DNA from: Cyanophora paradoxa CCMP329 | Taxonomy: Eukaryota; Plantae; Glaucophyta | DNA: 64,000 nucleotides | Assembly (NCBI GenBank): GCA_004431415.1 | Contig: QPMI01000062.1 | Coordinates: 310,001 to 374,000 of the forward strand | Reading direction: 5' to 3' | Shown: piece by piece, positions 1 to 64,000 of the stretch | Layout of the letters: every line of letters begins with the position of its first letter | Position numbering within the stretch: the first letter of the stretch is position 1 | Notes under the pieces: generated by a model | What the model was told of the DNA's origin: nothing | Databases searched by the model: none | What the model saw: the letters and a program-made list of their open reading frames with translations, nothing else | Program-made: the position numbers and the translations under genes

Positions 1-1653
1 TACATGCGGCGGGCGCGCCCGAGCCCCCGCCCGCCCATCCCGCCGCCTCGGCGCCGGGGCTGACGGGGCGGGGCGTGGGAGACAGACGGCGGGGGAGCAG
101 ATCGCGGGGATCGTGGGCGGGCTGGCGTTCGCGGTGACGATCAACGTGTACGGCTTCCTCTACATCAAGATCGCGCGCTTCCTGAACGACCGGGAGAACT
201 TCCGCACCGACTCGCTCTACGAGGACTCGCTCATCGCCAAAGTCTACCTCTTCCAGTTCGTCAACAACTACGTCTCCTTCTTCTGGATCGCCTTCGTCAA
301 GAACGCCGAGGTCGAGCTCTTCGGCCGCAAGGCGCGCGCTGCTCTTCCGCCCTCTCGGGGCTCCCCCCGCGCCGCGTCGGCCGCTCACGCTCACGCGCGC
401 AGGAAGTCTGCATGTCGACGGTCCCGGGGAACCCCGGGTCGCCCCCGAACTGCATGCAGGAGCTCAACCGGCAGCTCGGCTCCGTCTTCATCTCGCAGAT
501 CTTCATCGGCAACATCATCGAGGTCGTCATCCCGTGCGCCCGCCCCTCCCCCCCGCCCCAGCGCCGCGGCCGGCCCCCCCTGACGCCCCCGGAGGTACCT
601 GAAGCGGCAGTTCAAGAAGTTCCAGGCGATGCGGCGGCAGGCGATGCTCGGCGACGCCGACGTGCGCCGCACCACCCGCGTCGAGCAGGTCCCGCCCCCG
701 CCCCCGCCCCGCCGGCGGCCTCCCATCCATCGCCCCCAGTCTTATCCCATTCTCAGGAGTTCCACCTGGTGGAGTACGAGTCGCCGTTCGACGACTACTG
801 CGAGCTCGTCATCCAGTTCGGCTTCATCTCCATCTTCGCCGCCGCCTTCCCCGTGCGCCCCGCCCCGCCCCGCCCCCGCACCGCCCCGCCGGCCTTTCAG
901 CCGTCTTCCGCTCCACGCCCGCGAGCGCTGAGCCTCCCCGCTGCGCAGCTGGCGCCGCTCTTCGCGCTGATCAACAACCTGGTGGAGATCCGCTCCGACG
1001 CCTACAAGATCCTCACTTCGTACCGCCGCCCCGAGTTCCTCGGCGCCCAGGGCATCGGTCCGCGCCGCCGGCCATCTCGTTCCGCCCGGCGCCCCGTTCC
1101 GAACCTCTCCGCGCCCCGCAGGGACGTGGAAGGCGATCATGGAGATCGTGTCGGTGGTCTCCGTCGTGACGAACATGATGATCCTCTGCTTCACGTCGAC
1201 CTTCCTCGACCGCTGGGTCGAGCGGAACGAGTTCAAGCACCCCATCTTCGCCAAGTTCATGCTCTGCGTGGTCGTCGAGCACGGCATCTTCTTCGTCAAG
1301 TGGCTCATGTCGACGCTCATCCCGGACGTCCCCAAGAGCATCCGCCGCAAGGTCGCCCGCCAGGACAAGCTCCTCGAGCTCGCCGTGCGGCCCCGCCCCT
1401 CCCCGCCCCCTCGCTCCGCTCCTCGCGGCGCGGCCTCGCGTCTGATCCCCGCGCAGGAGGAGCGCGAGCGGATGATCAACCTCGTCAGCAGCAACAACGA
1501 CGAGCTGCAGCCCGGCGACGCTGAGCTCGGCCTCGGGTGCGCCCCGCCCCGCCCCACCCCACCCCGCCCCGCCCCGCGCCTCCCGGCGAGCCGGGGCGCC
1601 CGCGCAGGTACGTGACGGAGAAGACGGAGGACGAGAGCGATTACGGCGAGTAG
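1..1653 (+). CDS. Anoctamin/TMEM16 family Ca2+-activated channel/scramblase, 3' part (5' end outside window), multi-exon
   Basis: Spliced exons give [97 protein letters not shown]...IPDVP, all typical anoctamin motifs; TAG at 1651-1653. Confidence 0.95.
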
Positions 1654-1887
1654 CCGCGCAGTCCCTGACGCTCGCCCGAGCATCCTTCCCCTCCCGCCTT
1701 CCCCGCTTCCCGGCCCCTCCACGCTCACATGTAGTATGTAGTGTGTCGTGCAAGAACCTAGATTTATGCAAGATTGCTCATTCGTAAGGTGTTCGACGTT
1801 CATGTACAGGCGAAGGTTAGCTGCCAGGCTGCGGAACGGTCCGACGGGTACGGCACGAATTCGATGGCTTAGCTAGCGAGCAAGGCG

Positions 1888-4670
1888 ATGCTCCTCTGCA
1901 CGACCCGGTACGACAGGGAGCAGCCCTCGTCGATCGGGCTCTCCAGGACCGGCGAGCGCCTCGCCCTCGGGTTGTGCGTTCCGCCGAGCGGTTCCGCCCC
2001 CAGAAAACGATCTGTCGCGCGTAAGAGCTGACCATGTCGTGCCCGAGCGCAGACGAAAGGGCATCCACGTCGTCGAGGTCGGCTCGCTGTGGGAGCTCGG
2101 GTCGAAGAAGACACTACTGCCCTCGCCGAACGCGCACTGGGACGTCGGATCGCTCGAATGGAACCCGCACCCGGCGCGCGCCTCGCTCATCGCGTCCTCG
2201 GTACGGCCGCCCCGTCCGCGTACGCTGCCCCCACCGACCCGTCGGGCAGCTCAACCAGAGCGCGCTGGTGTGGGACGCGGACGACGCGGCCAAACCGCTG
2301 CAGAGCACGCTGCAGGCACACACGCGGCCGGTGGGCGACCTCGCGTGGAGCGCGCACGACCCGAACCTCCTCGCCACCTGCAGGTTCTCCCCAGCGCTGG
2401 CGGGCGCGCCGGGCGAGCCGCCCTCACGCCCCAGATCGCAGCGCTGACCCACAGCTGCGGGTCTGGGATGTGCGGTCGCCGGGGGCACCGAGCAAGTCCA
2501 TCACTTGCGGCCCCGGTGCGCCTCTCACCCTGGGACACGCCATGGGGCCGAGCGCGCGGGGCGCAGGGGGCGTGCAGGTGAAGTGGAACCGGCGGAGCGG
2601 GCACCTGCTGGCGTCGGCGCACGAGGGGACGATCCGGGTGTGGGACCTTCGGAGGGAGAGCGGGGCGCTGGTCAGCATCAACGCGCACCTCTCCAAGATC
2701 CATGGCGTCGACTGGTGCCCGCACCGCGAGCAGGAGATCCTCTCCTGCGGCCAGGACGGCACCGTCAAGGCCCGCCCCGCCCGCCCCGCCCCGCCCAGAT
2801 CGCCCGCGCCGAGCCGGCCGCAGTTCTGGACGCTGAACTCGCCGCGGGAGTGCGCGGCGGAGCTGCTCCTGGGGGTGCCCGTCTGGCGCGCCAAGTACAC
2901 GGTGCGCCACACCTGCTTCGCCTCACGCTTGCTCCCGACCAACTCCCCCCGGCAGCCGTTTGGGGAGGGCCTGGTGACGGCGGCGCAGCGGGGCGACTGC
3001 AGCGTGCGGCTGTGGAGCCTGGCGGATCTGGGCCAGCCGGTGCACATCTACAGCGGGCACGGCGAGCCCGTGCGGGCCTTCGACTGGCGGCCGGCCCGCG
3101 GCGAGTGGCAGCTCGCGAGCCTCGCGCGCGACCACACGCTCAACCTGTGGCGCGTGCCCCCGCACCTCATCGCCGCCTGCTGCCCCGCCGGCTCCGGCCG
3201 CTCCGCGCTGCGTGGCCCCGCTCTCACGCCCCCCACCTCGCCGCTCCTGGGGGGTGCCGCCCCGCCGCCCGCCGCTCCCCTGCCCCACGTGGGGAGCGAG
3301 GGGTCCATTGCCCCTCCGCCGGCACCCATCGCACGCGTCCGCTCGGAGGGGGCCATCCGGGCCCCGTCTGCGCGCCTCGGGCGGCGGCCCTCGCCGCCCC
3401 GCGGCTTCCCGCCCGTCGCGGAGGACGCGCCGACGCGCTCCGAGCCGCCCTGCCGCCCCGCGCACCTCCGGCGGTGTCTTCGCCCCCTCGGGCGTCCTGG
3501 TCTGCTGGGGCCCCGCCCTCGGCCCGAGCCCCGGCGAGGCGGCGGCCGCCGGCCCCTCGCGCCCCGCCGCTTCCGAGTCCGACGCCTCCCCGCGCTTCTC
3601 GGTGCGCCCCGCCCCGCCCCGCGCCCTCCCGCCGCCTCGCCCACGCCGCGGGGCAGTCGGACGCGTTCATGCCGCCGTCGGACGAGGACGGGGACCTGCT
3701 GCTCCTCCTCGCCCCGCCCCGCCGCTCCCGCCTCCCCGCCCGCTGGGGCCCCGACCGCGCCGCCGCCCCCCGCGTCGCCCTCGTCGACGCGGGGCCCCTC
3801 CTCCCCTTCAGCCGCGAGCTCGCCGCCCGCTACCGCCCGCCCCCGCCGGCCGCGGCGCCCCCGCCGCCGCCGAGGCCTGCCGGAGCAACGCGGCCGTCGC
3901 GGCGGGGCGCGGCGGCCGGCGCAGGCGCAGGCGTGGCGGGCGCTGGCGGCGCTGCTGGAGGGCGGCCCGTGGGGCCCCACCCGCTGGGGCAGGGCGTCGC
4001 CCCGCGCCTCGTGCGGCGGGCGCTCGCCGAGGGCGACCTCCAGCACGCGGCGCTCTTCGCCGCCTTCGCGGACCCCGCGGGGCCCCGAACCCCGGCGACG
4101 GGCCCGGCACGGGGTCGGGGCCCCGGAGCCGGCGCCCGAGCGCGACGCCCTCGCGCTGCCGCCGGCGGCCGGCCCGGCGCCGCTCGTGGCCCCGGGGAGC
4201 GGGCGGCGCTGGCGGCCGTGCGCGCCGCCTACGCCGAGCTCCTCTTCCTCACCGGCACCCCTCCCGAGAAGGCCCGTGCCCTCCTCGCCCCCTCCAGCCC
4301 CGCCCCCTGGTGGCTTTGCCCCCCCGCCGCCCCCGCCGCCCCCTCCCCCGTCCCCGCCGCGCCCCTCGCCCCGCGGCACTCCTCGCGGGGCCAGCGCTCG
4401 CGGGGCCGGCAGGAGGGGCCCCGGTGGGAGCCCCACGCGGGATCTCTCTGGACGCACCCGCCGCCCCACGCGCCGCACAGCGGGCAGCCGTCGCCGGCCT
4501 CCTCCGGATCCGGACCCCAGCCGCAGGCGGCGCCCCTCCCGCCCACCACCTGCTGCTTCTGCGCACGCACCCTCTCCGCGCCCCACGCCCTCTGCGACGG
4601 CTGCGGAGGCGTCGGGGCCTCCCCCCTCGGGCCCGCCCCCCTCCCCGCCCGCGCCGCCGCCCGCTTCTAG
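1888..4670 (+). CDS. WDR59: WDR59/Sea3-like GATOR2 WD40 subunit
   Basis: WDVGSLEWNPH, LQAHTRPVGDL, VQVKWN, AHLSKIHGVDW, PVWRAKYT-PFGEGLV, PVHIYSGH and PRTSGGVFAPSGVLVCW match the motif order of WDR59; C-terminal CxxC...CxxC; apparent frameshifts in the GC-rich middle. Confidence 0.88.
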
Positions 4671-4736
4671 GGATAGTGCTCTTTGTTGATATACTTAGTA
4701 GGAAGCGACAGAGAGAGGCGCCGGCAGGTGGCGGGG

Positions 4737-5714
4737 TCAGCCGGCGGGCGTGCCGATCGAGGACATCATGCTCGTGTTCTGGAGGGGTCTGGCGGACGGT
4801 GAGGCCAGAAAGGGGCGGCCGCGGGGCCGAGCAGCGCGGCCAAGGCGCGCACGAGGCGATGCCGGTGATGGCGAAGCGCTCCTCGCGCAGCGCGGGGCGG
4901 ATCCGGTGCATCGGCTGCCGGCGGGCGAGTCGGACAGGCGCCCCGAGGCGCGAGGTGGGGGTAGGCGCACGACGGAGAAGGGCCGCTCGCCGGTGTTAAT
5001 CTCGACCTTCACGAGCCCCTGTGTGTTGTTGAAGAGGGTGGGGAGCACCTGGCAGGGCCCGCGGGGTCAGGCGGAGGCGCGGTGCGGGGGCGGGGGGGTG
5101 GGGCGGGGGCCGGAAGGGGCGGGGTGCGGTGCCGGGGCACCTCGTCGGGGTCGAAGATGCGGTCGGCGTTGTAGAGGAAGCCCATGAGGCTGCCGGGCAT
5201 CGAGGGCGGGTACTCCTCCGCCTCGTTGAAGTGGGTGAAGAGCATGCTCTTCGTGTGCGGGTCGTAGAGGAGGCCGATCGTGTCCCCCTCGCCCCACGTC
5301 CGCTCGCTGTACTTCTCCGCCAGATACCACGGCTCGGCCCCGTGGAACGTCGAGCCGCTGCGGAGGGCCCCGCGTCAGGCGCGGGCGGTTCAGGCGTGAG
5401 GCGGCCGTTTCAGTTGCGCTGGGGCAGGCCCGGCGATGCCAAATGCGCACCTGGGATCCAGGACCAGCGCTCCGGTCTGGCCCAGCTCGCCGGGGGGCGC
5501 GAGCCCAAACAAACACTGCCCACGGAGGAACTTGACCTCGACGTAGGTTGTCGTGCGCTTCTCCATCCTCCGTTGCACTTGGTGCGTCGCCCGCGGCATC
5601 AGCGTGACGACCTGCGCGGCGGCGGTTGAAACTGAAGCCGGGCAAAGCTAAACTGATGCCGCGAACCTGCGAATCTTGCGGGGGCGGCGCTGGCGCCTCG
5701 TCTGACGTCGCCAT
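4737..5714 (-). CDS. SPRY-domain protein
   Basis: Spliced: YVEVKFL...WGEGDTIGLLYD...VLPTLF...VKVEINTGERPF, fitting the SPRY consensus (GDxIG, VxxNxGxxPF); start approximate. Confidence 0.7.
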
Positions 5715-6039
5715 GTGCTGGATGTTCTCCTGAATGCCCCCACTATCTCCTGCCGGCCGTAACTGATGCTAAGCTAAGGCGATGCTTCGCGTCCGGTGGA
5801 GCCGGAGCTTGCAAACGATTAGAGGTACACTGAGAAGGCTAATGCAGTTAGACCAGCGTCCTTGGCTCGCAGGCTACGGTTCTTCGGTTCGATTGAGGAG
5901 CGAGCGTACCCCAATTCAAAACCCCCCGAAACGTTCGGCGCCCAAGGCGGGCTGCCCAGGCCCTGCCGGCGCTTGGAAGCACGAAAGCAGGCATTAGGTG
6001 CACAGTTAGCACCACATCGATGGACCTGTAGCAGCCGGA

Positions 6040-9000
6040 ATGTCGATCAGCGAGCGGCAGCAAGACACCGAGCTCATCCTTCGCTTTCAGCCCGTAGACG
6101 TCGATTTCCTGTGCCTGCAGCTTAGGAAGCGGACAAACAGCCTACGCGCGCTCGATCTGTGGTGCGTCGCCGAGTCATGCGCCTCATCGGAAAAGCTCGA
6201 CCGGCTCGCCAGCGCCGAAGGACTGCTGGAGAGCAGCTATTTGTGCTTAGCTAGAGAGGGAAACGCTACGAGCCCGCATGCCGCCGCTGACGCTCGGTTT
6301 AGGTGCTGCAGGTTGGACCCTGCCACAGCCGCGCCGCTCTCCCGGGCTCTCAGCAGGGCGCTCTCGCTCCAGTTCCTCGACCTCGGCGCGAACGCGCTCG
6401 GTGCGTGGTCTCCAGCGCCTCGGCAGCCGAGCCGCCCTCACGCGCTTGCAGGGGACGCTGGCGCCGCCGAGCTCCTTGCCGCCATCCCGCCGCAGCTCCA
6501 GGGGCTTGTGCTCGACAAGAACAGGCTCGGGGACACCGCAGGCAGGGCGCTCGCGCAGCTCTTGGCCACGCACGGCGCCCTCGTCAGCGTCAGCGCTAAG
6601 GACAACCGCCTCGGGAACGCGACCGCTGCGGCGATAGGGGAGGCGCTGTGCCAGAACCCGCACTCGGTCCTGCATAGCCTCGACCTCTCGGAGAACCAGA
6701 TCGGCACGGCGGGGGCGCAGGCGCTGCTCGAGGGAGTGCAGCGGAGCGAGAGCCTCGCGCGCGTCGAGCTGCAGGGGAACCTCATCGCCAACGCCGGCGT
6801 CCTCGAGGACATACAGAACGCCCTCAACATCACCGCGAACTCGCTCGGTCCGGCCTGCGCGCGGCCCCGGCTGCCGCCCGCCCCCACTGAGGCCGCCCGC
6901 AGACCTCTCGGCTGGCAGCGGCTTCCCGATCGCAGAGGCCCGGCCCCTCAAGGAGCGCATGGTGCCCGCCGCGCCGTAGAAGCCCCGCGCCGCCGCCCAG
7001 CGCCCACCGCGCCCGCAGATGCGGAGGGGGAAGCAGGTGCCGCCGCCGCACCGGAGGAGCCCGCCGTCCTCGCCCCTCGACTCCTCGTTCTTCTCCGCCG
7101 CCTCGCCGCCGCGGCGCCAGGCGGGGCGGTCGGGCGAGCGGAGCCGGCTGGAGGGGAGCCGGCTGGAGCGCTCCGGGGCCATCTCGGAGAGCGAGGCAGA
7201 GGCGAGCCGGGCGCTCTGGGCGCGCGCCCAGGCCGACTTCTGGCGCCGCGCCGCGGCCTCCGAGGCCTCCGGCGAGGAGGAGGAGGAGGACGAGGGGGAC
7301 GAGTCGACGGTGCTGGTGCTGCGGGGCGGGCGCGGGGGCGGGGGCCGGGGCGGGGGCGAGGACCCGCTGGAGGAGCTGGCGCGGGAGCTGGACGCGGAGG
7401 ACGAGGCGGAGGAGGCGGCGCTCAGCCGCAGCCGCGCCTCCTCCGCGGGGGCGCCCCTCGCGAGCCCCGAGCGCCGGCGCCGCCTGGGGGAGATCTGGCG
7501 CGAGGCCAGCCGCCAGGTCCGCGAGCGCCAGGAGCAGGCGCGCCTCCAGCGCCTCAAGGAGCGCCCCCGGCGGCCCCGCCTGCCCCACTCCCCCTCCTCC
7601 TCCTCCGCCTCCGAGGCCGCGTCCCCCGAGCGCCCCCCGCCGCCCCACGACGAGGCGGGCTACGGCGCCGACTCCAGCCGCCTCTACGCCGCCCCGCGGC
7701 CAGCCGGCCCCCGCCGCCACCGCGAGCACCGCTCCGCCGCCCCGCCCCGCCCCGGACTCCCCTCCCCGCGGCCCTACCGCCGCGGGGCGGCCCCTCGGCC
7801 CCGCGCCGCCCCCGCCCCAGCCGCGCGACCTCTCCCCCTCTTCGGCCCTCGAGGAGCCGCGCAAGCCGCCGCCCCTCAACGGGGGCGTCCGCGGCGGCCC
7901 GCCGCCCCCGCGCCGCCGCGAGGCGCCCCGCCCCCCGATCCCCTACCCCTCCTTCCTCCAGACCTCCGTGGAGAGCGCCTCCTCGGCGCCCCCCGGGGCC
8001 CACCCCGTGACGATCTCGATCGGGTCGCCGGGCCACCTGGCCCCGCCGGGCTTCCACGGGACGGCGCAGGCGCTGGGGCCGGGCCCGCCCCCCTGGGGCC
8101 TCCACGGCCCCTCCCTGCTGAACGCGTCGGCCATCAGCGAGCGCTCGGCAACAGACTACGGCGAGTGGTCCCTCGCCGAGCCCCTCGCCGCCCTCCCGCA
8201 GCAGGCCGCCCGCGCCGCCCCCGACAAGGCCCTCGACGAGGCACGCCGCGCCCGCGAGGCCTCCGACGAGGCCGCCGCCGCCGCCCGCTCCGCCCTCGCC
8301 GAGTCCGAGCGGCGCGCGGCCGCCGCCGAGGCGCGGGCGCTGTCGGCCGAGGAGCGGGCGGCGGCGGCGGAGGAGCGGGCGCGGGGCCTGGCGCAGGCGA
8401 TCAGCGAGGGCCCGGCGGGCGGCTCCGAGGCGGCGGAGGGCGGGCGCGGGCGGCGGAGGAGAAGGCGCGGGGCGCGGAGGAGCGGGCGCGGGCGCTGGCG
8501 CTGGCGCTGCAGGAGGCCCGCGAGATGCTGCGGCGGGCCCCCGCCGGCGCCGAAGAGGCGGCGCGGCTGGCGGCGGCCGTCGCGGGGGGCGCCTCCTCCG
8601 CCGAGGACCGCGACCGCCTCGCCGCCCTCCTCAACGCCGGCCAGGCCTGGGAGTCCGCCCCGCGCCCGCAGGCTCGAACCGCGCCCCCGCTCACGCCGGC
8701 GCAGGATGGAGCAGCTGCGGGGCCAGCTGCGGGAGCAGGAGGCGGAGCTGCTGCGGGTGCGGGAGGCGCTGCTGGCGGGGCGCGAGGAGGTCGCCGCCTG
8801 CCGCGCCGAGATCGAGGCGCTGCGGGCCGCCAAGGAGGACGAGGCGCGGGCGCTGGTCGAGCGCTGGCGGCTCTCGGACGAGGCGAAGGACCGGGCGATC
8901 GCGGAGCTGCGGGGCCAGCTGGGCGAGCGCGACGAGGTCGCCGCGCTCCTCGCCGACGTCGAGCGCATGGTCGGCGCCCGCACCGAGATGGCCCAAGCCG

Positions 9001-12000
9001 AGATCGACGACCTCCGCGGCCGCGTGCGCCCACCCGCCTCGCCCGCTGCTGCCGCGCTCCTGCTGCTGAGGGGCGTGGGGCAGCTGGAGGCGTCGAGCGC
9101 GGAGCTGGAGGGGATCCGGCGGGTGCAGCGGGGCGATTTTGAGGCGGGGCGGCGCATCGCGGAGCTCGAGCACGCCCTCGCCGTCCGCTCCGCCGAGCTC
9201 GAGGCGGCGAGAAAAGAAGCCGCCGAGGCCCGCGAGGCCGCCGAGGCCGCCCGCGCCGCCGCCGCCGCCGCCGCCGCCGAGGCGTCCGCGGCGTCCGGGG
9301 TGGGGGCGGCGGAGGCGTCGCACTCGATGGTGGCGGACGTGCCGGGCTCCGTGGCCGAGGACGCCACGCTCCGCTCCATCGCCGGCGACGCGTCGCGCGC
9401 CGACGCCGGGGAGCCCCGCACGCCGGCGCCGGCGCCGCGGGAGGGGCGGGGCGCGGAGGGGGCGCCGCTGGGGCCCCTTGGGGAGCTGCTGCGGGGCGGG
9501 CTGCAGGGGCGGCGGGAGGCGGCGGGGCGGACGCGGGGGCGCTGCGGGAGCTGGCGGCCGGCCTGGGGCCCCGCGTGGAGGCCCTCAAGGCGCGCGTGGA
9601 CGCCGCGCGCGACGCCGCCCTCGGGCCGGCCGCCGGCGCCGCCCGCCTCGCCGCCTTCGAGGCCCGCCTCGCCGAGGCCGAGGAGGCGGCGCGGCCGCCG
9701 GAACCGGCGGCACTGGAGCGGGAGCTGGAGGGGGCGGAGGAGGCGGCGGAGCGGGAGCTGGCGGAGGCGCGCGGGGCGCTCCAGATGGCGGTCGTCGAGG
9801 CGCGGGCCCTGCAGCAGCTCCTCGCCGAGGCGGCGGGGCGCGAGGCCGAGCTCGCCGCCGCCGCCGCCCTCGGCGCCGAGCTCCGCGCCGCCCTCCGCCT
9901 CCTCCGCGCCGCCGCCCCCGCCGAGGCGGGGCCTCGCCGCCGGCCTCGCCCCCGGCCTCGCCGCCGCCCGCGCTGGAGCGGAGCCGGCTGGAGCTGGAGG
10001 CTCTGGCGGAGGAGGCGGAGGCGCTCCTCTACGACGACTGCGAGGCCGAGCGCGCCCGCCTCCGCCCCGCCGCCGCCGCCCTTCGCTCCCGCATCGCCCG
10101 CCTCCGCATCGGCGACGGCGGCGGCGGGGCGGAGGTGGAGGCGGAGGGGGAGCTGGCGGAGGCGCGGCGGGAGGCGGCGGCGCTGGCGGAGCGGGCGGAG
10201 GCGGCGGGGCGGGAGCTCGAGGCGGCGCGGCTCGAGGCGGAGGCGCTGCGGGAGGAGGCGGCGCGCCTGCGGGCCGAGGCCGCCCCGGGGGCCTCCCCCG
10301 TGCCCCGGCCCCGGAGGACGACCGCGAGGCCGAGGCGCTGCGGGACGAGCTCGCGCGGCTCCGCGGCCGCCTGGAGGCCTCCGAGGCCCGCGAGCGCGCG
10401 GCCGAGCGGGGGGCGGCCGGCCTGCGCGAGGAGCTCGCCGCCGCCCGCGCCGACTGCGAGCGCCTCATGCAGGAGCTCTTCGCCGCCAAGGCGGGCCCCT
10501 CCCTCGGTTCCCTCCGTCGGCGCCTCTGCCTCTGACGCGCCGCGCAGGGGCGGCCGGCGAGCGGGGCGGCGCTGGCAGCGGGGTCGGGGCCGGGGGGCCG
10601 GGGCCGGGCGGGGCGGGGTGCTGGAGGCGGCGGAGGTGCTGGCGCTGGGCGGCTTCGACGAAGAGGTCGCCTGGCTCCGCGAGGAGAGCGACGCCCTGCG
10701 GAGGGAGGTCGAGCGCCTCGCCGCCGCCCTCGACGAGGCCCGCCGCGACAACGAGCGCCTCGCCTCCGCCCGCCCCGAGGCCCGGCGGGGACCTGGGCGC
10801 GCTGCGGGGCGAGTGCGAGGCGCTGCGGGCGCGGCTGCAGCGGGCGGCCGAGGCGAACGAGGCGCTGCGGGGGGAGAACGGGCAGCTCGGGGAGGCCCTC
10901 GAGGCGGCCCGCGCCGCCGCCGCCGAGGCCGCCGAGGCGGCGAGCGTGGCGGCGGAGGCGGCGGCGGCGGCCGGCGAGGCCTCCCCCGCGAGGCGCCCCG
11001 GGGTGGACCTGGAGGGCCCGCTGGGGGCGCTGCGGGGCGCGCTGGAGGCGGTGGCGGCGGCGGCGGGGGAGGCGCAGCGGGAGCAGGAGGCGCTGCTGGA
11101 CGTCGCCGAGGAGCTCGTCGCCTCCGCCGCCGAGCGCGCCTCGTCGAGCTTCGAGGCCCCGCCCGCCGGCCCCGGCCCCGACCCCGAGGCCGAGCTCGCC
11201 GCCGCCCGCGAGGAGGCCCTCCGCGAGGCGGGCCGCGCCGACCGGGCCGAGGAGGCGGCGGAGGCGGGGCGCGCCGCCCTCGCCCGCGCCGAGCTCGACG
11301 CCGGCGCGCTGCGCGAGGAGCTCCGGCGCGCCGAGGCGGCGCTGGCGGCCGGCGGGAGCGGCTGGCGGAGACGGAGGGGCGGCTGGCGGAGACGGAGGGG
11401 CGGCTGGGGGCGGAGGAGGGCGCGGGGCGGAGCTGCGGGGCGAGGTGGCGGCGGCGGAGGGCCGCCTGCGGGCGCTGGAGGCCCGCGTGGCGCGCCTCTC
11501 GGACGGGGCGGTGCTGGAGGCCGAGTGCGAGGCGCTGCGGGAGCAGCTCGCCGCGATCCTCGTGCGGGGCGCCGGGGCGGCGAGGAGATGGCCGAGCAGC
11601 TCGCCGGGCTCCTGCGCGACAACCTCCGCCTCCGCCGCGAGGCGGCCGAGCTGCGCGCCGCCGCCGCCGAGGCCGCCGAGGCCGCCCGCCGCGCCGGCGA
11701 GGAGGCCGCCGCCGGGCTCCGGGCGCAGGCGCAGGAGTCGGCGGCCGAGCTGCGCGCGCAGGCGGAGGAGGCGCGGCGCGGCGAGGCGGCCGCCCGCGAG
11801 GCGGCGGCGGCCCGCGAGGCGGCCGCGGTGGCGGAGCTGCGGGCGGCGCTCGAGGCGGAGCGGGCGCGGGCGGCGGCGCTGGAGGAGGCCGCGGAGCGAA
11901 GGCAGGCCGACTCCGAGCGCGCCGCCGCCGCCCAGCTCACCGTGCGACCCGCTGTCGCCGCCCCCGCGCCGCCCGTGCCGAGCTCGCGGCGCAGGGCGAG

Positions 12001-13513
12001 CTGGCGTCGGCGCGGGGCGAGTGCGAGGCGCTGCGGGCGCGGATGCAGCGGGCGGCCGACGCGAACGAGGCCCTCCGGGGGAGGTGGCGGCGCTGAAGAA
12101 GGAGCGCGACGAGCGGGCGGCGGAGGCGCAGGCGGCGCTCGCGAAGGCGGCCGCCGACGCCGAGGCCGCCGCCGCCCGCGCCGCCGAGGAGCTCGCCGCC
12201 GCCCGCGCCGTGCGCCCTCCCTTCGTCACATCTCAACTTTTCTGTCAGCTCACCCTCGCGCAGGAGGCGGAGCGGGCGAAGCTTGCGGGGCGGAAGGTGA
12301 AGAAGGGGGACGACGACGCGCAGGCGCGGCGGCGGGCGGCCGAGGCCGAGGCGCGCGCCGAGGAGGCCGAGGAGCGCGCCAACAAGATGCGCCAGGAGAT
12401 GGTCGAGATGCGGTGCGCGGCCCTCCTCCTCCCCGCTCCCCTCCTGCCCTCCCCGGCTGAGCGGGGGACGGCAGGAGGGACCTGGCGGGGAAGGCGCGGG
12501 AGCGGGAGGAGGAGGCGGTGCGGGGGGCGGCGGAGGAGTCGGAGCGGCGGCTGGCGGAGCGCGAGGCCGAGTGGGCGGCCAAGGAGGCCGAGCTCCGCGC
12601 CGAGCTCGACGCCGAGCGCGCCCGCCTCGTGCGCCCCGCCCGCCCGCCCCTTCCCCGCCCCCTCTGACCTCCTTCCGGCCAAGGCGGAGGAGGCGGGGCG
12701 GGAGCGGGAGGCGGCGGCGGCGGCGGCGGCGGCGGAGCGGCGGCGGCTGGAGGAGGACGTGGCGGGGCGGGAAGCGGCGATGCGGGCGGCCATGGAGGCC
12801 GAGCGGGCGGAGCTCGCCCAGCGCGCCGAGGCCGACCGCTCCAAGCAGGGCGACGCCGAGCGCGCCGCCCGCGAGGCCGAGCGCAGGCGCCGCAACGAGG
12901 AGGAGCGCAAGGAGCTGCAGGAGAAGGAGCGGAAAAAGGCGCACCTGCGGGCCGGCGCCCTCTTCACGAAGCTCGACTTCAAGGGCTCGGGCTCGCGCCC
13001 CGTCTGGGCCGCCCTCGCCCGCGACCAGGGCTCCCTCCTCTGGGGCGACCCCCGCAAGTGGGCCAACACCCGCGACGAGCGCGCCGCCCCGCACCGCGGT
13101 CCGCCCCCACCCGCCCCGCCCTTCATGCGCGGCCTCACGCGTTTGCGGGGGGGCAGAGCCGCTGGACAGCATCCAGGGCGTGCTGGCCGGCCCGCACTCG
13201 GCGGTGGCGAAGAAGCGGGGCCTGGGGGCTGGGGAGGCGGCGCGGTGCCTCTCGCTGCAGCTGCCGGCGCGGACCCTCGACCTCGTCGCCGCCAGCGCCC
13301 TCGAGCGCGACGCCTGGGTCGACGGCTTCCGGTCCGCCCCTTTTGCTTCCCGGCCCGCTCCTCCGCCCTTTGAGCTGGCTGCTCCGCAGGGCCCTCCGCC
13401 CCAACCTCTCCATCAAGACCGACGCCGACGCGCCCACCCCGGGTGGCCCCCCCGGCCCGGCCTCCCCCTCCCCTCCCTCGCCCGCCGCCGGCGCCGGCGA
13501 CGCGTACGAATAG
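6040..13513 (+). CDS. Large protein: N-terminal RNI-like LRRs, very long Ala/Glu/Arg coiled coil, C-terminal PH domain (may be more than one gene)
   Basis: LQFLDLGANALG, LVLDKNRLGD, LDLSENQIG repeats; about 5 kb of EAAR-rich heptads; C-terminal LRAGALFTK...LLWG...RCLSLQLPARTLDLVAASALERDAWVDGF; several apparent frameshifts. Confidence 0.7.
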
Positions 13514-13599
13514 TCCCGTAAGCTTAGGCCGTGCCCCAACACGGCGCCACATTTCAGATTCAATTAACGCGTAGGAATGAGAAGCGAAGGGGGCGGGGG

Positions 13600-15500
13600 C
13601 TAGGAGGCGAAGAGGAGGCCGAGGGGGCAGTGGTCGGAGCCCTGCACGGAGGTGCGGATGAACGAGGCCCGGACGCTGGGGAGGAAGGCCTGGGGCACGA
13701 GGAAGTAGTCGAGGCGCCAGCCCTTGTTGCGCGCGCGCGCGTTGAAGCGGTAGCCCCAGTAGGTGTAGCGGTGGGCCTTGTCGGGGTACAGGTGGCGGTA
13801 CGTGTCGGCGAGGCCGGCGGCGAGGAGCTCGCCGAAGCGCGCGCGCTCGCGGTCCGTGAAGCCGGCGGTCTTGTTCTTGTTCCGCTTCGGCTCGTGGCAG
13901 TCGATGTCGAGGTGCGCGACGTTCAGGTCCCCCGTCGCCACCAGCGGCTTCGGCCCCGCCGCCAGCCCCTTCAGGTACCTGCGAAGGGCCTCAGAAGATA
14001 GCCAGCCTCGCTCCGGAGCGAGCGGCGGGGGCGGGTGCACGCACGCGGCGAACTCGGTGTCCCACTCGTCGGTGCGGTAGTCGAGGCGCTCGAGCTTCTG
14101 GCCCGAGTTCGGCACGTACGCGTTCACCACCACGAACTGGCCCCACGCCGCCCCTCTCCGTTCGAATGGGGGGGGGGGGGGGGGGGGGGGGGGGCGGGGC
14201 GGGGGGGGAGGGGAGGGCCTGCCTTCTCGAACTCGGCGGTGATGACGCGCCCCTCGCCGTCGTGGCCCTCCACCCCTACCCCCCCGTCAAGGGGGGGAGA
14301 AGGGGGGGTAGACGGGGGAATGCCGGGGGTACCGAGGCCCTCCTTGACGCTCAGGGGCTTCTCCCTCGAGAGGACCCTGCCCGGGCGTGAGCGGGACTCG
14401 CAAGGGAAGCGGGGGGCGGGGGGCGGGAGCGGACGCGACGCCGGCGTAGCCCTTCTTGTCGGCGGAGCAGAGCCAGGTCTGGTGGGGGAGGCCGAGCCTC
14501 TCGAGGGCGGCGCGCACGTCCTTCTCCTCCCCGCCGATCTTGGTCTCCTGCAGGCAGAGCACGTCGGGCCGCTCCCTCTCCAGGTACTCCTCCAGGTGCC
14601 CCTTCTTCATCGCCGCCCGGATCCCGTTCACGTTCCTGGCCCCGCCCCGCCCCGCCCGCCGGCTCGGCGGCCGCGCGGCAGGCCCGCGGGGGAGGCGGGG
14701 CGCGCGGGCACCAGGAGACGACCTTGACCTCGCCCTCGCCGGCGGGGCCGTACGGCGCCGGCTCCTCTGCCATCTGCTCCCTCACGGAGGCGTCCTCGGC
14801 CCCGCCCTCGCCCCCGTCCCCCTCCCCGCCGGCCTTCTTCTTCGCCTTGCCCGCCCCCTTCTTCGCCCCCGCAGCCGACTTCCGCTTCCCCTTGGCCGGC
14901 TTCTGCTCCCGCGCGGCGCTCAGAGCCCAGCCCGCCGCCTCCTGGGGCGGGGCGGGGCGGGGCGCGGGACTGACCTCCTCCTCCTCTTCAGGCTCCTCCT
15001 CTTCATCCTCCTCCTCGGCTTCTTCCTCGTCGGCCTTGCTCTTCGAGGCGGCGCTCGCGCGCTTTTTCGCGCTCCCCTCGCCCGACTTCCGCCGCCCCTT
15101 GGCCGCCGCGGCCGGCTTCTCGGCAGCCTCCTCCGCCTCGCCGTCCGCTGCGGCGTCTACGGGATCCTCCTCTGCCTTTCGCTTCGCGCGCGGCGATTTC
15201 TGCTCTGCACGTGAGCCACGCTGGGCTGGGCGGCCGCACGCGGCGCACCGAAGGCGTGCCGGACGAGTTCCGCTTCGGCGCCTGCGCCGCGAACGCGAAG
15301 GTGAACTGAGGCCGATGCGTGGAGACCGTGAACGAGCCGTCGAAGCGGGCAGCTAAGCCGCGAGCGAGTGCGGCGGGTCTCGGCGCTGGCATGGGTGGGG
15401 CCCGGCGGATGCAGGGGAGGGCGATCGGCATGAATCGAATTCGAATCCCCGCACGCGCCCGCAGCGGCAGGAGCGCCGCCGCGAACCCCAGGCTCACCAT
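13600..15500 (-). CDS. APE1: AP endonuclease (exonuclease III/APE1 family) with Lys/Glu-rich N-terminal extension
   Basis: SW-NVNG, LCLQETK, KKGYAGVA, EGRVITAEF, AYVPNSG, GDLNVAH, WRLDYFL and SDHCP catalytic motifs across spliced exons. Confidence 0.95.
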
Positions 15501-15545
15501 TTCAAAGGTCCTAGTCTCTACCCCCCTAGCCGCTGCGCCGAAAAC

Positions 15546-17104
15546 ATGTTCGTGTCTGCCGCCCCCCTCGTTCGCTCCAGCGCTAGCTCGTCCGTCGTCG
15601 CGTCGACCTCGACCCCGGCCGTCTGCTCGATCGCTTCTCGTCGCGCTCCGGCTGCCGTCCAGCTCGCCACCGCTCGCACCTTCTTCGGGAACAGCACCAC
15701 CTTCCAGGCCGCCGTCGCCAGCTCGCCTCGTTTCTTCTCGTTCGCTGCTCCTACGATCATGGCGAACCTCAAGAACTACAAGGTCCGCTCGCGCCCAATA
15801 AAGCGTGCACGTGCAAGCTGCTTGCGGCCGGTCCAGCCTGACGCCCGCTCAGGTCTTCGACATTGAGAAGAAGGAGGTTGATTTGTCGGTCTACCTGGGC
15901 AAGGTTCGCGCGCTTTCCGCGGCAGATGCGTGGTGGCCGCGGTCGCGGGCAGCTGCGCATATAGTTGGGTGCCGAGCACTCACGCGCACGCGATATACGC
16001 GCGTGTTTCCTGGTTGCGCGTCGCACCGCTGACAGGAAGAGCGCCGCGCAGGTCGTCCTCATCGTGAACGTCGCGTGCGAGTGCGGCCTTACCAGGTGGC
16101 CCCCAACGCTCATCGCGCCGAGCGCTCCGCCGATCTTCTTACGCCTTCCCGTCGCAGCTCGAACTACGACCAGCTCGTGCGTGTCTGAGCCGCGGGCCTG
16201 CGCGGCGGTCGCCGCCGCGTCCGCTGCTAGAGCTCACAGGGCGCTGCAGGCCCAGCTGTACGAGAAGTACAAGGCCAAGGGCCTCGGTGCGCGCCCCCGC
16301 TGCAGGCCTGCCCGGTCTCAGAGTCTTGTCTGACCTGCGCGCGTTCCACCATCTCGCAGAGGTCATGGCCTTCCCCTGTACGTCCCGCCGCGCCCCCACA
16401 CTCGCCGCTCGCACGCCGCGCTGACGGCTCGCTCGCGCAGGCAACCAGTTCGGCCAGTGCGTTCGAGTTCGAGTCCGACGGGAGCTCGGCGCCGCGTGAT
16501 GCGGGGCGACTGACGCACGCGCGCGCGCGCGCGCCCTGCAGGCAGGAGCCGGGCACCAACGCCGAGATCAAGTCCTTCGCGACGGGCAAGGGCGCGAGCT
16601 TCCCCCTGGTGCTCCGGGCCGCCCCCTCCGCTCCGAGAGCGGCCGCTCACGGCGGCGCAGATGGACAAGGTGGAGGTCAACGGGGCCAACGCCATCCCCG
16701 TGCGCCTCGCGGCCCCCGGCCCCGTGCGGCGCCGCCGGGCCGCCTCCTCACGCTGCCGCAGCTCTACAAGGACTTCCTGAAGGCCAAGTTCCCCGGCGAC
16801 ATCAAGTGGAACTTCGGTGCGCGCCGCCCCGCCCCCACCCGCGCCCGCGCCCGGGGCCCGCCCCCGAGCCCCCGCGCACCCGAGCCCGGCCCCCGCCCTC
16901 GCCCCCGAGCCCGGCCGACGGGGCGCTCGGCAGGCAAGTTCCTCGTGAACAAGAAGGGCGAGGTCGTCCAGCGGTACGAGCCGACCGGTGCGCGCCGCCC
17001 GCCCCCGCGAGGAGGCGCCCCGCCCGCCGGCCCCCGTCCGACCCCGCGCCCCAGTGGCCCCCAACGACATCGTCGCCGACATCGAGAAGCTCCTCGCCGA
17101 GTAG
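15546..17104 (+). CDS. GPX: Cys-type glutathione/thioredoxin peroxidase with plastid transit peptide, about 12 exons
   Basis: IVNVACECGLT, AFPCNQFGQQEPG, DIKWNFGKFLV; Ser/Ala-rich N-terminus MFVSAAP...RTFFGN; TAG at 17102-17104. Confidence 0.95.
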
Positions 17105-17561
17105 AGGCCTCGGTGCGGCCCTCTCGCATCCCCTCCGCATGTCCAGCGGGCTCACGCGCACGGGCGCCCAGCCGCCGGCGCGGGACGGACGGGAGGCGGC
17201 GGCCGGATCGTGCGCGTCGAGCCGCGCGACTGCTCGGCCCGTGCCCCTGTCCTGTTGTTGTAACCTATAATTTCAATAGCCTCTGCTACGGCCCGGCCGG
17301 CCCGGGGGGGCTGCAAATACTGCATTTCGGTGCGAACACGGCTCACTGCAGCTGGAATTCGAAACTCGAAATAAACCTCAGAATGGCATGATTGCATATG
17401 CCTCCTGTCGTCTCGTGTTGAGAGCCGATCCAAATGTTACGACCGGTGAGGCTCCCGCGTGTGCTTGCGCTCTGCGCCGTTGGAGCAGCGGCCTTGCCTT
17501 CTGGACGGCTATGCTGGGGAAGTGCCTTCGGAATCTAAGCCTCGTTGCAGAGGCTGGCGGC

Positions 17562-18365
17562 TCAGCCGACGTCCCGGAAGATCTCGCGGTGCAACTCGTC
17601 CCGCGCCTGCCAACGCGCGTCAGCGCCCGCGCCCGGCGCGCGGCGCCCGAGGCGTTGCCGCTCACCTTCTCCAGGATCTCTATCCGAGCCTCGCGCGCCT
17701 TGCGCTGCTGCCGCCTCGTGGGCTCCTTCTTGGCGCGCAGGGGCGCCGGCGTGGGCTCCGGGAAGGGGCCCTCGTCCTCCTCGTCGCTCTTCGGCAGGTC
17801 GTACCGCGACTCGAAGTGCGTCACCCGCCTGCGGCCGCGCGCGTCGGAGGTGCGCGCCAGGGCCGCCGGCGCGGCGCCACGCACGCGGTGAACTTCTTCT
17901 TGCCGAGACCCGAGCGGTCCGTTCGCAGCTGTGTCGCGACGGGCTGCTTTACGCCCTGGGCCGTCTTCCCGAGACCTGCATGTTCGTTCCAGCCCATCTT
18001 CTTGAGCATGTCGTAGCCCTTGTTGGACTCTGGAATCGTGATGTGGTGCGCGTTCCCCGAGACCTTCTGCTCCGACTGCAGGTGGGCGATGCTCGCCTTG
18101 TGTGAGGTGAAGTCGCCCTCCACCCACAGCTTGCAAGTCTCGCAGAAGAGGGCGCAGTCTGCAGCGCAGCGAGGCGTTAACAAGCGACAGAACGTTAACG
18201 ATCCTTGGACGATGCAGCTAAAGACAGACCTCCTTCATCGCTACGCGCGGCTTTCCCGCACACGAGCTTGTAGAAGTCGCGAGGCGTGTGCTCGCTGGAG
18301 CCGACTATAGCCACCGACGCCACGTGCACGCCGGGCGAAGGTGCAGGCGTCTGGCGCGGCGGCAT
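17562..18365 (-). CDS. G-patch protein with C2H2-like finger (resembles the GPANK1 C-terminal region)
   Basis: FCETC...HKASIAH, then NKGYDMLKKMGWNEHAGLGKTAQGVKQPV...RSGLG (G-patch) and RVTHF. Confidence 0.85.
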
Positions 18366-18559
18366 CTCCCGAGCGCAGCCCACGGCGGCGCGCCGCCGCA
18401 CTGATGCCACGCTAAGATCTAACTGATTCTTCGCGCTGGTAGTTGCAAGAACGCAGCCAAGGCAGCGAAAGGGTCCGGAGACAAGGCGAGGATGTTCGTG
18501 TACCCTAGCAAGTCAATCGTACCCTCGAAGCCCATTTCAGTCCTGCGGCGCCCGGCACG

Positions 18560-19171
18560 ATGGATGACCTGCAGTCGAGCGAAGAAGTGCGTGAGGTTGC
18601 GGCTGAGGCTTCGCCACGTCGATTCCACCGCACATCGGCGCGGGCCCGGGACTGACCTCGTCCTTCCTCCCCCGCAGTCACAGTTCGTTGTCGATGATGT
18701 GAACACCGTCATCAAGGAGGTCAGCCGCATCAGCGACCGCAGTTCCTCCCGCGCCGAACCTTGAGCCTCCCGCGCAGGCCATCGAGTCTGTCCTTCAGAA
18801 CGCCGTGTACCACCACAACAAAGTGTCGCAGTGGACATCCAACATAGTCGAGGGCTGCCTGAAGAGGCTCACCGCCATGAACAAGCCGTTCAAGTACATA
18901 GGTCCGCTGATAGCACAGCGCGTTCCCGGCGCGCAGCTAACGCGTGCGATGCTTCGCCGCAGTCACCTGCATCATCATGCAGAAGAACGGTGCGGGCCTG
19001 CACACGGCCAGCTCCTGCTACTGGGACAACACGACCGATGGTTCGCTGCCGCGCTATTGAGCTCGCCTGTGGAGCGCGCGCTGAGCCCTTCGGCGCGCAG
19101 GCAGCTGCACAGTACGATGGGAGAACAAGACGACCTACTGCATTGCGACCGTCTTCGGTCTGGCGATATGA
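18560..19171 (+). CDS. DYNLT1: Dynein light chain Tctex-1
   Basis: 5 exons give [17 protein letters not shown]...[11 protein letters not shown]...[43 protein letters not shown]...VFGLAI*. Confidence 0.97.
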
Positions 19172-19464
19172 TCCCTCCTTCCCACACCTCTGTTTCCCTC
19201 TAGCGTTAGGCCTACTGCACAGAGAATCAAGCTTAGGAACCGCACTCTTGCCTTGCCTGTCTGTCGCTGCACGTGCTCCCATGCCTCAGGGACGGATAAG
19301 AGGGCAGCCTTCGCGAATTCATTGGTAATCCAGCACGAGCTATAGCGGGCACGGGCGTTGGCTTCCTCCTCGCCATTTCCTATCCTACGTAAAATAAACG
19401 ACTAACTGCCAGAGTGATACCTGTATACCTAGCTGAGGGGCTACTGCGCTGCGCACGGCTTCCC

Positions 19465-20770
19465 CTAGGGCCCGGCGGCGCGCCTCCCGCCGGCCGCGGC
19501 GCGGGGCGGCCCGTGCTCGAGCTCCTCCGAGTCGTCCTCGGAGTCGAAGGGGGTCTTCCCGGGGCCCGGGGCCCCCTCCAGCACCGGCGGCGGCCGCTCC
19601 GGCGCCTTTAGGAAGTCCGGCGGCGATCGCGGCGGCCGGCTCCGCGGCGCCGCCGCCTTCGCCCCCGGCGGCGGCGCGGGCGCGGGTGCGGGCGCGCCGG
19701 GCGGGGGCGGCCTGCTGGGCGACGCCGTCGGGGGCGCTGCAGCTGTCCGCGCGGAGCCCGCTCCGGAGCTGCCGGCCGCGGGGGACGCCGGCTCGCTCGA
19801 CGCTTTCGGGCTCCCATTGATGCCTTCGGTTGGGGAGCGTGGCTGCGGTCCGGGTCGGGCGGCGGGCGGGGCAGGGCGGCGCGGGCGGGGCGGTAGACCT
19901 GGCCCTCTATGGCGGCGAGCTTGCTGCGGAGCAGCTCGGCCTCCCGGCGCGCCGCCCGCTCCGCCTCGTGCAGCTGCAGGGGCGGGGGTCGGTTTCGCGG
20001 GCGGTGTCTTCGCCGGCGGGAAGGGCGGGCGGACGGCGAGCTGGTGGGCCTCGGCCTCGGCGTGGGCGTGCTCCGCGAGTTGCGTCATGCGCTGGAGCTC
20101 GGCGCGGCACGCCGCCAGCTCCCCCGCCATCTCGCCCTCCCGCCGCTCCCTCTCCCGCAGCGCGTCCCCCTGCGCCTTCATGCTCGCCTTCAGAGCCTCC
20201 AGCTCCCGCGTCCGGAACTGCAGCAGGCTCTGCAGGCCCGCCGCCCTCGCGCTCTTGCTCGGGCTCTCCGCCGGCGGCGACCCCGGCCGCTCCCTGCGAC
20301 GACGCGTGTGGGTCACCCGCCGCGGGCGGATCGGATTAGACGCACGCGTGCTTTTCTTCGCATTCCCTTAACCGTTCCTGCATGCTAAAGCATAGCTCCG
20401 TCTTCGCTCGGAGCTCGTCCTGCACGGCGCCGGCGCCCGTCAGCGAACTCAGGGGGCGGCCGTGGGCAGATCGAGAAGGTACCTGGCAGAGAACCAGCTC
20501 CTCTCGCTTCGATTCGACTACACCGGCCAGTTCGCGCAGCCGCCGTCGCAGCTGCTCGCAGCTAGCACACGATCTGGACCCAGGTGACAACAGCTCCGGG
20601 TCGGAGCCTCGCCGCAAGGATGTTGCACGCTGCGGCGAAGCTGGTATCGAAACGAGTACGGCGCCGCCAAAGCCATCGTCTAGCGCTTGCAGCGCGTCGT
20701 CGATGTCCAACGCCGTTGGCGGCTCCCCGGCGAGCCGGTCCAGCCTGGCAAGCGCCTGGTCTAGGTCCAT
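19465..20770 (-). CDS. Hypothetical coiled-coil protein with Pro/Ser-rich tail
   Basis: MDLDQALARLD... spliced heptad exons (CASCEQLRRRLRELA, LLQFRTRELEALKASM) with canonical splice sites. Confidence 0.6.
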
Positions 20771-20918
20771 CGCTCGTAGCCGCCAGAGTACATCCTCGCG
20801 GCCCGGCTGGCTGCAGAGGCCCGACTAAACACGCGTTTATATCGATACCCCCCGCCAGTCGGAAACCCACTTCCTGCACACGCGCGCAGCGCCCGCACGC
20901 GCTGTTGACGCAGCGACA

Positions 20919-23900
20919 ATGGGTGCCGAGCCTTCAAAGGAGCAGGTCGTTAAGCGCTTCCCGAGTGGACCCGCCGGCGAGAGCGCTGAAAACGCAGTGC
21001 GTTTGCCACGCGGAGCGAGTCCGCGCCTTGTTTTGCTTCACCACGCACGCCCGTCTCGTCGTCCGCGCTCCGCCGTCGCGCGGCTGTTGCGGCAGTTTGG
21101 CCGGCCGCGACATTCTAAACGAGAGAACGGCTCTCCTGTACCGCCCAACGGGTCGGGCCGCGCTTTGACGTCTCGGTCGACGCAGGTGGAGCTCGTGGAG
21201 TGTGAGGGTTATCTGTTCAAACAGTCGCAGGACCTCTTCAAGCGCTGGCGGATGCGCTGGTTCCGACAAAGGGGTGCGCGGCTGCTGTACGCGGCCTTTA
21301 AAGCCCCTGCGGCACGTCTCTAACGCGGCTGCGCTCGCCCGGCGTGGTCTGGTTCTCAGGCAAACGGCTGTCATGTGCGTGACCGTTCCGCCCCGCACAC
21401 CACACCACATCTCACCGCGTCGTCGACGTCCGTGCAGGGTATCACGCGCCGAAGTAAGCTCGGTCGCCCTGCGCGCCGGCCCGTTGGAGCTGCGGCGCGC
21501 GCCGGCCCGGGCCCCGTCTCGTTGCGAAACGTCGCGGCGCGCAGGGACGCGTCCCCCTCGGGCTTCATCCTCATCACGAACATCAAATCCGTCCGGAAGG
21601 TGCGCTCCGGCGGCCGCCTGCGCGCCGGGCGCGGCTGCACGCGGAGGGGCGGGGCCCGCGGCAGGTCTCCGAGGTCGGCTTCGTGGTGAGCACGGCGGAG
21701 CGGGACCTTTCTCTGATCGCCCCCAACCGCCGCGAGTGCTCCTGGTGGTGCCCCCGCACCGACCCCGCCCGCTCCCACACGCCCGGCGGCGTCCCTCCGA
21801 CCGACCGCGGCGGCGGGGGGCGCGCAGGGTGGACAGCCTGAAGCGCTGGATGGCCTTCTACGCGACGCGGCAGGGCGCCGGCCCCCAGCGCGGGTTCGCC
21901 CTCCGCTCCGCTCCCCGTGCCGCGCCGGCCGACGGAAAGGGGCCACCGGGCCAGGTCGGACCTGCTGTTCGCGCGGGCGGGCCTGCAGCGCGCCGCCTCC
22001 GGCGCCCACGACAACCCCGAGTTCTGGTGCGACCGGATTCGATCTCGGCCGCTCCCGGCGACCCCGGGCGCCCGGCCGACGGGGCGCGCGCGAAGGCTGC
22101 ACACGCTGCGGCTGGACCCGTCGGTGGGGAACCTGGCGTCGCTGGAGGCGGCGCTGCGGGGCCGCGGGCTCGCGTGGATGACGGCCTTCGTCGACGAGGA
22201 CGGCATCGCCGCCGTCATGTCCGTCTTCCTCGCCCGTGCGCCCCGCCCACGCCCGCCCGCCCGCCCGCGCCCTCTCCCCGCACGCGCTGAGCCGCGGCCG
22301 CCCGCCGCTCGGCAGGCGACGTCCTCGTCACGTGCGGCCCCGCGCCAAGCTTGCCCCCCCGCCCCTTACAAAGAAATTGATGGCGGGGCGGGGCAGGAAG
22401 ACGGTGCTGGACGCGGGCGTGCAGGAGGGCTGCCTCCGCTGCGTCCGCTCCCTCACCGCCAACCGCGTGCGTCCCCGAGTTTGTCTGCTGTTCGCTGTTC
22501 GGCGCCTCACGCGGCGCGGCGGGGGCAGGTGGGCATCGACGCGGTGGTGGCCTCCTCGAACCGCTCCGCCCTGCGGCCCCTCGCCCTCGCCATCGCCTCC
22601 CGGTCCGCCCTCGAGCCCCCGCCCGCGCTTGCCACGCTTGCCCACGCTGCAGGGCGCAGGACGGTGCCGATGGCGTGCGCGGCGGTGGAGCTGCTGACGG
22701 CCGTCTGCGTGTACAGCCCGGAGGGCTACCGCCGCGTATCGGACGCCATGGAGCACTTGCGCGCCACGCACCGCGAGCCCGCCCGCTTCCGCGTCCGCCC
22801 CCTCCTCTCCTTTTCGCTTAGCTCCGAGTCCTTCTCTGAGCTCGCTGGGCCAGCGGCTGGTGCGGTCGCTGGTGGCGGTCGACGACTTCGACTACAAGGC
22901 CGCCGTCCTCTCCTTCCTCAAGGCCCTCGTCGCCGCCGCCGGGGGCGGGGAGGCCGGCGCCGCGCTCCGGGCCGACCTCGCCCGCGCGGGGGCCCCCGAG
23001 GCCGTCCGCCGCCTCCGCGTCCGCGAGTGCCCCGAGCTCCGCTTCCCCCTCAAGGCCCGCCCCGCCCATCCCCGCCCCCCTCCTCCTCTGACGCGGGCGC
23101 GCCGCGCAGGCCTTCGAGGAGATCGCGGGGGCGGGGGAGGACCCCGCAGCCGCCGCCGCCGGCGTCCAGTGCGCGCCTCTCGCCGCCCCCGCCAGCCCCG
23201 CCCCGCCCCGCCCGCCTCTCACGCGGGGCAGGGGGGCGGGGGAGGAAGACGCGGAGGAGCTGAGCGACGTCGACGACCCGCCCGCCTCCCTCCCGTGCGC
23301 CCCGCCCGCCCCTCCGCGCCCCCCGCGCCCCGCCGGCGCTCAAGGCGGGGCCCCGGGGCAGGACGCTGGTGGACTTCTGCCGGAGCGTCGAGGCCCAGAT
23401 CGCCACCTCCGAGCAGCGGGCCCGCCCGCGCCCCTCCCCCTCGTGCCTTGCCGCGCCGGCGGCTGGGCTGACCAGGGCCCGGGACATCAGGAATCGTTCC
23501 TCTCCGTGCTGCACCTCCTCGCCACCGCCGGCCTCGACTCCCGCGTCGGGTACTGCGTTCCCCCCGCTCGCCTTCCCCCCCCCTCGCTATTTTGAGACGC
23601 GGGGCGGGCAGGCCGGCGCTCTGGGGCCACGTGGACGCGTTCCTGCGCTCGGGGGCGGCCCCGGCCCCGGGGCCCCTGCCGCCCCCGCACGGCTCCCGCC
23701 CCGCCTCCCCGCGGCCCCCGGCCGGCCCCGGCGGCGCCTCGGGGGCCGGCGTGCTCCCCTCGCCCCTCGCGGGGGCGGGGTCCCTCGCGCCGGCCAAGTC
23801 GAAGGGGGCGCCCGAGGAGGAGGGCGGGCAGCCGTCGCCCCCCTCCAACTCGCCCCTCCTCGAGCTCCCCCGCGGCCTCTCCGGCAAGGCGCCCCCGCCC

Positions 23901-24044
23901 GCCCTCCACGCGGCCGCCGCCGAGGTCGGCCGCGCCGCCTCCGCCGGCAAGCTCCTCGCCGGCGTCACCGCCCAGCCGTACCCCAAGAAGGAGGGCCCCG
24001 CCCTCCCCGCCCCCTCCGCCCGCCGCGCCGCCAGCGTCTTCTGA
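20919..24044 (+). CDS. Predicted N-myristoylated PH + formin-type GBD/FH3 protein, no FH2 domain
   Basis: MGAEPSKE; PH motif EGYLFKQ...KRWRMRWF; GBD/FH3-like LASLEAALRGRGLAWMTAFVDEDGI, CLRCVRSL, ELLTAVCVYSPEGYRRVSDAM...RF, YKAAVLSFLKALV; TGA at 24042-24044. Confidence 0.75.
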
Positions 24045-24949
24045 AGCCGACGCCCCTTGCGATTGGCTCCGGCCCAGCGCGGCAGGCCAGGGCTGAGCCA
24101 GCCTCTGCGGGCCCCGAGCCCCCTAGGCCTTGTACGTATACACCGCCGAGACTCCGCGATTCGTCCCCCTGCCACTTCTTCAGTGAGTTATCTCCCGGCC
24201 CGGACTTCAAGCTCAGCGGACCTCTTTCGAATGCAGTCAGTGTACTCGCCCCAGTGCGTGCCACTCGCTATATAGGCCATGTTAGGGTCCGTTCCCGGCC
24301 GGATTTTTTCGCCGGATGTGCAGCGCTAGCGCGTGCCACTGTGTTTCCTACTAGGCTATTTGTATTGAATTTGAACAGCTTGACAGTGCCCGCGGCCACG
24401 CCGCGGTCGAAATGCCGAGTCGGAACTTGTATCATAAGGGGGCGGGCCGGGCGGTCTGAAGCCTTGAAGATCATGATCATGCACATGTATCATAGTATCA
24501 TAGTATCAAACTTTTGAAAGTGAACTAGTATATGGCCCGAGGCGCCGGCGGCCGGGCCTTGAAAGTCCACCCCGGCCCGGCGGGCGACTCGGCGACGCGG
24601 GGCCGCCCCCTTCAGGGACTTGAAGCCCGGCGGCCGCGGCCCCCTTCAAGGCTTGGGAGGCTTTCTGTGACTCGTGAAGTTCCCAACTTCGGATCTGACT
24701 TAAGCTTCAGCTTGGTGATCCCGATCATCTCGATCGAGCTCGGCCTTCAGAGCTCAGTCGACAGTCGTCGATCGCGGCGCCCCCGCCCGGGGTGTCCGAT
24801 GCCTGAATTGCCCACTCGCCGCTGAGTCGGCGTGTCCGTCGCCGTATCTACGTGCATAGACGATATACATTGAAAGCATGACAGTGAATATACCCAAAGA
24901 CGGCGCAAAACCCTACCCCTACAAGCAGAGAGACATCTTAACCTGCGTG

Positions 24950-26843
24950 CTACATGTTGTTCGCCAGGGGGGCCCGAATCACGTCCTGCCGCGGGGTCAG
25001 CGCATCCCAGGGAGGGGGGGAAGGGGGAGGGGCCCCCGGCGCACCCGGATCCAGTCCATGCCGGGCTGGCCGCCGCCGCCCGGGGTCGGCTGGGGTCCCG
25101 TGGAGTAGAGGGCGGCGGAGCCGACGCCGACGCCGGCGGCGAGCTGCGGCGGGGTCGCCGCGATGCTGAGCGGGGCGAAGCCGCCGACGCCGTAGCCGCC
25201 GAGCGAGACGGCCTGCAGCTGCTGCGCCTGGGCCTGGGCCTGGGCCTGGGCTTGGGCCTGGGCGTGGAGGGCGAGCTGCTGCTGCTGGAGGGCGATGGCC
25301 TGCGCTTGCGCCTGCTGCTGGAGGGCCAGCTGCTGCTGCAGCCCCGCGTAGCTCCCCATCGCCACCGGCTGCGGCGCCCCCGGCAGCTGCATCTGCATCT
25401 GCAGCTGCGCCTGCGGCTGCGGCGTGCCGGAGCGCTGGAAGGAGTGGCGCGGGGTGCCGCGGCGTGCGCCGGGGCCGGCCTCGGGGGCGGCCTCGCCGGC
25501 CTCGTGGTGCCCGTTGGCGACGGAGGCGCCCTTGGGGGCCCCCAGGTCCTCCAGCCGCGGCGCCCGGTACGCCGGCTCCTGCTGCGCCCCGCCCCGCCCC
25601 TCACCGCCCCGCCCGCCCCGCCGGCCAGGCGCGGCCCCGCGCACCGTCCTCCCCGTCGTGCACTTGACGCACTCGAAGCGCCCCGCGCCCGTCGCGATGA
25701 GCGGGTACCTGCGCCGCCGGTCGGAACGGGACCGGCGGGGCCGCGGGGCGGGGCCGCGGGGCGGGGCGGACCCGCAGTAGATGCAGAGGGCGCCGGGCTC
25801 GCGCTCGGGGGCCTTGGCGACGGGCTGCACGGCGTCGAAGTAGCGCTCCGAGCCGCGCCGCGTGCCGCGCCGCAGGCAGTAGCCCAGCATGAACGTGAAG
25901 GCCGCCAGCAGCGCCAGCGCGCACGCCGTGCACGCTGCGCCCCGCCGGCCCCTCAGGCGGGGGCGCCCGAGGGGCGGGGGCGGGCGGGGCGGACCGAGGG
26001 CGAAGCCCCAGCCGAGGTTGCGGTAGTCGAGGGCGGCGGTGGCGGAGTCGCGGAGGCGGTTGTAGGCGATGCCGGCGAAGGTGCCGACGGCGGCCGCGAC
26101 GAGGAAGGCGGCGAGCAGGGAGAGGAGCGCCGTCATCCACGTCGGCAGGCCCCGCAGCCGCTTGCTGTAGCCGAAGACAACCTCCAGCAGCAGCGCCAGC
26201 ACCAGCAGCAGCACCGCCACGCAGATCAGCGCCTGCCGCTCCGTCAGGCCGCCGCCGCGCGCACGCCGCGGGGCCCCCGCGCACGAAGCTGATCGAGGCG
26301 GCCTGCCGGATGTCGGCGCAGAGGCTGTCTGGCGGCTGCGTGCTGAAGTCTGGGTACATCGCGGCGCACGTCGTGGAAGAGAGCTCCTTCGTCTGCGCCG
26401 CGCCCTGAGCGCTCACCGCCGCCGCGGGAGGGGCGCCACCTCGCACCAGGCCCCGGTGCCGCACGGTGATGAGCCCGAATTGGTTGTCGTTTGCAAGGGC
26501 GCTGATCCAGTTTGAACTGGCCAGCGCCAGGCACGCCGCGGCGATGGCGAGGAGCTGAGGGGACGATTAGCTCGACCCGCGCGAACAGCTGGCCAGTCCC
26601 TCGGGCGCCCAACGTACCGCGAAGATGAAGCCGAGTGATAGGCAGCCGAGCCTGCGGCGGAGCTGGCGTTACGAAGGCTTGCTAGCTCACTCAAACTTCG
26701 AACCTGCAACAAGCGCGCGAGCACATGGCCTCGCAGGAGCGGCTGCAATCACAGCAGCCATTATCGCAGCATCCATCGCAGCTGCAGCAGTGGAAGTTGC
26801 AGCAGCAAAGCGAGACCGATCGGTCTGCCCTGTTGGGTTTCAT
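24950..26843 (-). CDS. Claudin/PMP22-like tetraspan membrane protein with Cys-rich N-terminus, cytosolic CxxC-CxxC zinc ribbon and Gln-rich tail
   Basis: TM1 GFIFA-LLAIAAACLALASSNW, loop with GL..C..C, TM2/TM3, LGWGFAL before TM4; CIYCG...CVKC; poly(QA). Confidence 0.65.
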
Positions 26844-27323
26844 CGCTGGTTGCCGCGGCGGCCCCGCGGAGCCAAGAGCTAAGTCGGTTTATAACAACGA
26901 TAGCAACAAGCTACGCTAGCGGAAGGCAGAAGACCGTAGGGCCGCAGGGCCGTTGCCACCGTTGGGTCGAGGGGGGTAGAGCAGTTCGCGGGATCGTCAA
27001 CTTCGCGGCCAAGGTGCGCGATTGTGGCACGCCAGCGCGCTTCCACGTCACCAGCAGCGCTAGTGGAAACGGCCCCGCTTCGATTTAGAGCCCCTCCCCG
27101 ATTGAGCGAAGATATCTGCGGCGGGCGCGGTTAGGGGAGCGTAGAGCGGCCGTCGCCGTTAGCGAGCATCGCGGGAGCTATGTTCGAAAGGCGTTCTTCG
27201 AACTGCTAGCTGCTGCGGGAGGCGCGAAAGGGCGTCCGCTGTCGGCTTGGTGAGGTACTGACGAAGACCGACCCTCTCGCGCGCGGCCGCATCGCAGGGC
27301 GCGAGGGACGCTTTCGGTCAAGG

Positions 27324-29717
27324 ATGTGCGGGATTCTTTGCCTTATCGGCTCGGCGGAGCCCATCGAGAACGGCAAGAGGCAGCATGTGCTGGAGTTGTC
27401 CAAGCGCATTCGCCATCGCGGCCCCGACTGGAGCGGCATGCACGTGCAGAAGATCAACGAGAAGCACTACAACTGCCTGTCGCACGAGCGTCTCTCCATC
27501 GTTGATGTGCTCCACGGAGCCCAGCCCCTCCTGAACGAGGACGAGTCGATCGCGCTCTGCGGTGAGCCGGCGCCCGCGCGTGTTGGAGAGGCTGCGTCAC
27601 AGCTTCTAAAACCATTCTTCTCGCAGTCAACGGTGAGATCTACAACCACCAGATCATCCGCAAGGAGCTCGCGGCGAAGCACTCCTTCCGCACCAACTCT
27701 GATTGCGAGGTACGCCTCCCGGGCTGCGCGGGCGGCCTGGCAACTGTGCAGTAGCTAAGACGTTCCTTTTCCTCGCAGGTTATCCTCCACCTGTATGAGG
27801 AGTTCGGCGCCGGTGTCTGCGAGCGCCTGGACGGCATCTTCGCGTTTGTGATCTCAGACAAGAAGACTGGTGACGTCCTCGCCGCCCGCGACCCGTTCGG
27901 CGTGTGCCCGCTCTACATCGGCTACCGCAAGAACGGCGAGAGTGCGCGGCCCCGGCGCCTCCCTCCCCGGCGCGCGCCGTGCGCGCCTCACGCCGGTGGC
28001 CAGTCTGGTTCTGCTCGGAGGCGAAGGGCTTGACTGACGACGTGGAGAAGTTCGAGACCTTCCCCCCCGGCCACTACTGGAGCAGCAAGGACAAGAAGTT
28101 CGTGCGCTGGTTCAACCCCCCGTGGGTCCTCTCCGACGCCCGCCCCACCAAGAAGGTGCCCTCCCGCGCTCCCTCGCCCATCCCCGCCGCTTCGCGCTGG
28201 CGCGCGCGGAGGCCGACGGGCGCGGGGGCAGGTGGACCTGGCGATGCTGCGCAGCCTCTTCGACGAGGCCGTCCGCAAGCGGCTCATGACTGACGTCCCC
28301 TACGGCGTCCTCCTCTCCGGCGGCCTCGGTCCGCGCCCCGCCCCGCTCCGCCCCTCTCCGTCGAGCCGGGCTGAGGCGGGCGGTGGGGCGCAGACTCGTC
28401 GCTGGTGGCGGCGGTGGCGATCCGGCACGCGGCGAAGCGCGTGGAGGACAACGAGCAGAGCGCGGCGTGGTACCCGCGGCTGCACACGTTCTCGATCGGG
28501 CTGGAGAACAGCCCGGACCTCAAGTTCGCGCGGGAGGCGGCCAAGTTCCTGAACACGGTGCACCACGAGTTCCACTTCACCGTCCAGGAGGGCCTCGACG
28601 CCATCAAGGACGTCATCTACCACCTCGAGACCTTCGACGTCACCACCAGTCCGCCCCCGCCCCCGCCCGCCCCCTTGCTCTTCTCCTCGGTTTGTTTCCG
28701 CGGCTGACGGGCCCGTGCCCGCAGTCCGCGCGTCGACGCCGATGTACCTGCTCTCGCGGCGGATCAAGTCGATGGGCGTCAAGATGGTGCTCTCCGGCGA
28801 GGGCTCGGACGAGATCTTCGGCGGCTACCTCTACTTCCACAAGGCGCCCAACGCCGAGGAGTTCCACAAGGAGACGTGCACCAAGATCAAGCTCCTCCAC
28901 CTCTACGACAACCTCCGCGCCAACAAGTCCACCATGGCCTGGGGTGCGCGCGCTGGGCGGCTCCGGGGGCCGCGCCTGGCCGCGCGGGGCGGGGCCCTGT
29001 CCGACGCGGCGGGGTCGCCCCGCAGGCCTGGAGGCTCGCGTGCCGTTCCTGGACAAGGCGTTCGTGAACTACTGCATGAGCATCGACCCCGAGGACAAGA
29101 TGATCAAGAAGGCCGAGGTGCGCGCGCGCGAGAGAGGAGGAGGAGGAGGAGGAGGAGGAGGAGGAAGGGCGGGAGCTGAGCGGGCGCGCAGGGGCGGATG
29201 GAGAAGTACATCCTGCGCAAGGCGTTCGACACGCCGGAGGACCCGTACCTCCCGCACAGCATCCTCTGGCGCCAGAAGGAGCAGTTCTCCGACGGCGTCG
29301 GCTACAACTGGATCGACACCCTCAAGGCCATGACCGAGAACATCGTGCGCCCCCCCCCCGCCCCCGCCGCCTCGGCCCCGTTGAGCTCGGGCGGGGCGGC
29401 AGGTGACGGACGAGATGTGGGCGAACCGCGAGAAGCGCTTCCCCGTGAAGCCGCCGACGACCAAGGAGGCGTACTACTACAGGACAATCTTCGAGGAGCA
29501 CTTCCCCCACCCGAGCGCCGTCGAGTCCGTCCCCTGGGGGCCCTCCGTCGCCTGCTCCACCCCCGCCGCCATCGCCTGGGACAAGGGTCCGGCCCCCTCC
29601 GCCCCGCCCTCGCCGGCCCCCGCTGACGGGCCCGCCCTCGCGCCGGCAGCGTTCCAGAACAACGCGGACCCGTCCGGCCGCATGGTCAACGTCCACGACT
29701 CGACCGTCGTCTCCTAA
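27324..29717 (+). CDS. ASNS: Asparagine synthetase, glutamine-hydrolysing
   Basis: [68 protein letters not shown]. Confidence 0.98.
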
Positions 29718-29940
29718 GCGGCGCCGGCGCCGCTGTGCAGCGCCCCAGCCCCCGCAGGCTCTCGAGGAGATCAGCTGCAGATCCCCAGGCGTCCCCGTGT
29801 ACTCGTAGGCAGGCCACAGTGTCCCGGCCCAACCCGCCCCCCGCCCCTTCCGTTTTGCTCTTCAGGAAGCCTGTTTGTGGCTCGAACCGCGCGTTTCCTT
29901 CCCGCGATGCCCACTGCCGCCGCGCCGCCGCCGGATGCAG

Positions 29941-29990
29941 GAGGCCTAGGCCGCGGAGCCTCGGAGAGGCCTAGGCCGCGGAGCCTCGGA
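29941..29990. repeat. Perfect 25-bp tandem duplication
   Basis: GAGGCCTAGGCCGCGGAGCCTCGGA x2. Confidence 0.9.
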
Positions 29991-30199
29991 GCAGCCGAGC
30001 TACCAGACGCCGGCCTCCGAGGCTGCCGGATCCGGAGAAGCCCGGAGCCGAACGAGGCCCGGATGGATCACGAGACGGAGCGCGCCCTCTAGCTGTACGT
30101 AGCGCGTGTAGCTCAATTGCAAGGTCGCAAGCGAACGCCTGCGGCTGCGGCTCCCGCCCCCCCCCCCCCCCCCCCCCCTCACCCCGCACCCCGGTACAC

Positions 30200-31342
30200 T
30201 AGTTCAGCTCGAAGAGCTCGCGGAAGGTGTGTGCACGGGCCCGATCGACGGTCCTCCAAGCATGGGCCCGCTCGTCGGCGCTCTCCACCTCAGCGCACGG
30301 GCAATAGATGGGACGATCCCGGGCTCCACGCCTGGTGCGCGCCTTGTCAGTTGTTTCCGCAGTTGCCAATGGGAGCCGGCGGGGGCTCGGCGCGCCGTGA
30401 CGCGCACGCTTTACGATCTAGTTGGAACCTGAATGACACGCTATTTACGCGCGCTTTCCAGGGGAATGCGTGCTTGTGGATGGCGAGTTGTGCAGTGCGC
30501 ACTCTGACCGCAGACAAGCCGTCGTGGAGGCTGCGAAGGAGCGGTTGAAGCAAATCGAGCTCGAGCGCAAGCAGCTCTTGGCGCTGTTGGAGGCCGAGGG
30601 CGTCGAGCTGCAACCAGATGTCGACGCCTCTCCCGATTGCGAAGCGGCCAAGCGGCCACAGCAGGCGGAGCCGTGCGGCACTTGTGCGGAGCTTCAGGCG
30701 ACAGTAGAGAGCCTCGACCGGCAGATTAGAAGCCTCGAGCGCACCAACGCAAAGCTTGAGAAGGAGAGAGCGCACCTTCAGACCACCGTGCGTTCTGCTC
30801 CATTTGCTTTTAATCTTTCTATATCGCCTGCGCACCTCTTCATCTGCTAGCTTGTCTGCCGTGGCGGCGCCAACGGGCCTAACAGCCGAACAGCGCCGAC
30901 CAGTTTGCGGCCCGAAGGCGTAGCTGACGCGGCGCATCGCAGGTGGAGGCAAGGGGGCGCGAGAGAGTTAACATCTTGGCAACGCTAAAGAAGGCCCAAT
31001 CGGACCGGGAGACCTGGCGAAAGGAGAAGGTGGAGCTGCAGGACGAGCTCCGCCGCGCATTGGAGGAATCCTCCGCGCACAAACAAGTGCGCGGCGCATT
31101 TACGCTGGAGGGAGCATATTCTGACCCGGCACGCCTCGCAGAGGGTGCGGGAGCTGGAGGAGCTGTGCCGCGTGGGCCCCGGGGAGGAAGCGTCGGAGGG
31201 GGACGGGCCGGCGTGCGCCGTCGCAGCCGAAGCGTGCCCTGAGATGGAGAGGAGCATCGAGCCGATATCGGAGGAGCAGGAGGGGGAGGAGCACGACCTG
31301 AGCCGCCCCCGCAAGCGCGAGCGCCAGGACGACGCTGCTTGA
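30200..31342 (+). CDS. Hypothetical coiled-coil protein (5' end unresolved)
   Basis: Spliceable exons AVVEAAKERLKQIELERK...CGTCAELQATVESLDRQ, RVNILATLKK...ELRRALEE, VRELEELCR...RKRERQDDAA*. Confidence 0.55.
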
Positions 31343-31988
31343 GCACACCTCTGAACATAACCGATCGCCCCCCGATCGTGTAATCTATGTTGCGCTGCGC
31401 CCGTAGTAGAACAGGCTTTACAGTTGTGAGTTTTCTCTCAGTCACCAGTTGCGTTTCGGAGTTATTTCTTTTCTCTTCTCTCGCTTCCTTTTTGTACAAC
31501 AACACCCCAGGCATAATTTTTCATTCTTCATCTTGAGATTCGCAGACCGCTCATTAGCCACGTTTTTGAGTTTTCCATGACAGACACCTGCTGCAGCAGA
31601 ATCGTTTTCACATGCTTACTAGTTAGCTCCAAGGCTTGTAGCTAGCAGCTGCTGTCTAGTGTCAGAGTCTCTTCGCGCGTGGTAGCTTCGAATTCCCAGG
31701 TAGCTTATCAAGTATTGAGTCAGTCCTTAGTATTCGCGAGATTCAGTGCAAGTATAAGATCATCAGTCAAGCAGTTCTGCGGCTGGGCCATGCATGCATG
31801 CGGCATCATGGCCATGGGCTCTGGACAGGCCCGCGCGCCCCGGCGGATCCGGATGATCATGATCATGGCGTCACGATCAGATGATCAGTCTGGCTGATAT
31901 CGATTGGTGTACAAAGCCTTGCGCATGCAATTGAAGCGCTCGCCGTCCATGGATGTACAGTGAGCATGCGCACGCGCGGGGGGGCGGC

Positions 31989-34900
31989 TCAGCGGCGGGA
32001 GCCGGCGCTGTGGGGGGCGAAGAGGGAGGGCGCGGGGGCCCGGGAGGCCGAGGCGGAGCGGGGGCCCCCGACGGCCCCGCCGCGAGGCGGGGCGTGGAAG
32101 GAGCCGGCGCGGGGCACGGGGGCCGCCCCCAGCGCCGCCCCGGCTGCGGCGCGTGGCGCGGCGCCTGTCCCGTCGACGTCGACCGCGCCAGCGCGCCCTG
32201 CGGGGCTGGCTCGAGGCCGGGAGGGCGCGGGGCGCGGGGTGCGGGGCGCACGGGGGCGGGGTAGGCGACGGGGTAGGCGAGGGCGGGGCCGGGGGCGGGC
32301 GGGGCCGGCCGCCGCTGGCGGAGCGCTGGAGGAGGACGGGGCCCCCGCGGGGGCCCGCGCGACGGCGAGGCGGCCGCCAGGGCCGGCTGGAGGCCCTCGG
32401 GAGGCGCGCCCCCGCCGGCAGCTGCGGCCAGCCGCCATCAGCTCCTCCGAGGGGCCCCAGGGGGCGGGCGGGAGGGGGTGGGAGGAAGGGGGGAGGGGGA
32501 TGGGGGCGGGGCGCACGTAGAGGACCCCGTCGCGGACCTCGGCCCCCGGGGGGCCACCACGTAGCGCGGGGGTACAGCCACCACCGCCGCCGCCGCCGGG
32601 CGCACCGCCTGAGGCGCCGTCACCTGCGCTCGGCGCGTTCGGGCCGCGGGGCGCGGGATGCGGGGGCGCGGGGCGGGCGGGGGCAGGGCGGCTCGCCACG
32701 GTCGGGGGCGGCGTCGTCGTCGCTTGCGGCGGCGGCGGCGACGTCGGCGACGTCGGCGCCGGCGCCGCGGGGCGCGGCGGGGCGGCCGGCGGCGGCGCCT
32801 GCAGGCGGGCGGCCGGCACGTGCCCCGGGGTGGGAAGGGCGGGTGCGGGGCCCGGGGCGGGGCGGGAGCGGGGGGCGCGGGGGCGGGGACGCGGCCCGGG
32901 GCAGCGGGGCGGGCGGGGCCTCGTTGACGGTCGTCTCGCCGCTGACGCTCTCGCTCTCCACCCGCTCCCGCTCGAGGTCGGCGTCGTAGTCCGCCTCCCC
33001 CGTGGCGCCCGCCCCGGAGGCCCCCGACGAGGAGGAGAGGCCCGCCCGCTCGCGCGCCGCCGGCTGCGGCGGCGGGCTCTCCACGCGCTCCCGCGAGCGG
33101 CGGCGGCGCGAGAGCGGCCGCGACTGCGGCGGCGAGGCCGGCGCGGAGGCGGAAGCCGCGGCCGGAGCGGGCGCCGGGGCCGCGAGGGGCGAGCCCGGCG
33201 CCTGCTCCGCAGGGTGCTCGGGCGCGGGAGCGGCCTTGCGGGCGGGCGACGCCGGGGGCGAGGCGGCCTTGGCGGGGACGCCGGCGGCGGGCGCGGGCGG
33301 CTCGGCGACCGCCACGATGTCGTCGAACGTCTCCCGCTCCCGCGCCAGCCGCTGCGGCGCCCTCAGCGGCTCAGCGGCAGTTCAGGGGCGGGGCGGGGCG
33401 AAGCGGGGCGCGCCGCCGGCTGCGGGGCGGGGGCGGGGCGCCGGGGGAGGCGGCTGCGCCTCCGATGGCCTCGGCGGCGCGCTGGCGCCAGCCTGCGATG
33501 GCCTGCAGCTGGCGGGGGTCCACCGGCGCGGCCTCGCCCGAGGGCGCCCTCTGCAGCGGCCTGCGGGAGATCGCGCGCTCAGCGGCGCAGCCGTGCGCCT
33601 CGAGCGGCTCTAGCGAGGCGCACGGCGGCGGCTGGGGCGGCGCGGCGGCTCCCTGCGGCGCCTGCGGCACCTGCGGCCTGCGCGCCCCGTGGTCTCATAC
33701 CCGACCGCAGAGTGCCGCGCGGGGGAGGGGGCACTGGCGGGGCTCGCGGCGGGGCTTTGCGGCGGCCCTCTCGAGGGGGAGGCGCCCCAGAAGCCCCGCT
33801 GGGCCTTGTCCTCGGGGTCCAGGGCGACCGCCACCGAGGCCGCCCCGCCCGCCCCGCCCCGCACCCTCCGCCGCCGCCGCGCCAGCCTGCCCCGGGGTCG
33901 GTCCGGGCGGGGCGGGCGGGGTGTGGCGAGGGGCGGCCGGGCGCACACGGCGGCGGCGACGCCGGCAAAGATGAGGGCCGCCCCGCCCACCGCGATGACG
34001 GCCGCCAGCCAGGGGCTCCGCTGGAAGACGCCCGCGCCGCTCTCCGTCCCGCCCCCGGCCGCCAGCGTCGAGTTCTCCTCGAGGCCCAGCCCCGGCCCGG
34101 GCGCTGCGAGCGGGGGCCCCTCGGCGGGGGCGGCGCGGGAGAGGCCGGGGCGGCGGAGGCGGGCACCGAGGGGCCCCAGCCCGGGTACATCCCAGGAGGC
34201 GTCGGGGGTGGGGCGCTTGACCTTCGAGCCGTCCCCTGCGCCGGGTTCAAGGCCGAAGCGAAGAGAGCGAGGGGGGAGTCCGGGGGCACTCGCCGAGGAC
34301 GGGTACAGAAACCTTGGTGAGAAGGGGCATCGGGTACGCCAGCGGCTCCTGCAGAGGGGGCCGGGCTCAACGATGGGGCCGCCGGGCGCTGCGGAGGGGT
34401 ACGGCACCCGGCCCCAGACGAGCTCGAGGGAGCCGCTCCACGTGCCGTCCGACGAGATCGCGTTCTCGCTCAGCTGAACTGCGGGGGGGGGATGAGAGGG
34501 GGGTACAGAGGCAACAAGGGGGCCCAGCGGGGCGGACCGGAGAGGTTGGGGACGATGGGGATGCGGTCGGAGCGGCCCTGGATGGCCGTCACCGCGAGTT
34601 GCGTCGTGAACGCCTGCCTCGTCTCCCCCTGCCCGCCAGCGAGGGTCCGACGGTGAGCGGGCGCGCGCCACGAGGCGAGGGCGGCGGGGGCGGCGGGCCC
34701 GGATGATGTAGCGAAGGGCGATGTCGAGGGTGGGCGGGTCGGCCGTCAGGTCGGCCATCGTCTCCACGTAGTCGACCGCCCCGTACACCGCGTCGTTCGC
34801 CAGCGCCGGCGACGGCGGCGCCGGCTTGCACACCAGCCCGCGGCAGTCCGCCCGCGGCACGCAGAACTCCGGCGCTGCGCCGCCGTGAGGAGAGGTGCGG

Positions 34901-35850
34901 GAGGGAGCGGAGGGGGGCGCGCGGACCGGTGAAGGCGCCGCACTTCTTGCTGGCGAGGGGCACGCTGGGGAGCAGCTCGTCCCCCGCCACCGCCACCGCC
35001 TCCGACCGCCCCTGCGCCCCGGCCCCGCGCCCCTCGCCCCGGCTCTCCCCGCGGCTCTCCCCGTGGAGCGAAGGGGGCGCGCCTGCACGTCCAGGTTCGA
35101 GGCCAGGAGCACGACCACCGCGTAGTCTGCCGTCCGCTCAAGCGGAGCGTCGCGTGCGGCTGGAGCAGAGGGGGCGGGGACCGGGGCGGGAGGGGAGCCA
35201 GGGGGGCACGGAGTAGAGGAGGGTGCCGGAGAAGGGGGAGCGCTGGGAGATGACGTGCGCGACGGGCGCCCCGATCGGCAGCGGGCCCAGCGCGTCCACC
35301 ACCAGCACCACCTGCGCACGCGGCCGCCCCGCCGTCCCGCGCTCCCATCAGCACTGGGCCACGCGCCACCGGTCTGCGACGCACCCGGACGCCCGTCACG
35401 TTTGCGGAGACGTTGGCGATGTTCCCCGTCGTCTTCCACGTGATGGTGTACGTCTGGCCTGCGCGCGGGAAAGCGAGAGAGCGGATTCTCGGCAGGGAAG
35501 CGCGGGCGAAAGCGATGGGCCGAGCGCCACGAGAACTACGCTTCAATGCAATTGCATGCGCCAATAAAGCGCTGGCGTCGATGGCGCGGGCGGAAGTGGG
35601 GTGGCTGAGGAGAGCAGCCCGACGGAACACGCGCGCGCTGGGCCACTTAACTTTTTCGAATGTCGTTGGCTCTGCCGGCTCATCGATTGTGATGGAAGGA
35701 GCTGCGAGGGCGGCCCGCGAGTTAGCGGGGAGAACGGTTTCCGCCGGCAGTTAGGGCGGAGCACGGGCGGGGCGGTCGCTCACGAATCAGCTGCGCCGCC
35801 GCGCAGGCGAGCGCGGCGAGCAACAGGGCCGCCGACGCAAATCGATTCAT
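31989..35850 (-). CDS. Type-I membrane protein: signal peptide, Ig-like (Kre9/KNH-type) start, one TM helix, long Pro/Ser-rich cytosolic tail
   Basis: MNRFASAALLLAALACAAAQ; GQTYTITWKTTG; TM WLAAVIAVGGAALIFAGVAAAV followed by RRRRR; 3' end uncertain. Confidence 0.65.
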
Positions 35851-35994
35851 TGAATTTTGGGGGAAGAGGTCCGGGAAGGGTACGGCACTGTGCGACGTGT
35901 CGGGCCAACGAACCAAGAGCCGCAGCGTGCTTGACGCTCGTTCGGCTAGGCTAGCAGCTTTCGTTCAGCGCGGAGCGTTCCCGTAGTCGCTCCC

Positions 35995-38900
35995 ATGGAC
36001 CGGGAGTCGATACGAAAGCTCAAGGTCAAGAGCAAGGACATCTTCCAGGCTTTCTCTGCGCTGAATGAGACTGAGAAGGTGCTGCTGGGAAATCGGCACA
36101 GCCGCCGGCCCCGCCCGCCGCGCCCGCAGGCGCCAGCGCCGTGCTGATGGCGACCGGCGCGCCCCTGCAGGCCGTCGTAAAGGCCACTAACAGGCGCAAT
36201 CGTCTTCCGAAGGAGAAGCACATCCGCAGTGCGCTTGCCGCCCGCGCCGGGGAGCGCGCCAAGTGGTTGTTCTTCCCGCGTCTCATGTGGCCGGCGCGGC
36301 GCGCCCTGCAGCCATTCTGATCAAGTCTCGAGGCGGCGATGTTGTCAATCTGTGCCGGGCCCTCTTCCGGCGCTACCACGAGAAGGAATTCCAGGTGGGA
36401 CGATTGCTGTTCCTTCTTGCGACCGCTGGGGTGCCGCGCTCACTGTTCCGAACCTGCCATACTCTGCAGACTGTGCTTAAGGCTCTTTACGTCACGCACC
36501 GCACCCTGCGCGACGGCTCGAAGTACTTCGTCGACGAGTGCTTTGCAGGCAAGCACCACCTCCAGCTGAATAGCTACGTGGACAAGACAAATGCCGAATG
36601 TGAGTCAAGCTCGCACTTCCCCGCCCGGCGGCCCGGAGTCGGGCCCGGCCCCGCTAACGTGCAGCAGCGCGCGACCAGACCCTCTTCATCCGCGTGTACG
36701 CCCAGTACATCGAAGAGTGGGTCACGACCTACCGGGTTCGTTCCAAGACGAAGCAGAGCCTTCTGCCCGCGCGCCCCGCGCTACCTTGCCCGCCTGATCC
36801 ACCGTGGCGCAGCAAAGCTCCATTCGGCCCCCTGAGCGCGACGGCTTCGAGGATCCCGAGAAGGTTCACGATTCTTTGCATCTTTCTAAATGCGCTTAGC
36901 GCCGCCTTTAAGACATGTCAGCTGCCGCCGTTTTTGTTCCGTTGCGCTACGAGAGGGCCCTGACGGTCCTGCCGCGCGCAGCTCCGGAAGAAGGAAAGCG
37001 AAGACATGCGCAACGTTTCGATCAAGGACCTGCTGCACGAGATCCCGCCGCTGGTGCGCGGCTCCGGCGCCGGCCGCCCGCGTCCCTCTCCCGACGCCGT
37101 CCGACGCCGTCCGCCGCAGATGAACCAGCTGCGCGCCGCGATCCACTGCGAGGTCCGCACGAGCCCTGCGCGGGCCCCTGCGGGCGAAGCGATGCGATGG
37201 GGGCGCGCAGCCGACGGGCGGGGCGCTGCGGCACGTGGTCTCGCTGAGCGCCTTCACGCTCGTGCTCCGCGACACCTTCCGCCTCTACCGCCTCCTCAAC
37301 GAGGGCGTCATCCGCATCCTCGGTCCGCGCGCCGCGCGCCGCGCGCCGCGCGCCCCGCTGCCCTCGCGCCGCGGCGCCGAGCGGGCCGGCCGCAGACGCG
37401 TACTTCGACATGGAGCGGAACGACGCGAAGGAGGCGCTCAAGATCTACCGCGCCTTCGTCACCGAGACCGACGCCCTCATCAAGTACTACCAGGGTCCGC
37501 CCCCCCCGCAGCGCCCTCCCGCCCCCCTCCCGACCGACCGGGCGGGCCCCGCAGTGGCAAAGAACTCGGGTGCCATTGAGTCTCGGGCCATCCCGGACGT
37601 CAAGCCGGTGCGCCCCGCCCCGCCCCGCCCCGCCCCCGCCGCCCGCCCGGGCCGCGCCGAGCCGCGGCGCAGTGCCCGCCGGACTTCATCGACTCGCTGG
37701 AGCTCTACATCGACACGCTGAAGAAGGGGAAGAAGATGGAGAACAAGCCGAAGCTCTCGCTGCCGCGCGCCGGGACGCCGCCGCGCTCGGGCTCCAACTC
37801 GCCCCGGCGGCGCGCCTCGCGGGACGTCGAGAAGACGGAGGACGGCTCGAGCAGCGACTCGTCCGAGAGCAGCGGCAGCGGCAGCGACAACGACCGCTCC
37901 TCCCGCAAGAAGAAGGGCAAGGACAAGAGGGGCAAGGACAAGGACAAGGGCAAGGAGGAGAAGGGCAAGGAGGAGACCCCCAAGAAGCAGGACCTTCTCA
38001 GCTTGGAGACCCCCGAGACGCTGGCCGCCGCCTCCGGCGGCACCGACTTCTTCGGTCCGCCTCGCGCGCCCCGCCGCCCCCCGGCCCCGCGCCCGCCTGA
38101 CGCCGCCGCCCGCAGCGTCGCCCTCGGCGGCCGCGACGGACTTCTTCTCGCAGCCGGCCGCCGCCGCCGCCTTCGCATCCTCCTCCAACCCCTTCGCCGC
38201 CGTGCGCGCCCCGCCCGCCCACGCGGGGAGCGCCGGGCCGACGGGGCGGGGGCAGGGGGCGGAGGCCTCGTCGAACCCCTTCTCGGCGACGCCGCCGATG
38301 TTCCCGTCGAGCCCGTCGATCAGCCCGACGGGGGGCAGGGGCGCGAGCAACCCGTTCGCCGCGCCGGCCGCCTCGAACGGCTTCCACGCGCTCCCGCCCT
38401 CCGCCGGCGCCCTCGGCTCCATGGCCCCCGGCGGCCTCCCCTCCGCCAACGGCGGCCCCCCCGCCCAGCAGTCCTTCTTCTCCCCCGCCTCCCCCGCCTC
38501 CGCCCAGCAGCAGCAGCAGTCCTTCTTTAGCACCACCCCCTCCCACTCCCATCCCGGTGCGCCCCCCCCGCGCCCGCGCCCCGCCGCTGTCGCCGCCCCG
38601 CCCCGCCTTACGCCGCGCGGGCCGGCAGACCCGTTCGCGGCGGCCTTCGGGGGGCCCTCGCAGGGGCAGGGGGCGGGGGCGTCGGGCTCCTTCTTCCCGA
38701 CGTCGCCGGCGCAGCAGCAGCCGATGGGCTCGATGCAGGGCATGCAGCAGCAGGCGCAGCAGCAGGCCCAGCAGCAGGCGATGGCCTCCATGCAGGGCAT
38801 GCAGCAGGGCATGGTGCGCCCCGCCGCCCCGCCCCCGCCCCCGCCCCGCCCCGCCCCGCCGCCCACGCTGCGCAGATGGGCTTCGGCTCCCAGATGGGCT

Positions 38901-39350
38901 TCGGGCAGCAGCAGGGGATGATGTCGGGCATGGGGATGGCATCCATGGGGCAGCAGCAGCCGATGGGCGGCATGCAGCAGCCGATGGGCGGCATGCAGCA
39001 GCCGATGGGCGGCATAATGCACGGCGGGATGATGGGCGGGCAGATGGGCGGGCCCGCGAGCGGCGGCGTCATCGACCTCAGCGGCCTCTACGCCTCGCAG
39101 CGGCCCATGCAGCCGATGCAGGCCATGCAGCCGCAGGCCACCCCCGCCGACGGCCAGCAGCAGCAGCAGCAGCAGCAGCGACCTGCGTCGACCGGCCCTG
39201 GCGACGCCTTCAAGCCCTCGCACGGGCAGATGGACGACCTGTGCGGCCGCCTTCCCGCGCTGCACCCTGCTTCCATCCGCGCTGACCTTTCTTACGCGCC
39301 GCAGCGTCTCCGCATTGATGACGACAAACTTCTCTGGCAAGAAGTCCTAG
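35995..39350 (+). CDS. ANTH-domain clathrin assembly protein (AP180/PICALM-like)
   Basis: AVVKATN...PKEKHIR, VLKALYVTHRTLRDG, FIRVYAQYIEE, LVLRDTFRLYRLLNEGVIRIL, YFDMERNDAKEALKIY; tail with DLLSLE, three NPF and one DPF motif, Gln/Met-rich. Confidence 0.93.
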
Positions 39351-39752
39351 AAAGGGCTTCAGCCAGACTTAGATATCTGTTAGAACTTGGCTAGGTTAGA
39401 ATGCTTTCTCGTTCCTGTCTTGCGATCGGGGCGCCTGTACGTCTACAAATCCAAATGCGACACCCTCAGCACTTGCACGTGCACGTGAAACCAACCCGCC
39501 AGTGACCCTCACACCCTAAGCCTGGTCGGAAAAGTTATCGTTCATGAAGGCACATGCCAGGATGAATTCAATGTTGAAAGAGAGGGACCAGCATTTTGTA
39601 CAAATACATCGTACGGGCCACGAAGATCGCGGCTCCGACGCATCGACAAACCACACAGGGAAAGGAAGCGGAACTACCTGAGCCTTCTAAAACTCTCGGG
39701 AAGGATGGGGTAACGGAGCAGCTGCAGATGCGCGGCGAGGAAAAGGAGCCGT

Positions 39753-40599
39753 CTAAACATCCTCAGGCTCGATAGAAGACCACAGCTGATATCCCTTCAG
39801 GCCCTCGCAGTAGTACTCGGCGTGCTCCTTCTCGCAAACGATAACGACACCTGAAATGGAAGATCAGATGGGAGGCAGCTGAGCGACGGCAGCGCAATTG
39901 CAGCGGGCGCACCAACACCAGTTGTGTGCGCCTCGAGCATGATATTGACGGCCTGCGCGGAGACGACCCGTAAGGAGACCGCGCGTGTGCAGCGATGCTT
40001 CCTTCTATGCTCTAGAAGAAAAGGGCTCGCACGGGCGCGCGCCGCGCCTATGACTTCGCGGCACGCGGCCCAGTCACCCGCTCTCTCGAGCATTCCGAAG
40101 GCGAGCGAACCTCCTGGTGGGAGATGTTGGGGACCACAGTACGGATCGCCTTGATCACATACTCCATAGTGTTCGCCTCGTCGTTGTGCAGGAGCACCTT
40201 CCACTTGCCCATGAACTCCTCCTCGTTCTCGCGTTCCTTCGACTTGGCACCATCGCCGCCGGTTTCAACCTCCGGCTTCGCGGATGCGGTGTCGGTCTGA
40301 AGCCCGGTCTTGGCGATCTTGGGCGCCGGCTTCAAGACGACCGCGCTGGTCGGGGGCACTACTGTGGCTGCCTGCGACCGCACAACGAAGCGGCGGGTCG
40401 CCGGGCTGCTATCGGCCGTCGAACGAGCGTCCACATGTACACCCACATCGATCTCGCCCGCGAAGAACGTCGAGCGCCGAGAGGACACCGAGGAGACGGG
40501 TGCAGGCTCTGCGGGCTGGAAGCAGGCCGAGGGCGTCGCCTGAAGAACAGAGCCGACGACGCGGCCAGCTCGGAGCGGGACGGCGCTGCAGAACGCCAT
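39753..40599 (-). CDS. clpS: Plastid ClpS (N-degron adaptor of Clp protease) with transit peptide
   Basis: MAFCSAVP...STFFAG transit peptide; WKVLLHNDEANTMEYV...AVNIMLEAHTTGVGVVIVCEKEHAEYYCEGL...SSIEPEDV*. Confidence 0.93.
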
Positions 40600-40725
40600 G
40601 GCAACCGATGATTTTGCGGAGCAAGCGAACTGTACCCGGGTGAATTTGAAGAACTTGAGGAGCGCGACCAGCGCACCGGCTGCAGCGAAGCGAGGGCACG
40701 CGCAGCACATTCCGGATCTGCGGAG

Positions 40726-43346
40726 ATGGCGGGCGGCGGCGGCGGCTCGTTCACGATCTACAACGCGGGGCTCATCGGGCTCGTCCTGACATGCATGCTG
40801 AGCGGCATCTTCATCACGAAGACGGTCATCAAGAAGGAGCCAAAGGGTGCGCCCATTCGACGCATCGGGCGCGCCATCGGCGCGCATTGGAGCTGCGTGG
40901 CCGCTAGGGCGGTTAGCCGCCGCGCGATGCCGGGCCGGCTACTCCTTGCGCTAGCCTCGCGCGGTGCTGGATCGGTTAGCAGTGTCGGCGGCAGCGCGCT
41001 CCGTCGCTGGTCGCCCGATGCCGTTGAGGCGAGTGGTGCGGCGCTGACGCGTCGCGTTCAGATGAGGTCGAGGCGTTCTACTTCTGGCTGCAGGACAACG
41101 GCGCCATCATCAACAAGGTCGCGCTGCACGACTGCCAGGCCGTCGGCCACCACCACAAGCACGCCCAGCCGACGGGCGCCTCCGCCCTCGCGACGGTCGC
41201 CCACGGCGGGCGCGTGATCGCGTCCGAGCTATTGAAGGTGCGCATCTCGCATCCTCCCGCCGTCGGGCCCACGGCAGCCGACGCCGGCTTCGCTCCGCGG
41301 CAGGAGGGGCAAATAGCTATGGACATTCCCGGGAAGCTGGTGCTGAACTGCGACAACCACCACTTCTCGTTCCTGTTCCCGGGCAGCATGCCCCGCCGCG
41401 AGCGCTTCTGCGCGGCGCTCCGCCTGCTCGTCGAGAAGAACCGCGGCGCCGAGTCCTTCTGGGCCCCCTACATCAGTGCGCCGGCCGCCGGCCGCCCGCC
41501 TTGTGCTCCTCACGGGCCGTGCGCGCAGAGCTCCTGCCGCGCGAGAGCATCCTGCTCTGGTACTGGACCAAGGAGGAGGTCGCCGAGCTGCAGAACCCCC
41601 TCGCGAACCGTGCGCGTGCCGCGCCGCGCCGGCCGGCGCGGGGCTGGGGCGACGTGCGCGGCAGGCAAGCTCGAGGAGCTGAACAGTGAGCTGGTGCTCG
41701 CGTACAACACCGCCGTCCTCCGCATCGTCCGCGTGCGTCCCGCCGCCGCGCCGCCCCCGCCGCCGCCGCCGCCACCACGCCGACCGCGGCCAACGCGCGG
41801 GGCGCAGGGGGAGCCGAAGAACGCCCCGGCGGAGCTCTACACGCTCGATAACTACCGCTGGGCCGTCTCCATCGTCTCATCCCGCTCCTGGCAGGCGCGC
41901 CCCGCCCCTGCCCTGCGCCGCCGCGCCCCGCCCGCCGCCGCCGACGGGTGCCGGCGCGCAGGTCGGTCTGGTCCCTTCGCGGATATGGTCCACCACCACG
42001 CCAAGAAGGCGAGCCGGGCCCGGGCGGGCCGGGGGCGGGGCGGGGCGGGGCCGGGTGGGGCGGGGCGCTGAGGGGCGGGGCGCAGGGGCGGAGCTGGAGA
42101 CGTACATCACGACGATCGCGGGGCAGCGCTCCATCACCAACGTCGTTCTGCGCGCCGCCCGCTCCTACAACGCAGGCGAGGAGGTCCGCCCGCCGGCGCC
42201 GCCCTCCCCCGCCGCCCCCCCGCCCCTCACGCCGCCGCCGCTGCAGTTCTACGGCAGCCACGGGGCGCGCATGAGGTGCGGGGCGCGCGCGGCTCTCGCC
42301 CGCGGCCGGCGGCGGCCGAGCGTCGCCTCGCAGCGGGATCGACAGCCTGGCGACCTTCGGGGACCTGCCGAGCTGGGACCTCGACATCCACGAGCACCAG
42401 ATCCTCGTGCGCCCGCCCGCCCTGCGCCCCGCCCCGTCGCCCTCGCCCCGCGCCGAGGGCCGCCGGGCCGCGACGCAGATCCCCTTCCCGAACACGACGC
42501 ACAGCCAGCGGCTCTCGGCGATGATGGCTGACCGCCTCATGACCCTCGGCATCATCGACGAGGAGACGCGGTGCGCGAGGCGCCCAACGCGCCGGCAGCC
42601 GCCCCGCGCCCTCCGAGCGGGGCGCAGGGAGACGCGGTGGATGCTCAAGCACAACGAGCTGGCCTACGAGATGGTCGAGTTCGCCCGCATCGCCGTCTTC
42701 GACCACCCCATGAACGTCCGCGCCCCCGAGCCCGCGCCCCCTTGGCCGTCGCCTCCGCCCACGCGCGCGCCCCCGCCAGATCACCGAGGACGGCAAGTTC
42801 GTCGCCCCGCCGCCGGTGCGCCCCGACACCTTGTCCCGCCCCATCCCGGCGTCCCGCCCGCGCCGGCGTCGAGCGAGCGCGGGGGCGCAGGGCTTCATCG
42901 ACCTCGACAACGAGTGCAAGGCGCTGCGCTACCTGTACCAGAACCTGCGGGACACCCTCACCAAGTACCCCACCTCGCTCGCCGTGCGGCCCTCCCGCCC
43001 ACCGCCCCCCCCCCCCCCTCCCTCCCGCTTGCCGACCGCGGGGCGGGTGCAGGCGGACCGGCGGATCATCGAGACGGAGGCGGGGACGATGACGTACCGC
43101 CGGCGCGCGGCCGTGGAGTGCCGCATGAACGCCAAGATGATCCAGAAGGCCGTCATGAAGGCCCGCCCCGACGCCGCCCCCGCCCCGGCCCCCCTGCCCG
43201 TGCTCGCCGTGACGCCGCCGGCGGCGCAGCTGACGGAGAAGGCGCGGGACGACCTGATCTACGACGTGCGCAAGGCCGACGAGAAGGCCGTGCTTCCGCC
43301 CGCCTGCAGCGAAGGCTGGGAGCCCCTCGACCCCAACTACGGCTAA
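40726..43346 (+). CDS. SET-domain (Rubisco LSMT/SETD3/SETD6-type) protein with N-terminal membrane anchor and altered catalytic motifs
   Basis: FYFWLQDNG, SFWAPYI-LLP, YRWAVSIVSSRSW, LVPFADMVHH, AGEE-FYGSHG, DLDNECKAL...YPTSL; hydrophobic GLIGLVLTCMLSGIFI at the N-terminus. Confidence 0.85.
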
Positions 43347-43574
43347 GCCCCGAGCCCGGCCCCATGTGTGTGTTTCCCAGCTCTGTAGTTGTCTAGTGTG
43401 CAATCTCCGACTGCGTTTTCTCCCGCGATCGATATCCGGGGCGCTGCGCTCGACACGACACACATCTCACATTGAAAACACAGCTGAATCAAATTATGCG
43501 GGAGGGGCTTTACAGTTTAAAACCACAAGTATGGCACAACAGAGACTTCAGGGCGAAGTCGTGAGCCCGGGCCG

Positions 43575-44714
43575 CTAGCTAGGGGCGGCAGGCCGGGCAG
43601 CGGACGCGGCCGGCGCCGCCGCAGCCGGCGCACTCGGTGAAGATCTCGCCGGACATGAGGCCGCCGCCGACGTCCACCGCGACGCCCAGACCCGCGCTGC
43701 ACCGGCGGCAGTCAGGCTCGCGCGATTTGAGATTGCGCGTGGAGGATGAGTGCACGCGAGCCGCACCAGTGACGGCAGGCGCAGTGCCCGGAGCCGTGGC
43801 ACGTCCCGCAGTTGAACTGGCCTTCGTTGTGATCGCTCGAGAACTGCGGAAACGAGGCGCGCGTTGGCGCCGGGCGAGCGCGATCGCCGGCGCGGGGGAT
43901 CGGAGGTCGAACGCACCCGTCCAGTGAACAAAGAGCGAAGGGCGTCGAGGGCCTTTCGCGGCCCCGAGCTCCAGCCGGGCGCTGCACCGTGCGCCGGGCC
44001 GAACGTGGGCGCCGGGACGTAGGAGAGCGTCGAAGTGGGAGTGTCGAGAATCTTGTCGCCGATGCTGTCCTTGCTCGCGGCAAGGAACACGGTCGGCGCA
44101 GCCGACTTCGCCGACGGCTTGCATGCTGATTTCACAGCTGAGACCAGCGCCTTGGCGGCGGGCTCCTCGGCCCGCAAGGCGTGGAGGAAAGGACACGATT
44201 CGGCACTGGTCGCCGGCGACGTGTTGGCCGAGTGCAAGGAAGTCTTCAGGGTCTCGAACGCCTTGATGGACGTCAAGAAGGGGCACGTGTCAGCGCCAGC
44301 AGCCGTGGCGCGGAGCGCGGCGGCCGGACATCCCTTGGCGAGCGGGAGCGCGTCCAGCCGCTGGACCAAGCCGAAGTCCTCCTCCAACTCGGCCTGCGCA
44401 ATAGCAACGCTGCCGATCAGATCGCCGCCCCGAGTCTCCTCCCAGGCAGTTTCAAGTTTGGAAACTGCGTCAATCCCGTCATTGCCTAGAAAACGCGCTG
44501 ATCGCCCATTGCCTCAACTAGAAACTTTGACTGGGGTCCCATAACTCGAAACTAGCCCACGTACGCGAGCTTGAAGCGCGCCCACGAGAGAGCGGGAACA
44601 TAGGCTGACCTTCGGGCCGAACCAGGACGCACGGCTGCCAGGGCTTGAGCAGCCCGCGAGAGCACCGTGGAGCGGGGCAGGCGCCGGGATCGCGGGGGCC
44701 GAGAGGAGCGACAT
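43575..44714 (-). CDS. DnaJ-like (DnaJ-E) zinc-finger protein with three Cys-Pro motifs, probable organellar presequence
   Basis: After splicing: CGTCHGSG, CRHCAGLG, CAGCGGAG, CPAC; upstream GCPAA, TCPFL, SCPFL; N-terminus MSLLSAP...SWFG; start inferred. Confidence 0.75.
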
Positions 44715-44799
44715 CTTGCCAGACAGAGGGGTAGTGCAACGAAGGATCTGTCCACGTACCCAAGCAGTCGACGGCGTCTTGGCGGGCACGCGCGGCGCG

Positions 44800-47700
44800 A
44801 TGCCGCCACGATATTTGCAAGGTGAGTCAAGCCGAGCGTCGAGCGCGCGAGCTGTGTCACGCGGCGCGTGTCGCGGCTAGCGAGGCACCGAACACCTGCG
44901 CAGGTTCGATCGTGCTCGTGAAAGAGAAGGATAAGAACAGCAAGGGGGTGAGAAGGCGATCCGCTGCCCTGCGGCTCTGCGAGCTAAAGTGCTACGACGG
45001 CGCAGGTGCCCGTGTACCTTGGCCGCATTCTGCAGTCCACACCGGACCCGAAGCATGGTCGGCAAATGCCGCGCCCGGCCGTCCGCTGCCGTCGCTGACG
45101 GCGAGCTCGAACATCCAGGCATCCTCTACCAAATCCACTACGTGAACTGCAACCCGAAGTGGGGCGACTGGAGGCCGGAAAGCGACCTTATCCCGGACTC
45201 AACTGAGAACCGGGTCAAGGTGAGCTCCCCGCCCGTCGCCGCCGGCCGCGTGCTGAGCGGGCCGCGTCGGCAGTACAAGTACGAGCCAGTCTACGAGGTG
45301 CGCCCCTCGCGAGTCCCGAGCAGCAGGGCGCGGCCGCCGTCTGACCCGCCCGCGTCTCCCGCTAGGTGGAATCGATCGTCGGCAAGAAGGTGCCGCCGCC
45401 CGGCCGCCGCGCCGCCGCGCCGCCGTCGCTCCGCTGAGCGGCGGTCTTCCGCAGATCGAGCACAACGTGAGCGCCGCCATGTGATGCCTCGCGAAGCGCC
45501 GCCCGCCGCCGCCGAGCGGTCGCGCCGCGCCGCAGGGCATCTTCTACAACGTGAAGTACTTCGGCTGGCCGAATCCGGAGTGGAACAACATCGAGAACCT
45601 GTCGGGGTGCGCGTCGCGGGGTCCGGCGAGCGGTGCCGCGGTGCCCCTCCGAGCGCGCGGCAGGTCGGCCGAGTCCGTGGAGGAGTACGAGAGGCGGCAC
45701 GGCGGCCGCGCGTTCGACGAGCTGCTCGCCGAGTCCGCCGCGATGAAAAACACGTCCATCACCTCCCTCATCACGTCCGCGCCCCGCCCGCCCCGCCTCG
45801 CCCCGGCCCCCCGGCCCCCCGGCCCCGCCGCGAGCCCCGCGCAGGGCCTCTGTGTACGGCACCCACAAGGGCGCCAAGAAGGCCAAGGCAAAGGCCAAGG
45901 CGCCCCCGGCCGTCTCCGCCGTCCGCGTCGTCCCCTCCTCCTCCTCGCAGGCCCCCGCCGCCCCCGCCGCGCCGGCCCCCGCCCCCTCCGCCCCGCAGGC
46001 CAAGAGGCCGCGCAAGAGCGCCGACCCCGCGCCCGCCCCACCGGCGGCCTCCGCTCCTTCCCAGACTCCCCGCTACATCATCCCCGGCCACTTCTCCACC
46101 GCCCCGGCGCCCGCCCCCGCCTCCTCCCCCCCGCCGGCCCCGCCCCCGCCCCGCCCCCGCCCCCGCCCCCGCCCCCGCCCCCGCCCCCGCCTCCGTCCCC
46201 TCTTCGTCCCCCTCCTCCTCCTCCTCAGCGGCGGGGGCGGCGCCGCAGCGGCCGCTGGCGGGCCCGCTGCCGGTGGTCGTGCTGATGCTGTACGGCCCGT
46301 TCGTGGCGACGTGCCCGATCACGCTGGCGCCGAGCGGGACGGACGCCTCGGGGGGGGCGGTGTACGCGGGGGACACGCCGGGGACGCGGCTCCCCGGGCA
46401 CGTGCCCCCCGACGCCGGCTTCGGCGTCCTCGTGGCCCTCGCCCAGCAGCCCCTCGCCACCCTCTTCTTCCCCTCCCTCGCCGCCGCCGACTCTGACCAG
46501 GTCCCGCCCCCCGCCCCGCCCCGCCCCAACCGCCCCAGCGCGAGCGGCGCCCGAGGGCTCCCCGGCAGCCGCACGAGGCGACGAGCGGGGCCGGCGACGT
46601 GGCGAGCTTCCAGTTCAAACGCTCCATCAACAGAGCCGGTGCGCCCCGCCGCCGCCCCGCCCCGCCGCTGCCACCGCCGCGCGCTGAGGCTCGGGTGGGC
46701 AGGGGCGGTGCAGGTGACGGTGGAGGTCCTCTCGCTGCGGCTGGCGCCGGCCCTCCTGCGCGCCGCCGTCGTCTCCCCCGCCGCCCTCGCCGAGCGCTAC
46801 CCCCGCATCCGCTGCGGGGACTCGCCGGGCGACTGGGCGCCCCTGGGGACGGCGGTGGAGGCGCAGAACGCGTTCGCGCACGCGCTGCTCCAGAACGCGC
46901 GCCTCCGCGACGTCTTCCAGCGCGACTCCGAGAACGCCGCCGGCACCCCGCACTGCGCGCCCGCCCGCCCCGCCCCGCCCCGCCCCACCGCCCCGCCGCC
47001 CCGCCCTCCCGCCCGCTCACGCCTCCCGCAGGGTCCTCGTCGTCGGCGGCGTGGTGGCGCGTCGTGCTCGTCTCGTGCCAGATGCCGAACGCGGTGCTGG
47101 GGGCGCTGCAGCGGCGGCGCGCCAAGCTGCTCGCGTGGACGCTGGTGCACGCGGGGGAGGACCGGGACGGCTGGGTCCGCCGGGACGCCGCCCTCGCCAC
47201 CGAGCTCAAGTACTGGCAGGCCCGCCCTCGCCCCCCTCTTCTTCGCCCCCCGCCGGCTCTGACGGGGCGCCGCAGAGCATGGGGAAGTGCTCGCTGGCGC
47301 GGGCGTACGCGGACGCGGGCGGGGTGGGGCGCTCGCGGATCGACGGGGACGCCTCGGGCGCCCTCGGCCTCGTCTTCTTCGGCGCCCTCGACCTCGAGTG
47401 CAGGCGAGCGCGCCCTCGCCCCCCACCCCCCCCACCCCCCACCCACCCCACCCCCCACCCCACCCCACCCCCCACCCACCCGCCCACCCCACCCCACCCC
47501 ACCCACCCACCCCTTCCCCCCCTCCCCCCCCCCCTCCCCTCCCCCGCCCCCGCCCCTGCCTTGGCCCCCGCCTTCGCCCCCCGGCTCACTCGGCGGCAGG
47601 TTCGGGGGCCAGTACGTGACGGGGGGCCGGGACGCGCTGCGGGAGGAGGCGGAGGAGGCGGCGCGGGCGCTGGCGGACCCCGCGGTGCCGAACCAGGACG

Positions 47701-48047
47701 TCCTGCGCCGCCTCTGCGGCCTCCTCACCGACTGGTCCGCCATCGTCATCTCCGGTGCCCCCGCCCGCCCCACCCTCGCACTCCCGGCCCCCGGCGAGCC
47801 GCCCCCGCAGGCGGCATCAGCTCCTTCCTCGCCCGCAAGGCCGGCAGGGGCTACCGCTTCGGCGGCCTCCTCGTCCAGCCCCCCGCCCCGCAGCGCGCCC
47901 CGCCGGCGCCCCACCGTGAGACCGCGCCCGGCCCCGCACCCGTGTGCATGGCGCGCCCGTGATGGCCGCCCCGACCGCCGCGCAGAGCCGGCGTACGCGC
48001 AGCCCTACCAAACAACACCGCACATCGACCTCACCGCCGACTGCTAG
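44800..48047 (+). CDS. Chromatin reader: Tudor-knot/chromo-barrel + chromodomain + unidentified C-terminal domain
   Basis: YQIHYVNCNPKWGDWRPESDL (MRG15/Eaf3-like) and YE-VESIVGKK-IEHN-GIFYNVKYFGWPNPEWNNIENL built from micro-exons; ends PHIDLTADC*. Confidence 0.8.
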
Positions 48048-48180
48048 CCGCACCAGATACATTCGTTCGCGTAACGTACAAATACAGAAAACGTGCATGG
48101 TAGGGGGAAACGCGGATACACGCTTGCGCATCATGGCATGGCAAGAGCGGCCCTGTGGGCGAAGCCCTCGCGATCGCCGT

Positions 48181-48630
48181 CGTCGCGCGCGGCACCCGAG
48201 GCCCGGCCCGGCTTCTTTGCCGGCGAGCCAGCGGGGTACGGCCACAGGGCGTGACGTCACCAGGTCGGCGTGCGCCACCGATCAGCCCCGCGCGGGGCTT
48301 CTAGCGGCTATGCTACATGTAGGAAATGGTGCCTTACGGCGGCGGCTGTTGATCCCACCGCTGCTCGGGGCCTGCTGGCCGTGAAACCGAGAAAGACGAG
48401 CGCCTCACGTGATTATTTTGAATTCACGTGAGAATTTGGACCCCGCCAGAGTCGAACCCAGGCAGGTGAACCCGCCACGCTACAGTCGGGTCTAGGTTGA
48501 ACCACGCGAGAAGTTAGTCGGGCGCTGGTTCGCCCCTGTACCATGCGCAGCCAGCGCAGGAGCGCAAATTTGCTCCCCTCAACGGAGCAACGACGCGTCG
48601 GCGCAGAAGCAGTGCAGCAGCGTAGCACCA
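48181..48630. repeat. 450-bp direct repeat, copy 1
   Basis: Identical to 49989-50438 except at 4 positions (offset 1808). Confidence 0.97.
48404..48432. promoter_or_regulatory. Twin TCACGTGA E-box/G-box palindrome (copy 1)
   Basis: CTCACGTGA-TTATTTTGAAT-TCACGTGAG; a GTGACGTCAC CRE-like palindrome also lies at 48251-48260. Confidence 0.55.
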
Positions 48631-48684
48631 GCGTAGCAGCGGGGGGAGGGGGGGAGGGAGGGGAGGAGGGGGGGAGGCAGAGGG

Positions 48685-48718
<34 letters not shown>

Positions 48719-48885
48719 AAAGGCGAGGCGAGCGGCCGGGCAAGGCGGGCGGGGTGGCGAGGCGGACGGGTGGGGTGGAGAGGCGCGCGGGTGGGGTGGC
48801 GAGGCGCGCGGCGGCACCAGGCGGGCGCGCGGGCAGGCGAGGGTGGCGCCGGGCGGGGAAGCGGGAGAAGAGGCAGGTACCCGGT

Positions 48886-49290
48886 GGCGCCGGGCCCTGC
48901 ACATTGCCTGCGCATGCGCAGAGACGCGGCGTCAGCTCGCCCCGGACAGCGGCCGTGCGGGGGTGGGGCCCAGCGGGGGCGGCAGGGTCAGGTGCACAGC
49001 ATGCAGGAGCGGCGGGGAGAACCTGGAGTCGACGAAGCTGAAGCAGCCGGCGGGCGGCGGGCGCCGGGCCCTGCGCATAGCCTGCGCAGCTGCAGGGCCG
49101 AGGCGTCAGCTCGCCCCGGACAGCGGCGGCGCGGGGGCGGGGCCTAGCCCGGCGCGGCGTACTGGGAGTGCTAGCAGCTGCGAATACTGCGACGCTGCCA
49201 CCCTCTGCCACGGAGCGCGGGCCGCGGGTCAAGCCACGCATACGTGACGCCGAGTCTGCAGACGTGAAGCCACGCATACGTGACGCCGAG
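48886..49290. repeat. Internal repeats in the spacer between the 450-bp copies
   Basis: Imperfect pair of about 88 bp at 48886-48974 and 49060-49148; perfect 24-bp pair AAGCCACGCATACGTGACGCCGAG at 49231-49254 and 49267-49290. Confidence 0.85.
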
Positions 49291-49988
49291 GTCAAGAGTG
49301 GCTCACCGCCATCACAGCCCGTCTGCTTGAACCGGAGTCCGTCAGAAACCGAGAGCGTAGGCGGAGCTCGAGGCCGCAGCCGGAAGGCACCGGAGCGAGG
49401 GTTAGTGCATGCACGAGAGCCCGGAATCCGTTGTCAGAACCCAGACAGAGCGGAATGCTGCGCGGAAAAAAGGACCGCAGCACGTCCGCAGCACGTCCGA
49501 GAGCCGCGTTCTCTGGCCATGCCAGGGCACGCGAAGTCCCGGGCCGACGCCTCGGCTGCGACAAAGTTGAAAGCGAGCGCGAGGCGTGCGTACGCGTGTC
49601 CTCTCTCCTGCGAAGGGATGGCACGCCAGACACGTGCACTCCGCTAGCGCGACGCAAGAAAGCCAAAGCGCGTGCTGGATGCGAAAGTACCAGATCGAAT
49701 CACTCGAATTCGATAGCAGGGCGACATACGTGGCACTGACGTGCTCGTTGAACCCAGCCGACAAGCAGCTTTGCCTCCAGCTACGTGCAGGTCTGTCTGT
49801 CTGTGCTTTGCTTTCTGAAGGTGGTACAGCGTTTAGCTTGCTGAGGCGTACGCTAGCTGACGTGGACCCACGTACCGTGGCACACGCGGGGCTAGCGTTC
49901 TGGGGGAAGCACGCTTTCTTCGCGGGCCGGGGGCGCCGGTGCTGAATGCGGCTCCGAGCAGCGGCCGTGCGGTCGAGGCCCTCGCCGC

Positions 49989-50438
49989 CGTCGCGCGCGG
50001 CACCCGAGGCCCGGCCCGGCTTCTTTGCCAGCGAGCCGGCGGGGTACGGCCACAGGGCGTGACGTCACCAGGTCGGCGTGCGCCACCGATCAGCCCCGCG
50101 CGGGGCTTCTAGCGGCTATGCTACATGTAGGAAATGGTGCCTTACGGCGGCGGCTGTTGATCCCACCGCTGCTCGGGGCCTGCTGGCCGTGAAACCGAGA
50201 AAGACGAGCGCCTCACGTGATTATTTTGAATTCACGTGAGAATTTGGACCCCGCCAGAGTCGAACCCAGGCAGGTGAACCCGCCACGCTACAGTCGGGTC
50301 TAGGTTGAACCACGCGAGAAGTTAGTCGGGCGCTGGTTCGCCCCTGTACCACGCGCAGCCAGCGCAGGAGCGCAAATTTGCTCCCCTCAACGGAGCAACG
50401 ACGCGTCGGCGCAGAAGCAGCGCAGCAGCGTAGCACCA
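49989..50438. repeat. 450-bp direct repeat, copy 2
   Basis: Near-identical to 48181-48630; ends about 300 bp before the bHLH-LOV ATG. Confidence 0.97.
50212..50240. promoter_or_regulatory. Twin TCACGTGA E-box/G-box palindrome (copy 2)
   Basis: CACGTG at 50214-50219 and 50233-50238; GTGACGTCAC at 50059-50068. Confidence 0.6.
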
Positions 50439-50736
50439 TGCGGCGACGCAAGCGCGCGCGGTAGTGCTGGCATCCCACCGACCTAGGTGCGCATGGGCGA
50501 CGCGCACTTCCGGGACGTTTAGAGATGCTGGCCGGAGCTAGAGGGCGGCCGGCGGGATCCGCGGCGGCGCTGGGCCGCGCGGCGGCGGCGTGCGCCGGCG
50601 CCGGCCGCGGCCGCCGCGTCGCGCGTTCCACGCCGGCTCCCGGGCGCCGCCCGCCCCGCCGCCGCCCGCCCAGAAGGATGCGCATGCGCGAATAGAACCT
50701 GACGACCTCGCTTGCGCGGTGCCCCTCGCCGCAGAA

Positions 50737-53700
50737 ATGAGACATGAGACTCGAGGCGGGCTTGCGCAGCCTCAGCCGGGACAGATGCCCATGGAAAGGA
50801 TGGACATCGGCGGCGGGTGCGCAGAATACTATCGTAGAGACGAGGTGAACTATCTAGGCCAGCAGTGGCCGTCCCCCGTGATTGCCATGGCGGCCATGCA
50901 ATTGCAAATGGCCGCCTCCCAAGCTTCCTCGGGCGGATCAAATCTCCCTCGAGACCCCAGCAGGCGGACCTCCCTACGCAGCGCCCCCGGAACGTGCTCG
51001 GACCCTCGCTAACTCTCGCCTCTCGGTGCGCAGCGGCGATCTCGGCGTGCGGGACTGGAGCTCGCAGCGGAGCGACGCGGGAGGGGGCCGCCGCCCGAAC
51101 CCGAGCCCCCCGCCGGGCCAGACGAAGCGAAGGGCGGGCGAGCCCTCTGTACAGCAGGGCCCGGCGCCCAACGCCGGCCTCGCGTCCATATCCCACTACC
51201 CCTCCGCCTTCCACCAGCCGGCCCACCAGCCGGCCCACCCGCCCCCCCCGATGCACATGCCCCCCGCCTTCCTCCCCTCCCTCTCGAACCCCCCGCGCCC
51301 CAGCCCGCCGTCCTCGCGCGACGGCGACCTCCCCTCGGTGCAGAGCGTACCCATCCCCCACGGCCACGCCAGCGACGGCGCCCGCCCCGTGAGCATCCTG
51401 GTGTCCCACTACAGCAGCCCGCGGGAGGAGCCGTCGGCCTCGCCGGTGATGCCGTTTCGAGAGCAGCAGCAGCCGTCGCCGTCGCCCTCGCAGGGGCCGC
51501 CGCAGGAGCAGCGGGCGCTGCCGCCGAAGCCGAAGAAGCGGGGCCACTCGGAGATCGAGCGGAACCGGCGGGAGGCGATCAACGACCGCATCTCCGACCT
51601 CAAAGACGTCCTTGCCATACCCCCCGTGCGCCCCCCAGGCCCCTAGGGGCCCGTCACCCCCCTCCGTGGCCCCGGGCTGACGGGGCCGGCGCCGGCGGGC
51701 AGAACGCGCCGACGCTGATATCGAACAAGACGAGCATCCTGGGGACGGCGGTGGAGCAGCTCACGACCCTCGTTCTCGAGAACAAGGCCCGCCCTCCCCC
51801 CGCCTCCCCCCTCCGCCCCGCCACCCCGGCGCCGCTGACGGCCCGGGGGCGCGCGCGCAGTCGCTGAAGATGGAGCTGGACCAGCTGCAACGGGAGCTCT
51901 CCAAGCTGCGCGTGCGGGCGGAGAAGTCACAGCGCGCCGCCGCGCACGCCGGCGGCGGCAGCAGCGGCAGCGGGGGCAAGGACAACGGGAGCAGCTCAAG
52001 CAGCACGAGCGGGAACGGGCACGGCGGGGGCGGCAACGGGATCGCCTCGTCCAACGGCTCGTGGTCGAACGGCAACGGGGAGCGCGGGGAGGCGGGGCGG
52101 CGGGGCGAGGGGGGCGAGCGCGAGCAGCGCCCGGGCTCCCGCTCCGGCTCGGACGAGTGCGCCCCGCCCCGCCCGCCCCTCTGCGCCCCGCCGCCCCCGC
52201 CCCTCACGCGCGCCGCGCTCGCAGCTCGTCGGAGGACGCCGGGATGGGCTCCAACGGGGACAACAGCAACGGGGAGAACAGCACCGGCGAGGGCTCCAAC
52301 GGCAACGGCTCGCCGCCTCTCATGGGGGACTCTGAGGAGAGCCCGCCCCGCACGCACTCCAACGCGGCCAGCGCCGGCACCAGCCTCGGCTCGTCGTCAG
52401 AGGGCGCGGCCAAGCGGGCGGCCGGCCCCGGGCGCGAGCGGCGGGACGAGGCCGAGGGGGGCGGGAGCAGGCCCTCCTCGACGGGCAGCATGCGCGACGA
52501 CCCGCCGTGCGCCCTCCGAAGCCCCCCTCCGACGCGGCCGACGCTCGGCTGACTCTCTCGGCAGGGGCGAGGGGTCGCTGGCGCTGCCGGAGGGCCCGGC
52601 GCGGGTCTCCCCCTCGGCGATCTGGGCGGCCGACTGCGAGGTGGAGAGGATGGGGGCGATGGACAGCGTCGAGGACATGCTCACCGAGTACCCCGAGGGG
52701 CCGCAGGCCGCCGCCAGCAAGCGCCCCCTCACCCTCCAGGAGCTCATGCACGCCGGCAACGGCGCGGCGGCCAAGTCGCCGCTGGCGCAGGCGGGGGCGA
52801 CGCGGCCGACGCAGAGCTCGCCGCACGGCTCGAGCAGCTCCGGCTCCTCGGCCTCGGGCTCGGGCTCGCAGGGCAACGGCAACGGCTCCAGCGGCAGCGC
52901 CGGCCACGGCTCCCGCAACGGCCACGGGAGCACCTCGAGCGGCACCGGCAACGGCGCCAACGGCTCGAGCAGCCTCTCGGGGGCCTCATCCCGCACCCCG
53001 CCCGAGCTCCGCGTGCGCCCGGGCCCCTCCCCGCCCGCCCTCGGCCTGCCTGACCCCGCCGCCGGCCCCCACAGAGCCTGACGCTGGGCCCCGAGCGGGA
53101 GTTCCTGAAGCGGGGCGAGCTGGGCTCCATGTCCGGGATGATCGTCTCGACGACGGGCCCGAACGTCCCCTCCTCCAACTCGTCCGGGGACAACGACGAC
53201 TCCAAGTCCTCGGGCGGCTCCTCCTCCTCGGGCGCCCGCACGCCCCTCTCCTCCTCCTCCGGCAACGGCGGCAAGGGCAACGGCAACGGCTCCGGCAGCG
53301 CCGCCCGCGAGGGCGGCACCGCCCGCTCCAAGCAGCGCGAGCGCGCCCGCGCCGAGCGCGAGGGCAAGAAGCGGGCCGGCGAGGGCCCGGACGCGGAGCT
53401 GGCGGCGCCGTACACGGTCTCGTGCCGGGGCTTCAGCGAGGAGATGCTCGCGAGCACGGCGCGGCGCCTCGGCCGCACCGCCGCCGAGGTCGACGAGGGG
53501 GCCGGCCCGGGCCCCGCCGCCTCCCCCAGCGAGTCCGCCGAGGAGGCCCCCCGGGGGCGGGCCGAGGCGGCGGAGGCGATGCTCTCGGTGGACCTGCCGA
53601 TGGCCCACGTCTCGATGCGCCAGTTCTTCGCCATCAACCTCAAGATGGCCCTCGACGCCCTCCTCGTCGCCGACGAGGCCCCCGACGGCTCGGGGCCCCT

Positions 53701-55208
53701 CATCCTCTACGCCTCGGACGGCCTCCAGCGCCTCACCGGCTTCTCAGCCGGCGAGCTCCTCTGCCGGCCCCTCGCCGCCCTCCAGGGCGGGGCCCGCGGG
53801 GCCGTGCAGGGCGCGGAGCTCGCGGAGGCGGCGGCGCAGGCGCGCCTCGACGGCGTGCTGCGCCTCGCGGAGGTCGTCTGCGTGCGCAAGGACGGGCGGC
53901 CGTTCTGGGCGCTGGCGTGCCTGCAGCCGGTGAGGGACAGCGGGGAGCGGACGACGGGCCTCGTGCTCGCCCTCATGGACGTCACGGGCCTCAAGCGCCC
54001 GGGCTTCCGTCCCGACGACTCCTTCATCGCGTGCGCCCCGCCGCCGGCCCGCTCGCTGGGCCCCGCCTCACACCCTCGCCCCGCAGGTCGTACACCGGCC
54101 TGAGCGGCGGCGAGGACGGAAGCGGCGGCTCAGGCGGCTTCCCCCCCGCCTACCAGAGCGGCGCCTTCAACTTCTCGCGCTTCAAGGCCCGCCGCGCCCC
54201 TCCTCCGCCCCCGCCAGGCCCGAAACCCTCCTCTGACCTCCCCCGCAGAACCTCTCGGCGCAACAGCCGTCCTCGCCGGAGGGGGCGGGTGAGGCGGAGG
54301 CGGAGGGCGGGGGCGCCGGCGGGGCGCACCACGGGCGGCTGCTGCAGGCGCTGGCGTCGCTGCTGGCGATGGCGCTCTCGACGCTGCTGGTGACCAACGG
54401 GGCCGACGACGACTACCGCATCGCCTTCACCACCCCTGGCTACCAGATGGCGCGCCCCTTCGAGCCCCGCGCCCCCGCACACACTCCGGGCCCGGCTGAC
54501 GGCGGCGGCGGCGCGCAGATGACGGGCTACTCGAAGCGGGAGCTGCTCGGCAAGAACTGCCGCATGCTGCAGGGGCGCGACACGGACCGCGCCGCCTGCC
54601 GCCTCCTCAAGCGGCACCTCGCGTCGGTGCGCGCGGCGGGCCGGGCCGTGCCGGGGGCGCGTGCGTGCGTGCCGACGCGGGCGGCAGGGCGAGCGGAGCG
54701 TGCTGGCCGAGCTGGTCAACTACCGCAAGGACGGCGGCGCCTTCGTCAACCTGATGCACATCGTCCCCATCCCGTCCCCCTCTGGACAGGCCAGCCCCCC
54801 CGCCCTCCCCCGCCCCGCGCCCCGCGCCGCCCCGTGCGAGGCCGCGCGAAGGTCACTCGATACGTGTCGGTCCACACGGATGTCACCGCGTTCGCTGCGC
54901 CCCGCCCGGGGCCCCCCGCCCCGACGCCCCCCGGTGCCTGGCCCGGTGAGCGCTTCCCCTCGCCGTCCCGCAGAGCCTCCCTAGCGCGGGGCGGCGACCC
55001 TCACGAGTCGCCCCGCGCGCAGCCCCAGCCCCAGCCCCAGCCCCCGTACAACCCCCAGCCCCAGTACCCGTCCCCGCCTCCGCCCCGGGGGCAAGCCCCG
55101 GCGCCAGCCCCCCCGAGGGCGGCGGAGCGTGAGATGAACGCCGGCCGCGGCGAGCGCGACGCTTTCGGTTGCGACCTCGCCACGCGAATGGACGTTTCTC
55201 CAGCCTAA
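50737..55208 (+). CDS. bHLH-leucine zipper transcription factor with a degenerate PAS/LOV and an intact LOV domain (putative blue-light receptor), 12 exons
   Basis: KKRGHSEIERNRREAINDRISDLKDVL...NKTSILGTAVEQL; zipper LVLENKSLKMELDQLQRELSKL; PAS ILYASDGLQRLTGFSAGELLCRPLAALQG...RKDGRPFW; LOV MTGYSKRELLGKNCRMLQGRDTD...VNYRKDGGAFVNL. Confidence 0.9.
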
Positions 55209-55729
55209 GTGTAAGATATCCGTGTAGCGGGGCGCGCGGGCATGCAGTCAGGCTGCCCCGGCCCCCGTTTGAGGCGTTCCACTGCTGCGCTCCAAGGCCC
55301 ACTGTGCCCCCTCCAAGCTCCAGACTAGCTATTTATTTGAATTGCAGGATAGCGAGCGCGTAGGACAGGCACAGATTATTTGTAGCGTTAGGTCGGGCCC
55401 GTTGCCAGAGTTGAAAAGACCTTGCGAGATCGATATTCGAAAGTACCTAGAGCAACTTGGCAAGTCAGAGATGTAACCTTTTCTTTTGAAACTGCAGCTG
55501 AATCCAGGATCCGGACATCCCTTCAAGAGCCCCTTTCTTTGAAGTCCCGACGTCTTGAGCTTCAATTGCCGCTATTATTATCAATTTCTTCTCGATTTGC
55601 ATTATTCCCTTTTTTGCTGTTAGTTTAACTAGGAGCGTGCCTTGCTCGGTGAGATGTGAGCGTCTATCGAAAACAGGCTGCCTACCGTAGCACAGCACGC
55701 ACGACTGTGCATGTGGGAGCGAGGGGGAC

Positions 55730-58700
55730 TCACTGCGCGGCGGCCACGGAGCGGCGGGCGGAGGAGGGCCGGGGCGGGGCGGGGGCGCCCCGCGGCGTGG
55801 AGGCCTCGGGGGCGAGGGGCCGGAGGACGGCCACGCGCTCGGGGGCGGCCAGCGCGACGGGCAGCAGGAGCCGCAGCGCCGCCGCGCCGGCCGCCTTGAC
55901 GCGCACACCGGCGGCGGCCTTCGCCTCGGCGGCGGCGGCGGGGCTGGGGAGGAGGAGGAAGGCCTGGTCGCCCTGCGGGTCGAGCAGGCAGGGGGCGCCG
56001 GGGGGCAGGCCCCGCAGGCCGCGCAGGGCCTCCCGCAGGCCCCCGCCTCCCGCGCCCCGTTCAGCGGCACCGCCTGCCCCCGCCGCGCCCGTCGGCCGCC
56101 CGCTCGCTCGCGCCGGCCTTGGGCGGGGCGGGCGGGCGGGGCGGGGCGCACCACGAGGGCCTCCCGCTCCTCCTTCGTCAGCTCCGCGTACGACGCCGGC
56201 GCCCCCCGCGGCCTGCCCCGGGCCCGTGAGCCGCGGGCGGCGGACTGGGGACTGGGGCGGAGAGGGCGGCGCACGAGACGAGGGCGGCGGCGGCGGAGCC
56301 GGGGGCGAGGGCGGGGCGGGGAGCTCGCGGAAGAGGCCGACGCGGGCGCGGCGGGCGGGGGCGGGGGCCTCGCCGGGGTACGCGAAGGAGGGGCGGGGGC
56401 GGGAGGCCGGTGGCGGGTCGAGGGGACCTCGAGGGAGAGGGGCACCTCGCCCCGCGCCACGCGCCGCAGCAGCGCGCAGCAGCACGCCCCGCTCCGCCCC
56501 GCCCCGCACCGGCACCGCCCCGCCGACGCGCACCCCGGCGCGCCCCCGCCCGCCCCCTTCTCCGCCTCCTCCCCCTCCGCGGGGGCCCGCGGGGAGGCCT
56601 TCAGGGGCCCCTCCTCGCGGCCGGCGGGCGCCGCGGGGGCGGCGTGCTGCTGGAGGGCGCGGAGGGGCAGGCGGGGCACGCAGGCGGGGCGGGGCGGGGC
56701 GGGCAGGGCGGCCCGCAGCCGCTCCCCCTCGCCCTCCTCGGCCGCCGCGATGAGCTCCTCCCGCAGCTGCCGCGAGAGCGACGCCGCCGAGGCCCGCCCG
56801 GGGCCCTGCGCCGCCTGCCTCGCCCCCGCCGCACCGGCCGCGGGGCGCTCCTCGGGGGTCGCGGGAAGGGGCACGTCCGGCGCGAAGTGCACGCGCTGCC
56901 GCCCCGGGCCCCGTGAGGCGGCGCGGGGCGGAGTGTGGGGCGGGCTCATGAGGGCAGGCGGACCTTCGGCTCGTGGGCGGGCGCGGCGGCCTGCGCGGGC
57001 GCGCCGGCCTCCGCGGCGGCCTCGGCGGGGCCCGGGTCGGAGATGGCCGCTGCTGCGGCGGCGGCGGCGGCGCGCAGGCGCTCCGCCTCGGTCTCGCTCT
57101 CCGCGAGCCGCGCCCGCAGCGCCTCCGCCTCCCGGCCCCGCCCCGCCGCCTCCTCCCGCGCCGCCGCCAGCGCCGCCTCCTGCGCCGCCCCGTCAGGCGG
57201 GGCCGGCGGGGCGGGCTGCGCCCGGGGGCCGCACCGCGGCGGCGGCGCGCGCCTGGGCCTCCTGGGCGGCCGCCTCGCGCGCGCACTGCGGGGCCGGCGT
57301 GAGGAGCGGGGCGCCCCGGAGCGGTGGGGAGGGGGGGGCCCACCAGGTCCTGGAGGAGGGCCTCGAGCCGCTCGGCGCGCGCCCGCTCCTGCTCGAGCTC
57401 CCCGCGGGCCGCCGCGAGGGCCGCCTCGGCGCGGGCCCCGGCGGGCTTCGCCCCGCCAGCTCGTCCCGCGCCGCGGCCGCCTCGCGCCGGGCGAGCGAGG
57501 CGCGCGCGCAGGCCGCCGCCAGCTCCCCCGCGCCGCCTCCATCTGCTCCTCCACCGCCGCCGCCGCCCCCCGCGCCCACTCCACGTCCGCCCGCAGCGCC
57601 CCCGCCTCCCGCTCTGCCACCTCCGCCCGCGCCCGCGCCGCCTCCGCAGCCGCGGCTGCCTCGGCGCCCGCCCCGCGGGCCGCCTCGAGCTCCGCCCGCA
57701 GCGATTCCGCCTCCTGAGCCGCCGCCTCCGCGGCCGCTGCAGCCTCGGCGCCCGCCCCGCGAGCCGCCTCGAGCTCCGCCCGCAGCGATTCCGCCTCCTG
57801 AGCAGCCGCCTCCGCGGCCGCTGCAGCCTCGGCGCCCGCCCCGCGAGCCGCCTCGAGCTCCGCCCGCAGCGATTCCGCCTCCTGAGCCGCCGCCTCCGCG
57901 GCCGCTGCGGCCTCGGCGCCCGCCCCGCGAGCCGCCTCGAGCTCCGCCCGCAGCGATTCCGCCTCCTGAGCCGCCGCCTCCGCGGCCGCTGCAGCCTCGG
58001 CGCCCGCCCCGCGAGCCGCCTCGAGCTCCGCCCGCAGCGATTCCGCCTCCTGAGCAGCCGCCTCCGCGGCCGCTGCGGACTCGGCGCCCGCCCCGCGGGC
58101 CGCCTCGAGCTCCGCCCGCAGCGATTCCGCCTCCTGAGCAGCCGCCTCCGCGGCCGCTGCGGACTCGGCGCCCGCCCCGCGGGCCGCCTCGAGCTCCGCC
58201 CGCAGCGATGCCGCCTCCTGAGCCGCCGCCTCCGAGCGCGCATTTGTCTCTGCGGACCTCGCGAGCGCGCGCGCGGCCTCCGCGCGGGCAGCCTCGAGCT
58301 CCGACGCGAGGGAAGCGGCAGAGGCGTCGCCGGCGTGGACGGCCGCCAGCGCGGCCGCCACCGCCTCCTCCGCCCTCGCGCAGGCCCCCGGGCAGCCGCC
58401 GCCTCCGAGTCCCGCTCCCCGCGCAGCCCGTCGAGCGCAGCGCGCGCCGCATCCGCCTCCCTCTCCGCCGCCGCCGCCCGCGCCTCAGCCGCCGCCGCGC
58501 GCGCCGCCGCCGCCTCGGCCGAGGCCCGCGCCTCGTCGCGCGCCGCCTCGAGCTCAGCGCGCACGGCCGCCGCCGCCCGCTCGGCCTCGGCCGCGCGCCC
58601 GCCGGCGGCCTGCAGGCGGCCCTCGGCGGCCTGGGCGCGGGCGAGGGCGAGGCGGGCTCCGGCGGCCACGGCGTCGGCGCGGCCCTCGGCGGCGCCGGCA

Positions 58701-59924
58701 GCGCCCCGCGCGAGCATCGCCCCCGCCGCGGCGGCGTCGGCGCGCCCCGCGGCGGCGGCCAGCGCCTCGCGCAGCGCCTCCGCCTGCGCGCGCGCCTCCG
58801 CGAGCGCGAGCTCGGCCGCCCGCGCGCGCTCCCCCGCCCCCATCGCCTCCTGCCGCGCGCCGCCCAGCTCCTGCGCCCCGGAGGCCCCTCGGCGGGCGCC
58901 CCGGTGGCAGGGCCGGCGTGGCGGTGCGGGGCTGACCTGCTCGCGGGCCGCGAGCTCCTCGCGCAGCTGCCGCACATCGCACATCGCCGCCTCCTGCGCC
59001 AGCGCGCGCGGTGTCAGCGGGAGACGCTGGGCCGCTCTGGGGGCGAGACGCGCCAGGAGGGCCCCGAGCAGAAGTTGACGAGCTGCGCGGCCTGCGCGCG
59101 CCGGGGCGGTCGGTCGGCCGCTGGCGCGGGCGGCGCGAGGGCGAGCGCGGGGCCGCGCCTCGGCGGACTTGGCGCAGGCGGCCTCCGCCCGGCGCTGCGA
59201 CTCGAGCTGCGGAGGCGCCGTTGGGCGGGGCGCGCGAGAGAGCGCGCGAGGCGCCAGCGCGCACGAGCTCGTCGATCTCCGCCGATAGACACGCCTCGAC
59301 GGCGATGCCCTCCGCGGCAGCCCGCGCCTCGCCGTCCCGCGCCTGCTCCAGCCGCCGCTCCGCATCCGCCAGCCTCCGGCTCTGCGCCCGCCGCGTGAGG
59401 CCTCGACGATTACGTGTCAGAGGGAAGAGTGCGGCACCAGCTCTGCATTCCGCACGGCGAGCGGGGCGTCTAGTTCCACCTGCATGCCCCCTCGTGAGCT
59501 GAGCGGGGGAGCGAGCGGGACCCAACGAAGAGCTCACCTGTCGCGCCTCCGAGGCTCGGCGGGCCGGGGGCGGGACCATGCTCGCGCCGACCACGATGCC
59601 GCTCAGAGCAGGACCGCAGCGCCGCATCCGCTCGTACGCTAGAGTGGACTTCAGACGGTCGTTCTCGGCCCTCAGCGTCTCGGCCTGTTCACAACAAGGG
59701 TCGCATGCAGCAGACTTTCACCACAGCAAGAGCAGAGGCACCTGGACCAGCGCTTCGCGGTGCGCTGCTTGGTACGAAAGGAGGAGCTCCTGAGTTGCGC
59801 GGTGTGCATCCACCTCGGCCAGGCGACGCATACGCTCACGCTCCGCCTCTTCCGCAGCCAGCCGGTTGCGCAGTGACGCGATTTCGTTCATGAGCTCGCG
59901 TGAGTCTCTACTAGCTTCAGCCAT
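55730..59924 (-). CDS. Long Ala/Glu-rich coiled-coil protein
   Basis: MAEASRDSRELMNEIASLRNRL...; spliced heptad exons; apparent frameshifts. Confidence 0.65.
57640..58232 (-). repeat. Coding tandem repeat, about 7 x 84 bp (28 aa)
   Basis: GCGATTCCGCCTCCTGAG recurs every 84 nt (57701, 57785 ... 58121, with a one-base variant at 58205); unit AESLRAELEAARGAGAE(A/S)AAAAEAAAQE. Confidence 0.95.
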
Positions 59925-60393
59925 GACAAGCTCCTCTCTGCCGCGCAACTGCGCGTTTGCTAAATGTGCTGAGCGCTTGCGTGGCGTTGAAGTGAAGCGA
60001 GCCGTTCAAATGCAACGTACCCCGACCGTAACCTGTACCCCATTCCAAGATTCGAAAGCACAGTGTTGCCACTCCACTACGTACACAGCAGTGGAACTCC
60101 AGATGCACGCGCACTTCGGCTGGCCTGCTCTGAGCCCGAAATGCAGTCAGACTTGGGCGGACGCGCAGCCGTAGCCGGCGCCCGCGCCGACGGAGCCTCG
60201 GGGAAAGATAAGCTTTAAGTAGAAGCTGGAATTCGACAAATGCGGCCTTGAGCCGCTTCCCATGGGGGCCTCTCGCATCTGAAGCGTTCGAGTTACATGC
60301 CCTGCTCAGCTGGGCGCGCGCGTACGGGAGTGGACGTGGAGCGTGCCGCAATGCGCCTAGTCGGATGGTCGTAGATTTCCGGGATTCCGAGCA

Positions 60394-61372
60394 ATGGATG
60401 CACAAGGTACGCGGTCTTTTTCGTGGCCGGATCTCGCCGCTTTGTCCGTCCCGCGGCTACGCTGCACAATCCGACGTACGCGCGGCAGGATCGGGTTCGT
60501 CGTGCGGCGCGGGGCGGTTAGGCGGAGCTGGAGGGCCCCCTCCCGATACGGCGGCGCTCACCGATGAGGACTGGCTGAAGCTCGTCGACGGGACGCACCC
60601 GCTGTACGCCCACCCGCTGCCCGGCTTCGGGCTCGGTGAGGAGTTCTGGGGCGGCGTCGACCCGGGCGCGCCCGTCTCCGGCGGCCCGGGCAGCGCGCCG
60701 CGGGGGCCGGAGCTGCAGCTGCCCGGCGGCGCGTGGGGCGCCCCCTCCTTCTACAGCAACGTCAGCAGCTGGGCCGCCGCCTCCAACCTCGGGGGCCCCG
60801 TCGGCCTCCCCCCGGGCGAGAGCCTGCGGCCTCTCCCGCGCCCGGGCCCCGCCCCGTATGGGCGTCCGGGGGGCAGCTCGCCCCACGAGACCGAGGTGGG
60901 CCGGCTCCCGCGGGCGGCGCCCGGCGGGGCAGAGGCGCCGGCGGCGGGGGAGGGCCCGTACGGGCGGGAGGTGGAGGCGGCGGCGGCGCGGCTGGCGGCG
61001 CACATCAACCGGGAGCGGCTGCTGAAGGGCTCGCGGCGCGGCTCGCACAGCTCGACGTCGAGCGCGCGGGTCAGCACGCAGCTCGGCGAGGCCGCCGCCG
61101 GAGGCGGAGGCTGCTGCCCCGCCCGCCCCAGCATCGCCCTCTCGGTGCTCAGCGGCTGCACGGCCGGCGAGGCGCCCGACGCTGCGGCGACCTCCGACCG
61201 CGAGGCCGCGCCGGGCGGCCTCGAGGCGGCGGTGGAGCTCGAGGAAGCGGAGGCCCGGCGGGAGGCCGCCCCCGCGTCCCCGTCCCGCATCCCGATCCAC
61301 CGCCGCCGCCCATCGCGGACGGGCGCCGGCCAGAGAGCCCCGGGGCGATCACGAGGAGCCCGCCGCGGGTGA
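60394..61372 (+). CDS. Hypothetical low-complexity protein
   Basis: MDAQ-G micro-exon, 82-nt GT-AG intron, then a long open frame (DEDWLKLVDGTHPLY...); no recognisable domain; 3' end uncertain. Confidence 0.4.
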
Positions 61373-62621
61373 CGGCCGCGTGGCCGCCGCCTGCCTCGCC
61401 GCCGCCGCCGCCGAGCGCGGCGCCGCCTCTCCCCGCGGCCCTCTCGGAACTGAAGGTGGAGACCCTGCGCGTGTACGCCGGCAGGAGCGGCGTCGTGGGC
61501 GGCCTCTCCCGCGGCCGCCTGCGATCCGCCGGAGTCAGCACGCAGCTTGCGATCGGCGAGGCCGCCGCCGGAGGCTCCGGCCCCGCCCGCCCCAGGGAAT
61601 GGAACTTTGAAATTGAAATTCGCATATGCGTCACGGTCATGATTGCCCAGCCCGGCCCCGAGGGGCCGCGGCCCCGACGGACGCCAGGCGGCCGCTCGAG
61701 GCTCGAGCCACCGGTACCGGGGCGCCCGGCCGGGGCCCGGGGGCCCGGGGTGACCTCCGGATCCGAGCCTCGGGGCCCCGGCCCCAGGCCCAGGGCCTCA
61801 CTACAGCTGAGCTCGAGTCGGGCCTGCTGAGGGCCTGTGCCGCAGTGCCGCGGTGCCACGCCGTGACAGTGGCAGTCCCACTGGGCCACAGAGCCTGCCA
61901 GGCTGCCACTATAGTGCGCACCGTGGCACCGTGGCACCGTGGCACTGCGGCATGCCATGATGCACGTGCCACGGCCCCCGGGGCCCGGGCCCACACATTT
62001 ACAGCCGCTGAGCTGCAGTGAGTGCCGCCGCGCGCGGCGGCCTCATCGGGGCGGCCTTCCAAGTTCAAACTCAGTGACTTGAAAGCCAATGTGCAAGTGA
62101 TCATGATGATGATCATGATCACCTACCAGTACATCATGATCACGGAGTTAGTCTGCAGCCTGGCAGCTGGCGTGGCCTAAAGCTACTAGCTAGCCGCTGA
62201 GCGCTATCGAGGCTATCGCTATCGATATATTTAGCTAACGAAGGCGCTACGTAATATACGACACTATGCACACTAAATAGCTGCCTATAGCTAGTCACGA
62301 TAAACGACGTGACTGCTGAATAACTTAGAAATACGATGCCATGATGATCAGAACACTGAGCCATGCATACGCCAATGTGACATGTGTACACATGATGCAC
62401 TAATCAGAACGTGGCCTAGATCAGGGGCAAAACGAAGAGAACAGATCAGCAAATTCAGAGGAGGGACATTAGCCACGCCGCTACTAGCCTAGTAGGCTAT
62501 GGGGGACATTGATCATGACCAACGTTGGCGATGCGAGGCGAGCGGACTTCTGGTCCTAAAGCTTGGGATCTAAAGAAACGGGATCCTGATGATGGAAAAA
62601 GAAACTCGAGATCAAAGTTCG

Positions 62622-64000
62622 TCACCGAAAACTGGACCGGAGGTTCGAATTCAGCGCTTTGATTCGGAAAGGGGCCGCAGCGGAAGATGGGTTGCGCTCG
62701 AGAAATGCCGCTAAGGAGGCGGCTCGCGGTTGTACGGGGGTGCCGGGGACCCCGCCGCGGGCCCCGATCGCGACGTCGATGTCCTGGGAAGAGTGGCGGC
62801 GCATCCGGAGGCGCCGGCGGCGCGAGGGAAGCGGCTCGAGGGGACTTCCTCCCGGGCCCAGGCGCCCTCCGGGGCGTGCCCGTGGGGGGCGGCGGGCCGG
62901 GCTCCCGGCGCCGGCGCCGAGCTCGAGGGCGCGTGCGCTTGGCCATGCGAGCTCGAAGAGAAGGGCGGCAGGTGGAGCGCGCTCAGCTGCCACGCGTCAG
63001 CAGACGCCGGCGCCGCGCAAGGCGGGGGTACAGCGTGCGGGACGCACCGGGGGGTAGGGCAAGGCCCAGGCGCCAGGTGCGTCCGAGGCGGGCACGTGCG
63101 CGAAGATGTGGTAGGGGAACGGCAGAAGGGGCGCGGCGGGCAGGCCGGGGGCGGTCCGGAGGGGCGTCAGGGAGACGGGGTGCGCCCCGGGCCAGACGAT
63201 GCGGGGGTACTGGAGGGGCGGGGGCAGCCCCGGGAGGGCGAAGGCGGCGGGCTGGCGATTTGCGTGGGGCCCCGGCAGGCCGTGCGCCGCGGCCGGCTCG
63301 CGATCGCGCGGGGGCCCGGGCCCGGGACCGGGCGCCGGGCCCCTCTTCCGCCCCCGCTTCCGCTGCGCGGCCGCCGCCCCCGCCGGCTCGCCCGAGGCCG
63401 GCGCCCCGGGGCCGGCGGCTGGAGGCGCGCCGGCGGGGCAGCGGCCGCGGAGGGGCCGGGGCCATCGCCCGCCGAGGGGCCATCGCCCGCCGAGGGGCCA
63501 TCGGGGCGGCGCCACGGCTCCCCGTCGGCCCCGCCCTCCGCGCCCTCCCCGTCGCCCTCGGGCTCTCCGCCCGAGCCCTCGCCGGCCTCCGAGCCGCTCT
63601 CCCCCCCCTGCCCCGCCCCAGCGGCCCCCCGCCGGCTCCGCACGCTCCTCCCCCGCTTCTTGTTCGTGACTGCGCGCGCCGCCGCCCGGGGACGGGTCCC
63701 TTGGTCAGCGGAGGCCCCCGGGGCGAGGGCGAGGGCGAGCGGGGCGGGGGTGACGCTGCACGGACACTTGTGCCCCGGGTGCTGCGCTTCGAAGTCCTCC
63801 TTCATCGTCTCCGCCAGCGCCTTGAACCTGCCGCCCCGTGCCCCGCCGTGTCAGCCCCGGCCCCGCCCGGCGGCCTGCTGGCCGAAGATTTCTTTTGTTT
63901 CTTTTGGAGGGGCGGGGTGGCGGCGGCGGGAGGCCTAGAGTGCGAGGGCGAGGGGGGTGGGCGCGGCGGCACGCACTTGGCCCGCTCCCCGTCGGGAAGC
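62622..64000 (-). CDS. HMG-box protein (SOX/TCF/MATA-like box C-terminus), 5' end outside window
   Basis: LPDGERAK-FKALAETMKEDFEAQHPGHK matches HMG helix 3 plus the H/YP-x-Y/HK tail; downstream basic NLS-like KKRGR and RKRGRKR. Confidence 0.7.

Follow-up and report, generated by a model that had tools for sequence, protein, structure and literature searches.

Duplicated upstream module with twin E-box palindromes at a bHLH-ZIP-PAS-LOV gene of Cyanophora paradoxa: a possible cis-regulatory region

Does a putative light-sensing transcription factor of the glaucophyte alga Cyanophora paradoxa bind its own promoter? The question is raised by a 64-kb window (the whole stretch of DNA analysed, 64,000 nucleotides) in which a gene encoding a bHLH-ZIP-PAS-LOV protein (tig00000241_g20994) is preceded by a segment present twice, each copy carrying an inverted pair of the palindromic octamer TCACGTGA. 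From these features a preliminary description had proposed an autoregulatory, clock-like and light-gated loop, the binding sites of which had recently been doubled in the promoter. We know of no light-signalling or clock circuitry described for glaucophytes, and of nothing reported on ACGT-containing elements in this group.

The repeated segment, previously put at about 450 bp, was recovered by repeat search, MAFFT and blastn as a 458-bp core in two direct copies (48174-48631 and 49982-50438, period 1808), resulting in an A-B-A layout with a 1.35-kb spacer between the two modules (Table 1). The core copies differ by five substitutions (48180/49988, 48222/50030, 48230/50038, 48545/50353 and 48614/50422), and this 1.1% divergence suggests a duplication that is young or has been homogenised. 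The left edge of the module is more diverged and includes a 6-nt indel, with the alignment reaching 48146/49960 (485 aligned positions, 96.9%). No third copy was detected by blastn in the window. Copy 2 stands 300-470 bp ahead of two candidate start codons of the bHLH-LOV gene, an in-frame ATG at 50737 and the beginning of the public CDS model at 50908.

Table 1. Coordinates of the features discussed, in positions of the 64-kb window.
Feature	Position	Strand	Remarks
Upstream proline-rich gene, last-exon start	47986..48047	+	Candidate stop codon 48045-48047; rest of exon is 3' UTR running into copy 1
Module copy 1	48146..48631	+	Core 48174-48631; 3' UTR, or read-through transcript, of the + strand gene upstream
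CRE-type palindrome GTGACGTCAC, copy 1	48251..48260	.	Sequence scan
Twin E-box palindrome CTCACGTGA-N11-TCACGTGAG, copy 1	48404..48432	.	29-nt inverted pair
Left spacer	48632..49149	.	G-rich low-complexity, poly-G of ~30 nt (about 48686-48715), then two repeat units
Right spacer	49150..49959	.	Transcribed; 11 ACGT cores, all of ACGTG type
Module copy 2	49960..50438	+	Core 49982-50438; the promoter-proximal copy
CRE-type palindrome GTGACGTCAC, copy 2	50059..50068	.	Sequence scan
Twin E-box palindrome CTCACGTGA-N11-TCACGTGAG, copy 2	50212..50240	.	29-nt inverted pair, 11-nt AT-rich spacer
bHLH-ZIP-PAS-LOV gene, tig00000241_g20994	50737..55208	+	Public protein model P0001, 1193 aa

Contigs from outside the assembly, obtained from two DNA runs of different studies (X1 and X8) and from RNA data sets of two studies (X15 and X17), contain three of the four junctions of this local segmental duplication and both of its variant haplotypes. 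Two distinct left junctions of the module were seen in both DNA and both RNA data sets. Among the DNA contigs of X1 and X8, 47900-48210 joins the upstream 3' UTR to the module, 49448-50018 joins unique spacer to the module, and a single 1245-nt contig (49989-51233) spans copy 2 into the bHLH-LOV gene, the C/C variants of copy 2 being linked to the gene on DNA contigs. RNA contigs 48181-48623 (X15) and 48181-48560 (X17) are free of mismatches to copy 1, whose variants they carry in cis, all four in X15 and the three spanned in X17. The two-copy local duplication is genuine.

An assembly artefact, in the form of a collapsed or mis-joined repeat or of two alleles stitched in tandem, had been named beforehand as fatal to the proposed loop, and we consider it very unlikely. 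It would have to account for the two left junctions found in four data sets, for the phasing of copy 1 variants on RNA contigs and the tie of copy 2 variants to the gene, and for an assembly that is PacBio-based, at about 75x, from a probably haploid organism (PMC6704402). The point in its favour is the junction of copy 1 with the error-prone poly-G (48631/48632), which no short-read, Illumina-derived contig among those listed covers: DNA depth is 0 over 48461-48647 after graph cleaning, and contigs break at 48633-48724. Such a missing junction is what tip-clipping beside an unsequenceable poly-G would give. A look-up for independent assemblies returned no record of the antisense ORFs across the copy 1/poly-G and copy 2/gene junctions.

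The contig joining the module to the gene has a k-mer depth of 91.2 in X1 and 67.9 in X8, close to that of the flanking contigs (62-103 and 47-86, respectively), which indicates about two copies of the module rather than tens. A high-copy dispersed repeat or transposable element, also foreseen as an objection, was rejected on this near-single-copy depth (91 and 68, with flanks at 47-103), whereas the spacer repeat reaches 3900-7200. The latter comprises two 89-nt units of a high-copy dispersed repeat (48886-48974 and 49060-49148), and k-mer depth over 48835-49208 amounts to 5355-7234 in X1 and 3937-4535 in X8, compared to about 50-100 in flanking contigs. Summed depth is still raised at 49209-49447 (494-742 in X1), and the right spacer is at single-copy depth from 49448 onwards, within DNA contig 49448-50018. 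An LTR retrotransposon or TRIM was likewise discarded, given that the repeat ends are not TG/CA, the flanks differ (GGCAAG vs TGCGGC), the purine tract comes after the left copy, whereas an LTR element would have it before the right copy, no tRNA-like primer-binding site is present and copy number is low.

The intergenic gap between the bHLH-LOV gene and its upstream neighbour, a proline-rich gene (ORF 46599-48047) with no Pfam match, measures about 2.7 kb, ~3.5x the C. paradoxa mean of 770 bp (PMC6704402). Spliced RNA contigs of 1421 nt (X15) and 1389 nt (X17) enter the last exon of the proline-rich gene at 47986, directly after a CAG acceptor, and copy 1 starts 127 nt after its stop codon. 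The copy 1 RNA contigs share 30 nt with the spliced mRNA contig 47986-48210, making copy 1 continuous with the upstream mRNA. Copy 1 forms part of the upstream gene's transcribed 3' UTR, which leaves copy 2 as the only promoter-proximal one. The claim of binding sites recently doubled in the promoter was therefore too strong: the duplication is real, low-copy and apparently young or homogenised, but one of its copies lies outside the promoter. RNA contigs 49163-49364 and 49335-50018 extend over the right spacer, and because copy 1 and the spacer are both covered by RNA contigs, the boxes may themselves be transcribed instead of preceding a transcription start site.

Transcription of copy 1 in continuity with the upstream mRNA also bears on the idea that the palindrome acts as RNA, folding into a hairpin (9-bp stem, 11-nt loop) in the upstream 3' UTR and/or in the bHLH-LOV 5' leader. 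The predicted fold does contain the 9-bp hairpin, but any DNA palindrome folds in this way, the fold z-score is only -1.85 with 10 of 200 shuffles folding as well, and no Rfam match was obtained even at E up to 10, rendering this reading extremely improbable. Membership of a structured RNA family was rejected on the same z-score, with no tRNA found and no Rfam match either at gathering score or when E was relaxed to 10. A tRNA or SINE reading of a GTTCGA-like stretch in the module was dismissed too, neither ARAGORN nor Rfam returning anything and the fold being unremarkable.

The sequence elements that had prompted the proposed loop are borne out in both copies, each containing an inverted octamer pair around an AT-rich 11-nt spacer and a separate palindrome (Table 1). 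The octamer TCACGTGA occurs four times in the 64 kb, always in the module (48405, 48424, 50213 and 50232), against an expectation of 0.18 and with 0 of 100 shuffles reaching four, a count to be read with the caveat that the duplication halves the number of independent motif events. Local shuffles of copy 2 gave an expectation of 0.00 for the two octamers observed there. All four octamers present the CACGTG core with T at -4 and A at +4 that defines a class-B bHLH-ZIP E-box. Within each pair the core centres are 19 bp apart, the hexamers being separated by 13 bp and the octamers by 11 bp, and the copy 2 boxes stand 500-700 bp upstream of the bHLH-LOV ATG. The CRE-type core TGACGTCA is found in the window only at 48252 and 50060, and a search of JGI metagenome contigs with the 29-nt twin-box element yielded 0 exact matches.

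The unique ~830 bp to the left of copy 2 (49150-49981) constitute the densest ACGTG stretch in the window, with 11 ACGTG cores observed against 1.5 expected and 0 of 1000 local shuffles reaching 11. The fifth CACGTG reported earlier at 49631 was found here together with the reported TACGTG and GACGTG cores, and the cluster includes TGACGTG at 49737 and 49858. Some of the cores sit inside small local repeats (49236-49292 and 49477-49498), the removal of which leaves 9 independent cores vs 1.5 expected. A window-wide excess of CACGTG was set aside as evidence: the 23 occurrences exceed the 10.5 expected from dinucleotide shuffles, but an order-4 Markov model expects 20.5, and this lack of enrichment under a high-order background runs counter to a regulatory reading. 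The excess over chance is confined to the octamer pairs and the local cluster of ACGTG cores.

As a further observation counter to a regulatory reading, one fold-back event is enough to create an inverted repeat from a palindromic octamer. A neutral origin without function would have the inverted pair written by such a fold-back or palindrome-writing mutation, and the A-B-A layout produced by repeat insertion or repair. The single indel between the copies (48168-48176) follows the 3-nt X-rc(X)-X palindrome pattern expected of this process, TCG becoming TCG-CGA-TCG, a high-copy repeat and poly-G occupy part of the spacer, and several ACGTG cores are part of small local repeats. The twin boxes themselves, however, fall outside the 3-nt rule, the excess of independent ACGTG cores persists after removal of local repeats, every one of the 11 ACGT cores reads ACGTG, and the position upstream of a gene for an E-box-type factor is suggestive. 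Overall, we regard a purely neutral origin as unlikely.

Spliced RNA contigs place introns of the bHLH-LOV gene at 51626-51702, 51787-51860 (GC-AG), 52507-52564 and 53013-53074. Its product, P0001, gives an HLH match of 29.4 bits in Pfam (cut-off 20.7) and two PAS_9 matches. The basic region, KKRGHSEIERNRR, has His5, Glu9 and Arg13, invariant across eight glaucophyte relatives, and heptad leucines (L-x6-L-x6-L) follow helix 2 in SLKMELDQLQRELSKLRV, the combination that characterises class-B bHLH-ZIP proteins. The nearest solved structure is MITF (E 4e-06), followed by SREBP-1a, MYC2, Max, Cbf1 and TFEB; of these, MITF, SREBP-1a, Max, Cbf1 and TFEB are known to bind CACGTG/TCACGTGA. Taken together, these sequence features mark the basic region as E-box-competent and uphold the earlier identification of a bHLH-LOV protein with His-Glu-Arg at positions 5, 9 and 13. 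The second PAS domain (LOV2) contains the canonical cysteine motif of a LOV photosensor (GKNCRMLQG), and the first (LOV1) has only a degenerate CRPLAALQGG, leaving one LOV domain canonical and one doubtful. The same genome encodes at least three paralogous bHLH-LOV proteins, with tig00000622_g2630 and tig00000319_g24129 among the paralogous genes; the bHLH and LOV domains are better conserved in P0002, P0006 and P0016 than in P0001, the most divergent of the family. To our knowledge, bHLH-ZIP-LOV proteins appear in databases only as 'putative LOV domain-containing proteins', with no known target site. The AML78xxx database entries presumably derive from Glantz et al. 2016. A search over a limited paper collection returned nothing relevant on bHLH-LOV proteins, or on bHLH and LOV domains together in glaucophytes, and light/dark expression time courses of C. 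paradoxa have been published with six (PMC6704402) and twelve (PMC6374488) time points.

The explanation we tentatively favour, at slightly less than an even chance, is that the segment represents an ACGT-element cis-regulatory region of the bHLH-LOV gene embedded in a two-copy local duplication. Copy 2 and the unique sequence to its left would form a single ACGT-core cluster, in which eleven ACGTG cores accompany a CRE palindrome and a pair of perfect TCACGTGA boxes, acting in cis on the bHLH-LOV gene. Its putative readers would be class-B bHLH-ZIP dimers, drawn from the small bHLH-ZIP-LOV family and possibly including the gene's own product, and/or bZIP factors. Copy 1 would be a young or gene-converted duplicate, now residing in the upstream 3' UTR and cut off from copy 2 by the poly-G and the high-copy repeat. 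That the boxes are bound, by which factor, and that they control the downstream gene, we infer.

Self-regulation by the bHLH-LOV protein is a plausible candidate; an equally good fit is obtained with bZIP factors, with paralogous bHLH-LOV proteins or with a palindrome of neutral origin. Putative control by G-box/CRE-binding bZIPs or by paralogous bHLH-LOV proteins, amounting to cross-regulation or ordinary light-responsive control through functional boxes, is somewhat unlikely taken by itself. It is consistent with the perfect CRE palindrome in the same module, with the better-conserved bHLH and LOV domains of the paralogues, and with the dominance in the adjoining cluster of TGACGTG and ACGTGG/ACGTGC cores, classic bZIP targets among plant ACGT elements; on the other side, CACGTG with T/A flanks is a site more characteristic of bHLH-ZIP proteins than of the GBF-type bZIPs of plants.

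The original proposal of a light-gated auto-feedback or clock-like loop, in which the protein would occupy a recently doubled set of twin TCACGTGA boxes in the promoter of its own gene, is hypothetical and in our judgement improbable. The class-B H/E/R basic region closest to MITF/TFE-type binders of TCACGTGA, the canonical cysteine motif of LOV2, the location of the window's only TCACGTGA sites upstream of the gene's own ATG, and the precedents of TFEB/MITF and RITMO1 all point towards it. They are opposed by the three paralogues and several bZIPs that could read the same sites, by the position of copy 1 in the 3' UTR of another gene, 2.3 kb from the ATG, by a centre-to-centre spacing unlike that of clock tandem E-boxes, and by the divergence of this particular paralogue (HLH 29 bits, LOV1 motif degenerate). 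In its most specific form, two bHLH-ZIP dimers on the 19-bp-spaced TCACGTGA pair would become coupled through LOV dimerisation driven by blue light, creating a single-protein light-gated feedback loop with a second copy of the element supplied by recent duplication. This version is quite unlikely; if true, the archaeplastid lineage that branched off first would possess a simple circuit for light input or timing.

Comparison with known systems reveals partial likenesses to each. MiT/TFE factors (MITF, TFEB, TFE3) share the H-x3-E-x3-R basic region, prefer T/A-flanked CACGTG, and include TFEB and MITF, known to autoregulate through such boxes, which here too lie upstream of the factor's own gene. 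In contrast to P0001, a glaucophyte protein, they have neither PAS nor LOV domains, and the boxes agree with the CLEAR 10-mer consensus GTCACGTGAC only in the central 8 positions. The CLOCK:BMAL1 E1-E2 elements are similar in placing two close E-boxes upstream of a bHLH-PAS-type gene, an arrangement that by analogy suggests cooperative binding and feedback. The likeness drawn in the preliminary description fails on spacing, those elements being 6-7 bp apart and the hexamers here 13 bp, with both boxes perfect and in inverted repeat; moreover, the animal bHLH-PAS proteins lack the zipper of this bHLH-ZIP gene product. Neurospora WC-1/WCC and the stramenopile aureochromes likewise unite a LOV photosensor and a DNA-binding dimerisation domain in one protein, the latter being a GATA zinc finger in WC-1, a bZIP in aureochromes and a bHLH-ZIP here. 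The module shares the perfect TGACGTCA, an aureochrome/CRE-type site, with the TGACGT sites of the bZIP-LOV aureochromes, of which we know none in glaucophytes. The dense ACGTG cluster with CACGTG and TGACGTG upstream of a light-related archaeplastid gene resembles plant ACGT elements (G-box, C/G hybrids), read mainly by bZIPs (HY5, GBFs) and PIF bHLHs. Diatom RITMO1 is an algal protein with a bHLH followed by PAS-type domains that has been proposed to act in an autoregulatory loop, and a two-PAS bHLH-PAS protein has been noted in the archaeplastid Galdieria (PMC6600994). Unlike P0001, proteins of the RITMO1 type contain a single PAS domain and lack a canonical LOV motif, and no description of their DNA target was found in the literature examined.

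The 29-bp twin-box element offers a concrete and cheap probe of whether bHLH-ZIP-LOV proteins are light-switched E-box factors. Should other factors read the boxes, or none, the locus would be an ordinary duplicated intergenic segment; should one bHLH-ZIP-LOV protein feed back on itself, the family would constitute a natural optogenetic bHLH switch.

Repeat search, MAFFT alignment and blastn against the whole window confirmed the claim of the preliminary description that a segment of about 450 bp is present twice upstream of the bHLH-LOV gene (tig00000241_g20994), revealing two direct copies spaced 1808 bp apart. Five substitutions separate the near-identical cores (48180/49988, 48222/50030, 48230/50038, 48545/50353 and 48614/50422). 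The alignment extends leftward to 48146/49960 through ~28 nt of weaker similarity with one 6-nt indel (485 positions, 96.9%). Outside the core, the similarity of the left flanks is marginal (1/300 shuffles), flank comparison showed the right flanks to be unrelated, and blastn identified no third copy in the 64-kb window. The sole indel between the copies sets TCG in copy 2 (49982-49984) against TCG-CGA-TCG in copy 1 (48168-48176), an exact micro-triplication of the form X, revcomp(X), X.

Coordinates of the duplicated module, its motifs, the upstream gene and the spacer
Feature	Position (copy 1 or single)	Position (copy 2)	Strand	Remarks
Near-identical core	48174-48631	49982-50438		458 bp; MAFFT, blastn
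Twin-box pair CTCACGTGA-N11-TCACGTGAG	48404-48432	50212-50240		one per module copy
Palindrome GTGACGTCAC	48251-48260	50059-50068		one per module copy
Upstream gene, last exon	from 47986		+	from contigs; candidate stop 48045-48047
Spacer part 1	48640-48720			G-rich low-complexity; poly-G run of ~30 nt
Spacer part 2	48886-48974, 49060-49148			two 89-nt units of high-copy repeat, 87% alike
Spacer part 3	49150-49981			transcribed; single-copy from 49448 by DNA contig; summed depth raised at 49209-49447

The duplication was assessed at contig level, using Logan contigs from two DNA runs (X1, X8) and two RNA runs (X15, X17), each from a different study. One DNA contig terminates at 48210, 30 nt beyond the copy-1-specific base 48180, a second at 50018, 30 nt beyond base 49988, and a third starts at 49989, crosses copy 2 and reaches 51233, which is the expected de Bruijn pattern for one shared segment entered from two different left flanks. 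The depth of the module-to-gene contig (91 in X1, 68 in X8; flanking contigs 62-103 and 47-86, respectively) fits a module copy number of about two. The possibility raised earlier that the module is a high-copy dispersed repeat was thus not borne out; such a repeat lies instead in the spacer, where k-mer depth at 48835-49208 is 3900-7200, against ~50-100 in neighbouring single-copy contigs. Variant copies elsewhere of the dispersed repeat region (48835-49400) omit 49213-49364.

RNA contigs spanning 48181-48623 (X15) and 48181-48560 (X17) are identical to copy 1 (0 mismatches), the former covering all four variant positions and the latter stopping short of 48614, and gene-linked DNA contigs carry the C/C variants of copy 2; hence, both haplotypes exist. 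Contigs from X15 and X17 skip four introns of the bHLH-LOV gene (51626-51702, 51787-51860, 52507-52564 and 53013-53074), indicating that these runs are genuinely RNA. In X8, the contig running into the gene has copy 1 bases at 50030 and 50038, which could be due to bubble popping in the contig graph, strain polymorphism or gene conversion between copies. The two different left flanks and the presence of both haplotypes make it quite improbable that the duplication is an assembly artefact, a reading favoured by the fact that no listed DNA or RNA contig runs from copy 1 into the poly-G: contigs break at 48633-48724 and the junction is found in the assembly alone. We attribute the missing junction to poly-G dropout and tip clipping. 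The assembly is PacBio-based, and the organism probably haploid (PMC6704402). All short-read contigs, DNA and RNA, break at the G-rich tract, which complements C-rich repeats in the coding sequence of the upstream gene (47400-47600).

The copy 1 RNA contig overlaps a spliced mRNA contig of the proline-rich upstream gene by 30 nt, placing copy 1 in the 3' UTR of that gene or in read-through (RNA depth 6, versus 16 for the mRNA body). Hence, the duplication of the putative binding sites stands, but their doubling in the promoter was overstated, since copy 1 lies beyond the repeat, in the 3' UTR of another gene. The two genes are ~2.7 kb apart, and the mean intergenic distance in the Cyanophora paradoxa genome is 770 bp (PMC6704402).

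Both copies contain the inverted box pair and palindrome previously described. All 4 instances of TCACGTGA in the window fall inside the module (0.18 expected), a count in which, through the duplication, two motif events count as four. TGACGTCA is confined to the module within the window, and no local dinucleotide shuffle reached the two TCACGTGA octamers of copy 2. The third part of the spacer is the densest ACGTG stretch of the window, with 11 ACGT cores, 11/11 of the ACGTG type (1.5 expected; 0/1000 local shuffles reach 11), nine of them independent after setting aside two in small local repeats. The window-wide CACGTG excess (23 observed, 10.5 expected from dinucleotide shuffles) was dropped as support, since an order-4 background expects 20.5 and comparable ratios are seen for many palindromes that contain AT. 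At 39476-39487, a head-to-tail CACGTGCACGTG, itself of the form CAC-GTG-CAC-GTG, may be the product of a palindrome-writing process and not a binding site.

Our preferred, if tentative, explanation is that the bHLH-LOV gene has a regulatory region made up of the twin boxes, the CRE palindrome and the ACGTG cluster next to them. A neutral origin, with nobody reading the region, appears unlikely; it is favoured by the sole inter-copy indel, which follows the palindrome-writing rule, but the twin boxes do not obey it. That the palindrome serves as an RNA hairpin is a minor and very improbable rival. The putative regulatory region might conceivably be read by paralogous bHLH-LOV proteins or by bZIPs; the CRE and TGACGTG cores it contains are classic bZIP sites.

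Protein analysis used the public model P0001 (1193 aa; EukProt EP00741 Cyanophora paradoxa, gene tig00000241_g20994), not exons joined from the window; it was recovered by representative search with the PAS-containing ORF as query and is collinear with the exons in the window. Pfam identified one HLH and two PAS_9 domains. The basic region, KKRGHSEIERNRR, presents His5/Glu9/Arg13, heptad leucines follow helix 2, and the solved structure closest to the bHLH-ZIP is MITF (E 4e-06), followed by SREBP-1a, MYC2, Max, Cbf1 and TFEB. GKNCRMLQG is retained in the second PAS; the first PAS motif is degenerate. Relatives with a bHLH and two canonical LOV domains (P0002-P0016) were found in Glaucocystis, Gloeochaete, Cyanoptyche and Cyanophora itself, and the basic-region H/E/R residues are invariant across the glaucophyte relatives. 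Judged from sequence, the MITF-like bHLH-ZIP and these residues make the earlier premise of CACGTG recognition reasonable, probably with T/A flanks. That the gene's own product reads the region, as in the feedback loop of the preliminary description, seems doubtful, and the self-loop reading is rated lower still. Together with P0153, the bHLH-ZIP proteins with two canonical LOVs form a glaucophyte-wide family, of which tig00000241_g20994, with its long Gly/Ser-rich inserts and degenerate first LOV motif, is the most divergent member.

The four introns share a GTGCGCC donor (GC in one), a CTGAC branch point 15-25 nt upstream of the acceptor and a CAG acceptor. A spliced RNA contig confirms 51787-51860 as a GC-AG intron, and the first intron, possibly 50965-51033, would by the public model have a second GC donor. 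The candidate start codons (50737, 50908) lie 300-470 bp downstream of the end of copy 2, and a CTGAC...CAG acceptor at 50734 with GTGCGC donors at 50078, 50487 and 50590 could accommodate an intron in the 5' UTR. GC-rich low-complexity stretches in the leader (50518-50704) and coding region (52014-52200) yield hundreds of partial contig matches at depth 1500-3100; the apparent joints there are repeat cross-matches, not rearrangements.

The suggested clock-like analogy is weak: the boxes are 13 bp apart, whereas CLOCK:BMAL1 tandem elements are separated by 6-7 bp, and the candidate factor here is a zipper-containing bHLH. MiT/TFE, Myc/Max and CLOCK:BMAL1 are well-known cases of E-box/factor compatibility and of autoregulation through such boxes; LOV-bearing transcription factors with feedback are likewise known (WC-1, aureochromes). 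Public databases list the bHLH-LOV family as unnamed LOV proteins, and no paper on bHLH-LOV proteins was found in the literature searched. Linking a bHLH-ZIP-LOV factor of a glaucophyte to a specific site that can be tested, as in this candidate pair, would be new.

Follow-up and report, generated by a model that had tools for sequence, protein, structure and literature searches.

Does a gene of the glaucophyte Cyanophora paradoxa, at positions 50737-55208 of the window (the whole 64,000-nucleotide stretch of DNA analyzed here), encode a blue-light receptor of a new class, in which a bHLH-ZIP transcription factor is joined to LOV domains? The initial annotation proposed this architecture from 12 exons spliced by hand and saw in it a candidate new class. 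The exons, all on the forward strand (50737-50963, 51034-51625, 51703-51786, 51861-52156, 52225-52506, 52565-53012, 53075-54030, 54087-54186, 54249-54449, 54519-54626, 54688-54789 and 54852-55208), join into 3753 nt that encode 1250 amino acids with zero internal stops and a GC3 of 0.94. A HMMER search with the domain in exon 7 recovered the protein tig00000241_g20994.t1 (EukProt EP00741_P021751), which matches residues 58-1250 of the model exactly; the gene is therefore C. paradoxa tig00000241_g20994, hereafter g20994, and the hand-spliced model holds. The database version begins at Met58 (50908), the 1250-residue model at 50737.

All 11 introns of g20994 are present as joints in RNA-type Logan contigs from four runs in three studies, 10 of them joined in 4/4 runs and one in 3/4. 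These data are assembled contigs, not raw reads, and the "RNA" type is a guessed label, which is convincing because the introns are absent from the contigs. A single 3931-nt contig (51033-55689) carries the exons for the bHLH together with the two LOV regions and the 3' UTR. It bears out the proposal that bHLH and LOV share one transcript, and on the same ground an origin of these exons from two separate genes, or from a mis-splice, can be rejected. The introns measure 56-77 nt, with GC donors in five and an AAG acceptor in the last, and the suspicion that these unusual sites are artefacts of the model was dismissed since all of them appear as contig joints. The RNA-type contigs also delineate, on the forward strand, a non-coding first exon (50311..50486), a 5' UTR intron of 248 nt (50487-50734), an in-frame alternative donor at 50817 and, by coverage, a 3' UTR (55209..55689). 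The first exon contains an upstream ORF of eight codons (ATG at 50438), in the frame of the main ORF and closed by a stop. No differing letters are listed within the coding region in these contigs. The gene is thus real and expressed as a spliced transcript.

Exon-wise Pfam searches matched exon 2 to HLH (E 4e-7) and exon 7 to PAS_9 (6e-12). The bHLH, recognized by the Pfam match and its basic-region residues, spans amino acids 243-298 (exons 2-3; 51533..51777, forward strand), and helix 2 continues into a leucine zipper with four heptad leucines (exons 3-4; 51748..51917, forward strand). A basic region with His5, Glu9 and Arg13 marks binders of CACGTG, the G-box. These three residues are present in g20994, as in every full-length member of the family described below, and together with the zipper after helix 2 they place it among the group B bHLH-ZIP proteins. 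The top PDB sequence matches of the bHLH are MITF, SREBP1, MYC2, Max and Cbf1 (E 2e-5 to 3e-2), which, with the four heptad leucines, agrees with the MiT/USF/SREBP-like bHLH-ZIP that had been proposed; the similarity to MITF, SREBP, USF, Max and Cbf1 is weak and does not establish subfamily orthology. Between zipper and LOV1 lies a Ser/Gly-rich linker of low hydrophobicity (51920..53590, forward strand), about 490 residues long as compared with 36-94 residues in subfamilies A-C of the same family.

Nor is the design a one-off: g20994 has a family in four glaucophyte genera, Cyanophora, Glaucocystis, Gloeochaete and Cyanoptyche, with sequences already in GenBank. It carries a bHLH-ZIP and then two LOV-derived domains on one transcript, and 8 of the 11 next matches in the search with its exon-7 domain prove to be complete or fragmentary bHLH-ZIP-LOV-LOV proteins, as do the HLH-bearing matches in a search started from a Glaucocystis member. 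HLH, LOV1 and LOV2 are collinear across the four genera and share A'alpha signatures; g20994 fits this pattern and, judged by these alignments and the trees, is a divergent paralog within the glaucophyte bHLH-ZIP-LOV-LOV family. C. paradoxa has at least five paralogs: g6598, g2630 and g7305, which belong to subfamilies A, B and C, respectively, and the long-branch g24129 and g20994. In a tree of the concatenated domains the three subfamilies, every one of which occurs in several genera, received support of 69/47 (A, one group in 98% of bootstraps), 99/98 (B) and 100/100 (C), and g20994 is nearest to subfamily A, with an end branch of 2.5, where the median is 0.11. Both LOV domains are fully canonical in subfamily A. 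In subfamily B, LOV1 is canonical and LOV2 is devoid of the Cys and the ligands, and in subfamily C, LOV1 retains the Cys and the Gln, with Gly or Ala for Cys and Glu for Gln in LOV2. The LOV domains of the family split from those of phototropins and histidine kinases (99/96) in a tree of limited sampling.

The family appears confined to glaucophytes in the material covered. No bHLH was found outside glaucophytes among 312 proteins fetched in searches that were not exhaustive; the search with a canonical member was flooded by phototropins, so that distant non-glaucophyte members may be missed. A metagenome scan with the family alignment from bHLH to LOV1 yielded 80 generic bHLH loci with no LOV or PAS alongside, many of them on short contigs. 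For g20994 itself, no ortholog was found in other glaucophytes by LOV-pair searches that were limited by word or length and missed known members, and the search library consists of 50% clusters, in which close orthologs could hide behind a cluster representative.

The LOV-like "PAS" domain of the initial annotation is indeed present in exon 7 (53597..53989 with its A'alpha helix, forward strand) and is more exactly a degenerate LOV1, because its best structure matches are LOV domains and, in the LOV-domain tree, it groups with family LOV1 domains of subfamilies A and B (96/94). The second domain groups with LOV2 (85/81); long branches meet in this tree, and the exact sister group of g20994 is unsure. 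In AsLOV2 numbering, transferred via the phototropin LOV2 row of the alignment, LOV1 carries N449P, C450L, R451A, N482C, N492A and Q513L, and flavin binding is not expected from these residues. LOV2, which also has an A'alpha helix (exons 9-12; 54333..54890, forward strand), retains T418, N449, C450, R451, L453, Q454, N482 and N492, including the NCRxLQ motif with the adduct-type Cys1076 (codon TGC, 54558..54560) and the two pteridine-binding Asn (codons 54718-20 and 54748-50). Of the polar residues that contact the flavin or form the adduct, LOV2 keeps 6/6 and LOV1, in which the Cys motif is gone, 1/6, with both domains equally diverged overall (Fisher p 0.008 in a post hoc test), which points to selection on flavin chemistry, perhaps on the Cys. 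LOV2 also differs from AsLOV2 by Q513H, G511S, F494M, V416L, W491V and R467K. The first of these, which the initial annotation did not note, is the most consequential: alignments to solved LOV structures place His1140 (codon CAC, 54873..54875, forward strand) exactly on the conserved I-beta Gln beside flavin N5, and g20994 is the only one among 275 motif-bearing LOV domains fetched to have His at that site. A sequencing error at this codon is unsupported, as the RNA contigs hold no other letter there and the database model is identical. Ser at position 511 is likewise found in Brucella LOV-HK.

In an AlphaFold model of g20994 (pTM 0.74 over 335 residues; a canonical family member reached 0.56 over 445 residues) both LOV folds are well formed at high confidence, and the pTM values of the two models are indirect evidence for a LOV pair packed into a single unit. 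The modeled LOV2 superposes on phototropin, Brucella and Chloroflexus LOV domains at 1.2-1.6 A (Z about 17.5). No solved structure with the same tandem arrangement was found in the fold search (TMq at most 0.32).

The earlier statement that LOV2 keeps the photoactive Cys and both Asn is correct, but the photoactivity drawn from it is less secure given the replacement of Gln by His, a change that put an end to the photocycle or the response to light in three engineered model receptors. The signaling Gln is mostly dispensable in LOV receptors, but His is one of the replacements that are not tolerated: in YF1 Q123H and AsLOV2 Q513H flavin is bound and no adduct forms, and NmPAL Q347H loses its light response and is locked in a lit-like state (Dietler et al., PMC9098866). 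Rare natural His-bearing LOV domains exist, and the natural receptor tested carried Met (PMC9098866). CagFbFP with His at this site still folds and takes up FMN, variants of this type have spectra that depend on pH and a His that adopts alternative conformations, and Cys-less LOV domains are able to signal through the neutral semiquinone.

His at the signaling site, together with the long linker, suggests that g20994 would be largely independent of light, or would serve as a zipper or LOV partner that tunes photoactive paralogs. We give an even chance to the reading that it is a flavin-binding, largely light-blind G-box factor or a dimer partner of photoactive paralogs. The protein would then be a nuclear G-box-binding bHLH-ZIP transcription factor in which LOV1 is empty and has a structural role only, LOV2 binds flavin but, with His in the place of the Gln, yields adduct barely or not at all, and the disordered linker of about 490 residues leaves the two LOV domains uncoupled from the zipper. 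Counting against this reading are the complete set of ligands, including the Cys, in LOV2, the existence of His-bearing LOV domains in nature, and the substitutions G511S, F494M and V416L, which could make room for the His.

Of the competing readings, the one that survives best, although we consider it unlikely, is that g20994 itself works as a blue-light receptor transcription factor, with natural pocket changes near His1140 restoring the adduct and light acting through LOV-LOV dimerization instead of a direct contact between LOV and zipper. The Cys, the Arg, Gln454 and both Asn have been retained despite the very long branch, the LOV2 model is close to photoactive LOV structures, Ser511 has its counterpart in Brucella, and the Gln is generally dispensable and His natural at its site; however, His is among the few substitutions that kill the response (3/3 receptors tested), and the linker separating zipper and LOV pair is very long. 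A further step down in probability, and in our view distinctly improbable, is a LOV2 repurposed as a non-adduct flavin sensor that responds to redox, photoreduction or, via the His, pH and so reports metabolic state and not light as such: the retained flavin ligands, semiquinone signaling by Cys-less domains and the pH-dependent spectra and alternative conformations of His variants are compatible with it, but it poorly explains the unused Cys. We attach little credence to a young, relaxed duplicate with a decaying LOV region, in which the bHLH-ZIP is what matters if anything does, because its merits (the very long branch, the lack of an ortholog found in other glaucophytes, the already dead LOV1 and the expanded low-complexity linker) are set against an intact 1250-residue frame across 12 exons, accurate splicing in three studies, the high GC3, two folds predicted with high confidence and a selectively retained LOV2 pocket.

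The photoreceptor proposal fits g6598 and its orthologs better than the gene for which it was made. By its residues it is subfamily A that qualifies as the candidate for a new transcription factor acting as a blue-light receptor, and its LOV domains are very probably photoactive. Such proteins would hold FMN in both LOV domains, and blue light would induce the Cys-flavin adduct. The LOV pair, packed through its A'alpha helices, would rearrange in response and change how the nearby bHLH-ZIP dimerizes or binds DNA, on the model of aureochromes. More tentatively, as a possibility that we favor less than its alternatives taken together, the bHLH-ZIP-LOV-LOV proteins of glaucophytes may be a class of blue-light receptor transcription factors in its own right and form a light-tuned network of G-box-binding dimers, blind paralogs included. 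If so, the network would comprise three ancient subfamilies, with two live LOV domains, one live LOV domain and altered LOV domains, plus paralogs such as g20994, and would parallel the layout of aureochromes, White Collar and CLOCK/BMAL1; g20994 would regulate itself in a feedback loop by way of the TCACGTGA boxes at its start, and its LOV2, with Cys plus His, would display non-canonical flavin chemistry.

Twin TCACGTGA G-boxes (50213..50239, not assigned to a strand) lie upstream of the 5'-most transcript end, at a distance of about 70-100 bp. Another pair at 48405-48431 lies inside a 99%-identical duplication, offset 1808 bp upstream. The window thus contains four TCACGTGA boxes, with 0.18 expected, which amount to two independent sites because of the duplication, and plain CACGTG is about twofold enriched across the window. 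That g20994 may feed back on its own gene through these boxes is a guess.

The object of interest here is the family, of which g20994 is the atypical member. In the literature searched, no characterized or named bHLH-LOV protein was found, nor anything relevant on glaucophytes combined with LOV and helix-loop-helix, and algal photoreceptor reviews of 2025 and 2026 make no mention of an HLH effector, in line with the original remark that no characterized example of the architecture is known. For glaucophytes, the text of these two reviews lists phytochromes and no other photoreceptor. Fusions of LOV with homeobox, HSF, bZIP and WRKY domains are described in an ocean LOV survey, and a preprint names "HTH and HLH" effectors in passing, citing a 2014 paper. 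The family is real and uncharacterized, and LOV transcription factors are already known as a kind. The 2014 paper behind the "HTH and HLH" remark is reportedly a study of EL222. Family members have been deposited in GenBank as "putative LOV domain-containing protein" (AML78262-AML78367, AML77542/77546, AML79532), entries that share family and architecture with g20994 and in which the bHLH is unannotated. Presumably they stem from a 2016 survey of LOV proteins by Glantz et al., which catalogued >100 sensor-effector arrangements and may list HLH as an effector, so the architecture is perhaps catalogued there.

Glaucophytes are one of three primary-plastid lineages. A multi-copy, lineage-wide family of LOV transcription factors represents a testable blue-light input to gene expression, possibly to the clock, and an independent case in which LOV was fused to a DNA-binding domain, beside those with bZIP, GATA, HTH, homeobox, HSF and WRKY. 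The canonical members are compact, with about 450 residues from bHLH to LOV2, and are candidates for single-chain optogenetic G-box switches, and the rule that a His in place of the signaling Gln kills LOV photochemistry can be put to a natural test in g20994.

Among known systems, the aureochromes of stramenopiles are the closest in layout: as in the glaucophyte family, a dimerizing basic-region domain comes first, LOV comes last and an A'alpha helix precedes LOV, which confirms for g20994 the aureochrome-like order that had been proposed. The nearest ESM Atlas feature match of a canonical family member is a bZIP-LOV cluster (0.93). Aureochromes, however, combine a bZIP with a single C-terminal LOV, whereas g20994, a glaucophyte protein, has a Pfam HLH, no bZIP and two PAS_9 stretches, and departs further in its missing Gln and its linker of about 490 residues. 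Phototropins have tandem LOV domains with the canonical motif, as in subfamily A, but end in a Ser/Thr kinase that g20994 lacks. MITF/TFE, SREBP, USF, Max and Cbf1 share the His5-Glu9-Arg13 basic region and the zipper with g20994 but possess no sensor domains. In animal bHLH-PAS proteins (CLOCK/BMAL1, ARNT) and diatom RITMO1 an E-box-type bHLH is likewise followed by PAS folds, in tandem in animals, yet these are non-LOV PAS domains and the zipper is missing, so that g20994, with its zipper and with LOV domains as its best structure matches, falls outside this group. The RITMO1 paper mentions a two-PAS bHLH protein in the red alga Galdieria and makes no mention of LOV (PMC6600994). White Collar-1/White Collar-2 and VIVID of fungi and EL222 of bacteria are, like the family, LOV-containing transcription factors, but their effectors are GATA or HTH domains and LOV is N-terminal to the effector, the opposite of the order in glaucophytes. 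The pairing of a photoactive factor with a non-photoactive partner in such systems is a further parallel to what is proposed for g20994 and its paralogs.

Five of the 11 coding introns of the bHLH-ZIP-LOV-LOV transcription factor gene (window 50964-54851) have GC donors, and the last of the 11 ends in an AAG acceptor and lacks a clear CTGAC branch point; the GC-donor introns and the AAG-acceptor intron are all borne out by assembled RNA contigs. Use of an alternative GT donor (window 50817-51033), seen in a single run, shortens the ORF by 49 codons without shifting the frame; Met58, the start of the database model, is among the codons lost. The non-coding first exon contains a basic uORF of eight codons (window 50438-50464), which lies in the frame of the main ORF, is closed by a stop and could exert translational control.

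Upstream of the main ORF lies a duplicated module, the two copies of which (window 48174-48473 and 49982-50281) are 99% identical, lie at an offset of 1808 bp and both carry twin TCACGTGA boxes; a TGACGTCA palindrome is located in this region, close to position 50060. In the whole window, CACGTG occurs 23 times versus 10.5 expected. The convergent neighbour gene, on the minus strand (window 55730-59365), encodes many tandem Ala/Glu-rich coiled-coil repeats.

The second long-branch paralogue in C. paradoxa, tig00000319_g24129 (P0011), has degenerate LOV1 and LOV2 domains, with only the Cys left in LOV2, and is likely a fully blind member of the family. The GenBank entries P0002/P0151 and P0155, labelled C. 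paradoxa, are clearly different from the genome copies g6598 and g2630, so their source may be a different strain or a different species of Cyanophora. In subfamily C (P0012, P0154 and P0156), the motif Arg of LOV1 is replaced by Asn or Ser; LOV2, in which Gly or Ala replaces the Cys and Glu replaces the Gln but both Asn residues are retained, a state conserved across three genera, is a candidate semiquinone or redox LOV domain.
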